From NCBI GenBank assembly GCA_963787835.1, contig CAWBEI010000004.1, forward strand, positions 1 to 64,000: a stretch of DNA of 64,000 nucleotides, written 5' to 3'. Below are positions 1 through 64,000 of this stretch, piece by piece. The notes beneath the pieces were generated by a model that saw nothing but the letters and a program-made list of their open reading frames with translations, was not told where the DNA came from and did no database searches. This DNA comes from Ignavibacteriota bacterium (GTDB lineage: Bacteria > Bacteroidota > Ignavibacteria > Palsa-1295). The stretch's first letter is position 1. Every line of letters starts with the position of its first letter. The translations under genes were made by a program, and so were the position numbers.

Positions 1-164
1 GCTGATGGCCACGCGCGAAGCTTCGATCTGGCGGTCGGTAATCCAGGCCTGCTCCATCGCTTCAGTCCATAATCGCCAAAAGCCAGACTTCCTCCGCTCC
101 AGGCTTTGCCCTTGCGCCGCCCGCGCTGTTGTTTCCTGTACTTCACTTTCTTCGGCATCAACAT
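1..164 (-). CDS. rplP: 50S ribosomal protein L16, N-terminal part (runs off the window; one apparent frameshift)
   Basis: Reverse strand from 164 reads [35 protein letters not shown], then after a 1-nt slip [18 protein letters not shown]; follows rpsC as in the S10 operon. Confidence 0.9.
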
Positions 165-210
165 CGGTTTCTTCACCCTTCCCTAGTTCTAAAATCTTCG
201 TTCGCCGCAA

Positions 211-886
211 TTAACCGACGGCCACAGCCTGGGACTTGTCATTCGTACGCCGTACGCGCTCCGGAATATTCTCGCCCCTGATACACCCAGCACTTCACAC
301 CGATTACGCCGTAGGAGGTGTGCGCCTCGGCCGTGCCGTAATCGATATCCGCGCGGAGCGTTTGCAGCGGCAGGCGTCCCTGCAAGTACCATTCGGTGCG
401 CGCGATTTCAGCGCCGTTCAAGCGGTCCGCCAACCCGCACCTTGATTCCCTTGCAACCGAATCGCAGCGCCGAATCCACAGCCTTGCGCATGGCGCGCCG
501 GAAAGCGACGCGCTTTTCGAGTTGCAGCGCGATCGATTCTGCCACCAGTTGCGCGTCAAGCTCCGGGCGGTGAACTTCCTGGATGTCGATGTGCACTTCG
601 CGCTTGGTGCGCTTCTGGATTTCGCCCTTGAGCTTGTCGATTTCCGCGCCCTTGCGCCGATGATGATTCCCGGACGCGCGGTAAACAGGCGGATCACCAG
701 CTTGTTCGCGGCACGCTCGATATCGATGGAACTGATGCCCGCCGATTTCAGGCGGTCCTTCAACGTTTCCCGCAGCTTTACGTCCTCGTGCAGCAGGTCG
801 GCATAGTCGCGGTCCGCATACCAGCGCGATTTCCAAGGCTTGTTGTAGCCCAGCCGGAACCCGTATGGATGTGTCTTCTGTCCCAT
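211..886 (-). CDS. rpsC: 30S ribosomal protein S3 (several indel frameshifts, probably sequencing error)
   Basis: [13 protein letters not shown]...RPGIIIG, then in another frame [10 protein letters not shown]...[15 protein letters not shown], then [13 protein letters not shown]...[12 protein letters not shown]...[10 protein letters not shown]; reconstructed stop at 211. Confidence 0.93.
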
Positions 887-1003
887 TACTTCTTTCCCTT
901 CTTCCCTTGAGCTTGCTTACCGGTCAGAACCTTGCGAACGCGACGGGCAGTGCGACACGAACGCCCTTGGAAGCTTCCGCTTCGGCGAGATTGGCGGCAA
1001 CGT
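886..1003 (-). pseudogene. rplV: C-terminal tail of ribosomal protein L22, truncated at the junction
   Basis: Basic tail ...[20 protein letters not shown] whose stop overlaps the rpsC start (TAATG); position in S10 operon; conserved core absent. Confidence 0.6.
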
Positions 1004-1976
1004 TTTCTCGCGATTTATTCCAGAAGTGACCATTCACTCGGCGAAACAGGATGAGCGGGTCATTCGCAGTCATTACGATCGTGGTAACGATTTCTTCGGT
1101 GGATTTTTGGGCGAGCGTATGATCTATACCTCCGCCTTTTTTAAGACCGGATTGGAAGATCTCGAAACGGCACAGGACCAAAAACTCGATCTCGTGTGCC
1201 AGAAGCTTCAGCTTAAACCGGGCGAGAAACTGCTCGACATCGGCTGCGGATGGGGTACGCTTGCAGCGCACTCTGCAAAATATTACGGCACCGATTCGAC
1301 CGGTATCACTATCGCGCAAAAAGGCGCGGACTACGCGAACGACCAGATCAAGCGATGGGGCGTCGCCGATCATGCGCGCGTGTTGCGCATGGATTATCGT
1401 TCCATCCCTGCCGCGAAGTACGATAAGATATCCTGCCTTGAAATGGCCGAGCACGTCGGTGTGAAATACTTCCAGCGATTCATGAAGCAGATCGCCGGAT
1501 TGCTCAAGGACGATGGCCTCTTTTATCTTCAGATCGCCGGACTTCGAGCCGGCTATCACAAAGAATCACTCATCTGGGGCGGTTTCATGGCAGAATACAT
1601 CTTCCCGGGCGCAGATGCCAGTATGCCGCTTAGCTTTGTGGTTAAGCGATTGGAGGGTGCGGGGTTTGAAATTCACAGCGTCGAGAATGTGGGCATTCAT
1701 TACTCGCTGACGATCCAGAAATGGTACAATAACTGGCAGTCGAACAAAGAATATATTCTCAAAGCCTATAATGAGTGGTGGTTCCGGTGTTGGGAAGTAT
1801 TTCTCGCGTGGTCGGTCGATATTGCGAAACAGGGTAACTCCACCTGCTTCCAGATCGTCTGCAATAAGAACTTAGATACCTATAACCGTCCCCGTTTTTT
1901 TGGCGGAATAAATCTCGGCGAGCGCGATTTGATAGCCCAGCCCCGCGTCTCCATGCCGAGGGGAGCGTTGGTGTAA
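1004..1976 (+). CDS. SAM-dependent lipid methyltransferase (CFA-synthase family, sphingolipid C9-methyltransferase-like), 5'-truncated
   Basis: HYDRGNDFF, MIYTS, LLDIGCGWG SAM motif, CLEMAEHVG, YIFPG; homology appears to continue upstream of 1026 to the junction. Confidence 0.85.
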
Positions 1977-2123
1977 CGCTCCCCAATTTTCAGCGTGACA
2001 GTTGGTGCTTTCTCAACACCACGAGTCTCGATCGATCACAACCAAAAGTACCAGTTTTCACAGCAGAAGCACTCCCCCGATTCCATTCGAGGGAGTGCTT
2101 GGTGAGGACATCTATGGAGGATC

Positions 2124-2702
2124 TTACTTGAAATAGAGCATGAATCCGCCATAGGGGTACATGTAGAGGTCGCCGCTCGGCTGGAACGAAGTAACCGAAA
2201 GGTTAATGTAAAAGCAGATCGATGAGCTGAGCGCGGTTTCAATTCCCGCGCCTGCACCCAGACGCGTCGGACCGGCTAACGTATTTTGAATCGACTGTTT
2301 TACACCCGCGATCGGATCGACCGTCTGTACTTCCCCGCCTTGATAAAAATAGCTGGCGCCAATGAACGTGTAGAATCGGGTTTCAGCCTTCAGATAAATA
2401 TCGTACTGAAGTTCCGCGCCGTAATCGTACGTCCCTCCATTGCCGCCCGAATTATCTACATTGACGTATCCGGTCAGCATATAGGACCAATGGCTTTTTG
2501 CGAAATGCTCCTTGAACGAGATACCGATTCCGCTCATAAGGCTGAAATTGGTGCCAAGTCCATAGACATTTTGCTCCAGGGTGGTTTTATCTCCTTCGAC
2601 AGTACCGACGGTTCCGGTCTGCGCGGAACCGCGTTGCGAAAGCGTAGTAGCAAGTAATGCTACCGTGAAGATGATGGTAAGTGTTCTTAGTGTTGTTTTC
2701 AT
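2124..2702 (-). CDS. Putative outer-membrane beta-barrel protein
   Basis: Signal peptide (MKTTLR...SAQ), RBS GGAGG, alternating aromatic/Gly strands, C-terminal GGFMLYFK. Confidence 0.65.
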   Translation of the reverse strand: MKTTLRTLTIIFTVALLATTLSQRGSAQTGTVGTVEGDKTTLEQNVYGLGTNFSLMSGIGISFKEHFAKSHWSYMLTGYVNVDNSGGNGGTYDYGAELQYDIYLKAETRFYTFIGASYFYQGGEVQTVDPIAGVKQSIQNTLAGPTRLGAGAGIETALSSSICFYINLSVTSFQPSGDLYMYPYGGFMLYFK

Positions 2703-2978
2703 ATATCCTCCAAAGAATGTCAAAAAATAAATCAGTGAATTTCGTGATACAAAAATGGCGAATTGAAAGAATGGAGTTGTCACCGAATTGTGGGAGAATT
2801 GTCAAAAGATTGTCATGCTTCCGTGCGCGAAAACAGCAAGAAGTAATTCAGGGGCACAAACTCAACTGTGGGATTCTATCTTACAAACGTATAGGACCTG
2901 GATTGGACAGTCAGTTGGAATATGATGGTCTTGAAAACGCTGGCACCGATTTGCCGCGTCATGCGATCGTGTACTGGC

Positions 2979-3719
2979 TTATTTCAACACCGCCCCGATC
3001 GGGTTTTCATCGATGATGACCTGCGCGTATTTGGCGGAATAGGCGAGATAGATGCCGGAGTTCGCTTCGGCTTTCGGGTCGTCGGATTCCTTCAGGCGGG
3101 AAGATACTACACCGATTAGCCGCAAGTTCCCCTGGCTGTTGACACCGTACACCGGGCAGCCCGAAAATCCGGGGTTGCAGAATCCATCGAAATAATAGAG
3201 GACCGGATCTCCGTTCTGGGTGGAGAGATATCCGTGTTTGATGAGGGGATATGGATAGTTCCGGCTCGGATCGTCGAACATATATCCGAGCGGGAATCCA
3301 AGCGACCACACCTCGCTTCCGGCGTCGAGTGTATCCTTCGAGGAAATGATGGGCGTTTGGTCCAGTGCCTTACTGGTCGTTGGCTTTGAGAATGTAAATA
3401 CAGAGATGTCCAGTTCGCCTTTGCCGTGACCGACGAGGAAACAGGGGGACCGCACCCATCCGCCATTTACGAAGATCTCCACGGTATCGCGTCCGGTCAT
3501 GTATTTTGCGAAATGCTTTGCAGTCACAATGTACTGCCTGTTATTTCGATCGACGATGAAGCCCGACGCCTGATGTCCTTTCCCATCGCTAAGCATTAGC
3601 ACAGATCGGAAATCATCCTCTTTCGGACGGGGCGCTCGTCCGGTCGTATTAACCGTGACGCTGCAACCGGTCAGAAACAGGACTACAATGCTCAGAACGA
3701 TGGCAGAAACATGCTTCAT
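2979..3719 (-). CDS. Trypsin-like (S1) serine protease, lipoprotein
   Basis: Lipobox LTGC; IVTAKH (His), DISVF (Asp), NPGFSGCPV (Ser). Confidence 0.85.
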   Translation of the reverse strand: MKHVSAIVLSIVVLFLTGCSVTVNTTGRAPRPKEDDFRSVLMLSDGKGHQASGFIVDRNNRQYIVTAKHFAKYMTGRDTVEIFVNGGWVRSPCFLVGHGKGELDISVFTFSKPTTSKALDQTPIISSKDTLDAGSEVWSLGFPLGYMFDDPSRNYPYPLIKHGYLSTQNGDPVLYYFDGFCNPGFSGCPVYGVNSQGNLRLIGVVSSRLKESDDPKAEANSGIYLAYSAKYAQVIIDENPIGAVLK

Positions 3720-4083
3720 GAATATACAGAATTATTCGATCTTCCTGCAAAATGCAAAAACAATGTTCACGGTGTACGGATGTGGGTAATTAGAACGGAA
3801 GCAGAATGTAAGAAGTTTGGCTAGAGTAAGACCGAACCAGAATCAAAGACCATCTTGCTTGCATACATTCAATACTTCCTTTCTGCTTATTGGATGCATT
3901 ATCTAAGAAATAATACAAACATATTATATGGCTGGCGTAAGCTTATTTTACGGCACTACAATAAAATTTGACAGTTGCCATATGAAAATTTGCTAAAACA
4001 AATTATTCTGAAGGAATCTGAAGGAACGAAGCCCGTGGCATAATGTTCGCGGCACCCTCAATTAGCAAACTCCCAGCTATGGA

Positions 4084-4201
4084 TTAGTTTGCATGGTTGC
4101 TTTTAGTTTGCGCAACCAGTTTAGTTTGCACGGACGCTTTAGTTTGTACCGCTGAATTAGTTTATAGCACTGGCCTATTTTGTACGGGCTGGTATAGTTT
4201 G
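4084..4201 (+). repeat. Array of 7 TTAGTTTG-like direct repeats with 18-19 bp period
   Basis: Copies start at 4084, 4103, 4121, 4139, 4157, 4175, 4194 with variable 10-11 nt spacers; ends ~40 bp before the 4240 ORF. Confidence 0.85.
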
Positions 4202-4239
4202 CTGAATCTCATACATATTCGATTCCTAATCTAGTCCCT

Positions 4240-6405
4240 GTGGGAGAGATGGAAAAAATATTTGCTCGTAATCCGGTACCCTTCGGAAGACTGATTCGCT
4301 GTCTCGTTTTTTTTGCGAGCATGATCGCTCTGCCCTCCATGGCGCAAGTGCGCGGCATTGCGGCGGGGGCACTGGTACTTGATGATTATCATGGCCACAC
4401 CCTGATCCTGCAAACTCCCGAGCCCGGCGATCCCAGCTATAACACATGGATCACCGGCGGCCCGCTTTATCTCCGCTTACCGTTACCGCCGACGAGCGGA
4501 GCAGAGATGGGCTTTGTTTCCCCCGGCCCAGCAACGTCCACAAGTCCGGATGTTCTCATTTGGGATCCACCAACATCTGGTGGGGGCACGGGCGGTGTGC
4601 AAGGCGTGTGGCGTTCTCAGTCCCTGGCGACAGAGATCGGCACGATCGGAATCGTGGCGGGCACAGGAACTGCAGGAACGATCCCAGTTTGGAACGGAAC
4701 CGGAACATCCCTCGGGAATTCACCTATTTCGGTAAGTGGTGGGAGCACCCTCACGATTAGCGGCTATGGGCTTGGCCTGCTTCACTCCAGCGCTGGCGGC
4801 GTTATCACAAGTTCCCAAGTCGCGCTCGGCTCCGATGTCAGTGGAATGCTTCCCGTAGGGAATGGTGGAACTGGTGCGTCGTCGTTTACAGCCGGTGAGC
4901 TGATCGTTGGCAATGGTACCGGAGCGATGACCTCTGGTCCAGCATGGGATAACGTAGCAAACACCCTGACAGGCAATGTCTCCGGTACTTCATCGGGCTT
5001 TACGGGAAATCTTGCTGGGGATGTGTCGGGTTCGCAATCTGCGACAGTGATTGGCACGGGTGCTGTAAACTACTCCAAAATTCAGAACGAGACGAATAAC
5101 ACCATTCTCGGTAACGTCAGCGGAAGTTCGGCAGCTCCGCAGGAACTTACGCTTGGCTCGGGGCTCACCGTTTCCGGTACCACGCTCAATGTTTCCGGTG
5201 TACCGCTGACCGGCGCAGCGGGCGGCGATCTAACGGGTACCTATCCGAACCCAACGATCGGCGCGGGCAATGTGACCTATGCCAAAATTCAGAACGAGAC
5301 GAACAACACCATTCTCGGCAATGTCAGCGGTGCTTCGGCTGCTCCGGAAGAACTTACGCTCGGCTCGGGCCTCACCGTTTCCGGTACCACGCTCAGTGTT
5401 TCCGGCGTGCCGTTGACCGGTGCGGCGGGCGGCGATCTGACTGGTACGTATCCGAACCCGACTCTTGCGACCTCTGGCGTGACATCAGGGAGTTATGGAA
5501 GTTCCACGCAGGTAGCTACGATCTCGGTCGATGCGAAGGGCCGCGTTACGAGCGCTTCGAACACAACGATCTCCGGTGTAACCCCCGGCGGTGCCGCTGG
5601 CGGCGATCTTACCGGTACGTATCCGAATCCCACGATCGGCACAGGCAATGTGACGTATGCCAAGATTCAGAACGAGACGAACAACACCATTCTCGGCAAT
5701 GTCAGCGGTGCTTCGGCTGCTCCTGAAGAACTTACGCTTGGTGCGGGTCTCACCGTTTCCGGTACTACGGTCAGTGTTTCCGGTGTACCATTGACCGGCG
5801 CGGCGGGCGGCGATCTCGCCGGTACGTATCCGAACCCGACGGTTGCGAATACGCCTGATGCAGGTAACGATATTGTCGCTGCGGTGAACGCCGGAACCGG
5901 TGTAGTGAACGCAACCAATGGCGGCACGGGGCAGTCCGGTTACACCACCGGGGATATGTTGTATGCGTCCGGCTCTTCAAGTGTCTCTAAGCTTAATATC
6001 GGCGCTGCGACTCAAGTGCTTGCCGTTTCGGCAAGTGGGGTTCCCGCCTGGGCTAATAGCGGCGCGACCATCACGCAGGCCACGTGGACCCCGGTCTCCC
6101 TGACGGCGAATGCCAACAATTATACCATCAATTCTGACGCGAGCTACATTCGGCTGACCAATACCTCCGCAGGTAGTATTAATATCACGGGAATCAATTG
6201 CCCCGGAGCCGAGGATGGTCGCCAGATCACCCTCGTCAATGTGGGTACCCAACTGATCCAGGTCACGAGCTTGGATCCAAACTCCAGTTCCGGCGCTCAA
6301 TTCGATCTGCCGGGCGACGAGGCAATTATTCTCGGGCCGAAAGGTTCCGCTACCTTCATTTACGATCAAACGCTTTCCAAATGGGAACTGCTCGGAGACA
6401 ATTAA
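4240..6405 (+). CDS. Secreted Gly/Thr/Ser-rich fibre-like repeat protein A
   Basis: Signal peptide ending AQ; three ~69-aa repeats (Y[SA][13 protein letters not shown]...GGDL[TA]GTYPNPT); C-terminal GR-x4-N...[12 protein letters not shown]...W domain. Confidence 0.8.
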
Positions 6406-6467
6406 CCAACAAGTGTTCACTTAACGCATTCTTTTCATTTAGTTAACCATTAAAAACAAACACGATC

Positions 6468-8204
6468 ATGAAAACAAACAAAATCGCGATGTTGGCGTTC
6501 GTGATAACAGCGTCCTCTGCGATGCTATTATCTACGGCGGCTCGATCGCAAACCTACAAAGCCGACTTCGCTACGAAGACGGTACTCGCTAGCGGTGGAA
6601 CGGACATCACCAATACGATCACGCTTGCAGCACCTTCTGGGGTCACAGCACCATTCAAGCTGACCTGGCCAGGCGCTGAACCAACCGGTGCCGGATACAT
6701 ACTCACTGCCGGAACAGACGGTGGTATGAGCTGGGCCGACCCTGCCACCATGCTCAACGTCACCCTTGCCGGTGACGTAACGGGCGCTTCCAATGCCAAC
6801 ACCGTTGTCAAGATCAACGGCACTCCTCTTGGCACAACGACCGCAACCTCCGGGAATCTTCTTATTGGAGATGGTTCCAAGTGGAATACGGAAGCCATGA
6901 GCGGAGACGTGACGATTGATCATACCGGTGCTACCACGATTGGTGCTGGTAAAGTGACTAACGCTGACCTTGCGAACTCTACTATGGACTTCACGAGCAC
7001 TGGTGGTACCTTAACAGCATCAGGTACCGTTGCGCTGGGAGGCAGTCCGAATTACGATCTCAATTTGAGCCATTCGAATGTCTGGCTGGCCGGCCAGACG
7101 ATCCAGACACCAGCAAGTGGTCCTGGTTCCGGTACGCCGCTCCAATTGACCAATGCATCGACCACGTCCGGTGCCTTAGACGTTAATGGCAGCGGTGGAA
7201 CATGGTATGTCACCAACACCGGTGCGGGTACTTTCTCCAGCGTATCTGCAGGAAGCGGAGCGATCTCGACGACCGGCGCAGTTACCGGTGGAAGTGGATC
7301 GGCTCTCGACGCTACAGCAGGTGCCGGTGGTACCGTAACGATCGGTAACGGTAATGGTGTTACTACCCCGTATAGCACGACCACCCTTGATGGAAACGTG
7401 ACCTTCGGTGGCACTGTAACGTTGCCATCCGGTTCCGTGACGGCTTCCTCGCTTGCGTTAGCAGATAATACCGTCCTGATCGGCGGTAATGATGGCTTTG
7501 CGCACGCTCAAACATTGGGAACTGATATTTCCACGACAGATGCGGGTGCAGTAACAGTCAAATCGGCGACGGGTGCGACGGGATTCTCGGTTACGAACCT
7601 AACCCAGACCAACGGCGCACTTAACAATACCGGATCGCTCCACACAACGGGTGGTGACGTGAACATCAACACACTGGTTGGAAGCGGAAACGTCCACATC
7701 GGCGATACCACCAATGCTGGCATCATAAGTATTGGTAATTCCGCAAGCACGAACAACATCGCGGGTACAACCGGAATCACCGGTCCAACTACGGTAACTG
7801 GTGCGACCACAGTGACCGGTACGACGAATATCAATACAACGGGTACTGCCGCCACGACGATCGGTAACGCCAGCAGCACGAACGTGATTGCCGGTGGAAC
7901 GACGATCGGAGCAGTGACGCTCACCTCGCCTTCGGCTCTGAGTATTTCCTCTAACACACTCACAATTGATGGTGTCAATTCACTCTATTTCATCACTGGT
8001 ACGGGTGGAACGGTGAATACCATCGCAGGTGTGACGCCGGCGTCTGGACGTATCGTTAAATTCATCAATCAATCCTCGGGCGTAGTCACGCTGACGTACA
8101 ATCTTAGCAATAACTTTGCACTCAATGGATCGGACGTATTGCTCGGACCGAGTGGCGCCGTATCGCTCATCTATGATGGGACGAATTGGGACTTGGTAGA
8201 GTAA
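6468..8204 (+). CDS. Secreted Gly/Thr-rich fibre-like protein B
   Basis: Signal peptide ending SQ; N-motif ATKTVL...GTDITNTITLAAP; C-terminal GRIVKFIN...LGPSGAVSLIYDGTNW. Confidence 0.8.
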   Translation: MKTNKIAMLAFVITASSAMLLSTAARSQTYKADFATKTVLASGGTDITNTITLAAPSGVTAPFKLTWPGAEPTGAGYILTAGTDGGMSWADPATMLNVTLAGDVTGASNANTVVKINGTPLGTTTATSGNLLIGDGSKWNTEAMSGDVTIDHTGATTIGAGKVTNADLANSTMDFTSTGGTLTASGTVALGGSPNYDLNLSHSNVWLAGQTIQTPASGPGSGTPLQLTNASTTSGALDVNGSGGTWYVTNTGAGTFSSVSAGSGAISTTGAVTGGSGSALDATAGAGGTVTIGNGNGVTTPYSTTTLDGNVTFGGTVTLPSGSVTASSLALADNTVLIGGNDGFAHAQTLGTDISTTDAGAVTVKSATGATGFSVTNLTQTNGALNNTGSLHTTGGDVNINTLVGSGNVHIGDTTNAGIISIGNSASTNNIAGTTGITGPTTVTGATTVTGTTNINTTGTAATTIGNASSTNVIAGGTTIGAVTLTSPSALSISSNTLTIDGVNSLYFITGTGGTVNTIAGVTPASGRIVKFINQSSGVVTLTYNLSNNFALNGSDVLLGPSGAVSLIYDGTNWDLVE

Positions 8205-8238
8205 CCATATCCATATTCACCCATGTGATATGATAGAT

Positions 8239-8350
8239 GGCGACTAATGAATGGAATGTTGATGCACGTTGTGGCGCAGGCTCACCGCGGTCGGTGAGCG
8301 CGCCACGGCTGCATATCTCCAATCACATTCTATCACGGTCATTAGCCGCC
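8239..8350 (+). other. Long imperfect intergenic hairpin (~112 nt)
   Basis: Nested pairs ggcgactaatga/tcattagccgcc, ggaatgt/acattct, gtggcgc/gcgccac, gctcaccg/cggtgagc; no U-tract. Confidence 0.7.
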
Positions 8351-8431
8351 CCACGAATTAGAGCAGAACTATTATAGCCGAATCATATAGAAACGATCAT
8401 CAGGTCGAATCATAGCAACGAAGCAGCGATC

Positions 8432-9838
8432 ATGCGCAACACTCCACACAGACTGGCGTTGATGGCGTTCGTCCTTCTGGTGAGCATGGCTCTCCTTGGG
8501 GGAGTGGCTCTGCGTGCCGTTGCGCAAACGTTTGAAAAGACTCACGCCACGGAGGTTTCCATCGGTGGGAGTTACGGCACGGACATTGCTCATACGATCA
8601 CTATTGCGGCGCCGGACATCAGCGTGTTCGGAAGCGCTACGCTGATACTCCCTGGCAATAACGCGATCGCCGGCGCATTGACGAACGATGGCGCGGGCGG
8701 CCTGACGTGGGAACCTATCGGGGCAAGCAGCATCACGCCCGGCGGCGTTAACACATTTCTTGTAACCAACAACAGCGGCTCGGTCGGCTGGGATGGACTT
8801 TCGATCGACGCAACGCTGACCGGCAATGGGATCGGAACACCGCTTGGTATCAACCTTACGAATCCCAACATCTGGACGGGAGCACAGAATTTTTCCGCCG
8901 GCATGTCAAGCGCCGGTGGTACTACAAATATCGCTACGACGGACGCCAGTAGCGTAAACATCGGCATCGGAACCGGCACCAACAAAACGAACGGCATCAC
9001 CATCGGTAACGGCGATGGCGCCACGATGCCTTACAGCACGACCACGCTCAATGGCCTGGTCGATATTACCGGAACCACAAATCTGAACTCTACCGGCGAT
9101 CTGAATACCACGATCGGCAACACGGGCGGTGGCACCACGACGGTAGATGGTCCGGTAACCTTTAACGGCACGGTGACGCTGCCTTTTGGTACACTCACGG
9201 CTGGTGACCTTGCATTAGCAGATGCCAAAATGTTAGTGGGTAACGGCGCTTCGCCCAGCGTCGCGGCGCCGGTTTCGATGTCGCAGGATGCGACGATGAA
9301 CGATCTCGGTAAGGTAACCGTCACGGCAGCAAGTAGTGCGGCAGGATTTACCGTGACGCACCTGACGACGACGAATGGCGGCCTTAACAATGTCGGTGCG
9401 TTCAGTTCCATCGGCGGTGCTATTAACCTCAACACAGGCGGCGATACCCACGATATTAATATTGGTACCGGAGGCGGCGTCATAGTTCACATCGGGATGG
9501 GTGGGAACTTGGCTGTAAATTCGATCCAGGGAGCAACGACGATCGGCAGCACATCCATTTCCGAGGGTGTTGGTTCGATCGCAAGCGGCGCACTGACCGT
9601 AGATGACGCCCACTCGATGTTTATCATTGCGTCGGCTGGAACCGTGACATCCTTCTCCGGCGTGACAGCAACGACGGGACGCATCCTTGTGCTGGTCAAT
9701 GGCGATCCCTCGAACACGCTCTTGCTGACAAGTGGCACGGGACTTGCTCTCAATGGCGATGACGTTGCCATGGGCCCTGGCGGATCGGCAACCGTGATGT
9801 ATAACGGTACGACATGGATTCTATTGGCCGTGCAATAA
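8432..9838 (+). CDS. Secreted Gly/Thr-rich fibre-like protein C
   Basis: Signal peptide ending AQ; N-motif ATEVSI...GTDIAHTITIAAP; C-terminal GRILVLVN...MGPGGSATVMYNGTTW; paralogous to B. Confidence 0.8.
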   Translation: MRNTPHRLALMAFVLLVSMALLGGVALRAVAQTFEKTHATEVSIGGSYGTDIAHTITIAAPDISVFGSATLILPGNNAIAGALTNDGAGGLTWEPIGASSITPGGVNTFLVTNNSGSVGWDGLSIDATLTGNGIGTPLGINLTNPNIWTGAQNFSAGMSSAGGTTNIATTDASSVNIGIGTGTNKTNGITIGNGDGATMPYSTTTLNGLVDITGTTNLNSTGDLNTTIGNTGGGTTTVDGPVTFNGTVTLPFGTLTAGDLALADAKMLVGNGASPSVAAPVSMSQDATMNDLGKVTVTAASSAAGFTVTHLTTTNGGLNNVGAFSSIGGAINLNTGGDTHDINIGTGGGVIVHIGMGGNLAVNSIQGATTIGSTSISEGVGSIASGALTVDDAHSMFIIASAGTVTSFSGVTATTGRILVLVNGDPSNTLLLTSGTGLALNGDDVAMGPGGSATVMYNGTTWILLAVQ

Positions 9839-9861
9839 CCTATGATAAGAATTTATTCTGA

Positions 9862-12800
9862 ATGATACGAACAACTCATAGTTCTGCCTTGCCCGCACGT
9901 GTGACAGTAGCGCTGTTGGCGCTCGCACTTGTTGCTGGCCTTGCGCCGCGCGTCGAAGCGCAGTCCTATGAGAGAGTGCGCGCCACAAAGCTGGTGCTCA
10001 GCAGCACGATCGGCGGCACGCCGGATTTAAGCCACACGATCACGATCTCCGCTCCTTCGCTAAGCATTAATTCCCTTGTTACCTGGCCGGCCGCGAATGC
10101 GCCAGGTATTCTTACGAACGATGGCTTGGGAAATCTCTCCTGGGTTACGCTTGGCACAACCAGCATCACTCCTGGCACAAATAATACATTCCTTGTCACC
10201 GATGGCACCGGCGCCGTTAACTGGGATGCCTTCAGCAGGGATGCGACGTTGGTGGGCGATGGCATTACGACCCCGCTTGGAATTAATCTTGCAAACCCGA
10301 ATACCTGGACCGGCGCGCAGACCATCGCGCCAACCACCAACGTGGCAGGCCTCGTCGTGCAGGGAACGAGCGCGGGAACACCGACCGCCGATATGTTCGA
10401 TGTTCAAAATGCCGGTGGCTCGTCCACGTACTTCAATGTTGATAAGACTGGATTGGTGAATGTTGGTACTGGGACAAGCCTCAATGGAGCCCTCAACGTG
10501 AATGGATACATTACGTATCAGTATGATTTTGTCACGGTTCCGGGCAGCGCCACAAGCGATGATGTCAACCCGGGAAACCAGTCCCTTGCGGGTATTCTTC
10601 AGAATGGGACTGCGGGAGATTTCACTATCACGGGCTTCACGAACGGCACCGATGGTCGCTTAATGGATATAGTTAACCTGACCTCTTACAACCTGACACT
10701 CGCGAATCAGAGAGGAAGTGCTGTTGCCAATCAGATCCAAACTGCGAACGGCCAGGACCTTGTATTGCCCCCCTATGCTGTTGTTCGGCTTATTTGGAGC
10801 GACTTCTTCGGTGGATGGGCCGTTGAATATACCAGCGGTATCAATTCGGTTGCCTTAGGCAATACCGGATTGACCACCATGACACAAAATGGTATCCTCT
10901 ATGGTAACGGAACGAATCCCATCGGCGTAACTTCCCCAGCTGCGAATAGTGTGCTTGTCACGGATGGGAGTGACAACCCATCGCTGAGTCAAACACTTCC
11001 GGCAGCGGTGCAAGCCAATATTACATCGCTCACCGGCCTGACAGGCGATATCCAGTATCCGACGTCGCTCACGTTCGATGGCACTGCCGATCGAGTAGAA
11101 ACGCTGGAACGGAATACGGGCACAAATCCTGGTTCCGGCCTGACGATCCAAGCGGGAGCGCCGCAAGCATCTGCCAGTGTCAACAATCTCAATGGCGGCG
11201 ATCTTACGCTATCAAGCGGGATTTCAGAAGGCTCTGGGCTTTCGAGCATTCTCTTTCAGACTCCGGCTATCGGCTCCACCGGCAATAGCGATAACACACC
11301 TGCGACAAGGATGACGTTGAATTCGACGCAGCTCGAACTTGCATCCGGCATGGAACTCGATCAAAATGGTACTCAGCGAATATCTTCCACCGGGGCAGGA
11401 ACACTAACGAGCCTGACGCTCGGAACTCCGCTCACGGGTGCCAATGGCGGGACGGGCAGTTCGTACGTCAGTTTCACAACGGGAGGTTCCACTGCCCGCA
11501 CTTACACACTTCCGGATGCAAATGCGACGCTGCTTTCGACCACGACAGGCGTGGAGTTGCAAAGTTCCACACCTGGCACTGCGCAAAGTGGCAACGTGAA
11601 TCTTGCCGGTACGCTCCTTGCTACTACGGTCGGAATTGGCACGAGTTCGCCCACCGGCGGCCTCGACATAGAGGGAACATTGGTTTACGGAATTGATTCT
11701 GTCACGATCGCCGGCAGTTCGAGTAATAACAATGTCAGCCCAGGTTTAAAGTCTGCGACCTCGATCGGAATGAGCGGGACTCTCGGGCCAGCGACGATCA
11801 CAGGTTTTTCCGGGGGAGTTGCAGGCCGGACTGTTAGGATTGGGAACGCGACCGGGCAAAACATTACGCTCTCCTATATGTCGTCTTTGAGTAGTCCCGG
11901 TAATCAGATCTATAATGCAACCGGGCAAGATTTTGTCCTGCTCCCGAAAGCAGTCGTGGAATTTACTTATGTTCCGGGGTTGCATGCCTGGGGTATGGGA
12001 TATGTGGAGGGAGTGCCGACTCCAATAGCGTTGGGTGGTACCGGGGCAACGACGGCTCCGGCGGCATTAGCGAACCTGTTACCAGCTTCGCCAACAACGG
12101 GTTATTTTCTCGAGTGGAATGGTTCGGCCTTCGTTTGGAACTCGGTAAGCGCTTCGCCCGGCGTGGTAACCAGTGTTGGGATCGATCCGGGTTCAACGGG
12201 ACTCACTGTCTCGAACAGCCCGATTACGAGTTCCGGAAACATCGGGATTGCAGGTACGCTCAACATAGCCAATGGCGGAACAGGGCAAACGACCGCGAAT
12301 GCCGCATTGAACGCATTGCTGCCATCGCAAAGCTCGAAGACGGGGCAGGCGTTGCTGACCGATGGCACGAATTCCTATTGGAGTTCCGTGGGAACCGGAA
12401 ATGGAACAGTCACCAGCGTGAATGTTGCCATTCCGGGAATGACCTCTTCCGGTGCGATCACAACATCCGGTACGATCAGTATGAGCGGGGATCTGGCTGT
12501 TTCGAATGGCGGAACCGGGCAAGGGTCAGCGCTTACGCAAGGCGGCGTGGTGTATGGCGCTTCCACCACCGCCATGGCAGCCAGCACAGGGGGAACTTCA
12601 GGGCAGGTACTTGTCTCCGGCGGTACGGGAGCGCCGAGTTTTACGTCCAGCCTTTCCGGACTTACGATCGACAACTCCACGATCGGCTTGACGACCCCTT
12701 TAGCAGGTGCATTCACGAGTGCGACGACTCCCAACATCTATGGCGGCAGCATGGCCGGTTCCGAGTTGAATTTGCAATCGACGAGCAATGTCTCACCAGC

Positions 12801-15800
12801 CGGAGATTATATCACGCTGAATGCCGGTGGGGTAGAACAAGCACGCATCACTTCCACAGGCCTCGGAGTTGGAACCACTTCACCGGCAGGGACCCTGGAC
12901 GATAACGGCACATTTCTCCTCCATGACGACACGGTAACTATCACTGGTGGTGCGACAAACAATAACGTCAGCTCTGGGGTGCGAGCTATTTTGCACGTTG
13001 GACTGCAAGGCACAGCAGCACCCTCGACGATCACTGGTTTCGCAGGCGTGGTCGAAGGGCGGCAACTTGAGGTCATTAACCTGACCGGTCAGCCTTTGAC
13101 TCTCGCCAATCGGACGGGAAGTTTAGTCGCCAATCAAATTTATACAGAGACAGGCAATAATATTACGCTTGCTCCGGATGCGGTAGCGCAGCTTCGGCAC
13201 GATGATGAGCTGAACGGCTGGTACGTCGAGTTCATAAACGGGGGCGCTGGAGTCACATCTGGTGGTACAGGAGAACAATTCCCTTACCCAAAATGGAATT
13301 TTGTTTGGCAATGGCACGAACCCTATCGGCGCGACTTCCGCCGCGGCTAATAGCGTGCTGGTTACCAATGGCAGTAATGTTCCTTCGCTCAGCCAGACGC
13401 TTCCCACGCAAGTGCAAGCCAATATTACCTCGCTGACCGGCATGACGGGACTGATCGAGTATCCGACCGGAATTATTTTCAATGGCACCGGTGGAGTGGG
13501 GGATTCGCTGAATCGGAACATAGGTACTGCCGCCGGTCAGAACCTTACGGTGCGAGCAGGTGCGCCAGCCAGCGGCGTCGGGAATGTCGCGGGAGGGAAC
13601 CTGATCCTTTCAAGCGGTATTGCAGAGGGCAGCGGAATTTCGAATATTATTTTTCAGGTACCGGATCCCAGCTTACCAGGAACCGCAGATAATCTACCGG
13701 TAACACAGATGACGCTGACATCGACCGCACTCAATCTTTTTACAGGAACCGATCTTCAAACAAATGGCACAACGCGCATCTCTTCAGCAGGCGCGGGGAC
13801 GCTAACCAGTCTTACACTCGGAAGCCCGCTTGCGGTTCCGAGCGGTGGGACAGGACTTTCAAGTATTCCCGCCCACAGCGTGCTTATTGGCGAAGGGACA
13901 AGCAATGTCGCGGCAGCAACTCCCTCGACGGCTGGATATGTATTGACGAGCAACGGAGGATCCTCTGACCCAACATGGCAGGCTTCTTCTGGATCGGTCT
14001 TTAGTGTATCGAATTCGGATGGCTCACTTGCGATCTCGCCCACGACGGGCAATGTTGTAGCCTCGCTCGCGCCGGGCCATGCCAATACCTGGACGGCAAC
14101 CCAAACGTATAATAACACGACAAGCAATAACGCGGCATTGGTTGTGAACAACACCTACGTGAATGGATTGGGCGGCACTGCAATTGGTGCGACAGTCACC
14201 TCGACGGGTCCAAGCTCCGGTACGAACACGGCTCTTACGCTGACCGCCTCAGGTGGGGCTACGAACAATGCACTGGCAGTAATTGCTGGAACTGTGAACA
14301 TCGCGGGGCTCACGCCGAGTGTGCCGGTCTTCACCGATGCCAATAAGAACCTCATCTCCACTCCGATCGTACCACCGGCTAATGGCGGAACAGGAACATC
14401 GACAGCCTTCACGCCTGGCAGCGTGATCTTTGCAGGAGCCGGCGGCGTGTACGCACAAGATAACTCTAACTTCTTCTGGGATGAGACGAATAAAACGCTT
14501 ACGCTCGGAGGATCGGGGTATGAGCTTCCGCAATCGACCATCAGCACCTCTGGCAATATCAATAATTTCCTTCAGATCAACAACCAAAATCTGTCGAACG
14601 GCAATGATGCTTCTACGGATTTTGTAGCTACTGCGGATAATGGTTCCAACTCGAACTATTATATCGATATGGGTATCAATGGCTCGATGTACAAACAGGC
14701 CGACTATGATGTCGGCAAAGGGGATGATGGATACCTGGTGGCGCAAGGGGGCAATCTCGATCTCGGCGCGGGGGCTACCGGGGATTCGGTCATACTCTTT
14801 ACCGGCGGCAATAACACAACAAACCGGGCGCTCTCCATCGATGGCTCACAGATCATTACATTCTCGCAATATGGCGCCGGTGCGCTTTCTACGGATGGCT
14901 CCGGTGTAGTCTCTTCAGGAACCCTCACTGTTCCCAATGGCGGTACCGGTCTTGCAACGATCGCAGCACACAGCGTGATCCTCGGGGAGGGAACAAGTGC
15001 AGTTGCAGTAGCAACGCCATCCACGGCAGGTTATGTGCTTACCAGCACCGGCGCATCTTCCGACCCGACGTGGCAAGCAGCTTCCGGTGCCGTGTTGAGC
15101 GTTGCCAATTCGGATGGCACGCTAACGATCTCACCGACGACGGGCAACGTTGTTGCATCTATCGCGCTCGGACATGCCAACACTTGGACGGGAACTCAAA
15201 TATTCCCGCTAACAGACGCCCAAGGCAGTGCGTTTACGAATTCCCTTAATAACGCCACAACAACGCTCATCAATGGCACCAAGATCAGTGGCAATATCTC
15301 CGGTAATGCTGCGAACGTAACAGGAATTGTTGCGCTTGCAAACGGAGGCACGAACGCTGCCTTGACGCCATCGAATGGCGGAATCTTTTACAGCACTGGC
15401 ACGGCCGGAGCGATCCTCGGTGGTACGGCTACTGCCCATCAGGTGCTGCTCTCCGGGGCTGGTTCGGCGCCATCCTGGAGTACTGCAACATATCCGGCAA
15501 CAACGTCGGCGAACCAGTTGCTTTATTCGAACGCAGCGAACACTGTCGCGGGACTCGCGACGGCGAATAATGGAATACTGGTTACTTCCTCGAGTGGAGT
15601 TCCCTCCATCGGTTCCACGTTGCCCACTGCTGTGCAGAGCAATATCACACAGGTTGGTACGATCACGAGTGGGGTATGGAATGGAACTCCGATCGGCCCG
15701 ACGTATGGCGGAACGGGCGTCAACAACGGCTCGAACACGATCACGCTTGGTGGCAACATGAATACCGGCGGAGCCTTCACTACGACCCCTGGAAATGCTG

Positions 15801-17452
15801 TGACATTCACAACGACCGGCACGACGAACATTACGCTCCCAACCTCCGGAACCTTAGCCACGACGGGTAATACGGTTTCCAGCGTAGGTCTATCGCTTCC
15901 TTCGATCTTTACGGTCACGAATTCCCCCGTTACTTCGTCGGGTACGCTCACGGGTTCCCTGAATACACAAACTGCGAATACCGTGTTTGCAGGCCCGTCG
16001 TCTGGTAGTGCAGCAGTACCGACATTCCGCGCGATGGTCTCAGCAGATTACCCGGCGAGCACGATAAACTATGGCAGCATTCAGAACGAGACGAAAAGTA
16101 CTATCTTAGGTAATCCCTCTGGCTCGACGTCTGCTGCTCCGAGCGAGATCACGCTTGGCGCGGGTCTTAGTTTTAGCGGGACTACGCTCGTCAATACAGG
16201 CGTAACGACGAACCCTCTGACGACGCTCGGTGATATCATCTACGCTTCGAACACTGCGACTCCGGCCACACCCGCGCGGTTGGGAGGCAGCACGACGGCC
16301 TCCACAAAGGAATTTTTAACTTCCACTGCAACGGCGGGCGGAGTTGCGCAAGCTCCTGCCTGGGCGACGCTGGCCTCGGGTGATATTCCGAATAACACTG
16401 CGAACACCACGGGCAGCGCGGGAAGTTTTACCGGCTCACTCGCCGGTGATGTGACGGGAACACAAAGCGCAACGGCCATCGCGAACACCTCTGCGGCTGG
16501 GGGACACATTATTGCTGCGTTATCAACAAATGCCGGAACCCTTACTAACAACACATCCGGCAATGCTGCAAATGTAACCGGAATTGTTGCGCTTGCAAAC
16601 GGCGGTACGAGCGCGGCGCTAACTGCATCGAACGGTGGCATTTTCTACAGCACCTCGACTGCAGGAGCGATTCTGGCGGGGACGGCTACCGCAAATCAGA
16701 TCTTGCTTTCCGGTGCGAGTGCTGCGCCATCCTGGAGTACGAACACGTATCCGGCAACAGATGCAAAGGGCGATCTTCACTATGCTTCGGCAACAAATGC
16801 GGTCACTGGTCTGGCGATCGGTTCAACAGGGCAGATGCTGACAGTTGCCAGTGGCTTGCCTGCATGGACAACGGCAACCTATCCCGCTACGACAACGGCT
16901 TACAACCTTCTTGTTTCGACCGCCGCGAATGTCGTTGGCCAGGTGGCGGCTGGAACTACGGGTCAGGTGCTCACGGCTACGACAGGCGCGGCTCCGGCAT
17001 TTGCGGCGAATACGGGTGGCTGGACTCAAGTGACGGTAACGGGTTCCAATTTCACCACGACCGGACAAACATTGACTACGATCACCGGACTTTCTTTCAC
17101 ACCCGCCATCAGTACCAATTATGAAATAGAAGGGTGGATCATTGCCTCCAGTTCTACAAATGCTGGTGACGAATTCGGATTTTCAAGCGGCGGTACTAGC
17201 TCAACGGCTTCTATCATTTGGACGGCTCCACTTGCAGCAACAACTGCAACATCTGTCACAACTGCAACGTCAGGGTCGGCTTCCACAGCAGTGCTTACCG
17301 CTTCGCAAACGAACGCTGAGGTTTTCTTTCATGGTTTTTTGGCGTCCGGAACTGGCAGTCCATCCTTTGCAATTGAAGGACTCAAAACCACAAACGGAAC
17401 ACTCACAGTATTGGTAGGAAGCACGTTAAGATATAGAGTGCTGGGTCAATAA
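9862..17452 (+). CDS. Giant secreted fibre-like protein D (~2530 aa), split by a frameshift near 13270
   Basis: ORFs 9862-13350 and 13262-17452; the internal repeat GNTGLTTMTQNGILYGNGTNPIG recurs as GGTG/NNSLTQNGILFGNGTNPIG across the break; many NGGTG motifs; same N-motif as B and C. Confidence 0.75.
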
Positions 17453-17604
17453 ATTCAGAAGACTGCATCTCCTCGGCCGTCCTCTCAGCGGGTATTACTA
17501 AGGCAACCATAGGTCGATCGTAAGTTAAGGACTTATTTGCATTTTCGAGCATGTTTGGAACGTGAGTTCGAGCCTGAAAGTTGTGTGCAGCTAACCCAAC
17601 AATC

Positions 17605-17721
17605 ACACCGGAATCGGACGAAAGAACGAGGTGCCAACAAAGTTCGTAACAGCGTTTTGAGGCCTTCTTTAGCGGGTTTATGGGGATGGCACTTCCCCTC
17701 GGTGTAGCTACGGAAGCCCTC
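17605..17721 (+). ncRNA. Putative structured RNA upstream of tRNA-Ser, left (host-side) copy
   Basis: Closely homologous to 40176-40293; pairings acaccg/cggtgt, gtgcc/ggcac, gggga/tcccc and gagg.cttc..tagc/gcta..gaagccctc retained. Confidence 0.6.
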
Positions 17722-17756
17722 GGTTTCTTCTGTCTGAGTGACGGAAGGACGTATTT

Positions 17757-17800
17757 GGAGAGGTGGCCGAGTGGCTGAAGGCAACGGTTTGCTAAACCGT
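17757..17800 (+). repeat. attL: 44-bp 5' half of tRNA-Ser(GCT) followed by degenerate 3' sequence
   Basis: GGAGAGGTGGCCGAGTGGCTGAAGGCAACGGTTTGCTAAACCGT is identical to 40328-40371; no intact T-arm or acceptor after it. Confidence 0.92.
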
Positions 17801-17845
17801 AGTACATTCAGCAAATTGCACCGCATTCGAAGGTTCTCTTTCGAA

Positions 17846-17866
17846 GTCAATCAATTCTCAATCACT
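17846..17866 (+). promoter_or_regulatory. Putative integrase arm-type site (left)
   Basis: GTCAATCAAttcTCAATCACT, matching GTCAATCAAaagTCAATCACT at 40086-40106. Confidence 0.65.
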
Positions 17867-18301
17867 CGCCCGTATTAATGGGATGTAAGGATCGTCCCCC
17901 ACTCAACATCTCTCAGGGAGTCCCTTCCCCGGTCTTCAAACAGTCCACCAGAGTATTAGCATCCTATCTTCCTTCCGACTTCTTACAAAGATCGAAACTC
18001 TGATTTGAGGAACTATCTCTGAAAAAAGTCGAACGAAATTGTCGTGGCCTTTGAAGGGGAAACAACCCATATTTGGTAACGAGAATTCGTGACGTCACAC
18101 TTTTTGAGTGGCAAACACAGTGGGTTTGCACGGCATTATCCGTGACAGTACCTCCAGCGAGTTTTCGAGCGCAGCGATGGGCACGAACTAAGTGAAGCAA
18201 AATGCTTATTATACACGGCGCAAATGCGAAGCGCCGTGCAAAATATTTGGATCGAAGTTTGGAGCGACAGTCAAAACGCAGCTTATGGAAAGCGGCTCGT
18301 T

Positions 18302-19495
18302 ATGGCTTCGGGTTTATTCAAAAATTCCGCCAAGAATGGCGTTTGGTATGGGCAATATGCCGACAAGAGCGGCAAACGAAAACAGTTCTCAACTCGAACG
18401 ACGATTGAGCGAGAGGCCAGGAAGGTCTTCCAAAAGAAGCTCCAAGAGATTTGGGACGAAGAAGATCGTCCGAAGCTCCGAATAATTTCTCTCAGCGCTT
18501 TTACTGAGGAATATCTGTCGTCGCGGCGCGGTGAGAGGATAAGCCAAAGTCAACTCAAAGAACTTCGCGCTTCACTCAACTTCCTGCATCGCGTTATTGG
18601 AGACGTTCCACTTCACTTAATCGAAGTCGAGGACTGCGAGCGGTTCATCACACGCGGTTGGAGGTCGGAAGGTTGGGGTTCCCTCTATTCAGCCCGGAAG
18701 CATTATCAGAATCTTCATGCAGCTTTCGGAACAGCTGTCAGATGGAAGCACATCCGGACGAACCCGTTTGCCGAAATCAAAAAGCCGAAACCCGTTGAAC
18801 GAATGCCGGAGATTCTTACTCGGCGTGAGCTATCTCTGCTATTCGATTCGCTTCCCGACGATAGCTGCAAAGATCGTCGTTTGCGGAACATCGTTCTACT
18901 CGCTGTAAATACTGGCCTCCGTTTGGGTGAGATCCTTCACTTGGAGCGGCGCGACGTTGACTTTGACGCAAACGTCCTACTTGTGCGCGCTAAGCGCGAC
19001 TGGACACCAAAGAGCAAAAAGCCGCGTGTTGTACCACTTTCAGAAGATGCTGTCCGTGCCTTGCGATCACAAATATCTGAGAACGCTAAAAGGGAACGCG
19101 AGCCAGTTGGAACCTCAGCAGTTGTATTTCCCAATCCACACGGCTTCCCGCTTACTTCGCCAATAGTGGAACGGCCTTTCATTGCAAAGGTTCGTGAGCT
19201 ATGGCCGAATCGGGCCGGGCTTCACTTTCATTCACTCCGTCACACCTACGGTTCGTTCCTTTGTGAACGCGGGGTGTCCCTGCAAGAAATTCAAAAGATT
19301 ATGGGTCACTCATCGGTGAAGGTGACAGAGATTTACGCGCGGCTTCGTGGGAATGATTTCTCACATGCACTCGAAGCCCTTAACGCAACGCCTTCGCTGG
19401 TACGAGCGAGCTACACAACACCGGAAGCATTTGAAGAGAATGCATCGCAAGAATGCTCCACGCTCCAGAGTGATCGAAAGGCGGTGTTGGTATGA
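18302..19495 (+). CDS. Tyrosine recombinase / phage integrase
   Basis: TGLRLGE (R), HSLRHTY (HxxR), MGH, EIYA (Y); start uncertain (ORF opens at 18224). Confidence 0.93.
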   Translation: MASGLFKNSAKNGVWYGQYADKSGKRKQFSTRTTIEREARKVFQKKLQEIWDEEDRPKLRIISLSAFTEEYLSSRRGERISQSQLKELRASLNFLHRVIGDVPLHLIEVEDCERFITRGWRSEGWGSLYSARKHYQNLHAAFGTAVRWKHIRTNPFAEIKKPKPVERMPEILTRRELSLLFDSLPDDSCKDRRLRNIVLLAVNTGLRLGEILHLERRDVDFDANVLLVRAKRDWTPKSKKPRVVPLSEDAVRALRSQISENAKREREPVGTSAVVFPNPHGFPLTSPIVERPFIAKVRELWPNRAGLHFHSLRHTYGSFLCERGVSLQEIQKIMGHSSVKVTEIYARLRGNDFSHALEALNATPSLVRASYTTPEAFEENASQECSTLQSDRKAVLV

Positions 19496-19764
19496 GCATT
19501 ATTAAACGGAGCGAGGCGCGAATTCACTTATTTAGTGGCAAACGCTATCCATGCCCGTTGTGCGGATCGAAGCGGGGTTTTGCCCGTGCGGACGGAACTA
19601 CAAACACGGGCAAATGTCATTCGTGTGGCAAGTGGATAGAACCCAAGCACGACGATTCATTGCAGCGCAACGATGCAATCCTTCGAACTAAACAAGGCAG
19701 TGCAATTAATACCCGGCCATTCCGAAAGCGGCAAGAACAATCGGAGCCATTCGATACATCCTAA
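19492..19764 (+). CDS. Small Zn-ribbon protein (primase zinc-binding-domain-like remnant)
   Basis: PCPLCG...KCHSCG; start overlaps the integrase stop (ATGA). Confidence 0.55.
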   Translation: MSIIKRSEARIHLFSGKRYPCPLCGSKRGFARADGTTNTGKCHSCGKWIEPKHDDSLQRNDAILRTKQGSAINTRPFRKRQEQSEPFDTS

Positions 19765-20336
19765 CTTCATGCCGGGATAGGCAAGAGAGCCTCTGCACGT
19801 AAGGAGAATGCTCACCAGAGGGCAAGCGAGCACAATGCTTCCGAACAGGATGCTAATGTTTTGCGCGTCGTTTTGGATACGAACCCGGTTACAAACTTGG
19901 TTACGGACGGACGAGTATCAGCCAGTGAACCACAACAATTATGGCTCCACGTACTTTCACGTAATGAGTTCCGAGAGAGCGGCGCGTAACGACCCTAAAT
20001 CATGATGGGTTGGTGAGACGTGGTAAGGTAACAAGCCACAAAGTACGGAATCAAAATCCCTGCTGGGCGACTGCTGCCAAGACATAAAGGCGGGGACGGG
20101 GACGCAGGGACGGCCCGGAATTATGTCGAATGAGAAAGGCCGCGTTCACAGAAGATATGGTGTTAGATTGTGAAAACTTTTCAAAATTAGAACGCGGCAT
20201 TTACCCGTGGCGGAGTCTGAACCCCCTGAACTCCCTCAGATACCTCTCTCCTCCTGAACGTTCACCAGACGCGAAGGATATGCGCGATAGACAGAAATTC
20301 GGCTCTATCAGAGTTGAGAGCGGGGACTTGGTGCGT

Positions 20337-20774
20337 TCAGGCTTTCGGTTTTGACTTGGTGCCGTCTCTCACCGTATGATTAGCTTTGATTTGAAGTAGC
20401 GCCGCTTGCATGATGTTCTCAGGATATTTCAAGCCCCGAAGCGCGAGCCTGAACCCGTCGCGTTGCGTATCTTGCGTCGCATCGAGTATGATCGGAGCAA
20501 TCTCCGAATCGCTGAACGAAATAATCCAGAGCGGCCGGCGATTGCGGCGTTCCAGATTCGTTGCACGGTAGAGATCGATCGAAGCGAGAACGTGATTGCC
20601 TTTCACATCCCTGACTTCCATGTAACCGCTTTCGATTGTAGGCACTGTGAAGGGAAGTTGCGCGTTGGGAACTTCTGGTTCCGTAGGTTTCGAAGCAGTT
20701 GGTATCTTGCCTTTTGTCTGGACATTCTTTTTGATCGATGTCGGTTTACCATCTTTCTTATTTTGATTTTTCAT
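20337..20774 (-). CDS. Hypothetical protein
   Basis: 145-aa ATG-initiated ORF, no recognisable motif. Confidence 0.5.
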   Translation of the reverse strand: MKNQNKKDGKPTSIKKNVQTKGKIPTASKPTEPEVPNAQLPFTVPTIESGYMEVRDVKGNHVLASIDLYRATNLERRNRRPLWIISFSDSEIAPIILDATQDTQRDGFRLALRGLKYPENIMQAALLQIKANHTVRDGTKSKPKA

Positions 20775-20856
20775 ATTTCAATTAACGAATTATCGAAATC
20801 CCTGCGGACCGCGCAGGTGCGGTGACATTATCGTTGGTTGTCAATCGCGAAACGGC

Positions 20857-21483
20857 TTGACGCATGGTTTCGAGCCTGCTTCAAAAACAGAGGGGAATAA
20901 GATACCAGCGGGGCTAAAGATCATGATTAAAAACTTGCCACGGTCGCACAAAAAGAAGCTGCATATCGCGCCCAAGAGTGACATCGGAACTAAACAAAGA
21001 TACAAGTCCGATAAGACTGAGCTTTTACGCAGGGTTCGTATCGTTGAGGAGCTTTTAATAACAGGTGCAAGTAGGCCGCAGATATTGCATTATATTTCCT
21101 TAGTAGAAAAAATAGAGGTCAGCGATCGTCAGGTGCGTAACTACATACGATATGCACATCAGCATTTAGAACGTGCCGCCAAGATTGATCGCAGGGCGGA
21201 AATGACAATAGCAAGGAAACGGCTCGATCTCATTTTCAATCTTGCTGTGAGTCCAGGCAAGGGACAGGCCAAGAATTTACGTGCAGCGGTTCAAGCTACT
21301 TCTGCAAGGGCGAAACTGTTAGGATTGAATGCGCCGACGAAGGTAGATCCGCGCATGGGACACATGCCGGAGACGGTGGACGAAGCAGTTGCCGAAATCA
21401 AGCGAATACTTAACGAGGGAATAGACGGCACACGTTCTCGCGGTTCCCAACGGATGAAAAAAAAGAAACGGAAAGACAGTTGA
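20857..21483 (+). CDS. Phage terminase small subunit-like HTH protein
   Basis: HTH-like VSDRQVRNYI and the ARAKLLGLNAPTK motif typical of TerS-like proteins; start uncertain. Confidence 0.55.
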   Translation: MTHGFEPASKTEGNKIPAGLKIMIKNLPRSHKKKLHIAPKSDIGTKQRYKSDKTELLRRVRIVEELLITGASRPQILHYISLVEKIEVSDRQVRNYIRYAHQHLERAAKIDRRAEMTIARKRLDLIFNLAVSPGKGQAKNLRAAVQATSARAKLLGLNAPTKVDPRMGHMPETVDEAVAEIKRILNEGIDGTRSRGSQRMKKKKRKDS

Positions 21484-21523
21484 ACCTGTTCTAAAATATG
21501 AATTCTTACTCGCATGGGTTCCT

Positions 21524-22090
21524 ATGGAAAAAAAAATGGCAGAAAATTTATTAGAAGATTCTTTCATACTCCCGTATGAGAATTCTTTGAAAGCAAGTGA
21601 ATGGGCGGTGCAGAGAGTCGATACTTGGGATAATAATTTGGATAAATTTTTCGGATTAGGCATTCCATTGGTGAGCGGTATCATCATCCAAGCCCTCACT
21701 AAGGCTCAAACGGGATTGGATTATGTTTTTATTGCGAGCGCAATACTCGCTCTTGTCTTTGGCGGCTTCACTATTTGGCGCGGAAAAAATTTAACGACAA
21801 AAGAAGGAATTTGGATCAACGATCCGAATAAATTGCTCTCTGAAGGCGACTGGATAAAGAAGCAAAAATCCGATTATCGTTATTCAATGATAAAGCAATT
21901 AGGCATCCAATTTACGCATAACCAAAATCTCGTTGCACGAAAAAGGAAGGCAGCGAATAAGGCTATTTTTTTGATAACGAGTGCGATTATTCTGGCAGGA
22001 CTGGTTCTGTTGAATCAACCGCGCCTTCCGCAATCGCATGAGTGCTCGGGTCAGACTTCCGCTTTAACTGTTTCACCAATTCGTCAATAG
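21524..22090 (+). CDS. Hypothetical membrane protein (about 3 TM), AT-rich
   Basis: Hydrophobic segments FFGLGIPLVSGIII, YVFIASAILALVFGGF, AIFLITSAIILAGLVLL. Confidence 0.65.
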   Translation: MEKKMAENLLEDSFILPYENSLKASEWAVQRVDTWDNNLDKFFGLGIPLVSGIIIQALTKAQTGLDYVFIASAILALVFGGFTIWRGKNLTTKEGIWINDPNKLLSEGDWIKKQKSDYRYSMIKQLGIQFTHNQNLVARKRKAANKAIFLITSAIILAGLVLLNQPRLPQSHECSGQTSALTVSPIRQ

Positions 22091-22275
22091 TCGAAGGCTG
22101 CGGCGGTGGCGGCGGTGGTGGTGGTGCAGGTTTTTTGCTTTCTTCTTCTGCCATCGGATTGTTCGAATAATGTAAAGGCCGGGTACTTTCACTAAACATG
22201 GGTACTCGGCTCTTTTATTAACAACTGTTGTGCTTTTCGGTTCGGCGTTTCAGTATGAGCGCAAGGTTGCTTTGA

Positions 22276-23328
22276 TTAATTCTGGATGCTGTCAAGAATG
22301 CCGTTCGTGAAATAGAGATATGAACTGCTTCCATATACCCACTGCTCGGAAGAGCCGTTCCGCGTTATGGTTCGATTTATGTCGTTGGGTTCGCCCCAAC
22401 TCATTCTTGCTTGTTCCTCAGTCATGCCGATAATCGCGGATCCCTTTTCGATAGCCTTCCAAATGCGCTCACTCCATTTTGGGTGTTGCTTGCGCGGGGA
22501 AGTTGTTGAGAAGATGGAGTTAAAATCAAAAGATTCGTAAGGGCCAATTTTGTGCAGATAGCAGTTCCCCAAATCATCTGTCAATGTCAATACCGTATCT
22601 TTTGAGTATTCTGTTTCAATCTCGACCGCCGTGATCGTATAATGTCGAAGATTTGGGAGCTTTATGAAGACTGGTCCTGAGCAAGAATCGGCGTCTATAT
22701 CAGGGTTTGAAAGCCAACCATTCTTGCCAAGAAATTTGGTTCTCAAATTATCTTTCGTTATTGAGTCTTGAACCCTGCTATCTTCCACATCTTTTTGGGC
22801 ACGTTGCAACTCTTCTGCTTTTTCCTTCGCAACTTCTTCCCTTCCTGCTTCTTCTTTCGCCGCTTCTTCCTTCACATTTACCTCTGCAATGCTATCATTC
22901 GTCCGCTGAATCTTTTCGGCGGATACCGAATAGTCTTGTTCGATTGCCTTGGCGAGTGTTTGTAGCGAAGTCTTTATTTGTGCAGCATTTTGAATCTCAA
23001 TAGGGTTTTGCTTTTCGCAATCGCTCCCCAAACATGCGGTCAACGACAATAGAGTGCCGCGGCCCTGCGGTTCGAAGTAATAAATTAAAGTCGTTCCCGG
23101 AGTGAATATCGTGTTCGTTTGGGTGTCCGGAACCACACATCTGATAGAGTCCTCACCTTCGCTCAGGATGGGACGGCCCCATATCTTTATGACACCTTTG
23201 TACGCCATCTTAACAAAATCAGGAGGTGCATTCACCGTGACAAAGTTGTGCCCTCGCTGGGCGAGCGCGATGTTGCACAGTCCAGCGAGAGTGATCGTCG
23301 TGGTAAGTGTGAGGATTGAGTGTCTCAT
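22276..23328 (-). CDS. Secreted protein with C-terminal SmpA/BamE-like small domain
   Basis: Signal peptide ending AQ; IGMTEEQARMSWGEP...EQWVY...YLYFTNGIL. Confidence 0.65.
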   Translation of the reverse strand: MRHSILTLTTTITLAGLCNIALAQRGHNFVTVNAPPDFVKMAYKGVIKIWGRPILSEGEDSIRCVVPDTQTNTIFTPGTTLIYYFEPQGRGTLLSLTACLGSDCEKQNPIEIQNAAQIKTSLQTLAKAIEQDYSVSAEKIQRTNDSIAEVNVKEEAAKEEAGREEVAKEKAEELQRAQKDVEDSRVQDSITKDNLRTKFLGKNGWLSNPDIDADSCSGPVFIKLPNLRHYTITAVEIETEYSKDTVLTLTDDLGNCYLHKIGPYESFDFNSIFSTTSPRKQHPKWSERIWKAIEKGSAIIGMTEEQARMSWGEPNDINRTITRNGSSEQWVYGSSSYLYFTNGILDSIQN

Positions 23329-23355
23329 TTTATTTCCTAACTTAGAAGTGAGCTA

Positions 23356-23853
23356 TCACCTCATTCTCATACTCGTATCGGCAGGTGGTGGTGGTGGCGG
23401 CGGCGGTGGTGCAGTAGTCGCGCTTGGGGACGCAACTTTTCCGTAAGGATCGTCCTGCACGTTGCCATAATACTTAGCATTCACGCCAAGCCAAGAGTAG
23501 TCAGGATAGAGAACAACCCACTTCCCTCCAACGCGAGTGACGTGGACTTCGTACTTGTCATGCATAAAAGTACCAAAGCTGTTCTGAGCATCGTATTCTC
23601 CCCGAACAATCGCAGTATCACCCTTGATGAACAGGGAAGCCGTATCGGTGTTCTCATCTGTAACCGCAGCAATTTTAGCGGTGCTCGGAACTTTTAGCTG
23701 CTTCCTCAGCGCGGACGCTGCCACATCATAAATGCCCTTGCGTATAGCCATAAGGCTATCGGCATGTTCCTTTGCAACCTGCTCATCGGACTTCCCGCAC
23801 GAAGCTAATTGAAGCGCTCCGAACAGAAAGATCGTTATGGCGAGATATTTCAT
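23356..23853 (-). CDS. Lipoprotein, prophage-cargo type
   Basis: Lipobox LASC; LKVPSTAK...YDAQNSFG motif; poly-Pro tail. Confidence 0.65.
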   Translation of the reverse strand: MKYLAITIFLFGALQLASCGKSDEQVAKEHADSLMAIRKGIYDVAASALRKQLKVPSTAKIAAVTDENTDTASLFIKGDTAIVRGEYDAQNSFGTFMHDKYEVHVTRVGGKWVVLYPDYSWLGVNAKYYGNVQDDPYGKVASPSATTAPPPPPPPPPADTSMRMR

Positions 23854-23949
23854 CTTTGCATGTCTCCTTTCGAATTGATTGAGTCCCGGCAATATCGCCG
23901 AACCTTTGGGTACGAAAATACGAAAGTTTCTGGTGCAAAGATACGAAAC

Positions 23950-23973
23950 ACTCACCTGCCATAGCAGGTGAGT
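23950..23973. promoter_or_regulatory. Perfect inverted repeat, probable operator of the XRE regulator
   Basis: ACTCACCTGC-cata-GCAGGTGAGT, 36 bp upstream of the XRE start. Confidence 0.6.
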
Positions 23974-24009
23974 CTCAGCATTCTAATTGTCGTCGGGGTA
24001 AGTTCGTCT

Positions 24010-24246
24010 ATGGATTTACCTAAAATCGTCGGTGAGAACGTGCGTGGATTCCGCACACAACAGGGCTTATCGCGGGAAGAACTATGCGAGCGAGCAAATA
24101 TCAATTTGAACCATTTGGGAGCGATAGAGCGCGGTGAAGAGAACGTCACGCTGGACACTCTCAGTAAGCTGGGAATCGCTCTTGGGGTGGAGCCGTATGC
24201 CTTGCTAACACGGGACTGCTATCGTTGGGGTTTAAGGAAGGATTAG
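24010..24246 (+). CDS. XRE/Cro HTH regulator (controller-protein-like)
   Basis: VGENVRGFRTQQGLSREEL...LGAIERGEENVTLDTLSKL. Confidence 0.88.
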   Translation: MDLPKIVGENVRGFRTQQGLSREELCERANINLNHLGAIERGEENVTLDTLSKLGIALGVEPYALLTRDCYRWGLRKD

Positions 24247-24519
24247 GAGCTATTCGACACCTGCTAAAACCGTTAACATAAAACCGTTGAACTTCCCACC
24301 TAGCTGTGGGACACTAGGCGTCCCAATATCGCGCGCCACGATGCAGGTTTTGGAATGAGAGATACGAGCGGAATGCGAAGGCGGACATTAGATGCTGGCA
24401 GTTCCGGGTTAGCCATTTCAAGGTAGAATTCGCCTCGGAAACTTTCAGGCATGTTGCTAGCCATGACACATCCTCATCTTCCGGCCAGGATTCTGCATGA
24501 ACTCCTCATTTAGTTAGCT

Positions 24520-26793
24520 GTGTTCTCTGCCGAACGAATAGTCAGAGGGTTACAATTAGCGATTCTCAAGCAAATGTTGCATGGACAGGAACCAACCTTT
24601 TCCTCCGTCCCCACTCTCAAGGGGCTGGTTAACAATGGCTTCGATACACTCAGCGAGCTTAGTTCGTTCGAGATTCGATTTGCTTCCGCTATTGATCGGA
24701 TTCCCCATCCGCAAAGAATACAAGCTGGAATTCTCTTACCAATAATCCCTAATCGTGCTGATTGGAATCTGCTTCGAGCGGTTATTGCGGAGGCATGGCC
24801 ATGGTGGGAACGCAATCTAAATCTCTACCCAGCGGTGGTTATTATGCTTTATGTGAGCACTGCTTTTTTCGAGTATGAGGGAGGGGAACTTTGGACAAAA
24901 TTAGCCCAAGTAACGGGCACTTCAGGATTTACGACCAACCAGCAGACGAGAATCAACGCGGTTTTTGCCGAGGCACTTCGCGCTAGGGGATTTCAAGTCT
25001 TAGCAGATGCAAGGAGGGGAGACTATGTTGGCACTGCCGTACACCTCGCTGGGGTGCCTCTTTCAGTTTGGGACGGTTTCTTGAAGGTCTGCGAATGGGC
25101 ATTCTGGGAGCCACGCTGGGAGTCAATACCAGATGCGGAGTGGGAGCGTTGGATAACGAAACTAACTCTCAGTAGGGCCAGATTAAAACGTTTTCTAGTC
25201 GGTAACCGTGAAGGCGCGAGTTTCTTGGTGAGAGAGATTCTAGAATTGAGGCATCTTCTTATTCAAGACCATAGTCTGACCGCTGAAAGGCTGCTCGAGG
25301 CTACGTTCCTCCGGCCGGAATATTTTGAAGAAGCACCCGAAACTGCGGCCTTCTTTCGAGTTGAGGAGCCAGAGTCCCTCATTCAAGCTCGGTGTCAACT
25401 TATCTTCGAACCGTCAGGAGCAATTGTGCTTCATCTTCCTCCTGTTGCCCCGAAGTTCTTGCCAGCTAAATGGCATGTTGGTCCGCTAGTGCAAGACGCG
25501 AAGCGATCGGCTGATCGACTCAAACTAAACTCGGCAGCTTTTGCTGATAGATTGAATATTTCCCTTATTAATAATAAGGACTTGCTGGAAACGCAATCGA
25601 TTCTAGGGATAGGTGACTGGACACTATTTGACATGGAGCGAGACGGGGTTGCGGTGTCGAGGAGGGAAGAACTTCCGCCCAGTCGATATACACTCGTGTC
25701 CCTCCAACCAGTGCAAGACCTGAGCGACTCGTATTTTGAGACTGAAGAATGCTTGCGGAATGAGGAAATCGTTTTTGACAATGGCGGACAGTACTTCCTC
25801 ACTGAGCTTCCAATATACGAACCATGTAAGTTAGCCTTTGACATCGGAGGCGAAAGGGTTTCGATTTCCTTCGGTGTTCGACCTCGAATCGAACCGAGGC
25901 TCTATGCTGGTCAAGGCAAACAGGCAGGCGCCTTCGTTAGGCTGAGAGACGGAACTCTAAAGGTGGATCACTTGCCAATCTTCGGATTAATCATTCCCAC
26001 TGATTTTTTCGACAATCCAATTTTGACATTGCAGAATAATTTCAAAATTTCGATAAATGAACATCCTACTTTATCAGGCGATTGGCAACTCGTGGCTTCA
26101 GATCGGGATCGCACTTGGGCATTCTACCGCTGGAAGTGGGGGCCAAGGCCTTTTTTTCAGCAAGTCACCAGCGGTGCAGTCCGTGATCCGAGTGACTTGG
26201 GACAACATTTCGCCAGTCCAGATTTGCATGGAGCTGGAACTATGTCCATTGAAGCCCCGAGCTTTGGCATCTACTTTCGTCAACAAATTTTTCTCGATAG
26301 AACGCCGGCAGAAATGGAAGAATGCTGGAATGCTCTTCCTGGAGCATACTTACCTTGGTTTCTCTTGGCACAAAGTCCGACGGGCATGACATGGGATGAT
26401 TTAATGATTGCAAGAAACATTATTGCACCAGACCTCTTCCTATCCTACGAGCATTTGAAAAAATACGAGGATCGGGGCTTCTTTGTTCGAAAGGGAAACA
26501 GGTGGGTCATTGAATCATCGCGAGCTGTAATTATACAAGGGCCTGTAAACCCTGCATCGAGGGTCATCGACTTTCGCCTAGCTTACTGTGGTGATCCATC
26601 AATCCTTTGGGGGCTATACCGCAAGATGCGTCGAGAAAGATCCGTTCGCACCCTTCCAATTGTCTCGGTGATTAATCGAAATGAAGAAGCGCCATTTCTA
26701 GAGATGAAATGGCCGGGTAGAAGCTTGATAGAAGTTCAGCATTATCTTAACAATAACAACGTAGGTATTGGCCAATCATTATGGATACACTAA
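24520..26793 (+). CDS. Large hypothetical protein, DruH-like partner of the helicase
   Basis: YEGGELW and YVGTAVHLAGVPL resemble motifs I recall from DruH-type proteins; overlaps the start of the DUF1998 helicase. Confidence 0.55.
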   Translation: MFSAERIVRGLQLAILKQMLHGQEPTFSSVPTLKGLVNNGFDTLSELSSFEIRFASAIDRIPHPQRIQAGILLPIIPNRADWNLLRAVIAEAWPWWERNLNLYPAVVIMLYVSTAFFEYEGGELWTKLAQVTGTSGFTTNQQTRINAVFAEALRARGFQVLADARRGDYVGTAVHLAGVPLSVWDGFLKVCEWAFWEPRWESIPDAEWERWITKLTLSRARLKRFLVGNREGASFLVREILELRHLLIQDHSLTAERLLEATFLRPEYFEEAPETAAFFRVEEPESLIQARCQLIFEPSGAIVLHLPPVAPKFLPAKWHVGPLVQDAKRSADRLKLNSAAFADRLNISLINNKDLLETQSILGIGDWTLFDMERDGVAVSRREELPPSRYTLVSLQPVQDLSDSYFETEECLRNEEIVFDNGGQYFLTELPIYEPCKLAFDIGGERVSISFGVRPRIEPRLYAGQGKQAGAFVRLRDGTLKVDHLPIFGLIIPTDFFDNPILTLQNNFKISINEHPTLSGDWQLVASDRDRTWAFYRWKWGPRPFFQQVTSGAVRDPSDLGQHFASPDLHGAGTMSIEAPSFGIYFRQQIFLDRTPAEMEECWNALPGAYLPWFLLAQSPTGMTWDDLMIARNIIAPDLFLSYEHLKKYEDRGFFVRKGNRWVIESSRAVIIQGPVNPASRVIDFRLAYCGDPSILWGLYRKMRRERSVRTLPIVSVINRNEEAPFLEMKWPGRSLIEVQHYLNNNNVGIGQSLWIH

Positions 26794-29700
26794 CCAAACG
26801 ATTCGAGCGGGAAGTATTTGAGCCGTATGTAGAATTACTCAAAGCAAGCTATCGTTTCCACCCAACTTTTTCCCACGCAAGGTCGGAATGGGAAGCCAAG
26901 CTCGGAACGGCTGAACTGCTAAATGGTCCGTATCTCGAACGCGCCCAAGGATACAAGAGTGGCGATCCGCTCGACCTGCTTCCGATGGACGAAAGAACTA
27001 AAGTAACCGTGAGGAAGAGGCTAAATGGCCGGGCACTATACAGTCACCAGACGAGTGCACTCAGGATTGTCCTCGGGGGCGAAAACGCCGTTATTGCGAC
27101 TGGGACCAGCAGCGGAAAAACACTCTGTTACCAGATCCCCATTTTGGATAACATTTTAAAAGATCCTGCTCTCGGGCTTCGCGCAATCATTATCTATCCA
27201 CTCAACGCGCTAGTGAATGATCAGCTGAAGGAATGGGGAGACCTCCTTCAGGATCACCCCGAGGTTACGTTCGCCAGATTCACTGGCCAGACGCCTGAGA
27301 GTCAAGTGCAATATGAACAGCGTCTTCGAGAGTCCATACGGGAACAATTCAGGGAACGGAATATATCAGGGAGGGAAGTTGAGCTTCTCGTACAGAAAGA
27401 ACTTAACGATGCTCCTATGAACAGACTAAACCATCGAGATGAGATCAGAAGTAACCCGCCTCATATTCTGATAACCAACTTTTCAATGCTAGAATACCTC
27501 TTGGAGAGACCGATTGATGCTCCAATTTTTGAAAATGCTCAGTTAAGATTCTTGGTGATGGATGAAGTGCATTCGTATCGAGGCATCCAAGCAACTGAGA
27601 TAGCATTCCTAATCCGCCGTCTTAAAGATTTCCTTGCTGTGAGTAAATTGATTTGTATCGCTACTTCAGCAACGCTAGGAAAGCGAGGTGATGCGGTCAG
27701 CATGGAGCGCGTGAAGACATTTGTGACATCCTTGTTCGGCGAAAACTTTCAGTTCCCAATATATGGCGACCCCGCGGAGCCGACCATCGCATTGCCGAGT
27801 CATTCGCCCTCTCCAGCTGACTACTTGCGTGCAGTGGAAGAATTAATAACATCGCCACCTCATAAATGGGGGAGCATTTTTGGATTAGCTGATCCGGATC
27901 GCAGTTTAATTTCCATTCTCGAAGCAGATGAGAATCTTTTCAGGCTTCGAAAAGACATTTTGACAAAACCAATTTCACTTGCCGATGCGGCAGTACAATT
28001 ATGGCCCGAAGCGACGACAGCAGAAGATGCCCTTCAAGCTTTGCTTAGACTCGCAGCGAATGAGAAATCGGATGATGCACATGAAGATCTCTTGCCAACC
28101 CGGTTGCATTATTTCATCAAATCGCAAGGAGGGCTTTACGTTTGCCTAAATAGCACGTGTCCGGGTAGGAAGGCAGGTCAGCCAGCATTCTACGTTTCAA
28201 GAAAAACTGAGGACGGAGTTCCGGAAGGCTATTGCCCCTCTTGCCATCACAGCAGTATGAGTTCCCTGCTAGTTGAAGTGGTCAGTTGTCGCAAGTGTGG
28301 ATACCTATTCGGAGCCTTGCAGGACCTTGGGCCTAAAAGGAAACAGGATCCTGATCGAGGGGATACGCCTCCACCTCCAGAATTTGACTCCTTCAGCACG
28401 GAATTGGGCTGGGCCGCTGATTCCTTCTGGTCCTACTTTAGTGTTGCGGCCGATTTACCGTACCCGAATGAAGTAGCCATTGATGAAGAGGATGATGCAG
28501 AAGGACTCATGAATGATCCTGCTATAGTGAGATGGTGTGCAAGTTGTGGGAAAATAGATGACGCTACGAAAAAGGATCATTGCGAATGTGCCATACCAAG
28601 AATCCGAGAGATTAAGGTGTTCCATCGCCAATGCCCAACGGATCAATATCAGAATTTATTTAATGCCGAGAAGCATTTATTGTCCGCTTGTCCCAATTGT
28701 GGGGCGCCTAATGCCTCTGGTCTTGAGCCACTGCGGCGATTTCAAGAGTCTGATGATGAGACTGGGTTGGCTATGGCTATCCCATTTGCCCATTTTGAAG
28801 TTTCTAATGGTACGGCTCGAAATTCTTCGAGGAGTCTTCTTTGCTTCACTGACCACAGACAAAGGGCGGCGGCGTTTCCTTCCCTTATTGAAGAAGAGGT
28901 TTTTTCGCACGTTCTTGGTAGGAAGTTGCTTCAAATTATTCGCAATTCTCGTTCCATCTGTAACCTTGTTACCTTGGGGGAAAGAATTTCCGACAGCGCA
29001 GACCCTGAATCTTCTGACTATGACCCGGAGCTTTTTCTCCCGGTTTCTCGACAACCGGACGAAACTCAATCCTCAAGTCAGCGCAAAAATTTGTGGGTCG
29101 CGGAAACATTTGCATATTTTGGAATACCCGACTCTGCTAGAGAATCGATCGAAGATCTCGGACTGGTCGAAGTTACATATCAAATTGATGAAATAGACAG
29201 GAGAGTGCTCGCAGCAACATTGGAAAGTTGCGGCGTTCTTCAGGATGAAGTTGATCCATTCCTTCAGGTTCTATTTGCTCACATGAGGCACCGCAAGGCA
29301 TTCACGTTGCCAGCCGACAGGGTCAAGGCGGATGATCCTGCATTCGGAAGAGTAACAGCAGACATTTTTTTCCTCGAAAGAAGGGGTGGCATTCGCAATT
29401 GTGAAGGATGGCTTCCAAAGCTCAAGCAGGATGGAACGTATAATCATAACTACATTACCGACTTCTTGAAGCGGGTCACCAAGGCATCTGATGAACAAGT
29501 GCTCCAAGTATCCGAGAGTCTTTGGAGCATACTGACTTCCCGCATGATACTTGCACGCAAGAACAACCAATGGCGACTCGAACATGAGCGGATTCGCGTA
29601 GCTTTGAGTGCGGACCGGCTCGTTTGCGACCGATGTGGGATCGTTACCCCATTTAACGTTCGGCAACGATGCGTGCGGAAACATTGTCAAGGGAGCTTGA

Positions 29701-31656
29701 AGCGTGAAGCTTATACGGCCAAGCAGGGAAAACCTTATCAGCAAGTGGGTAAGCGATAGTTTGCCATACAAATTTGCTGGCTTGAAGTCAGAGGAGCATA
29801 CCGCACAGATCAATCGAGAGCTTGCTGAAAGAATCGAAAAAGATTTTCGTTCTGGAGAAGTCGATGTCTTAAGCAGCACAACAACGTTTGAAATGGGAAT
29901 CAATATTGGCGATCTTCAGAAAGTGCTTCTTCGTAACGCTCCTCCAACAAGCGCAAGTTATGTCCAGAGAGTCGGTCGGGCGGGCAGAGGTAGAGACAAG
30001 AATGCCGTTTGTGTGACGCTTTGTCGGAGAACCAAATATGATGCTGATAGCTGGTCCAATCCAGGGAGATTAATGTCAGGTGAGGTTCGCACACCGACCG
30101 TCTTTTTGAAAAATGCCGTAATTGCGGAGCGACATTCAAATGCAGTACTTTTTTCGATGTTCCTCCGCGAAAAAATCAGAGACGAAAGACTGCTTGGTGA
30201 TCCAACGCAGAAGATACGTCTAGAGGCATTTTTGCATCCGCATGATCGAACGCAAGTTCCCCCTAACTGGATGCGACTGAATCCGTCCACACTTCATCTC
30301 GATTTTGTCGGCTGGCTTGACAATGAGAAATTGGATCCGAATTCACAGGTGAAGGTCAATAGCGACCTTCTTACCGCACTTGGTGGTCACGAAACAGCTC
30401 TTAATATGGCATCCTCAAGATATCGAAAAGTAATCGAATCTGTTTCTACGGAATTGCGTGAATTTATGCAAGAGCGACAAAGACTTGTTGGTGAAGGGGA
30501 AAATATTTCTGATCTTGATCAAGCCATTAAGACCCTTCTTGGGTCTAGCGCCATCGATGTACTTGCGAAACGCGGTTTTCTTCCAAGATATGCGTTCCCA
30601 CTCGACACAGTCACGCTTGAAACAGGAAGAACTCGTTGGACACGAGATCCCGATGTCGAACTAAGTCGAGATTGCGGCATTGCGATTGCCGAGTTTGCAC
30701 CCGGCGCACAAGTAATTGCACATAAGAAGGTGTTTACGAGTGCAGGCCTTTACATCGTTACGGACCTTGATCGCTCGTCTGCACAGTACAAGTGGTACTC
30801 AGTGTGCCCCAGTTGCAAACAGGTTCGAAGCGGAAATATGAGGGTTGCTCTTACTGGTGATTGTCCAGTCTGCCACAAGAAAATAACTTCCCAAAATGTT
30901 TTTCCATACATAGAGCCTGTCGCCTTTAGCACGAGAATCGAGCAGAGAGGTAGTAGCTCCGCACGTCACCGTCGCAGTAGCTTCATCAGGCAACGTCAAA
31001 CACTCACCCACTTTATCTCACAGATTAGTGATGAGCGTTTTGCAAATGACGGAATGTTCGATTTGGCGCTCGAAGAGCAGGGGGAGTTATTTCGCTATAA
31101 TAGAGGCCCGGGTGGAGGAGGCTTCATTCAGTGTCTAGAATGTGGGTACAGCGAGTTAGCAAGCACTAGCCGGGCGAGAGTACCCCATCGAAGGCTTCGA
31201 TCCTTCGGCCGTACGGGCAATTGCATTGGCAGACCAAAGGCCCTTCCGGTCGCTTATGGCCATAAGTTTACAAGCTTCTGTTTGGTTGCAAGGCCGGTTG
31301 TTCGACCTGAATCTATTCAATCACTAGCATTCGCCCTACAAGGGGGGGTCGCAAAGGTCTTGGAAGTTGAAGCGGCAGACATTGGAGTATCCTGGCGTTG
31401 GTTAGCTGATAGGAACGCTGGAGACACTCAATCTGAGGTTGTACTTTTTGACCAGGCCCCGGGCGGTGCTGGATTCATGATCGATGCTCGGGAACATTGG
31501 TCAGAAGTCATAAGAGAAGCTTATGGGATTTGCGACGGTCGCTGCGGGTGTAGGAGTGCGTGTTACGATTGCTTGAAGCATTATGGTAATCAAGCCTGGC
31601 ATGACCTGCTTGATCGCGAATCAGTAGTTCGCTTCCTTAGACCAGCATTTGTATAA
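26781..31656 (+). CDS. Large DEAD/DEAH helicase with C-terminal DUF1998 (DruE-like, ~1620 aa), frameshift near 29720
   Basis: LYSHQ, TGTSSGKT, YPLNAL, DEVH, TSAT, TTTFEMGINIG, YVQRVGRAGR, FDQAPGGAG, C-x-C-x3-C-x2-C (CGCRSACYDCL); ORFs 26781-29759 and 29704-31656. Confidence 0.85.
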
Positions 31657-31873
31657 TTAGGCTGAACCGAATTATCATGTCTACTCTACGGCTTGGGAAT
31701 TGCTTGAAGTTGAAGCAATAGGATGTTCACAATCCCTCGGTGTGTGTACTTTCCAATTTTTCTGTCACACGTGTTATACAACCGTTCGGTTGTATAACAG
31801 TAGTGTTCATAAAGAATACTATTTTGATCGGCGTTTCAGGATATTAACGTCACGTAAATACGTTCTAATAAAC

Positions 31874-32564
31874 GTGACGACACCAACTACATCACTGAGA
31901 GCAATAATCTATACGAGAGTAAGCACCGACGAACAAGCAGAGAGTGGTTTAGGACTCGCTGCTCAGTTAAGAGCTTGCAAAGCGAAGGCAAACGAGCTTG
32001 GCGCTAATGAAATCCTTACGTTCACGGACGCAGGGGTTTCGGGTTCAACTGAGATAGCCAACAGGCCGGGACTCGCTGAGGCTCTTGCCGTAGTTAAGCG
32101 TGGGGACGTTGTGATCGTCGCAAAACGTGACCGTGTTGCCCGTGATATGTTCCTCTCTCTCTGTTGAGCGATTGATTAAGACGCGCAAGGCTACGTTCGT
32201 AAGCGTTGCAGGTGAAGGCTCCACGAATGATGTGTCCGGCCTTGTGCAACGACGAATGTTTGACCTGTTCGCAGAGGTTGAGCGGGAAATGATTCGAAGC
32301 CGCACTAAGCAAGCCTTGAGCGTGAAGAAGTCCCGCTCGGAACGCGTTGGCACAATCCCATTTGGTTACAAACTCGCCGCAGATAAAATCCATCTCGAAG
32401 AAAGTCCGAAGGAGCAAAAGATCATAGCTCGCGTTCTATTGCTACGCAAAGCTGGACTCTCATTCCGTGAGGTAGTGGCAAGGCTGAACAAAGACCGCGT
32501 TCCAACGCGCACCGGGAATCCGTGGCAACTGCCATCGGTGTTCAACATTGTAAAGTCTGCTTAG
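31874..32564 (+). CDS. Serine recombinase/resolvase (frameshift in a CT run near 32160)
   Basis: AIIYTRVSTDEQ, DAGVSG, RPGL, VAKRDRVAR, then FAEVEREMIRSRTK in the second frame. Confidence 0.85.
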
Positions 32565-32577
32565 ATCATTCCCAAGT

Positions 32578-32802
32578 ATGGCTCGTCTAACGATTTCTCA
32601 GGAAGAGTATGATCGACTCTCGCTTCTCACGAAGGACGAACTTCTCGCCTTCATTCGTGAGCACCTATTGGCGAAGCGTTCAGGCCGGCCTGCAAAGCCT
32701 AACCCTCTCACTCCGGCTGATCGCTCCAAGCGTTACCGCGAGAACAAACGCAAGTCGCGAGAGATCCAAAGCAAGAAGGCTTCCAAGAAGCATTTGGATT
32801 AA
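32578..32802 (+). CDS. Small basic protein
   Basis: GRPAK...LTPADRSKRYRE motif typical of small mobile-element DNA-binding proteins. Confidence 0.55.
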   Translation: MARLTISQEEYDRLSLLTKDELLAFIREHLLAKRSGRPAKPNPLTPADRSKRYRENKRKSREIQSKKASKKHLD

Positions 32803-32804
32803 CG

Positions 32805-35800
32805 TTAGTCTGTGTTCGTCGCAAACTCCACTCTGTTAATCTCTTGCGCTTCCAGCGTACATACTCCAAAGCTCTCCGCAACTTTGCCAGTAACGCGCAA
32901 TGCTTCCGCCGTAGAAAGCTCTGTGTAATACTTGTGATATTGCTCAGGCCAAACAACGGTGTCCATCATTCCTGAGTGATCGGAGAGGTTCAGCATCAGC
33001 ATACTCTCACCACGCTTCGTGGTAACTCGCTTTGTCGCTGCTATGGCTCCGAGAACCGTTACACGTTTACCAACATGCTTCGAAAAATCGGATGAAGAAA
33101 TTTCGGTTTTCGGACATCGAGTGAGAAAATCGCATGGATGATTGGTGACGGAGTAACCGAAGGTGCTTCGCTCCAATCGAAATTGGTATAGTGGATCATA
33201 GTCGCTCAAATGCGAGAGGGAGAAGTGCGAGAGATCATCCGTAAATCCCAACCCCGGTTGTCCTATAAGTTTCTGAGAGTGGGAGGTTCCCAGCATTGCA
33301 GCACGAAATCTAACAAGCGTTTCGACACGCCGAAGGCCGAAAGAGTCACATGCTCCGAGCGTGATAAGGAGTGCGCCGTCCTCCATCGTCACCCCGCTAC
33401 GAATTGCGAAGTCCTCGATGGAAGTAAATGGAGATTCCTCCCGCGACGATAGCAAGCGTTCGACGGAATTGCTGGACAAGCTCTTGAAAGATAGGAACCC
33501 TAATTGGATTGCATTGTCATCGTCAACAGTATGCTCAAAAGAACTCAGATTCACGTCGGGGAGCTTTGCTGTTATCCCAAGCAACCGGGCTTCGTTCAGA
33601 TATTCTTGGTGACGATAGAAACCGCCCTGATTATTCAGCACCGAACAAAGAAACTCAGCAGGATAATAAACTTTCAGCCATGCTTCCTGAAATGAAAGCA
33701 CGGCATAACTCGCTGAATGTGCTTTGCAGAATGAGTAGCCGGAGAACGATACTATTTGCCTCCAAATCTCTCCGGCAACCTTGTCCGATACCCCTTTCGA
33801 TTTGCAACCTTGAAAGAACCTGCCTTCAAGATCAGTCATGCGTTCGTGAGAGCGAGTCTTTCCACTCATTGCACGGCGCATTAGATCGGCTTCCCCGTAA
33901 GTGAGTCCCGCGACTTCGTGCGCGACGGTTAGCACGTCCTCCTGGTACACCATAACGCCGTATGTCTCAGGCATTAGCTTGGCAAGAAGAGGATCGGCGT
34001 TCTTGCGACGTGCGGGGTTACGGTGACGGGCAATGAACTCTTGCATCATTCCACTTTGAGCCACACCCGGACGAATCACTGAGGAAGCGGCAGTGAGATT
34101 TTCGAACGTGTCAGTTCGGAGCTTTCTCAAAAGTCCAATCATTGCAGGACTCTCGATATAAAAGCATCCTCTCGTTTTGCCATTCCGAATAAGTGCCCTT
34201 GTTTGTTCATCGTTAATTGCAATGTTTTCATCCTCCACCGGGGGACGTTTACCAGTGCGCTTCTCAACCATTCGCATCGTGTCCCAATACGTGCCAAGTC
34301 CGCGTGTTGCGAGAATATCAATTTTGGGAAGTTTCCAATCGTCAGCAGTGTACATATCTTGCTGAGTGATCGGCAACCCGCTTGGAGTCATTTGAACAGG
34401 GGTGTAATGCGATAGGGACTTGTCCGCAACAAGCAGCCCTCCGGCGTGCATGTTCAGGTTTCGCGGGAACCCCTCAATTCGTGCGGCGCAAAGCATCCAT
34501 TGTCTAATATCTTCGAGCTTGCTCTGTTCATCCTTCGAACGAGAGACGGCCTTGCCAGTCGCGTGTGCGCTTCGAACGTGTGCCTGTTGCTCATTTATCT
34601 CAGCATCCGTAAATCCAAATGCCTTTCCCGTCTCACGAATCGCTCCCTTCCCGCGATAACACTGCACGGTGCAAAGCATGGCAGCGCGGTCTTTGCCGAA
34701 TTTGTCAATCATGTAGTGAATGACTTCGTACCGATCCTTCCAAATAAAATCTATATCGAAGTCAGGGGGCATGGAGCGTTCGGGATTCAGGAACCGCTCG
34801 AATCTAAGTTTATTCTTTATAGGATCAACGTTCGATATTTCGAGACAATATGCAATGAGGGAGTTCGCACCGGAGCCGCGTCCCAAGTGTGGAAGGTTCT
34901 TGCTCTTTTCAAATCGAATCATATCCCAAACAGAGAGATAGTAGTCTGTTGCGCGGAGTTCATTGATTGTAGTTAACTCGAATTCGAAACGTGTATAGTG
35001 TTCGTCGGTAGGGTGAGGGAATCGCTTTTTGAATCCTTCCTCAGCAAGCACCCGGAGAAATGCCTGAGAATCGTCAACAGGATAATTGGTGAACTTCGAA
35101 TGGGAAAAATCAAGCTCGATGTTGCACGAATCGGCAATCTTCTGAGCATTCAGGAAAGCATCCTCTCCGATTCCTGAGAGGAGTGTTCGGAGTTCGTGTT
35201 CGGAAGTAAAGTGCTGGCTCTCCGCCCCAACTTCCCATGCCGGGACTGTCGTTATCGTCGTATTTGTACCGATCGCTCGAAGGAGTGAGTGCAGTCCATG
35301 CTCTTCGCTCTTCTCAAAGAGAATATCATTCGTCGCAACGCACGGCAACCCAAACCGACGATAGATATTTCGAAGGGATTTCCAGTCCTTCCTTGTGTGG
35401 GATGTTAGCTCGATGAAGAGATTCGGGGTTCTCACCAAAGGGGCAAGTTGTTCGAGAAGAGAAATACTTGATGATAGTATTACAACATTCTCAGATAGTT
35501 CACTGAGGAAAGGCGCGAGTGGCTTGTATTCCGTCTCTTCTTCGATGATCTCAGCTTTTCCCGGCTCTTCACTTTCGAGTGTGAACTTCGGCTTTATTTG
35601 CGGAATGGCTTCCAGCACCGCAGTTACCGTATCGCATAACTCTTTGTAACCATTTGCATTTCGAGCAATGAGAGTGGCAGTCTCAAACCGTGTCCTTAGC
35701 TCCACTCCGATGATCGGTTTGATACCCCGCTTCTTGGCAGCGATATAGAATTCTACTGCCCCGGTCAGATTGTTCGTGTCAGTCTGGGAAATGGCAGTCA

Positions 35801-35894
35801 TTCCCACTTTTGCGGCAAGCTCCACAAGCCGTTCTGGTGGAATCGTCCCGCGACTGAATGAGTAAAATGAGTGCGCGTGTAAATGTGTAAGCAT
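32805..35894 (-). CDS. dnaE2: DNA polymerase III alpha, error-prone DnaE2 type
   Basis: HLHAHSFYSF PHP start, GRGSGANS, PPDFDIDF, KIDIL, FCKAHSASY, NNQGGFY; ends after the OB fold; in operon with dinB. Confidence 0.88.
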   Translation of the reverse strand: MLTHLHAHSFYSFSRGTIPPERLVELAAKVGMTAISQTDTNNLTGAVEFYIAAKKRGIKPIIGVELRTRFETATLIARNANGYKELCDTVTAVLEAIPQIKPKFTLESEEPGKAEIIEEETEYKPLAPFLSELSENVVILSSSISLLEQLAPLVRTPNLFIELTSHTRKDWKSLRNIYRRFGLPCVATNDILFEKSEEHGLHSLLRAIGTNTTITTVPAWEVGAESQHFTSEHELRTLLSGIGEDAFLNAQKIADSCNIELDFSHSKFTNYPVDDSQAFLRVLAEEGFKKRFPHPTDEHYTRFEFELTTINELRATDYYLSVWDMIRFEKSKNLPHLGRGSGANSLIAYCLEISNVDPIKNKLRFERFLNPERSMPPDFDIDFIWKDRYEVIHYMIDKFGKDRAAMLCTVQCYRGKGAIRETGKAFGFTDAEINEQQAHVRSAHATGKAVSRSKDEQSKLEDIRQWMLCAARIEGFPRNLNMHAGGLLVADKSLSHYTPVQMTPSGLPITQQDMYTADDWKLPKIDILATRGLGTYWDTMRMVEKRTGKRPPVEDENIAINDEQTRALIRNGKTRGCFYIESPAMIGLLRKLRTDTFENLTAASSVIRPGVAQSGMMQEFIARHRNPARRKNADPLLAKLMPETYGVMVYQEDVLTVAHEVAGLTYGEADLMRRAMSGKTRSHERMTDLEGRFFQGCKSKGVSDKVAGEIWRQIVSFSGYSFCKAHSASYAVLSFQEAWLKVYYPAEFLCSVLNNQGGFYRHQEYLNEARLLGITAKLPDVNLSSFEHTVDDDNAIQLGFLSFKSLSSNSVERLLSSREESPFTSIEDFAIRSGVTMEDGALLITLGACDSFGLRRVETLVRFRAAMLGTSHSQKLIGQPGLGFTDDLSHFSLSHLSDYDPLYQFRLERSTFGYSVTNHPCDFLTRCPKTEISSSDFSKHVGKRVTVLGAIAATKRVTTKRGESMLMLNLSDHSGMMDTVVWPEQYHKYYTELSTAEALRVTGKVAESFGVCTLEAQEINRVEFATNTD

Positions 35895-35896
35895 GG

Positions 35897-36598
35897 CTAT
35901 TTTGAAATGATGGATGTTAAAGTGATCGCTGTTTCGAGTGCCGAATGAGCTGGGTGCGTCGCGACAATGACTGTTACACAATCGGCTTCTTCCCTCAGTG
36001 TGCAAATTCTTTTGGCAATGGGAGAAAGCTCCGCACTGCTATACTCATACATAAACCGCTCGTTCGGATGATGTTCGAACCAAGTGCGCTTGTTTCTGCC
36101 GAGAAGCCGGAGCAATGAATGCTTCCCGTTTGAAGGCATTTCCCTTATGATTCCCGGCAGTGCAGGAGTGTCATGCTGAACGATGAGACTCTTCGCTCCA
36201 CGCAACACCTCCTTGCCATGTGACCATGAATGATGTTCAAATTCTAAAAAGCACCTGAGCGGGTACAGGGATTCAACAATCTCCTGCAACTTGTCAAGCT
36301 GCTTCGGGTCGTATTCACAGGATCGTTCTAATGATAGAATGAGCGTGTCCCGAATAGGATCGAGAGCATTAACGAACAAGGGCCAGGACGAATGAAGAAA
36401 GTATTTCTGTTCGGATTCAAAATCGCTAATCGTCACGCGCCACACCGGGCGAGCAATAGTCAGTTGAACTTTGTTGACGATACTTAGTTCCGGCAATCCA
36501 TGAACGCTGAATGAAAATTCGAGCGTTGGGAAACGCGACACTGAGCCGGTTCCAAACAGGCCGTGCCCATCTACTCCGATGAAGATACTATCTTTCAT
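35897..36598 (-). CDS. Divergent DUF72-like protein
   Basis: LEFEHHSW, LRLLGRN...W...ERFMYEYSSAEL match the DUF72 layout; IGTSGW and FNN motifs degenerate; ATGA overlap with dinB. Confidence 0.6.
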   Translation of the reverse strand: MKDSIFIGVDGHGLFGTGSVSRFPTLEFSFSVHGLPELSIVNKVQLTIARPVWRVTISDFESEQKYFLHSSWPLFVNALDPIRDTLILSLERSCEYDPKQLDKLQEIVESLYPLRCFLEFEHHSWSHGKEVLRGAKSLIVQHDTPALPGIIREMPSNGKHSLLRLLGRNKRTWFEHHPNERFMYEYSSAELSPIAKRICTLREEADCVTVIVATHPAHSALETAITLTSIISK

Positions 36599-37758
36599 GC
36601 CGCGATTGCACTTGCAAATCCTACCATTCGTTTTCCATATTTATCCCGTATCGAATCAATCGCACTATAAAGTGGATCGGCTGCTTTCTCTTCCTGAAAA
36701 AGATATTGCTGTTCCAAGTCTTCGAGGAGCGTGTTCGCTTCAAGCCCTAAGAGCCGAATTCGCATCCGGCGTGTCCACAACGCCTCGAAGAGTTTTGAAG
36801 CCAGCCTATAAATCTCTTGGTCTTTATTGGTCCAAGAACAGGTGAGTGTTTTCGTGAAGGTGGAGAAATCGGAATAGCGGAGCATGAGCGTGAGTTTTTT
36901 CGTAAGTAGCTTTGCACTCCGAAGATCGCTGGCAAGTTGAGAGGAGAGTGTAAGAAGTTCAGAATACAGTTTGTCTTGCTCCATCAGATCCTCTCCAAAT
37001 GTCTTGCTTCTGGAATAACTTTTTTGCTCTCTTGTGGGAAGTACCAGAGAGTGATCTATACCCTGAGCGCGTTCGTGCAGATTGCTTCCTGCTTTCTGTC
37101 CGAAGAAACGAGAGAGGATCGGCACCGGGGTTTGAGCAAGTTGACCGATACGCTGCACTCCAAGCCTCGTTAGCTTTATTTCGTTGACCTCTCCGACACC
37201 CGGCAGTGCTCGAATGTTGAGCGGCGAAAGGAATACTGCTTCACCGCCAGCGGCAACTTTGAAGTGCCGTGCCTCTCCCTTCTTGGCAAATTCGGTGGTT
37301 GCCACTTTTGCAATCAGCTTGTTCGAGGCCAAACCACAAGAGAGAGGCAGGTTCGTCTCTCCGCTTACTTCCTTTCGGATAGCTTGTGCCCAGCGATAGG
37401 TGTCACCCTTTAGCGATTCCGTGCGGGAAAGATCGAGATAGAATTCATCCACGCTTGCCGTTTGGCAGATAGGAGCAAGCTCTGTGAGCATTTCACGAAC
37501 GAGCTTCGAATACTCGGCATAGTAAATATAACTGCCATTTAGAAAGGCTGCGTCAGGGCAAAGCCGGTATGCCCTCCTAATCGGCATTGCGGAGTGTACT
37601 CCGAAGGCTCTTGCTTCGTAGCTACACCCAGCGACAACGCCGCGCCCGAAAGGATTGCCCCCGACGATCACGGGCCTGTTATTCAGCGCCGGGTCAAGAA
37701 GCCGCTCCACAGAGACGAAGAAGGTATCAAGGTCAAGATGTACAATTTGATTTTCCAT
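36595..37758 (-). CDS. dinB: DNA polymerase IV (Y family)
   Basis: HLDLDTFFVSVE, SYEARAFGV, ASVDEFYLD, NKLIAK; clamp-binding-like QQYLF. Confidence 0.92.
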   Translation of the reverse strand: MENQIVHLDLDTFFVSVERLLDPALNNRPVIVGGNPFGRGVVAGCSYEARAFGVHSAMPIRRAYRLCPDAAFLNGSYIYYAEYSKLVREMLTELAPICQTASVDEFYLDLSRTESLKGDTYRWAQAIRKEVSGETNLPLSCGLASNKLIAKVATTEFAKKGEARHFKVAAGGEAVFLSPLNIRALPGVGEVNEIKLTRLGVQRIGQLAQTPVPILSRFFGQKAGSNLHERAQGIDHSLVLPTREQKSYSRSKTFGEDLMEQDKLYSELLTLSSQLASDLRSAKLLTKKLTLMLRYSDFSTFTKTLTCSWTNKDQEIYRLASKLFEALWTRRMRIRLLGLEANTLLEDLEQQYLFQEEKAADPLYSAIDSIRDKYGKRMVGFASAIAA

Positions 37759-37763
37759 GCGCA

Positions 37764-37808
37764 ATAGGTGCCTATCACCACAAGAAGGGCAACAATATGA
37801 GCACCTAT
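37764..37808. promoter_or_regulatory. Tandem palindromic operator ATAGGYRCCTAT upstream of dinB
   Basis: ATAGGTGCCTAT at 37764-37775 and ATGAGCACCTAT at 37797-37808; same motif at 49371 and 49605. Confidence 0.65.
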
Positions 37809-37891
37809 CGCTGGTTCCGCTCGAAAAAAAGTGAGTGAGAAAACGGGTGCCTGGGGGAGAATGAAATTGAACGAGCGTTGTTTTCTATATT

Positions 37892-38842
37892 ATGGAATTT
37901 TCAGTGGAAAGCACCGCTCCGAAATTAAAGGAGCTTGAAAAACAAGGCATTTATATCGGCACTTCTTCGTGGAAGTACGAGGGATGGATCGGACAGGTCT
38001 ATAATGCAGACTATTCCGGGCCGCGCTCGAAGGTACAAAAGAAGCGTTTTGAGTCAGAGTGCCTTTCCGAATTTGCAGACATTTTTCCAACAGTATGTTT
38101 TGACGGAGGATATTGGCGGTTCCCGGAGCCGAAACAACTTGCCAAATATGCCGAGCAAGTGCCGGTCGATTTCAGGTTCGCAATCAAAGTAACGAACTCG
38201 ATCACGGAGCGGCGAGATCATAGGGGCGTTCCAAATGCAGGATTTTTGGACTCGCAGCTTTATAGGGAACATTTCTTCGAACCAACAGTAAGCGCACTTG
38301 GCAAAAAACTTGGCCCTATTATTATCGAATTCTCCCCGTTCTTTTTTGGAAGACCTTACGGGCAATTAGATTATTCGCCACTTCAATTCGTCAAAGACCT
38401 CCACAAATTCTTATCGCTCATTCCAAAAACGGATACAATGCTTTCTGTGGAAGTGCGAGACCCCGAACTACTTTCATTCCCTCGATATTTCGATTGCCTG
38501 GAATATCATGGAGTCGCACACGTACTGAACGAGCAAACGCACATGCCGGAGTTATTGGAACAGCTTGAGATTCCCGGTATATTTCCCGCGTCGTTCAGTG
38601 TGATCCGTGCTCTCGTAAGGCCGGGTGTTAAGCATAACGCCGCAGTGGAAGAATTCGAACCGTACAATCGAACGCAGTTAGAGTTACCACAACTACGACA
38701 GGGTATCGCTGAGGCTGTCAAGCAATCCACGGCTTCAAATCGAGGGCTTTACACGTATATTAATAACCGCACCGAGGGCAATGCACCGAATACGATTGCA
38801 GGGGTGCTTGACTTGCTTTTTCCGGGGAAGAAACCCGTTTGA
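37892..38842 (+). CDS. DUF72 family protein
   Basis: YIGTSSWKYEGW, FRFAIKV, KLGPIIIEF, VEVRD, YINNRTEGNAP. Confidence 0.88.
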   Translation: MEFSVESTAPKLKELEKQGIYIGTSSWKYEGWIGQVYNADYSGPRSKVQKKRFESECLSEFADIFPTVCFDGGYWRFPEPKQLAKYAEQVPVDFRFAIKVTNSITERRDHRGVPNAGFLDSQLYREHFFEPTVSALGKKLGPIIIEFSPFFFGRPYGQLDYSPLQFVKDLHKFLSLIPKTDTMLSVEVRDPELLSFPRYFDCLEYHGVAHVLNEQTHMPELLEQLEIPGIFPASFSVIRALVRPGVKHNAAVEEFEPYNRTQLELPQLRQGIAEAVKQSTASNRGLYTYINNRTEGNAPNTIAGVLDLLFPGKKPV

Positions 38843-38855
38843 TTGCTTGGCTGAT

Positions 38856-39110
38856 ATGGAGAACAAAGAAACAGAAGAACTTGAAGGGAATCTCATCGGA
38901 GTCGAAGAAATGATCGAGGCAGCTTGGTGCGGCATCTATTGGGCACCACTCAAAGGTGAAGAAATGGAAACAGCACTTGCACGAATTGATTTGTGGCAGA
39001 AGGAAGCGGACAACATTGCGAGACACTTGGGATTAAACGCCTTGCTCGCACCTGCTGGAATTGCGGTTACTCCCATTTCTCATTTGAGTTCGGAGAATTT
39101 GAGCATTTAA
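38856..39110 (+). CDS. Small hypothetical protein
   Basis: MENKETEEL... just downstream of DUF72. Confidence 0.4.
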   Translation: MENKETEELEGNLIGVEEMIEAAWCGIYWAPLKGEEMETALARIDLWQKEADNIARHLGLNALLAPAGIAVTPISHLSSENLSI

Positions 39111-39263
39111 AAAAATCTTCGAAGGCCGAACTCCTTCACGTACTGTCCCGGTTTGGGGAACGACCGCTGATGTGAGGCCTAGGAAATGCCCTTAGAAGCA
39201 ATAGCGGCCTGCTTCGCAGCGAACGCATAAGAATCACTGACGATCACAACACCGGAAACCTAA

Positions 39264-39980
39264 GTGCCAACGAAGGGAACTACTACAAATGAACTGACCA
39301 AAACGGACGGTTCTAAGCCGAAGAATAAGAGACCCAGACTCATTTCTAAGCGTGAATTCAACCGATTGGAAATTCATGGGTCGAGGGCGGAGATACTTGC
39401 GAAGTTGCGAGAGTTTGTTAGTGATCGTGGCGGTCATAACAAGAAGGCGATTACAGAAGCTGATTATTGGAAAAAGATTTTTTCTTTGCGTAATGCTCCG
39501 TCTTATGAAAAGTGGCACATCGGAATAAGGACTGGCTCACCAAATTTTCAAATTTTCCTTAGCCCAGGCAAGAGCAATCCTGTTTCAACAACATTTGAGA
39601 TCGATGAGGAACTTCGTCCCCTCCCTTCTGATGAAGAGATTCGTGACAACCGGGAGTGGTGGAGGGCTTCTAAGCACGCCGCTAAAATCGAAGAAAAATT
39701 TCAACAAATGATACGGGAAAGAGAACTTCGTGAAAACCTATGGGGATCAGAGGGAGGGTTAGCTGCTAAACTCGCGTTGCTCGGCCAGATTATAGATCAC
39801 TCAGGATTTTCTGAGAAGGTTTTGGTATTCGAGCTTAGTTCAGAAATTGGTTTTTCAAGAATGGCCGAGATCATGGAGGCATACTGCCAGCTTTCACCCG
39901 ACGAGATAGAAAAGAGGCTTGAAGAATACCTCCCCTCTCTCTTAGAGGAGGTCGAACGCAGGCGTAAGGGAGGATTCTAA
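39264..39980 (+). CDS. Hypothetical protein at the island right end
   Basis: 238-aa ORF containing RGGHNKK; start uncertain. Confidence 0.55.
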   Translation: MPTKGTTTNELTKTDGSKPKNKRPRLISKREFNRLEIHGSRAEILAKLREFVSDRGGHNKKAITEADYWKKIFSLRNAPSYEKWHIGIRTGSPNFQIFLSPGKSNPVSTTFEIDEELRPLPSDEEIRDNREWWRASKHAAKIEEKFQQMIRERELRENLWGSEGGLAAKLALLGQIIDHSGFSEKVLVFELSSEIGFSRMAEIMEAYCQLSPDEIEKRLEEYLPSLLEEVERRRKGGF

Positions 39981-40085
39981 ACGGAAAAGGAGCACTACGG
40001 GTCCCGACATTTTGAAAAGTTTTCAAAATGTTGTAGGACTTTGATGGATGAATTACCTCAACGAAAGAAAACCGGTCTGAAATAG

Positions 40086-40106
40086 GTCAATCAAAAGTCA
40101 ATCACT
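40086..40106 (+). promoter_or_regulatory. Putative integrase arm-type site (right)
   Basis: GTCAATCAAaagTCAATCACT; twin of 17846-17866. Confidence 0.65.
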
Positions 40107-40175
40107 TTTTTGCATTCAAACGCCAAAAAGAAACGTGAATGAAGCCTGTAATGTTGTCATTTCCGAATCCCAAAT

Positions 40176-40293
40176 ACACCGAAATCGAACGAAAGAACGA
40201 AGTGCCAACAAAGTTCATAATAGCGTTTTGAGGGCTTCTGTAGCGGATTTATAGGGGAAGGCACTCCCCTTCGGTGTAGCTATGGAGGCCCTC
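40176..40293 (+). ncRNA. Putative structured RNA upstream of tRNA-Ser, right (island-side) copy
   Basis: tacaccgaa/ttcggtgta, agtgcc/ggcact and 15-bp gagggcttctgtagc/gctatggaggccctc stem with G-U pairs. Confidence 0.6.
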
Positions 40294-40327
40294 TCTGTCA
40301 TTCCAACAGATCGTTGGAGGGACTCCC

Positions 40328-40414
40328 GGAGAGGTGGCCGAGTGGCTGAAGGCAACGGTTTGCTAAACCGTCATAGGTTAACCCCTATCGCGAGTTCGAA
40401 TCTCGCCCTCTCCG
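40328..40414 (+). tRNA. tRNA-Ser(GCT), intact (attR)
   Basis: GGAGAGG/CCTCTCC acceptor, ACGGT-TTGCTAA-ACCGT anticodon arm, long variable arm ATAGG/CCTAT, GCGAG-TTCGAAT-CTCGC, discriminator G; CCA not encoded. Confidence 0.96.
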
Positions 40415-40480
40415 CATAGCTTTGAAGTGTTCACGTCATAAGTTAAAATGTTTTTTTGAAGTCTGGCAAGGTTATTCTGT

Positions 40481-40798
40481 ATGAAATCTACAGAAGAAGT
40501 ATATAATGATGTTGCTGCGGAGCTCGCCGAAAATGGTGCAGTGATCAGTCAGATGTTCGGAATGCCTGCACTCAAAATAAAGGGGAAGGCGTTCGCAGGA
40601 TTTTGGAACGATGTTATGATCTTCAAACTTAGCGGGGAATCACATAAAAAAGCACTCGAGGAACCGGGAGCAACACTCTTTGAACCAATGGCTGGCCGTA
40701 AAATGAAGGAATGGGTCCAGATACCTCTTTCCAATGCAAAAAAATGGAAGATGTTTGCCGAAGATGCTCGAGGGTATGTTTCGAAACTGAAAAAGTAA
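40481..40798 (+). CDS. TfoX N-terminal-like protein
   Basis: QMFGMPALKIKGKAFAG...FEPMAGRKMKEWV. Confidence 0.75.
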   Translation: MKSTEEVYNDVAAELAENGAVISQMFGMPALKIKGKAFAGFWNDVMIFKLSGESHKKALEEPGATLFEPMAGRKMKEWVQIPLSNAKKWKMFAEDARGYVSKLKK

Positions 40799-40813
40799 AA
40801 GGAAATAGTCGTT

Positions 40814-41185
40814 CTAATTAGAAGTGGCAGTAGGGAACAGTTGTGCATGGATCGCCTTCCTGCGTTTGTCGCTCCAGGAACCATGCATTGCACTAACAAC
40901 ACCGATCAGTGAGTAGGACATGCCTGCAAGGGGGATGTAAGCAGGTGGCAGAGCAGTTGCAAGCGTTAGCGAGAGGACTCCCACGCCAGCGAAATCCCTC
41001 CCGAGCACCGAGTTTTTTTGAAGCTGCTTGTTTAGTGAACATGAGTGAGCATCCCAGAAAGCACTATCAGGCAAGAGGATAGTGTTGTCCTTCCAATGCG
41101 CAGACTGTTCGAGAAGTTTCAATCTCGTTTTTGAGCATAATGATCCAACGATGGTCGGAGGATGATCGAATTGTATTTGATTCAA
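40814..41185 (-). CDS. Hypothetical membrane protein
   Basis: 123-aa ORF with two C-terminal hydrophobic stretches. Confidence 0.45.
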   Translation of the reverse strand: MNQIQFDHPPTIVGSLCSKTRLKLLEQSAHWKDNTILLPDSAFWDAHSCSLNKQLQKNSVLGRDFAGVGVLSLTLATALPPAYIPLAGMSYSLIGVVSAMHGSWSDKRRKAIHAQLFPTATSN

Positions 41186-41260
41186 TAAAGTTTATGGAAG
41201 ATGCGTTGGTTTTTATGCTCAAAATTAAACTTTGTAGTCAGAACCATATAATAATAGATC

Positions 41261-42837
41261 ATGAAATACGCATTCCTTTTTCTTCTGCTCGTAAGTCCAT
41301 GTGCGGCGGAATCACAGCCAATAAACAGCCAGCTTTCGACGACGATCTTTCGGAATACCGAGCCGATGATCGCAATAAACCCCGCAAACAGCCACGAGCT
41401 GGTTGTAGCGTGGATGTCCATTCATGTGCTAAGCATGGCGATCGCGACGCGGCCTCATCGGATGGCGGTTCAACCTGGAGCGAACCGGTATATCTCCCTC
41501 ATAACGGAGTGGGATGGGAGTCGGCGGATGTCACAATGGCGTGGGGCAAGAACGGCACACTCTATCTTGTTTATGTTGATTATATTCCTAATACGAACAG
41601 CGATGGCGGTGATTTCATCGTGAGTTCTACAGATGGCGGCCATACATGGTCTGCGCCGGTAAAGGCGATCGATGCGTCGGCAGATACGGATGTTTCGCTC
41701 GACCGTCCGTGGCTTGTTGTCGATACCAGCGGCACGGCCACCAATGGGAATCTCTACTTATGTACGAAACCGGCGCCATGGAACCCACTACCAAATCATT
41801 CCTATTTCACACGTTCTACCGACGGAGGCCAGGATTGGGATCCTGAACGGGTGCTGGACACGGTTACGTATTCCGCTCAGCTTATTCCGGCTCCCATGGG
41901 TTCCCCGGCGGTTGCCAGCAATGGCACACTCTATATTGCATATCCGTATCTTAGCGGTTTGAGCGGCGGTTTTGCACTTGCTGTTTCTCATGATGGCGGT
42001 TTAAGTTTTACTCGATCGTTCTTACTGTTGCCGTACGTCGGAGCTAAAATGAATGATTCCGTGAAGGATGCCTTTCGGCTGATCGTCAATCCTGCCAATC
42101 CAGATCACTTGCTCTTTGCATGGGCCGATCAACGCAATGGCGATTACGACATCTTCGCTTCGGCATCGACCAACGCCGGTGCAAGTTGGTCTGCGCCTGA
42201 GCGTGTGAACGACGATCCCATCGGTAATGGAGTAATGCAGGATATGCTCTGGCCAACGTTCGGCGTAAATGGTTCACTCGCGATGATCTGGCGCGATCGC
42301 CGGAATGGCCTGCCGAATGGGTACGCCTCCGCAAGCGATACCTATGTAGCCACCTCCAGCAATGGCGGATTGAACTGGTCAGGCAATCGGCGTCTTAGTT
42401 CTGCAACGGCATCATACGATAGTATCTTGTTTGGTCCCGGCAACGATTTTATGTCCGCAGCGATCGCAAATGATTCTCTTTACGCGGTGTGGGCTGATAC
42501 AAGGTCGGATAGCCTTCGAGTCTTCTTTGCAGCGATCTCTATGGAAGGATCGAGCGGTGTTACTTCCCAGATCGTATCTCAACGTCCCGATCTGATCGTG
42601 ATCCCCAATCCTGCGTCGGGAACCGCAAGCCTATCGTTTCAATTACCTTCATCGGAGCCATGCACGATCTCGATCTATAACGAGGATGGTATAGTAGTTC
42701 GCCAGGTATTACGTGAGATGCTGCCATCCGGTACCCACCTGATCCAGTGCCCTGTTTCGGGGCTTCCCAATGGTAGTTATTTCATCGAGCTTCAGACCCC
42801 GAACGGGGTATCACGGGCGAAGTTGACGCTTAAGTAG
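41261..42837 (+). CDS. Secreted BNR/Asp-box (sialidase-like) protein with T9SS-type C-terminal domain; frameshift near 41455
   Basis: Signal peptide MKYAFLFLLLVS in one frame; repeated SxDGGxTW Asp-boxes; IPNPASG...ISIYN...LPNGSYFIEL CTD. Confidence 0.8.
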
Positions 42838-43144
42838 CACTCCCGCCACGATTTGATGATAGTAAGATAATAGATTCGGGGTGAACCTATTACAGGAATC
42901 TCTGTTAACCATTTCGAGGGTAATTAAACACCCTTCAGGGGCGATCAAGATTCTTGAAACCCCTGTTCGTACATTCACAGCTTTCGGTCTTGTAGTTCAG
43001 AGATTTTTGGTCTTTGTAAACAGCGTCATAGCCCTTGCGTATTGGTGTTTTCCAACTCCGCTTTGCTCTTACTCCTGCTTTCCTTGACATTCCCCGGGCG
43101 CAGTCTCTTGAAAGCGTATTTAACCTATTCTTTACAATCAATTA

Positions 43145-43522
43145 ATGACAAAAATCTTTGTAGGTGGTCTTCCGTATCAAACGGATGACGACCAACTCCA
43201 GCAAATCTTTTCCAGCTATGGCGAGATCGCGAGCGCGAAAGTAATTACCGATCGTGATTCCGGCCGCAGCAAGGGATTTGGCTTCGTCGAGATGGCAGAT
43301 GACACGGCAGCCCAAAAGGCGATCGCGGAATTGCATGAAGCCGAACTCGGCGGACGTACCATCACGGTCAACGAAGCACGCCCGATGGAGCAGCGCTCTG
43401 GCGGCGGCGGCGGTGGACGCAGCGGCGGCTATGGCGGCGGACGCGGCGGCTCTGGCGGTGGCTACGGCGGTTCTGGCGGTGGACGCGGCGGCAGCGGTGG
43501 CGGCGGTGGAAAACGCTGGTAA
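43145..43522 (+). CDS. RRM RNA-binding protein with Gly-rich tail
   Basis: KIFVGGL (RNP2), KGFGFVEM (RNP1), TVNEARP. Confidence 0.95.
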   Translation: MTKIFVGGLPYQTDDDQLQQIFSSYGEIASAKVITDRDSGRSKGFGFVEMADDTAAQKAIAELHEAELGGRTITVNEARPMEQRSGGGGGGRSGGYGGGRGGSGGGYGGSGGGRGGSGGGGGKRW

Positions 43523-43542
43523 GCTTTTTAAGCTTTATTCTT

Positions 43543-43573
43543 AAAGGGATGGTAGAAATACCATCCCTTTTTT
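43543..43573. terminator. Intrinsic terminator between the convergent RRM and secA genes
   Basis: aaagggatggta-gaaa-taccatcccttttttt. Confidence 0.8.
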
Positions 43574-46500
43574 ATTGCCCTGCACCGTGGCAATTCTTAT
43601 ATTTCTTGCCACTCCCACAGGGGCAAGGATCATTGCGACCAACTTTGGGGCCGGTGCGAACGGTTTGCGGAACCGGGCGAGGCGCGGGAATTTCTGGGTC
43701 TGCTCCTCCTTGCAATCCTGATCCGGCAACTGCTTTCGATGCGATTGCTCGCCCGCGTTGCGGAGCTTGATTAGGCAGCATTCTGCGTCCGCCGGGTTGT
43801 GCGGGAACCATCTGTCCCGTTCGTTGATCCTGCACCATTGGGTAAAGCTTGAATGCCAGTTCCAGTACGCCATCGCGAACGAGTACGAGCAGTTCCTGAA
43901 ACATGCGGTACCCTTCCTGCTTGTACTCGACGAGCGGATCCTTCTGGCCATACGCACGGAGTCCGATACCTTCTTTTAACTCATCCATCTCGCGGAGATG
44001 ATCGCGCCATTTGTCATCGATGACGCGGAGCGAGGCAAATCGTTCGAGAGAAGCCATACTTTCAGTTCCAAGTTGCTCCTCTTTGCGGTTGTAGAATGCA
44101 ATGGCTTCATCAATCAGCTTTCCGGCAACGCCATCCTCGCCGATCTGCGCAAATTCCTCGCGTGTCATCGCCCCATCCACCATGAAGCGTGTGCGGACTT
44201 CGTCCTGCAGTTTCTCCATCTCGCCGGTGTTGTAATAGGTCGCGGTAAGTTCGGTGATAGCCTGTTCGAGATATTCCAGAATTTCGTCTTTCAGGCGCTG
44301 GCCGTAAAGCGCCTCACGGCGGCGTTCGTAGATGACCTCCCGCTGCGAGTTCATCACGTTATCGTATTCGAGCAAGCGCTTACGTGTAGCGAAATTATTC
44401 TCTTCGACCTTCTTCTGTGCGCGCTCGACAGATTTCGTGATCATCGAATGCTTGATGACCTCGCCCTCCTGCAAACCAAGCTTTTGCATGATTCCAGCTA
44501 TGCGGTCGGAACCAAAAAGCCGCATGAGATCGTCTTCCAGCGAAAGATAGAATTGCGTGGAACCGGGATCACCCTGACGGCCTGCGCGGCCACGAAGCTG
44601 GCGATCAATACGGCGCGCTTCATGGCGCTCGGTTCCCAAGATATGCAGGCCACCAGCCTCGCGAACGCCGGGGCCAAGCTTAATGTCCGTGCCACGGCCC
44701 GCCATATTAGTAGCAATCGTCACGCCGCCGGAAAGTCCAGCGTGTGACACGATCTCCGCCTCACGGGCATGTTGCTTCGCATTCAGCACATTGTGCGGAA
44801 TACCGGTACGCTTCAACAGCTTCGCGATCGTTTCGGAAACCTCGACGCTCGTCGTGCCCACAAGGACGGGTCTTCCAAGCTTGTGCAGTTCCTGAATTTC
44901 CTCAATGACAGCGTTCAGCTTTTCGCGTTTGGTGCGATAGACCATGTCATCGCGGTCATCGCGAACGATTGGTACGTTCGTCGGAATGACGACGACATCG
45001 AGCTTGTAGATCGAGAAAAATTCTCCGGCTTCGGTTTCGGCAGTTCCCGTCATGCCCGCGAGCTTTTTATAAAGCCGGAAATAATTCTGGAGCGTGATCG
45101 TTGCCAACGTTTGAGTGTCACGCTCGACGGTAACATTCTCTTTTGCTTCGATCGCCTGATGCAAGCCTTCAGAATATCTGCGGCCTGCAAGAATACGCCC
45201 GGTGAACTCATCGACGATGAGTACTTTGCCCTCCTGGACCACATAATCGACATCCTTCTCATACAGCGAATAGGCGCGCAAAAGCTGAGAGATAGTGTGC
45301 AACCGGTCCGAACGGTCGGCATAGACGAGATGGATCGCGTCTTTCCTGGTTCGTTTTTCCTCGTCAGTAAGCCCTTCGAGTTGGGAAAGCTCGGTCGCGA
45401 TGTCGGGAAGGATGAAGAGGTCTTTATCGCCGCCTGCGGCTAAAAATTCCCGGCCTTTATCGGTGAGATCGATATTGTGATTCTTCTCTTCAACGATGAA
45501 GTACAGCGGATCGTCGATGAGGTGCATATTACGCGATTGATCACGCATGAACTCCAGCTCCGTTTGCTGCATGAGCTTCAGCATGTCGCCATCGGCAAGC
45601 AGTTTCAGCAACCGATTATTTTTCGGCATGCCGTGATGGACCCGTACAAGTTGCTCGCCGGCTTGCTTTTTCTTTTCTTCGTCACCCGATTTCAGAAGCT
45701 GCTCGGCTTCGGTCATAAACGTCGCGCAGAGGGATTTCTGGGCATTGACGATCCGATCGACGAGCGGCTTCATTTCGTCGAACTTGTGATCGGAACTTTC
45801 AACAGGGCCGGAAATAATGAGCGGCGTACGTGCTTCATCGATAAGAACGGAATCTACTTCGTCAACGACCGCATAATAATGCGGGCGCTGGACCATGTCC
45901 TTGGCGTTCTGCACCATATTGTCGCGCAGATAGTCGAATCCAAATTCGTTATTCGTTCCGTACGTAATGTCCGCATTATACGCTGGTTTGCGTTCCCACG
46001 GCTGCATCGTTTGTAGGATCACGCCAACGGTCAGGCCGAGAAATTCGTAGATCTTGCCCATCCATTGCGAATCGCGTGAGGCAAGATAATCATTAACGGT
46101 CACAAGGTGCACGCCGCGACCGGGAAGTGCGTTCAAATAAACCGGCATCGTTGCGACAAGCGTTTTTCCTTCGCCCGTGGCCATTTCTGCGATCTTACCC
46201 TGATGCAGAACCGCCCCGCCGATCAGTTGCACATCGAAGGGAATCATATCCCACTTGATCTGCTGACCTGCGACAGTAAAAGTTTTTCCGACAAGTCTTC
46301 GGCACGCATCTTTCACCACGGCGAATGCTTCGGGAAGCAATTCATCGAGCACCGTTTTGGTCAGTTCATCGAGCTCTTTGCGAAGCTCTGGTAAGCGATC
46401 GAGGATTTGCTCGCGTTCGTCGTGAGGCACGTCCTCTTTGAGGCGTTCGAGCAGTTCGCGCTCTTCCTCTTCCAGCGCGCCGGTCACTTCGTGAATATGC

Positions 46501-46652
46501 CCGCGAAATTCGGCGGTTTTCGCGCGAAGTTCATCGTCCGAGAGATCCGCCAGCGTCTCGTAGATCTCATTGATCTCATCGACCAGCGGCAAAAGCTGCT
46601 CGACATCCTTATCCTTCTTGGAGCCAAAAATCTTCTCTAAATACTTGAGCAT
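43572..46652 (-). CDS. secA: Preprotein translocase ATPase SecA
   Basis: [64 protein letters not shown]. Confidence 0.98.
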
Positions 46653-46813
46653 GAATCGAAATAAACCCTAAAAACTCGTAAAAACAGCTAAAACGGGCTA
46701 AATTTGCCCTTTGACCTATAAAGTCAAGCCACAACGCTAAAACGAGGGCAATGCTTCCGGGTTTCAGACGGCGATAGGGACATGAAATTTTACATTTGAT
46801 CGAAAGTGTTAGT

Positions 46814-46840
46814 TGTCATTCCCGCGAAAGCGGGAATCCA
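46814..46840. repeat. REP/dRS3-like palindrome
   Basis: tgtcATTCCCgcgaaagcGGGAATcca. Confidence 0.6.
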
Positions 46841-46891
46841 GGGCTTAATAGAGTTTTTTTAATCTGTCCTGAACTCAACCCTGAACGCACT

Positions 46892-47539
46892 ATGAAAAAC
46901 CAAGAATCGGATAATAGTCTTGTGATCTCCTTCCTTCATCTGCGCGCGCTTGTCGGTGTTCTGGGAATCGCCTTGCCGATCGTGATGCTGCTGTACGCGC
47001 TATTGCTAAGCCCGTGCGGCGGGGTCGAACAATCGATCAGCGCGTACTACCATACGCACATGCGGAACGTTTTTGTCGGGATACTCTGCGGAGTCGGAGT
47101 CTTTATGATCACATACAAAGGGTACGAAACGAAGGACACCATCGCAAGCACGCTGGCTGGGATATTCGCCATCTGCGTTGCGATGTTCCCAACGTCGGAC
47201 GAGTCCGCATGTGAGCATAACGGTCTGGTGAACGGAACTATTGGTGATGTTCACATTCTCGCGGCACTCGGCCTGTTCGCGATGTTCGCTTATATGTCCA
47301 TCAAGCTTTTCACATTAACCGGCGGCAACATGACGGATAAAAAGAAACAGCGCAATGTGCTGTACCGGGTCTGTGGATGGACGGTTGTTGCGTGTATCGT
47401 GCTGATAGCCGCTCACAAGTTCACCGGCGTGTTTCCAGCGACCATGCGGCCCGTCTTCTGGTTAGAAACGATCGCGCTGCTTGCCTTCGGAATATCCTGG
47501 CTCACGAAAGGTGAAGGGATAAAAGTTTTGAATGATTAA
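46892..47539 (+). CDS. DUF998-like integral membrane protein
   Basis: LRALVGVLGIALP, SISAYYHT, FWLETIALLAFGISWLTKG. Confidence 0.75.
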   Translation: MKNQESDNSLVISFLHLRALVGVLGIALPIVMLLYALLLSPCGGVEQSISAYYHTHMRNVFVGILCGVGVFMITYKGYETKDTIASTLAGIFAICVAMFPTSDESACEHNGLVNGTIGDVHILAALGLFAMFAYMSIKLFTLTGGNMTDKKKQRNVLYRVCGWTVVACIVLIAAHKFTGVFPATMRPVFWLETIALLAFGISWLTKGEGIKVLND

Positions 47540-47582
47540 ACACGCTATGTGGACGGCACGAGCCGCGCGACGGGAGCAGACG

Positions 47583-48255
47583 CATTTTAGTCCCGAAGGG
47601 ACGGAGTACCCGCAGCCCAGGGTGAAGCGAAGCGGAACCCTGGGTAATGGTAAGGTTTGAATTTAAAAGCCCTGAAAGGGCGGTGTTATTCCCCGTCGTC
47701 ATCACGCCATAAATATTTTGGGTCGTATTCAACACCGGCGGCCTTCAACATATCCTCAAACTCTTCCTGGAATGTTTTGTGGCGATGATGTTCCTCTTGA
47801 TTCTGAATATAACTCTCAACATTTTTAATGTGGCTCGGACTCACGCTGAATACGCCATATCCCGATTGCCAACTAAAATTCTTTCCTGTTTTCTTTCGAA
47901 GCCATGAAGAAGATTTTGCTTTGATTTCTCGCAACAACGTTGCGACGGATGATTCGCGTCCGAGATCGATCAAGAGATGAACATGATCGGGCATTCCGCC
48001 TTCCGAGATTAATCGGGCTTTGCAATCTTTTAGAATCGGTGTGATATATCGAGCGAATTCGGTGTGAAGCTCTTTCGTTAGCAAGTTCTCTCGGTGCTTC
48101 GTGCCAAAAACGATGTGGAGATAAACGGGTCCGTAGGATTGTGCCATTCTGACTGCGCCCTTTCAGGGCTTAAAAAATTAATTGGTTCCGTTAACCCAGG
48201 GTTCCGCTTCGCTGCACCCTGGGCTGCGAGTACTCCGTCGCTCCGCGACTAAATG
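47583..48255. mobile_element. REPtron-like element: Y1 transposase flanked by ~100-bp inverted palindromic ends
   Basis: Left ...gcagcccagggtgaagcgaagcggaaccctggg...gccctgaaagggcg is the inverse of right cgccctttcagggc...cccagggttccgcttcgctgcaccctgggctgc. Confidence 0.85.
47686..48147 (-). CDS. tnpA: IS200/IS605-family Y1 (HUH) transposase / RAYT
   Basis: HIVFGTKHR, DHVHLL (HUH), WQSGYGVFSVS, YIQNQEEHH. Confidence 0.92.
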   Translation of the reverse strand: MAQSYGPVYLHIVFGTKHRENLLTKELHTEFARYITPILKDCKARLISEGGMPDHVHLLIDLGRESSVATLLREIKAKSSSWLRKKTGKNFSWQSGYGVFSVSPSHIKNVESYIQNQEEHHRHKTFQEEFEDMLKAAGVEYDPKYLWRDDDGE

Positions 48256-48261
48256 CCATTC

Positions 48262-49041
48262 CTAAAAGGGAAGATCGTCGATATTTACTCGATCAGCGTT
48301 CCTCACGATGTCTTCATCCCACCAGGCCATCGCATTTACAGCGCCACTAAGTTGCTTGGGTACAAAGACATACCTATTACGTATGATTGTTTTAAGTATT
48401 TCGGAAGTAGACAGAACAATTTTCTTTGCTATCTTCTTGAGGAATTCAACTTCAGATAGTATTCGGTCAGTTGTGACCTCCAAGGAATCGCCATGCGCTC
48501 GTCGGCGCTCAGAAGGAATCTCATCGAAGGCCTGCCTAATGTACGACGTTGTGTAAGCGCCGCCATGATGGACTATCAAATTTCGATCCCGAAGAAGCCT
48601 TTCGTATGCTTTAACTTCATCCTTGCCAAATGGCGTAATCTTAAGTGCTGATGTGTATATGGAATTTATTTTCTTCGCTGAACCTGCGTCCAGATTCTGC
48701 GAAATTAGAAATCCGATCATGTACTGAAGGCGATCTATGTACTCATACACGTCGTCTGCGGCGAGATCGGTCCTATGGCCGCCTTGCTTCAGTGAATCGA
48801 TGATTTCTGGCGCTATGGAAATGGCTGAGGCTATCTGATCTTTTGCGAAGGCCTCGAAATATGATACCAGCCCGATTAGGCATAGGCTATTCAGGTGACC
48901 ACGAACATCTTCGGAGGAGTTCTGAGCAATTCGAGCAGTATCATCCGCGACCATTCGAAAAACGACACCAGCTGGAACATAGCCTGAGAAATACTCAAAG
49001 TAGCTAAATTCCTCTTCATCCATCTCCCAATGTTTTCTCAC
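48262..49041 (-). CDS. HEPN-domain protein (putative RNase)
   Basis: LVSYFEAF helix and R-x4-H motif RNLIVHHGG. Confidence 0.7.
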   Translation of the reverse strand: MRKHWEMDEEEFSYFEYFSGYVPAGVVFRMVADDTARIAQNSSEDVRGHLNSLCLIGLVSYFEAFAKDQIASAISIAPEIIDSLKQGGHRTDLAADDVYEYIDRLQYMIGFLISQNLDAGSAKKINSIYTSALKITPFGKDEVKAYERLLRDRNLIVHHGGAYTTSYIRQAFDEIPSERRRAHGDSLEVTTDRILSEVEFLKKIAKKIVLSTSEILKTIIRNRYVFVPKQLSGAVNAMAWWDEDIVRNADRVNIDDLPF

Positions 49042-49158
49042 AACAGCCTCCCTTGCTCCGCCCCCATATCCTCCACAGCCGCGCGCTTGAACGTGGAGCG
49101 TCCTCCGCCGCGGCGGATTAGATCCGGGAACCGGGGGCGTTCGGTGCCGTTCGCATTA

Positions 49159-49355
49159 AGCTCCGTAGGAGCGCCATATTTATAGCCCCCGGCGTGAGCC
49201 GGGGGTAGAGGAAAGCGAATCGAATTAAAGCTCCGTAGGAGCGGCATATTATGGCGCGGGTAATATGCCGCTCCTACGGAGTTTCTGCATTCAAAAAAAC
49301 ACGTCAACCCCGCGCTGACGCACGGGGCTACCAATATATCGCTCCTAACGGAGCT
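49159..49355. repeat. REPIN/MITE of the agctccgtaggagc family
   Basis: Four copies (two per strand) of (ag)ctccgt(t)aggagc with internal hairpins. Confidence 0.8.
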
Positions 49356-49370
49356 AAACTCGTGCCTTCT

Positions 49371-49400
49371 ATAGGTGCCTATCATTTGGCGTACAATATA
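49371..49400 (-). promoter_or_regulatory. -10-like TATATT followed 12 nt later by the ATAGGCACCTAT palindrome
   Basis: Reverse strand tatatt-gtacgccaaatg-ataggcacctat. Confidence 0.55.
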
Positions 49401-49454
49401 CGATTAAAACGGTGGTTTTGTGCCGTTTCGTTTTTCCCAAAAACAACTTGACAT

Positions 49455-49536
49455 TGTAGCGCCGGCGTCCTCGCCGGTCCCCTAATCTCCGGATCGCACG
49501 AACCCCAGGGGGACAGGCGAGGACGCCTGCGCTACA
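49455..49536. repeat. REP doublet
   Basis: tgtagcgccggcgtcctcgcc ... ggcgaggacgcctgcgctaca. Confidence 0.75.
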
Positions 49537-49563
49537 TTATTTTCAAAAATCTTTCGGAAATAC

Positions 49564-49617
49564 TTGACATGGTCCTTTTTCGTGCGTATATTGAGAGTGA
49601 AGTTATAGGCACCTATA
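49564..49617 (+). promoter_or_regulatory. Near-consensus sigma70 promoter with downstream palindromic operator
   Basis: TTGACA(49564)-N17-TATATT(49587)-N12-ATAGGCACCTAT(49605). Confidence 0.7.
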
Positions 49618-49856
49618 TCAATTACGAAGTTAGAATTAATAATTAAGAATGGGTGCTCAGTGGCTCATTGAAAATGGAAGTGATAGCTTTCTTTATGAAC
49701 GAGTCCTTTGAGAAAATGGATTTCGGCTTTCCTTCAGAACAAGTGTCGAAAACAGCTTGGAAACGAGGGGTCATCGGGAACTCGCAAGAAAAAGAAATGG
49801 CACCTACTTCTGGGGGAAAAGATGAAAGATGAATTATGAAAGATGAAATGGTAAGC

Positions 49857-50660
49857 CTATGCTCTCAGGTGGTGCATGAATATTCCGCTGGCGATCGCGA
49901 CGTTCAGCGAATCGATTCCGGGAGCCATTGGGATCTTGGCAAGGATGTCGCATTCCTGCGCAACGGATTCCCGAAGTCCCCATCCTTCGGAGCCGAACAC
50001 GAGGATGGTGTTGCCGGATGGGGTTACTTCCGAAAGATCGAGAGAATCCTCTCGCAGTGCCGCGCCAATGATGCGGACATTTGGGGATGCTTTCATCGCT
50101 CGAAGCGAATTGGCAAGATCGTCCACAAAAATGATCGCGACATCTACGATCGTTCCCATCGAAACGCGGACGGAGCGGCGAAGATATGGATTGCAGCTTT
50201 GCTCATCGACGATGACGGCGCTTGCTCCGAAGGCGGCGGCGTTACGGATGATCGCTCCCATGTTTTCGGCGTCCGCAATGGCATCGAGCGCAATAGCCAT
50301 CCACGGGGACTGCCATTGCTTCGCAGCCAATAGCAATTCCCGGTTTTCTGGAATGCGGCACGCCAGCATTATACCTTGATGCAATGGATAACCGACGACT
50401 TTCTCCATTTCCTCTTTGGAAGCGAGAAATATGTTTGTGGAATCATTCCGAGCATCGAAGAGCGGTTGAAGATTTTCGAAATGTTCCTCGGTCATAAAGG
50501 CCGAGGGCACTTCGATAGTGCTTTCGAGCATTTTCCGAACGATCTTTTCACTTTCGGCAATGAACAGGCCTTTTTCGAAGAGTCCGCCTTTGCCCCGGAG
50601 CGATCGAAAGTCATCCACGGCTGTGGGATCGTATTGACGAATAAGGTTATATGACATCAT
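49857..50660 (-). CDS. TrmH/SpoU family RNA methyltransferase
   Basis: DAENMGAIIRNAAAFG, RRSVRVSMG, VFGSEGWGL, IPM...DSLNVAIASGI. Confidence 0.93.
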   Translation of the reverse strand: MMSYNLIRQYDPTAVDDFRSLRGKGGLFEKGLFIAESEKIVRKMLESTIEVPSAFMTEEHFENLQPLFDARNDSTNIFLASKEEMEKVVGYPLHQGIMLACRIPENRELLLAAKQWQSPWMAIALDAIADAENMGAIIRNAAAFGASAVIVDEQSCNPYLRRSVRVSMGTIVDVAIIFVDDLANSLRAMKASPNVRIIGAALREDSLDLSEVTPSGNTILVFGSEGWGLRESVAQECDILAKIPMAPGIDSLNVAIASGIFMHHLRA

Positions 50661-50687
50661 CCTGTAAACACCGGGAACGGGGGATTC

Positions 50688-52091
50688 ATGACTTCTGTAA
50701 TACCGGCTTGTTTTCTTGAACATAACATCGTGTTCACTCGCCCATCTTTTTTAGTTCGAACGATCGGAGCCAAAGGCAAGCTGGGACTTTGGCCCCTGGT
50801 GATGACCATTTTCTTCTGCGTAAGCGGAGGGCCATACGGTCTGGAAACCATCGTGCAATCCGGACGTGGGATGGCGCTGGTGCTCATCGTGATTGTTGGG
50901 ATTATTTGGGCGATGCCGATTGCGTTACTCAGCGCAGAACTTGGCTCAGCCATTCCCGAAGAAGGAGGGTATTACCAATGGGTGAAGCGCGGCGTTGGTC
51001 CGCGCGCTGGCTTTTGGTGCGGGTGGCTGACCTATCTCTATAGCTGCGTGGATGTTGCGATTTATCCCGTGCTCTTCGTGAAGTATTTAGGAGCACTTGG
51101 TTTCGACCTTTCTGATCCGATCGCACATTTTGCAGTGCGACTTGCGATGGTCGTTCCGCTTACCTGGCTGAACATCAAAGGCGCAGTTAGTTCCGGGAAT
51201 GCGGCGCTGATGTTCGCGTTGGCACTTCTGGTTCCATACATTGTCATGCTTGCGATCGGGATCGTGCCTTCCGCCGAGCATTTTGAGCAGATCGTTTCAC
51301 CGCTGACCGCTCCCGGAGTCTCAACCACAACAGCAATTGCAACGGGGCTCTTCGTCATTATGTGGAATTATCTCGGCTGGGATTCTATCTCGACCATTTC
51401 GCGAGAAATGAAAGATGCACCAAGAAGTTTTCCAAAGGCACTGATGATCGGATTGCCGCTTGTCGTGCTGTTTTATTTTCTCCCAGTCGTGGTTGGTCTC
51501 AACGCAGTTCCCGATATTTCGAAGTGGACCGATGGCAGTTGGCCAACGATCGCGGAAGCGGTTGGAGGCCGAACGCTTGGCGTTGCCGTTGGACTTGGTG
51601 GACTCCTGAGCGCTGCTGGGCTATTCGTCGCTGGGCTTCTTGCGGCATCGCGTATTCCCTTCGTGCTTGCCGCCGATGGATATTTGCCGCAGGCTTTTAC
51701 CAAACTGCACAAAAGGTTTGCAACTCCGACACGGGCGATCGTCACCAGTGCGATGCTCTATCTTCTCCTCAGTGGATTCTCCTTCGAGCAGCTTGCAGAG
51801 GTCGATGTGCTTCTATATTCCGCAGCGCTCTTGCTGGAATTTCTGGCGCTCATACAATTGCGCCGACGCGATCCGGTATTAGCTCGACCGTTTCGCATTC
51901 GCGGCGGACTCAAGACGGTCGTTGTTATTTCCATCCTTCCGGCACTTCTTATCCTTGGCGCAACGATTCAAATGTTAAGCTCTGCGTGGATCGAAACGTT
52001 GTCGCTATTTGCATTTGCCGGGATTTCGGGAATATTTCTTATTACAATGAAACATCGTCGTAATTTTGAAGCGACTATCTCTAAAAACTAA
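50688..52091 (+). CDS. APC family amino acid/polyamine permease
   Basis: VSGGPYGLE, AELGSAIPEEGGYY, WNYLGWD, many TM segments; start uncertain. Confidence 0.9.
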   Translation: MTSVIPACFLEHNIVFTRPSFLVRTIGAKGKLGLWPLVMTIFFCVSGGPYGLETIVQSGRGMALVLIVIVGIIWAMPIALLSAELGSAIPEEGGYYQWVKRGVGPRAGFWCGWLTYLYSCVDVAIYPVLFVKYLGALGFDLSDPIAHFAVRLAMVVPLTWLNIKGAVSSGNAALMFALALLVPYIVMLAIGIVPSAEHFEQIVSPLTAPGVSTTTAIATGLFVIMWNYLGWDSISTISREMKDAPRSFPKALMIGLPLVVLFYFLPVVVGLNAVPDISKWTDGSWPTIAEAVGGRTLGVAVGLGGLLSAAGLFVAGLLAASRIPFVLAADGYLPQAFTKLHKRFATPTRAIVTSAMLYLLLSGFSFEQLAEVDVLLYSAALLLEFLALIQLRRRDPVLARPFRIRGGLKTVVVISILPALLILGATIQMLSSAWIETLSLFAFAGISGIFLITMKHRRNFEATISKN

Positions 52092-52453
52092 TGGCTAAAA
52101 AGAAAGAAAGCACCATTCCTCCGGAGACCATTGCATTATATGACAAGCTCATCGGCACCGTGAAAGGGGTCGAACGGAAAGGCGATACTGTTCCATATAC
52201 TTCGCTCAACGGGCACATGTTCTCCTACCTTTCGAAAGATGGAACCTTAAACCTTCGTCTTCCGAAAGACGCGATAGATCCATTTCTAACAAAATACAAG
52301 ACGAAACTCTGTGAGGCGTATGGGGTCGTGCAAAAGGAATATGTTGTCGTTCCGGCTGCACTGTTCAAAAATACCGTGGAATGTAAAAAACATTTTGCAG
52401 TGAGCTACCAGTATGTATCTTCCTTAAAACCGAAACCGACGAAGAAGAAATGA
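52091..52453 (+). CDS. TfoX-like small protein
   Basis: PYTSLNGHMFS...KEYVVVP...YVSSLKPKPTKKK. Confidence 0.65.
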   Translation: MAKKKESTIPPETIALYDKLIGTVKGVERKGDTVPYTSLNGHMFSYLSKDGTLNLRLPKDAIDPFLTKYKTKLCEAYGVVQKEYVVVPAALFKNTVECKKHFAVSYQYVSSLKPKPTKKK

Positions 52454-52457
52454 GAAA

Positions 52458-53102
52458 TTACTTCGCACTCCGAACGGCATCTTGGTAGGCGCTCCGCATC
52501 TCTTCCGGAGAGGAGATGGTCATGCCAAGATCGCGGAGTTTGCCATCTTTGAGCGCATAGATCCATCCGTGAATGGTAACCTTGTCGCCGCGCATCCAGG
52601 CATCTTGCACGACGGTGGTCTGGCAGACATTCACTACTTGCTCGATCACATTTAGTTCACAAAGGCGATCGGCTTGCGCAACTTTCGTGGGCAGTTTTGA
52701 GATCTCAAGTTGGTGCTTTTGATAGACATCCTGCACATGCCGCAGCCAATTATCGATGAGGCCCAATCTCTTGCCTTCGAGTGCGGCAATGACGCCGCCA
52801 CAGCCATAGTGTCCGGTAACGATCACATGCTTCACGCCAAGCACATCGACGGCAAATTGCAGCACGGAAAGGCAATTCAGATCGGTATGAGAAACGACGT
52901 TCGCAACATTACGGTGAACGAATAGTTCACCGGGCAGCAATCCAACGATCTCATTTGCGGGAACCCGGCTATCCGAGCAGCCGATCCATAGATATTCCGG
53001 AGATTGTTGAACGGCAAGTTGTTCGAAAAAATCAGGCTGCTTCGCCGTGATCTCTTCTAACCATTTTCGATTGTTCTCGAATAATATTGCGAGTTCTTTC
53101 AT
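52458..53102 (-). CDS. can: Beta-class carbonic anhydrase
   Basis: WIGCSDSRV, FVHRNVAN, GHYGCGG. Confidence 0.96.
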   Translation of the reverse strand: MKELAILFENNRKWLEEITAKQPDFFEQLAVQQSPEYLWIGCSDSRVPANEIVGLLPGELFVHRNVANVVSHTDLNCLSVLQFAVDVLGVKHVIVTGHYGCGGVIAALEGKRLGLIDNWLRHVQDVYQKHQLEISKLPTKVAQADRLCELNVIEQVVNVCQTTVVQDAWMRGDKVTIHGWIYALKDGKLRDLGMTISSPEEMRSAYQDAVRSAK

Positions 53103-53108
53103 ACATTT

Positions 53109-53666
53109 CTACGAAATAGCGGCACGCTCGGCCTGTCCGAGATGCCGATGTTCATGGACCGCTGTAACACAAAACGCGGAATAAATATTATAGCGAACTT
53201 GTGCATGAAATGGGGATTGCACCTTTCCAATGCCAAGCGGCAGACCATCCGATTCACGGACCAGGTTGACCATATCCGATTGTAGTTCCAAAAACCGGCC
53301 AAGCACTTCTGAAATATTCAACGAGCTTTGCGACACAAATGGTGCTGTCGTTTTGAATTTGGCAATTCTGTTGATGGGAGACAAGCTCTTCACCAAAAAC
53401 CATCCCATCGGATCGAGATGATACTTGCCTGAATGCTTTGGCTTCGATTTAATCACAACGAGTGCTTGACGAATATTCTCGATCATCTTTTCGCTCGTCC
53501 AGTTCAAATGCCAAATACATTCAATTGCAGACCATCGCTCCGGCCCGGGCTTGCGCTGCCACTCAGTATCGGAATACTCGCGCTGCATTTTTGCAACGCG
53601 CTCCGTAGCGGATTGGAATTCGGAGATGAGATGAGCGAGCTGGGGGGAAATAGATGGGGTTTCCAT
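53109..53666 (-). CDS. DinB/DUF664 superfamily protein
   Basis: WSAIECIWHL ... HEHRHLGQA. Confidence 0.85.
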   Translation of the reverse strand: METPSISPQLAHLISEFQSATERVAKMQREYSDTEWQRKPGPERWSAIECIWHLNWTSEKMIENIRQALVVIKSKPKHSGKYHLDPMGWFLVKSLSPINRIAKFKTTAPFVSQSSLNISEVLGRFLELQSDMVNLVRESDGLPLGIGKVQSPFHAQVRYNIYSAFCVTAVHEHRHLGQAERAAIS

Positions 53667-53772
53667 AACTGGACTCGCCTAACCACAAGCCCGAAAACAT
53701 CGTGCCGCCAACGTATGATGAGGGGCACTAATCCACATTGAGGAGTTTTACAACGAGTACTGACTCCTCAAT

Positions 53773-54120
53773 ATGAAATCGAATCTCATTGCCATCCTCT
53801 TGGTATTGTTCGCTCAGCAAGCGGAGGGGCAATCAACGCAGACCATCGCGCCGTTCAAGTCAGCAGAAGTTACCACTCCGCAACAGCCAGCGCCAACTCT
53901 GAATCTCGGAGATTTGAACAAAGTTCTGGGGCCTGCTCCCGCGCCGGCAAATGGCGTGCTCTTCTATTTCGATTATACCCAGTTTTTACAATGGCTTGTC
54001 CCCAAGAAGCATCCGAAGGTTCCGCCAGAATGTGATCCGAAATATTTTATGAATGATTCCATCCCTCCTGATCCTGTGATCAAGCAGGATACTGTTCGCG
54101 TTGCAAAACCGCCGGTGTAG
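53773..54120 (+). CDS. Small secreted Pro-rich hypothetical protein
   Basis: Signal peptide ending GQ. Confidence 0.55.
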   Translation: MKSNLIAILLVLFAQQAEGQSTQTIAPFKSAEVTTPQQPAPTLNLGDLNKVLGPAPAPANGVLFYFDYTQFLQWLVPKKHPKVPPECDPKYFMNDSIPPDPVIKQDTVRVAKPPV

Positions 54121-54188
54121 AGTTGCAAAACTTCCACACCACCGGCCCGAAAACATCGTGCCGCCAGCGCAAGACGATGGGGGCATGA

Positions 54189-54467
54189 TCAATAAACGCT
54201 GCCGCGAAACTCGATTCTCGTGATATAGGTAATGATAGGCTCGCCATTCTCATAGCGGAAGATAACGCGAATGTTGCCGAGCCTGACGCGCCAATGTCCT
54301 TTCCATTCCGCTTTGAGTTTTTTAATGTCAGCGTTGTTTCTCTCACGCTGAATAATCTTTTTTAGCGATAGACGAACCGCTTCCTCAACTTTTTCAAAAT
54401 TCAAACTATCGGAATTCTTTCGGACGAATTTCTCCGCCTGATCCGAATAAATGAAGCGGATCGGCAT
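54189..54467 (-). CDS. RelE/ParE family toxin
   Basis: IKKLK...WRVRLGNIRVIF...IEFRGSVY. Confidence 0.88.
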   Translation of the reverse strand: MPIRFIYSDQAEKFVRKNSDSLNFEKVEEAVRLSLKKIIQRERNNADIKKLKAEWKGHWRVRLGNIRVIFRYENGEPIITYITRIEFRGSVY

Positions 54468-54691
54468 TATTTCGATTCGCGGACGAGCGTGAATCGGCGG
54501 TCTTCTTCGGTCATCGAGGCGAGACCGCGAGAGATTTCGGCCTGCTCTTCGTCATCGACATACGGGATATGCGCGAAATCGTCGCCCTCCAAGAATTGGG
54601 CGGCTTGCTCGATACGCGAGCGGTCGATATCCTCTTTATCGACGAGGATAACGAATGTATCCGATGTCTCCGCTATTTCGACGTGTCTCAT
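54467..54691 (-). CDS. Putative antitoxin
   Basis: Acidic 74-aa ORF (IPYVDDEEQAEI) overlapping the toxin start. Confidence 0.75.
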   Translation of the reverse strand: MRHVEIAETSDTFVILVDKEDIDRSRIEQAAQFLEGDDFAHIPYVDDEEQAEISRGLASMTEEDRRFTLVRESK

Positions 54692-54752
54692 AACAACCTT
54701 AACCACCGGCCCGAAAACATCGTGCCGCCAGCGCAAGACGGTGGGGGCATGC

Positions 54753-55613
54753 CTAATCATGCAGCTTCCGACCATACAATGCCTTTATAAACTCAGGGTT
54801 CTGATGATCAACAAATAGTAGTTTGTTCTCATCGAGCTTGCCAATGGCTTGCATATCGTCTTCGGTTAGTTCGAAATCGAAAATATCGAAGTTTTGGATG
54901 ATACGATCTTTGTGCGTGGATTTTGGAATGGTAACGATCCCGCGCTGAATGCTCCATCGCAGCGTGACCTGCGCGACGCTCTTGCCGTATTTCTCCCCGA
55001 TGCTCTTCAACACCTCGTTCCCGAACAGATTTTGCTTTCCTTCGGCGAATGGCGCCCAGCTTTCGTGCTGGACGTGATATTCATCCAACACTTTCCTGGC
55101 TTCGATCTGCTGGTTAAATGGGTGGGTTTCGATCTGATTTACCATTGGCGCAATTTCGTTACCGAGAATAAAATCGACAAGTCGGTCACTGGAAAAATTT
55201 GCTACACCGATCGCGCGTATCTTACCGGCGGCGTACAGTTCCGACATAGCACGCCATGCCCCGAAAACATCGTTATACGGCTGGTGAATCAGATAAAGAT
55301 CGAGATAATCAAGTTGCAGTTTGTCGCGCGATGTTTGGAACGCCTTTTTAGTGCCCTCATAACTAACATCATGGACCCAAACCTTGGTGGTAATGAATAG
55401 CTCTTCACGAGGCACGCCGCTTCGCTTGATCGCCCGGCCCACAGCATCTTCGTTTCGGTAAGATGCAGCCGTATCGATCAGCCGATACCCAGCTTCGAGC
55501 GCATCAACGACACTCTGCTCGCACTGAGCGAGATCGTTTATTTGAAAGACCCCAAAGCCGAGCATCGGCATTTCGACTCCGTTGTGCAATGTTACGTTTG
55601 GTACTGTTGTCAT
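54753..55613 (-). CDS. Aldo/keto reductase (2,5-DKG reductase-like)
   Basis: GYRLIDTAASY, LDYLDLYLIHQP, IPKS. Confidence 0.95.
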   Translation of the reverse strand: MTTVPNVTLHNGVEMPMLGFGVFQINDLAQCEQSVVDALEAGYRLIDTAASYRNEDAVGRAIKRSGVPREELFITTKVWVHDVSYEGTKKAFQTSRDKLQLDYLDLYLIHQPYNDVFGAWRAMSELYAAGKIRAIGVANFSSDRLVDFILGNEIAPMVNQIETHPFNQQIEARKVLDEYHVQHESWAPFAEGKQNLFGNEVLKSIGEKYGKSVAQVTLRWSIQRGIVTIPKSTHKDRIIQNFDIFDFELTEDDMQAIGKLDENKLLFVDHQNPEFIKALYGRKLHD

Positions 55614-55638
55614 TTTCTTTCTTTAAAATAAAAATTAA

Positions 55639-55662
55639 TGGGGCGACCTAACGGTCGCCCCA
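55639..55662 (-). terminator. Hairpin after dnaK
   Basis: tggggcgacc-taac-ggtcgcccca next to an A/T tract. Confidence 0.6.
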
Positions 55663-55681
55663 ACGTCTTACTATGCTGTAG

Positions 55682-57601
55682 TTACTTCTTCCCATCCTCA
55701 TCGACCACCTCAAAGTCAGCATTCTCGACTTTGGGGCCGGCTTGACCATTGCCGGATGGCGGCGGCTGTGCGCCATCCGCGCCAGGGGCGGGTCCGCCCG
55801 GGGCGGACTGGTACATCTGAGTGGAGACTTCCGACCATGCGCGGTTCAGTGCTTCCACTGCGGATTTTATCGCTGCGGCGTCGGTTCCCTTGAGCGCATT
55901 TTCGAGATCGGCGATGGCGGAATTTATCTTGCCCTGGCCTTCGGGCGTCATCTTGTCTTTCAGTTCCTCGACTTGCTTCTTGGACTGGAAGACCATCTGA
56001 TCGGCCTGATTGCGGGTTTCAACCTGTTCCTTGCGCTGCGTGTCCTCAGCTTTGTGGGCCTCGGCGTCGCGCTTCATTTTGTCGATCTCTTCTTTCGAAA
56101 GTCCGCTCGATGATGTAATGCGGATCGACTGCTCCTTGTTCGTCGCTTTGTCTTTCGCACTCACGTGGAGAATTCCGTTCGCATCAATATCGAATGTTAC
56201 TTCGATCTGCGGCACTCCGCGCGGCGCAGGCGGGATTCCATCCAGATGGAACTTACCGAGGGATTTATTATCGATCGCCATCGAACGCTCGCCTTGCAGA
56301 ATGTGAATTTCTACGGATGGCTGCGAATCGCTGGCCGTCGAGAACGTCTCCGATTTGCGTGTGGGGATCGTCGTGTTCGCGGGAATCATTGGCGTCGCAA
56401 CGCTGCCCATCGTTTCGATGGAAAGCGTGAGCGGCGTTACGTCGAGCAGCAGTACGTCCGTCACTTCGCCGGTGAGTACTGCGCCCTGAATGGCCGCGCC
56501 GACCGCAACCACTTCATCAGGATTCACTCCCTTATGCGGCTCCTTGCCGAAAAGCTGACGCACGATCTCCTGCACTTTCGGAATGCGCGTCGAACCACCG
56601 ACGAGAATTACCTCATCGATGTCTGCCGGAGTAACTTTCGCATTCGCGAGCGCGCGCTTGCATGGCTCGACGGAACGCTGAAGAATATCGTTCACCAACT
56701 GCTCGAACTTCGCACGGGTGAGCGTGATGTTCATGTGCTTCGGCCCATCCGCAGTTGCAGTGATGAAGGGAAGGTTCACATCCGTCTGCATGGCAGTCGA
56801 AAGTTCCATCTTCGCTTTTTCCGCAGCTTCTTTCAGGCGCTGGAGGGCCATCGGATCTTTGCGCAAGTCGATATTTTCCGCAGACTTGAATTCATCCGCA
56901 AGAAAATCGACGAGACGCGCATCGATATTATCGCCGCCAAGGTGCGTATCGCCATCGGTGGATTTTACTTCGAACACGCCTTCGCCGAGTTCCAGAATGG
57001 AAACGTCAAACGTTCCGCCGCCAAAATCATAGACGGCGATCTTCTCGTTCTTGCCTTTTTTATCGAGGCCGTACGCAAGCGCGGCAGCCGTCGGCTCATT
57101 GATGATGCGGCGCACCGTCAGTCCCGCGATCTCGCCGGCGTCTTTTGTGGCCTGGCGCTGGGTGTCGTTGAAGTATGCGGGAACGGTAATTACGGCTTCC
57201 GTAACTTTTTGCCCGAGATAATCCTCGGCGGTCTGCTTCATTTTGGTGAGGATCATCGCCGAAATTTCGGGCGGCGAATAGATCGTACCGTTGATCTCGA
57301 CCTTCACTGCATCGCCATCGCCGCGAATGACCTTGTAGGGCACGAGCTTCATCTCCTCGTTCACTTCGCCGAACTTGCGGCCCATGAAGCGCTTGATGGA
57401 AAAAACCGTGTTCTGCGGATTCGTCACGGCCTGCCGCTTGGCAGCCTGACCGACAAGCCGCTCGCCGGACTTCGTGAATGCGACGATCGAAGGCGTCGTC
57501 CGCGACCCCTCCGAATTCGCAATGACCGTCGGCTGCGTGCCTTCCATGACGGCCACGCACGAATTTGTAGTTCCTAAATCGATTCCTATTATTTTACTCA
57601 T
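55682..57601 (-). CDS. dnaK: Chaperone DnaK
   Basis: [37 protein letters not shown]. Confidence 0.99.
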
Positions 57602-57631
57602 TGTTGTGTGTGTTGTTTGTGATTGTTAAAA

Positions 57632-58582
57632 TTAATCTTGGCGTCGTTGAATTGTGTCGATCTTTATTTCTCCTCGACGAGGAGGAGCGCTATCAGCCCA
57701 TAGCGTCCACTTAATTTTCGATTTTTCGATGTCAGGCAATGCACTTGCAGTCAGTCCGAATACTGGTGCGAACTTGATTAAGTCCTTGCGAACTACTAGG
57801 TCAAATTCCAGATGTTGCTCTGGAAACAATGACGCATACGAGTGAGCATTCGTGTTATAATTGCTCCAGCTCCAAATCCACCTTTCACCATTACTATCGA
57901 CTAACCAACACGGGCAATCAAGCTGCAACTGGATTTTTTCCGCGAGCGGTCCTCCTGAATGCTGCACCGTAACAGTAATGCGAGGTCCACCTTCGTAATT
58001 GGAAATATCTTGTCGCCCGCCATTTAAGACTTTCCGCTTACCATTATGTGAAATATTCCAAAGAGTGAAAGTAGGTTCAAGAAATGGATGCACTGACCGA
58101 TTCAAACCCATTCGAACCTCATGGTCTTCCATAACTGAAACTCGATTGCCACGTCGCGTGAAATATTTCCCAGCGTACTTTAGCGATCCACCTTCGCACA
58201 TGTGAATGGTGTTGCTTTCAGGAATCTCAACTACATACACGTAACCACTCGAAATCAAATCAACTGTTTCAATTTTGACTCCACCAATTCGACGCTGCAC
58301 TGAATCCAAAACCTGATATAACGTATCTTTGGTTGTTCCAATAGAATCAACGCTCTCAAGGTGATCTGGAATTACTCTACTTCCATCCTTTCGTTCGACC
58401 ATGCCATAGACTATCGTTCCACCGGCACTGTTCGCCATGGAGGAAACATCCTTTCTGAATTCGCTCTTCCGATTCTCTTCGGAAAAACGAAGAGACTCGG
58501 CACTTTTATATTCGTGCCGAGTGTCCTCTTCTTGCGGAAGTAAAATTAAAGCTTGCAGTCGATCTTGACTCCAATCGCTCAT
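57632..58582 (-). CDS. Schlafen/AlbA_2-domain protein
   Basis: EEDTRHEYKS (E-x4-E-x-K), KDVSSMANSAGGTIVYGMVE, YVVEIPES, YFTRRG; unknown C-terminal domain; visibly lower GC than dnaK. Confidence 0.85.
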   Translation of the reverse strand: MSDWSQDRLQALILLPQEEDTRHEYKSAESLRFSEENRKSEFRKDVSSMANSAGGTIVYGMVERKDGSRVIPDHLESVDSIGTTKDTLYQVLDSVQRRIGGVKIETVDLISSGYVYVVEIPESNTIHMCEGGSLKYAGKYFTRRGNRVSVMEDHEVRMGLNRSVHPFLEPTFTLWNISHNGKRKVLNGGRQDISNYEGGPRITVTVQHSGGPLAEKIQLQLDCPCWLVDSNGERWIWSWSNYNTNAHSYASLFPEQHLEFDLVVRKDLIKFAPVFGLTASALPDIEKSKIKWTLWADSAPPRRGEIKIDTIQRRQD

Positions 58583-58583
58583 G

Positions 58584-58859
58584 TTACTTCACCACTCCTC
58601 TCTTCTTAAGCCAGTCGAATAGTTGTTGCAAAAGGTCAAGTGGCAAATCAAAGTTTGTGCCATCCGTCTGCCCCTTTGCTCTCATCTCGTCTGTCGTAAT
58701 CGAGAGAGTAACAATGTCATCACCATAAATTCTATCTGATACAATTAACTCATCAATTGAGTCCAATGAGCCGTCCGTTCCAGGAATACTAACCTCAATA
58801 GTAATAATTGCTTGTTGTTCAGAGTAAAGTTTGAATTGTTTCTTCATAAGGTTTTTCAA
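58584..58859 (-). CDS. Small hypothetical protein
   Basis: Lies between the tRNA-like gene and the AlbA_2 gene; stop 1 nt before the next ATG. Confidence 0.55.
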   Translation of the reverse strand: MKNLMKKQFKLYSEQQAIITIEVSIPGTDGSLDSIDELIVSDRIYGDDIVTLSITTDEMRAKGQTDGTNFDLPLDLLQQLFDWLKKRGVVK

Positions 58860-58881
58860 AATAAATTTAAATTAAAACAAG

Positions 58882-58980
58882 TGGACCAGAGGAGAATCGA
58901 ACTCTTAGCCTGCTGCGTGTTAGGAGGTTCGCATGAGCCCCCTAACAGGCAGCTGCTCTAACCATTGGAGCTACTGGCCC
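58882..58980 (-). tRNA. Atypical tRNA-like gene (99 nt) with a hairpin replacing the anticodon loop
   Basis: GGGCCAG TA GCTC CAATGGTTA GAGC A GCTGC [C TGTTAGGGGG CTCATGCGAA CCTCCTAACA C] GCAGC AGGCT AAGAG TTCGATT CTCCT CTGGTCC A. Confidence 0.85.
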
Positions 58981-58984
58981 ATTT

Positions 58985-59122
58985 TTTTGCCGCCTTGCGG
59001 CGTTGTACTCGCAGCCCAGCATGATGCGAAGCGCCCGCCGCAGCGGGCTGGGCCGCGATTCTTTCCGGTGTGGGATATGCTTCAGCTTGTCCCGTTTCGA
59101 CGCAAGCTAAAGCATGGGCCAC
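58985..59122. repeat. REP-derived palindromes
   Basis: 58985-59053 shares ctgggctgcgagtac with the 48.2 kb REPtron end; 59070-59122 gtggg..atgcttcagcttg...caagctaaagcat..ccac. Confidence 0.6.
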
Positions 59123-59173
59123 ACTACTTCCTGACTTCGGCACTAACGCAGCGCACTCCATTGTTCGAATGGT

Positions 59174-59386
59174 ATGCACACCTATCATGCCGAAACCATC
59201 GTTCAGCCGGATGGCCGCGTAACCCTGCCTCATGTACCCTTTGCGAAAGGGGAAAAGGTAGAAGTCGTCGTGATTCCGTCTTCGGAAGCTGCGCAGGCTT
59301 CTGATGAGGAAGCCTGGCGACGGCTCGCGGCTGAATCGTTCTTTCGCGATTACGATGAGCGGGATTCGATTTACGATTCCTACTAA
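59174..59386 (+). CDS. Putative antitoxin
   Basis: PDGRVTLP...GEKVEV...AWRRLAAESFFRDYDERDSIYD; overlaps the toxin. Confidence 0.75.
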   Translation: MHTYHAETIVQPDGRVTLPHVPFAKGEKVEVVVIPSSEAAQASDEEAWRRLAAESFFRDYDERDSIYDSY

Positions 59387-59708
59387 ATGCAATTCGGAGA
59401 ACGTTGTCCTTCTCGATTATCCGTTCACCTATGGCGCGGGTTCGAAACGGCGTCCCGGTTTAGTCCTTCTTCCAGAAGCCGATGGGGATGTGCTTTTCTC
59501 TCGCATCACCAGCCAGTTGCGCGCAGGCGAATTCGATCTCGAACTTGAAGATTGGAAGTCTGCCGGACTTGCCTATCCATCCGTTGTTCGATTGAGCAAG
59601 ATGGTCTCACTTCATCGCGATCTTATTCTGCGCCCTATTGGCCGTTTTTCCGAGCGCGATGCATCGAACATTCGATCAATGCTTCAGCGGCTTTTAACGC
59701 GGATCTAA
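59355..59708 (+). CDS. PemK/MazF family toxin
   Basis: VVLLDYPFT..GSKRRPGLVL, ITS, WKSAGL.YPSVVRLSK. Confidence 0.88.
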   Translation: MSGIRFTIPTKCNSENVVLLDYPFTYGAGSKRRPGLVLLPEADGDVLFSRITSQLRAGEFDLELEDWKSAGLAYPSVVRLSKMVSLHRDLILRPIGRFSERDASNIRSMLQRLLTRI

Positions 59709-59973
59709 AGTTCAGAAACGCGTCTGGTTTCCCAGTGCATGATTTATGAAATGAGAGATCACATCTTTCTGAATCTCCAAAATCTCATGAAATCATGGTT
59801 CAGACATTAATAGTAAAGATTGTGCCAGTCTAAAAACGCCATAAATAAGAGGATTTCGGCATTGGCTTGCAGAACAGCATGACAGAATGTCACCTTTAGA
59901 GATAAACAATATATATCTGGGCAAATCGTCTTCAATGCGCGGGAATGATCCCAATCAACTAACCCTAAAGATT

Positions 59974-60549
59974 ATGCTTGACGAAGTACTCGCTTTTGTA
60001 ACCGGCGCTCTCAGTTGGATCGGCGGCGGCTCGAATTTTGAAGGACAGGATCTCAGTGGCAAGGATTTCAGCGGTGTGGACCTAAGTATGTCCAATTTTC
60101 GGAATGTCAATTTCACCGGCGCGAAGCTGTCAGGAGCGAATCTCAGCAAGTGCAACCTCGAAGGCGTGAATTTCGAAAATGCGGATCTTGCCGCCGCTGA
60201 CCTAAGCTATTCGAACCTCAAGGGTGCGAAGAACCTGGGCTCGCTCGCGATGCCCGGCATTAAGCTGCGTGGGGTGAATCTGCCGGATCTCGATTTCAGC
60301 GGCCACGAATTGATCGCCGCTGTGTTCCGTGCATCGAATTTAGCGAACGCGAATTTTTCCGGCTGCGACCTCACCGGCGCAAATTTCAGCATGTGCAATC
60401 TGGAGAATGCTGATTTCACGAACGCCGATCTCGAATACGCCGATTTCAGTTTCTCGAATATGCATAATGCCAAAATGGATGGAGCCAAGATGGCGCACGT
60501 GAAGATCACCGGAACGAATCTCAGAATGGAACAGCACGCGGTGGCGTAA
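59974..60549 (+). CDS. Pentapeptide repeat protein
   Basis: Tandem A(D/N)(L/F)xx repeats. Confidence 0.9.
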   Translation: MLDEVLAFVTGALSWIGGGSNFEGQDLSGKDFSGVDLSMSNFRNVNFTGAKLSGANLSKCNLEGVNFENADLAAADLSYSNLKGAKNLGSLAMPGIKLRGVNLPDLDFSGHELIAAVFRASNLANANFSGCDLTGANFSMCNLENADFTNADLEYADFSFSNMHNAKMDGAKMAHVKITGTNLRMEQHAVA

Positions 60550-60652
60550 GTTTGTGCAATATTCGTATCGCGACAGGGTGTTATTCCCTTTAAAATGAAA
60601 TGGCCATTCCCATTTTCGAGGGAATGACCATTTTTGAAATCCCAAAAAGAGT

Positions 60653-61186
60653 TTATGCAGCGACTGCCTCTTTTACTGGCGCCGGTTGCGAATCCAGCCC
60701 ATACCAATTATTTCGCGTGTTGATGTTCGCGCCACACATTTTCGCATAAAGGAAAAGCTGATGGCGATACGCACAGAGATATTTCGTGACCGTCAGCAAA
60801 GCCTCGAACAGCGTGGTTTCATCGCCGCTGAATGGATGGTAGGTCATGCGAGCCAGATCTGCATCAGTGATGGTTGCATAGACATCGCTGATTTCTGCTT
60901 TCTCTCGCTCGATCCACTCAGAGAAATTTGTAAAGTTTACATTCTCGGCTGAGTTCCTGGCATTTGTGCGATAGTTCGTGCGCGCTTCTTCGTGATCCAC
61001 TGGAGGGTTGACGAAGTGCTTGGTCATAGTCCCACCGATGTAGGTAAGATATTGCATCAGTTCGACGGTGGAACGCATGTTCTCGCGCGGGCGCCAATCG
61101 GCCTGACTTGCATCGAACTTCGTTGCAAGATGCTGACAGACATTCAGTTCGTGAAGGCTGCTTTTGAGGAGAGAATCTTTGATCAT
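60653..61186 (-). CDS. DinB superfamily protein
   Basis: WRPRENMRSTVELMQYL...YRHQLFLYAK. Confidence 0.7.
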   Translation of the reverse strand: MIKDSLLKSSLHELNVCQHLATKFDASQADWRPRENMRSTVELMQYLTYIGGTMTKHFVNPPVDHEEARTNYRTNARNSAENVNFTNFSEWIEREKAEISDVYATITDADLARMTYHPFSGDETTLFEALLTVTKYLCAYRHQLFLYAKMCGANINTRNNWYGLDSQPAPVKEAVAA

Positions 61187-61282
61187 ATTAGACTTGAAAA
61201 AGGTGTTTAAAATAATTGCATGAAACGACGAGCCATTAATACATTAGGACGAACAATTAAGTTTTGAGAAGTCGTCCGTAAC

Positions 61283-61437
61283 TGTCATCCTGAGCGGAGT
61301 TCTTCCGACCGGAGGGAGGAAGAACGGAGTCGAAGGATCTCTTGTAGTTTGGCTCAGAGGAGAACGACCGGAGATTCTTCGACTTCGCAAATCTTCGACC
61401 GACGGGTGGACGAAGATTTGCTGCGCTCAGAATGACA
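61283..61437. repeat. MITE/REP of the tgtcatcctgag...ctcagaatgaca family
   Basis: Terminal inverted repeats; gaaggatct/agattcttc; internal hairpins. Confidence 0.8.
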
Positions 61438-61461
61438 GGCTATGGTAATCAGAAATAAATG

Positions 61462-61492
61462 AAAAAAGGGACGCGCCGTCCGCGCGTCCCTT
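61462..61492 (-). terminator. Intrinsic terminator after Hsp20
   Basis: aaaaaagggacgcg-ccgtc-cgcgcgtccctt. Confidence 0.7.
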
Positions 61493-61500
61493 TATAATAT

Positions 61501-61962
61501 TTATTTATTGATCGGAATCTCCCGCTCGCGGGGTTTTTCCGGCTCGCGTTTTGGGATCTTGACTTCGAGCACGCCATCCGCGAAATTCGCTTCAACGGCA
61601 TCCTCGTTCAGGTTATCGGGCAATCCGAACTGCCGCACGAACTCCCCATGCGAACGCTCGATACGGTGGAAGTTCTCGGTCTTGGTCTCTTCCGAACGCT
61701 TTTTTTCGCCACGCAGGGTGAGCGTGCCTTCAGAGAGCGTGATCTTCACATCTTCCGCTTTCATTCCCGGAAGTTCGGCGCGAACGAGTACGTTCTCCTT
61801 CGATTCTGAAATATCGACGCGTGGCGTAAATGTTCCCAGCTCGACATGAACGCCGTTCTGCAAACCGTTCGTAACGGCGCCTTCGAAATCATTAAATAAT
61901 CTACGGAGCTTTTTCGAAGCGATCTCATAATCGCGCCTCGGCTCCCATCGGTAAACTGTCAT
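61501..61962 (-). CDS. Small heat-shock protein Hsp20
   Basis: PRVDISE...AELPG...ERSHGEFVRQFGLP...DGVLEVKIPK. Confidence 0.95.
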   Translation of the reverse strand: MTVYRWEPRRDYEIASKKLRRLFNDFEGAVTNGLQNGVHVELGTFTPRVDISESKENVLVRAELPGMKAEDVKITLSEGTLTLRGEKKRSEETKTENFHRIERSHGEFVRQFGLPDNLNEDAVEANFADGVLEVKIPKREPEKPREREIPINK

Positions 61963-62139
61963 AGTATTGTTCTCCTTAAAAATGGTTAAAAATTGAATTC
62001 GAGAGTTAGCATTAGGAAGGAGTGTGCCAATCGATTAAATTGGCGAAAATAGCGAAATTTGAAGGATGAATAATTGGATTGTGTGACAAAATGACAGCAA
62101 TGTCTGCATCAGATCAATATTCTTGGCCAAAAATGGAGC

Positions 62140-62550
62140 TCAGGATAAACTCCTGAGTGCCTGGTCGAGCGATTGTGTTAGGTTAGATGCTGACTTACGA
62201 AGCTTTGTATCTTCTGTAATCAGAAGTTTTCCGGAAGCCTTTGCGACGGCGAGGAAGCGTGCGTCATAAGCGGTTACTCGATACTGCATCGCAATTTCGA
62301 GAGAATAAGAGCGTGGAACAGATACGATGTTTGGAGCGAGTTCGATTTCGGCCAGCGTGAGATACTCCAGAGCTTTATCGCGAGTAACGAGTCCTGTGCG
62401 CCAATACGTGGCAAGAACATTCGTAAATTCGATCAATGCAAATGGCTCGGTTACCCAAACAGGATCGAGCATGCGAAGGCGTGTTGCGTCCGCGGTGCGC
62501 TCACATTGAATGAAAAGAGGAAAAATGATATTGGTGTCAACAACGATCAT
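62140..62550 (-). CDS. VapC PIN-domain toxin
   Basis: IVVDTNI, EFTNVL, TAYDARFLAVA, LITED. Confidence 0.9.
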   Translation of the reverse strand: MIVVDTNIIFPLFIQCERTADATRLRMLDPVWVTEPFALIEFTNVLATYWRTGLVTRDKALEYLTLAEIELAPNIVSVPRSYSLEIAMQYRVTAYDARFLAVAKASGKLLITEDTKLRKSASNLTQSLDQALRSLS

Positions 62551-62580
62551 GCGACGAGCCCCGATTACGACAATTCCAGA

Positions 62581-62886
62581 CTATTCTCGCCCTTCGGCAA
62601 TCGCAACCTCAATATCCGCCGTTGTTGGAAGGAATCCACCACGCAATTTCAAAGGTTTTGGTAATTTTCTTCCCCAATGAATCGCAGCTTCTATCTCGTC
62701 AATCGTCAACGGCGCGCGCCCTTTAGGCTTTAATGGCTTCGGTACAACGATTCGACGCGACCGGTCGGGCCGCATTCCGCGCGCGATCACTTCCGATACG
62801 ACCTCTTTTAATTTTTTATGCTCATGCACAGCGAGAATTTTCATTTGCCGAACAAGAGGATCAGGTAATTCAACGGTCATTTTCAT
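62581..62886 (-). CDS. VapB-like RHH antitoxin with duplicated C-terminus
   Basis: MKMTVELPDPL...LKEVV RHH-type N-terminus; upstream of vapC. Confidence 0.8.
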   Translation of the reverse strand: MKMTVELPDPLVRQMKILAVHEHKKLKEVVSEVIARGMRPDRSRRIVVPKPLKPKGRAPLTIDEIEAAIHWGRKLPKPLKLRGGFLPTTADIEVAIAEGRE

Positions 62887-62984
62887 ACAATACTCCCATT
62901 TAACTGGTTAAATGGAAAACCAGCAATGACCAAATTATATTCCATTCCTTCCCGAATTAGATTTTTTGAATTCTCGCAATAGTT

Positions 62985-63936
62985 CTACTGCACCTTATCG
63001 AATTCTCCTGACAAACTTTCATTCCCTGCAACGATCCGATAGTGATACGACCCCGTGGGGAGCATGGAAATATCAATGGGTTGAATATGTACTCCGTTTG
63101 ATTGTACCTCATCCATTGCACGCTGTATCAATTGTCCCGCTTCATCGAAAAGCTCGATGGAGACGGCTTCCGTAGTGGGCAGCGAGTAATTAAATGTTAT
63201 GCTCTGAAATGCAGGATCGGGGAACGGCGGCTGTACGGAGAAGCCGGTTGGAGTCAGTTGTGCAACACCGGATGGGGTATTGCTGACATGCGCGATAAAC
63301 ATGGCGTTGGAGTACCAATAGAGCGAGCCATTAAGATCGGTAAAGTGAAGACCGGCGACATATAATTGTTGAGCGGCAGGGCCATACTCCCGGGCAGCGC
63401 ATGCTGTTATCGTCGAACGGGACAGGCGCATCGTAGGCTACGCTGTCGATGCCAATTCCGAATTCGATATCCGAGGAGTTCATATCGGTAATGGCAAGGA
63501 CAACGAAAAATGCGGTATCGACAAAAACATGGGGGACGTGAAGCCGCAGCCACACGCCATCACTGATCTCCGACACAGTGGGGTGATGCTCATACTGGTA
63601 CAAAATATTCGAGGTATCGGCAATAAGATACTCACCTGTCGAATCGTAAGTCGAGCCCATAACATAGACGACATAATTATTTTGGGGAACGTCAACAAAA
63701 TGGGGAAGACTATACGCGAGTTCGAGTGAATCGAGATAGGTAGTTCCGTATGGTGAAGTGAATCGCTCGGCAAGCCCGGCGAGGGGGGTGGTATCGGTGC
63801 CTTGGTAATGGAATCGAGGAAAATGCAGCAGCGGGTGCTGGCCCTCCTGCAGGAAATAGGATAGCGATTCCGTTTGCTGTCCATGCGAAGTGGAAGCGAA
63901 AAGAAGAAGCAAAATGACGAAACCAGTCTTTTTCAT
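62985..63936 (-). CDS. Secreted protein with T9SS-type C-terminal domain; frameshift near 63420
   Basis: Signal peptide MKKTGFVILLLL...GQ; PFPDP...IELFDEAGQLI...LPTGSYHYRI CTD in the second frame. Confidence 0.7.
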
Positions 63937-64000
63937 AGAGCACAAAAATACAAAAGTTTTAAGCTTTCTTACGAATTTTTTTGTAATTTACCGGTCGCTT

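What the first reader, a model, noticed from the sequence alone, without database searches (positions are those of the whole stretch)
57632..58980. tRNA mimic with a sealed anticodon heading an apparent operon with a Schlafen/AlbA_2 protein
Seen: 58980-58882 (-) folds as a full cloverleaf with a 7-bp acceptor, GCUC/GAGC D-stem, GCUGC/GCAGC anticodon stem and a TTCGA T-loop. The 7-nt anticodon loop is replaced by 32 nt forming a 10-bp extension (UGUUAGGGGG/CCUCCUAACA), so no anticodon is exposed. The acceptor has G3-U70 and A73. About 20 bp downstream on the same strand come a 91-aa ORF and an AlbA_2 protein retaining E-x4-E-x-K, then dnaK. Established: G3-U70 with A73 is the AlaRS identity set, and Schlafen core domains include tRNA endonucleases. 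Inference: the RNA may be a non-decoding decoy, RNA antitoxin or sensor for the nuclease, or a precursor needing unknown processing. Removing 25 nt would give loop CUGUUAC (Asn, cut at canonical 37/38), CUGUCAC (Asp) or CUGACAC (Val).
Basis: partly seen in the sequence, partly recalled or inferred. Interest (0 to 1): 0.85.

Follow-up and report, generated by a model that had tools for sequence, protein, structure and literature searches.

The report
Anticodon-sealed tRNA look-alike in defence cassette
A bacterium carries a tRNA-shaped gene whose codon-reading loop is replaced by a long hairpin, sitting at the front of a likely imported anti-phage cassette; similar look-alikes are common in phages, and this one is likely a non-decoding RNA-processing element, not a dedicated partner of the neighbouring Schlafen nuclease.

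Summary
Positions 58980-58882 (-) hold an intact tRNA body (Rfam tRNA 48 bits; fold z -3.8) with G3·U70/A73. A 32-nt insert forming 10 further base pairs replaces the anticodon loop.

It begins at the edge of a variable slot upstream of dnaK. Relatives fill that slot with other defence-type genes and no tRNA. No close homologue was found.

It fits a broad class: viral scans gave 123 clusters of tRNA bodies with lengthened anticodon arms. This scan has already noted that class in phages on other DNA.

G3·U70 is not enriched in the class (56 clusters, against 67 with G3-C70). Splicing is unlikely: no 25-nt excision gives an Ala anticodon, and no RtcB or EndA was found.

A Schlafen partnership is not supported. 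No such RNA lies beside 82 loci of this Schlafen subfamily or 46 other Schlafen loci in the family. The protein's predicted architecture resembles the self-contained pSlfn5.

One lead remains: other chromosomal members head HEPN or RNA-ligase/Hen1 runs. Best reading: an imported, non-decoding RNase P/CCA substrate that punctuates the cassette transcript. Expression is untested.

The parts
58882..58980 (-). 99-nt tRNA-shaped gene: 7-bp acceptor with G3·U70 and A73, 4-bp D stem, 5-bp anticodon stem, 5-nt variable loop, T arm with one mismatch, no encoded CCA
58917..58948 (-). 32 nt in place of the 7-nt anticodon loop: C·C mismatch, 10-bp extension (58947-58938 with 58927-58918) and a 10-nt distal loop (58937-58928)
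   Evidence: 32 of 200,000 shuffles reach such a stem
58860..58881 (-). A/U-rich 3' trailer between the RNA and the small ORF; candidate site of 3' processing (inferred)
   Evidence: sequence
58584..58859 (-). orphan ORF, 91 aa from TTG or 87 aa from ATG at 58847; function unknown
   Evidence: no Pfam match; only itself found; Atlas hits under 0.9 and recognition below threshold
57632..58582 (-). Schlafen/AlbA_2 protein, 316 aa, with Ex4ExK motif and a predicted all-beta C-terminal domain (pSlfn5-like architecture, inferred)
58979..59111 (-). GC-rich hairpin region shared with 5 of 9 genus relatives; marks the upstream edge of the variable cargo slot
59174..59708 (+). MazF/PemK-type toxin gene with a small upstream partner ORF, antisense to the cassette; not found at this place in the 9 relatives fetched
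59806..59827 (-). promoter-like motif whose core is also present in 4 of 9 relatives; candidate promoter for slot cargo and dnaK (inferred)
   Evidence: not called by the sigma-70 scan
55682..57601 (-). dnaK, the conserved downstream anchor of the slot

Best explanation
This is an intact tRNA-shaped gene with a hairpin in place of the anticodon loop, likely imported with the orphan ORF and the Schlafen gene into a defence-cargo slot upstream of dnaK, and likely acting as a non-decoding RNA-processing element, not as a partner of the nuclease. Predicted steps: the slot is transcribed toward dnaK. RNase P would cut at G1, and 3' trimming plus CCA addition would release a stable 99-nt RNA and give the downstream mRNA a new 5' end. 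AlaRS could charge it through G3·U70/A73. The arm is about 11 bp too long for the ribosomal decoding site, so it would not read codons. The Schlafen protein likely works on its own through its C-terminal sensor domain. Shown: structure, position, variable slot, class membership by shape, lack of linkage in the loci searched. Inferred: import, expression, processing, charging and function.
For: The body is intact at both ends, unlike decayed tRNA copies in relatives, which lose their 3' halves. The cassette has lower GC (0.40-0.47, against 0.51-0.60 in dnaK). In relatives the slot holds TIR, DUF2971/PDC-S31, DUF559 or NOV_C genes and no tRNA. No close relative was found in 60 related genomes, the phage and plasmid collections, or viral and metagenome patterns. 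The same design occurs in 123 viral clusters with unrelated inserts. C74 follows A73 in 53 of 56 and 55 of 67 clusters, as in processed tRNA genes. The D arm with its extra C matches intact tRNA-Ala genes of tRNA arrays. There was no link to Schlafen in 82 + 46 loci. pSlfn5 is switched by a phage protein through its Ig-like domain (PMC13056530, passages).
Against: No expression or processing data exist for this RNA. There is no close homologue, so selection on this copy cannot be shown and it may be an inert passenger. The T stem has a mismatch and a low pairing probability. A fully sealed extension of 8 bp or more is rare in the class (3 of 75), and 2 of those 3 excise to a cognate Ala anticodon. 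Chromosomal members found in relatives tend to head RNA-acting genes: HEPN in G020, RNA ligase and Hen1 in G337, exonucleases in G445 and G011. That hints at a tighter role. The class was collected with patterns and pairing filters, so it may pool several unrelated things.
Confidence: 0.47

Rival explanations
1. Inert relic: a foreign Ile2- or Ala-type tRNA gene was inactivated once by a hairpin insertion and rides along in the cassette with no function.
For: It is a single copy with no homologue. It has an A50·C64 mismatch. The distal loop resembles the CAU loop plus 3 nt, and the 5' half best matches CAU tRNAs. Palindromes do break tRNA copies in this lineage (G000 C5:66909).
Against: All 7 acceptor, 4 D and 5 anticodon-stem pairs are kept although the gene is far from any host tRNA. 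The insert matches no repeat in the genome. Decayed copies in relatives sit next to their parent gene and lose the 3' half.
Confidence: 0.22
2. Dedicated or semi-dedicated partner of RNA-damage systems: a cleavage-resistant tRNA decoy or regulator that binds the Schlafen RNase and restrains it until infection.
For: It is the first element of the run holding the Schlafen gene. In G020 a look-alike ends 3 nt before a HEPN gene just downstream of dnaK. G337 and G445 each have two tandem look-alikes heading runs with RNA ligase/Hen1 or an exonuclease. [quoted passage not shown]
Against: 0 of 82 subfamily loci and 0 of 46 family Schlafen loci carry one. No Schlafen, HEPN or RtcB appears among 117 ORFs near 41 viral members. 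No Ro60 or RtcB was found in G000. The locus of the closest Schlafen (P0003, 41-46% identical) could not be fetched. The chromosomal cases are few and were not compared with a background rate.
Confidence: 0.17
3. Intron-bearing tRNA: 25 nt are spliced out to give a decoding tRNA, most consistently Val(GAC) at junction 34/35, which would mistranslate Val as Ala if G3·U70 dominates.
For: C32-U33 and A37 are in place. A minority of viral members (15 of 75 with Y32-U33 and R37) excise to canonical loops, and several share a 34/35 junction with a fitting acceptor. The G020 element also gives GAC at 34/35. Lak phage tRNA introns are published (PMC6784885).
Against: None of the 8 excision registers gives an Ala anticodon or an intron ending in G. 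There is no bulge-helix-bulge. RtcB, EndA and the RNA_ligase family were not found in G000, which is 98% complete. The host already has Val, Asn and Asp tRNAs. The body matches Val, Asn and Asp tRNAs poorly.
Confidence: 0.08
4. Replacement for the missing tRNA-Cys, or an integration-site remnant.
For: No tRNA-Cys was found in G000. The element lies at the boundary of a variable cassette.
Against: In 2 of the 3 relatives compared, the DNA beside tRNA-Cys runs off the end of G000 contig C6, so it is likely an assembly gap. The element has A73, and no 7-nt GCA loop can be excised. No integrase was recognised among the neighbours scanned, and relatives have no tRNA at the slot.
Confidence: 0.02

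Closest known systems
'Enigmatic' tRNA introns of Lak megaphages (Devoto et al. 2019, PMC6784885; passages read, supplements not read)
   Same: Full tRNA body with an unexplained insert in the anticodon loop and no known splicing route.
   Different: Those are phage genes with cognate excision products and some insert-free alleles. This one is chromosomal cargo, has no insert-free allele, and its Ala-type acceptor fits none of its excision anticodons.
YrlA-type bacterial Y RNAs (Chen et al. 2014, PMC4201824; passages read)
   Same: Non-decoding tRNA mimics with D and T arms; one is cut by RNase P and gains CCA.
   Different: YrlA RNAs are encoded next to Ro60, and the stem-loop between their T and D arms takes the acceptor position. 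Here the topology is canonical, no Ro60 was found, and no Y RNA family matched.
tmRNA tRNA-like domain (features recalled, not from a call)
   Same: G3·U70/A73 acceptor, and a long helix in place of the anticodon arm.
   Different: This RNA has a full D stem, no tag reading frame and only 99 nt. G000 has a separate tmRNA.
pSlfn5, Schlafen fused to an Ig-like sensor (PMC13056530; passages read)
   Same: N-terminal Schlafen domain with Ex4ExK and a predicted beta-rich C-terminal domain.
   Different: Orthology to RorSlfn5 was not tested. The Ig-like call rests on weak fold hits. No RNA partner appears in the passages read.

Membership tests
canonical decoding tRNA | 7-bp acceptor, D arm and T arm with invariant bases | tested here: met
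   one T-stem mismatch and an extra C in the D loop, the latter also seen in intact array tRNAs
canonical decoding tRNA | 5-bp stem closed by a 7-nt anticodon loop | tested here: not met
   32 nt with a 10-bp extension; missed by ARAGORN without the intron option
alanine-accepting RNA | G3·U70 with G1-C72 and A73 | tested here: met
   sequence; G3·U70 as the main determinant per PMC9976931 (passages)
alanine-accepting RNA | actual alanylation after CCA addition | not testable with these tools
   needs an in vitro charging assay
BHB-intron tRNA (archaeal type) | bulge-helix-bulge at the junctions and an EndA endonuclease | tested here: not met
   continuous helix; PF01974 not found in G000
group I intron tRNA | catalytic core of hundreds of nt and a terminal G (features recalled) | tested here: not met
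   25-nt insert; none of 8 registers ends in G; no Rfam intron match
Lak-type phage tRNA intron | excision restores a tRNA whose anticodon fits its acceptor; insert-free alleles exist | tested here: not met
   products are Val, Asp or Asn with an Ala-type acceptor; no insert-free allele found
YrlA Y RNA | adjacent Ro60 gene and permuted tRNA-like domain | tested here: not met
tmRNA | tag ORF, pseudoknots, no D stem | tested here: not met
RNA antitoxin (type III-like) for the Schlafen | conserved linkage of the RNA to the toxin gene | tested here: not met
RNA antitoxin (type III-like) for the Schlafen | binding to and neutralising the nuclease | not testable with these tools
   needs a bench assay
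prokaryotic Schlafen RNase | SLFN_AlbA_2 domain with Ex4(E/D)xK | tested here: met
   motif per PMC13056530
pSlfn5 | C-terminal Ig-like beta-sandwich sensor | tested here: inconclusive
   strand-rich model with low-confidence stretches; weak Ig-domain hits, E about 2e-3 to 1e-2

The most novel reading that the evidence does not exclude
Anticodon-sealed tRNA bodies are modular RNA partners of bacterial RNA-damage and RNA-repair cassettes. They would be uncleavable, possibly alanylated tRNA decoys that hold tRNA-cutting nucleases (Schlafen here, HEPN in G020) in check or feed repair ligases (G337), making a new kind of RNA regulator in anti-phage defence.
Probability: 0.15. Interest if true: 0.85.

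Novelty: new variant of a known kind. Interest (0 to 1): 0.42.

Why it matters
Standard tRNA finders skip these genes, and Rfam files them as ordinary tRNAs. The class looks large: 123 viral clusters from only two narrow patterns. Its function is open, and I found no paper describing it as a class in the searches run. This copy lies in a chromosomal cassette small enough to clone whole, so it allows a direct test of whether such RNAs are processed, charged, spliced, or affect a tRNA-cutting defence nuclease. If the decoy reading held, it would add an RNA-level control to Schlafen and HEPN defence.

Tried and rejected
Homologue searches. BLAST of the element over 60 related genomes gave only partial matches; those inspected (6) were ordinary tRNAs or had none called. 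The exact-arm viral pattern gave 0 hits. The Asn-hairpin viral pattern returned 120 loci that I did not analyse. The metagenome pattern gave 9 loci; all hold an ordinary tRNA that explains the match. Phage and plasmid BLAST gave only tRNA-Trp D-arm matches and one Vibrio phage match.

Model R1 over 141 genomes was swamped by ordinary tRNAs and told nothing. The covariation on alignment A2 is circular, because rows were selected for pairing, so I do not use it as evidence. R1 missed the ordinary tRNA-Gln in L478, so its sensitivity is limited for other D arms. The A1 profile is too narrow to detect general Schlafen domains.

No RNA holder was listed, which is no evidence on expression. The PF09511 search rang in no control and is uninformative. 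PADLOC had no model for the Schlafen or the small ORF. The wide fold search for the C-terminal domain did not run.

Rejected ideas: attC site (core motifs in the wrong order; motif recalled), insert as a genomic repeat, substitute for tRNA-Cys, G3·U70 as a class hallmark, and tRNA-likes as a regular feature of dnaK flanks (0 in 29 further stretches).

Full report
Observation. The element at 58980-58882 (-) is real. Rfam scores it as a tRNA over the whole model, 48.1 bits. It folds at -45.6 kcal/mol, z -3.83, and 0 of 200 shuffles do as well. ARAGORN finds it only when introns are allowed, as Asn with 25 nt removed. The acceptor, anticodon stem and 10-bp extension pair with probability near 1. 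The D stem is near 0.5, and the T stem, which has an A50·C64 mismatch, is 0.15 or less in the canonical register. A 10-bp continuous extension arose in 32 of 200,000 shuffles. Contigs from two public DNA runs span it without differences, so it is not an assembly error, though they may be the source sample.

Host context. G000 (3.57 Mb, 7 contigs, 98% complete) has ordinary tRNAs for Asn, Asp, Val (three) and Ala (three), and a tmRNA. tRNA-Cys is missing. In two of three relatives compared, its neighbourhood runs off the end of G000 contig C6, and in the third the matching DNA stops 59 nt short of that end, so this is likely an assembly gap. RtcB, EndA, Ro60 and the RNA_ligase family were not found.

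The slot. I fetched 8 kb upstream of dnaK from 9 genus relatives. Five share a GC-rich stretch ending at window 58979-58985 or just upstream, and the sequence then diverges until dnaK. The RNA starts at that edge. The relatives' cargo differs and is defence-like: TIR-type proteins in three, DUF2971/PDC-S31, DUF559 and NOV_C. None has a tRNA there, and 20 further dnaK flanks have none. The cassette is lower in GC than dnaK. I infer that the RNA, the orphan ORF and the Schlafen gene arrived together. A promoter-like motif at 59827-59806 has a counterpart in 4 of the 9 relatives, and no terminator was called on this strand before dnaK. Co-transcription is inferred.

Ancestry. Among the ARAGORN calls in my loci and the genome (420 calls before filtering), the body scores best against Ile2/Met (CAU) and Ala genes and poorly against Val, Asn and Asp. 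The extra C in the D loop also occurs in intact tRNA-Ala genes of tRNA arrays, so it is not decay. The distal loop reads like a CAU loop with three added bases. One relative-derived element has an Ala-type loop at the tip of a lengthened stem (L598:4901-4992). Stem lengthening is therefore as plausible an origin as intron insertion.

The class. A viral pattern for tRNA bodies with G3·U70 and 42-70 nt between the D and T arms gave 120 loci, 76 distinct strings, 59 passing pairing filters and 56 clusters. The largest group, near-identical copies in about 40 contigs, failed the T-stem filter and was dropped. The G3-C70 control gave 120 of about 150 loci, 92 strings, 77 passing and 68 clusters, 67 after removing one tandem tRNA. 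So G3·U70 is not enriched. Inserts are unrelated to each other. The closest insert to ours scores 0.69 against a shuffled maximum of 0.65, and its alignment is unconvincing. Of 75 clusters with a proximal 5-bp stem, 15 keep Y32-U33 and R37. Several of these excise at 34/35 to an anticodon that fits the acceptor, and they look like true intron-bearing tRNAs. Ours keeps those bases but gives only Val, Asp or Asn loops on an Ala-type acceptor. Earlier notes of this scan describe the same kind of RNA in phages (24 findings). These are unchecked AI notes, used only as leads.

The Schlafen link. The 316-aa protein keeps E19-x4-E24-x-K26, and its model matches SAMD9 and SLFN RNase domains. Its strand-rich C-terminal half gives weak Ig-domain hits. 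That recalls pSlfn5, which is triggered by a phage protein through its Ig-like domain and cuts tRNA between nucleotides 30 and 31 (PMC13056530, passages). I tested linkage from both sides. Around 82 loci of this subfamily (the best 80 of 500 confirmed, plus 2; flanks up to 2.5 kb), model R1 found the three positive controls, which are in its training set, and one ordinary tRNA-Arg. A script found one ordinary tRNA-Gln. Around 46 of the 47 other Schlafen matches in 35 family genomes there was no extended RNA, only a degenerate 74-nt tRNA-like sequence and two weak 12-bit matches. Among 117 ORFs, the up to three longest same-strand frames near each of 41 viral members, there was no Schlafen, HEPN or RtcB. 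The closest Schlafen, P0003, had no match other than G000 in 331 genomes, and its DNA could not be fetched.

Evidence the other way. Pattern searches of 301 class and 401 phylum genomes, which overlap, gave six other genomes with intact extended bodies. In G020 one lies 430 nt downstream of dnaK and ends 3 nt before a HEPN gene. G337 has two in tandem heading a run with a T4-type RNA ligase and Hen1. G445 has two heading a run with an exonuclease and a 14-tRNA array. G011 has one in a prophage-like stretch with an exonuclease downstream. G379 has two among tRNAs on a short contig. G278 looks like an archaeal-type intron tRNA-Phe (my reading). The sample is small, has no background rate, and none of these is homologous to our insert, but it keeps the RNA-damage reading alive.

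Mechanism. The most likely course is transcription of the slot toward dnaK and RNase P cleavage at G1; a 7-bp acceptor is named as a major determinant in PMC4201824. Then come 3' trimming in the A/U-rich trailer, CCA addition, and perhaps alanylation, since G3·U70 is the main Ala determinant (PMC9976931, passages). The arm is about 11 bp too long to decode. The products would be a stable non-decoding RNA and a freshly ended mRNA for the orphan ORF, Schlafen and dnaK. All of these steps are inferred, and no RNA run was available. I put this at 0.47, an inert relic at 0.22, a decoy or regulator at 0.17, a spliced tRNA at 0.08 and other readings below that.

Literature. Nine searches ran; for most papers I saw only the listing. 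I read passages of PMC13056530, PMC6784885, PMC4201824, PMC6514570, PMC7824862 and PMC9976931, and no supplements. None of these passages describes a tRNA body with a sealed anticodon beside a Schlafen gene. The library lacks most subscription journals.

Verdict. This is a real and unusual RNA gene, a chromosomal variant of a poorly understood phage-type class. The pairing with Schlafen that made it exciting is not supported by the comparative tests. Interest 0.42.

Noticed in passing
L317:3993-4088 (-) (G020): 96-nt tRNA-like gene with an extended anticodon arm, 430 nt downstream of dnaK and 3 nt before a HEPN-domain ORF; 34/35 excision would give Val(GAC).
   Followed up: partly
L596:7885-8306 (-) and L597:8640-8940 (-): Two tandem extended tRNA-like RNAs in each genome, heading an RNA ligase/Hen1 run (G337) or an exonuclease plus a 14-tRNA array (G445).
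   Followed up: partly
L072, L103, L327, L363, L364, L380, L406, L416: Viral tRNA genes with 16-40-nt structured inserts whose removal at junction 34/35 restores a canonical loop fitting the acceptor; candidate spliced phage tRNA introns with a shared site.
   Followed up: partly
L598:4901-4992 (-): Extended tRNA body with a UGC-containing Ala-like loop displaced to the tip of a lengthened stem.
   Followed up: no
L316:4031-4129 (+) (G011): 99-nt extended tRNA-like gene with C73 and encoded CCA in a prophage-like stretch.
   Followed up: partly
window 57620-59830 and L037-L045: Genus-wide variable defence-cargo slot between a conserved promoter-like/hairpin region and dnaK, so that changing cargo precedes the chaperone gene.
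   Followed up: partly
window 17757-17842 (+): Truncated copy of the 5' part of tRNA-Ser(GCT), scoring 28.9 bits.
   Followed up: no
G000 C5:66909-66984 and C2:351995-352072: A second initiator-tRNA copy whose D arm is replaced by a GC palindrome found 34 times in the genome (both strands counted), and an atypical tRNA called Glu(TTC).
   Followed up: no
L318, L319: Several degenerate tRNA-like segments upstream of an RtcB plus VWA-domain operon, one sharing the extra-C D arm.
   Followed up: partly
G000 contig C6 start: tRNA-Cys is absent from the assembly; its neighbourhood in relatives maps to this contig end.
   Followed up: yes
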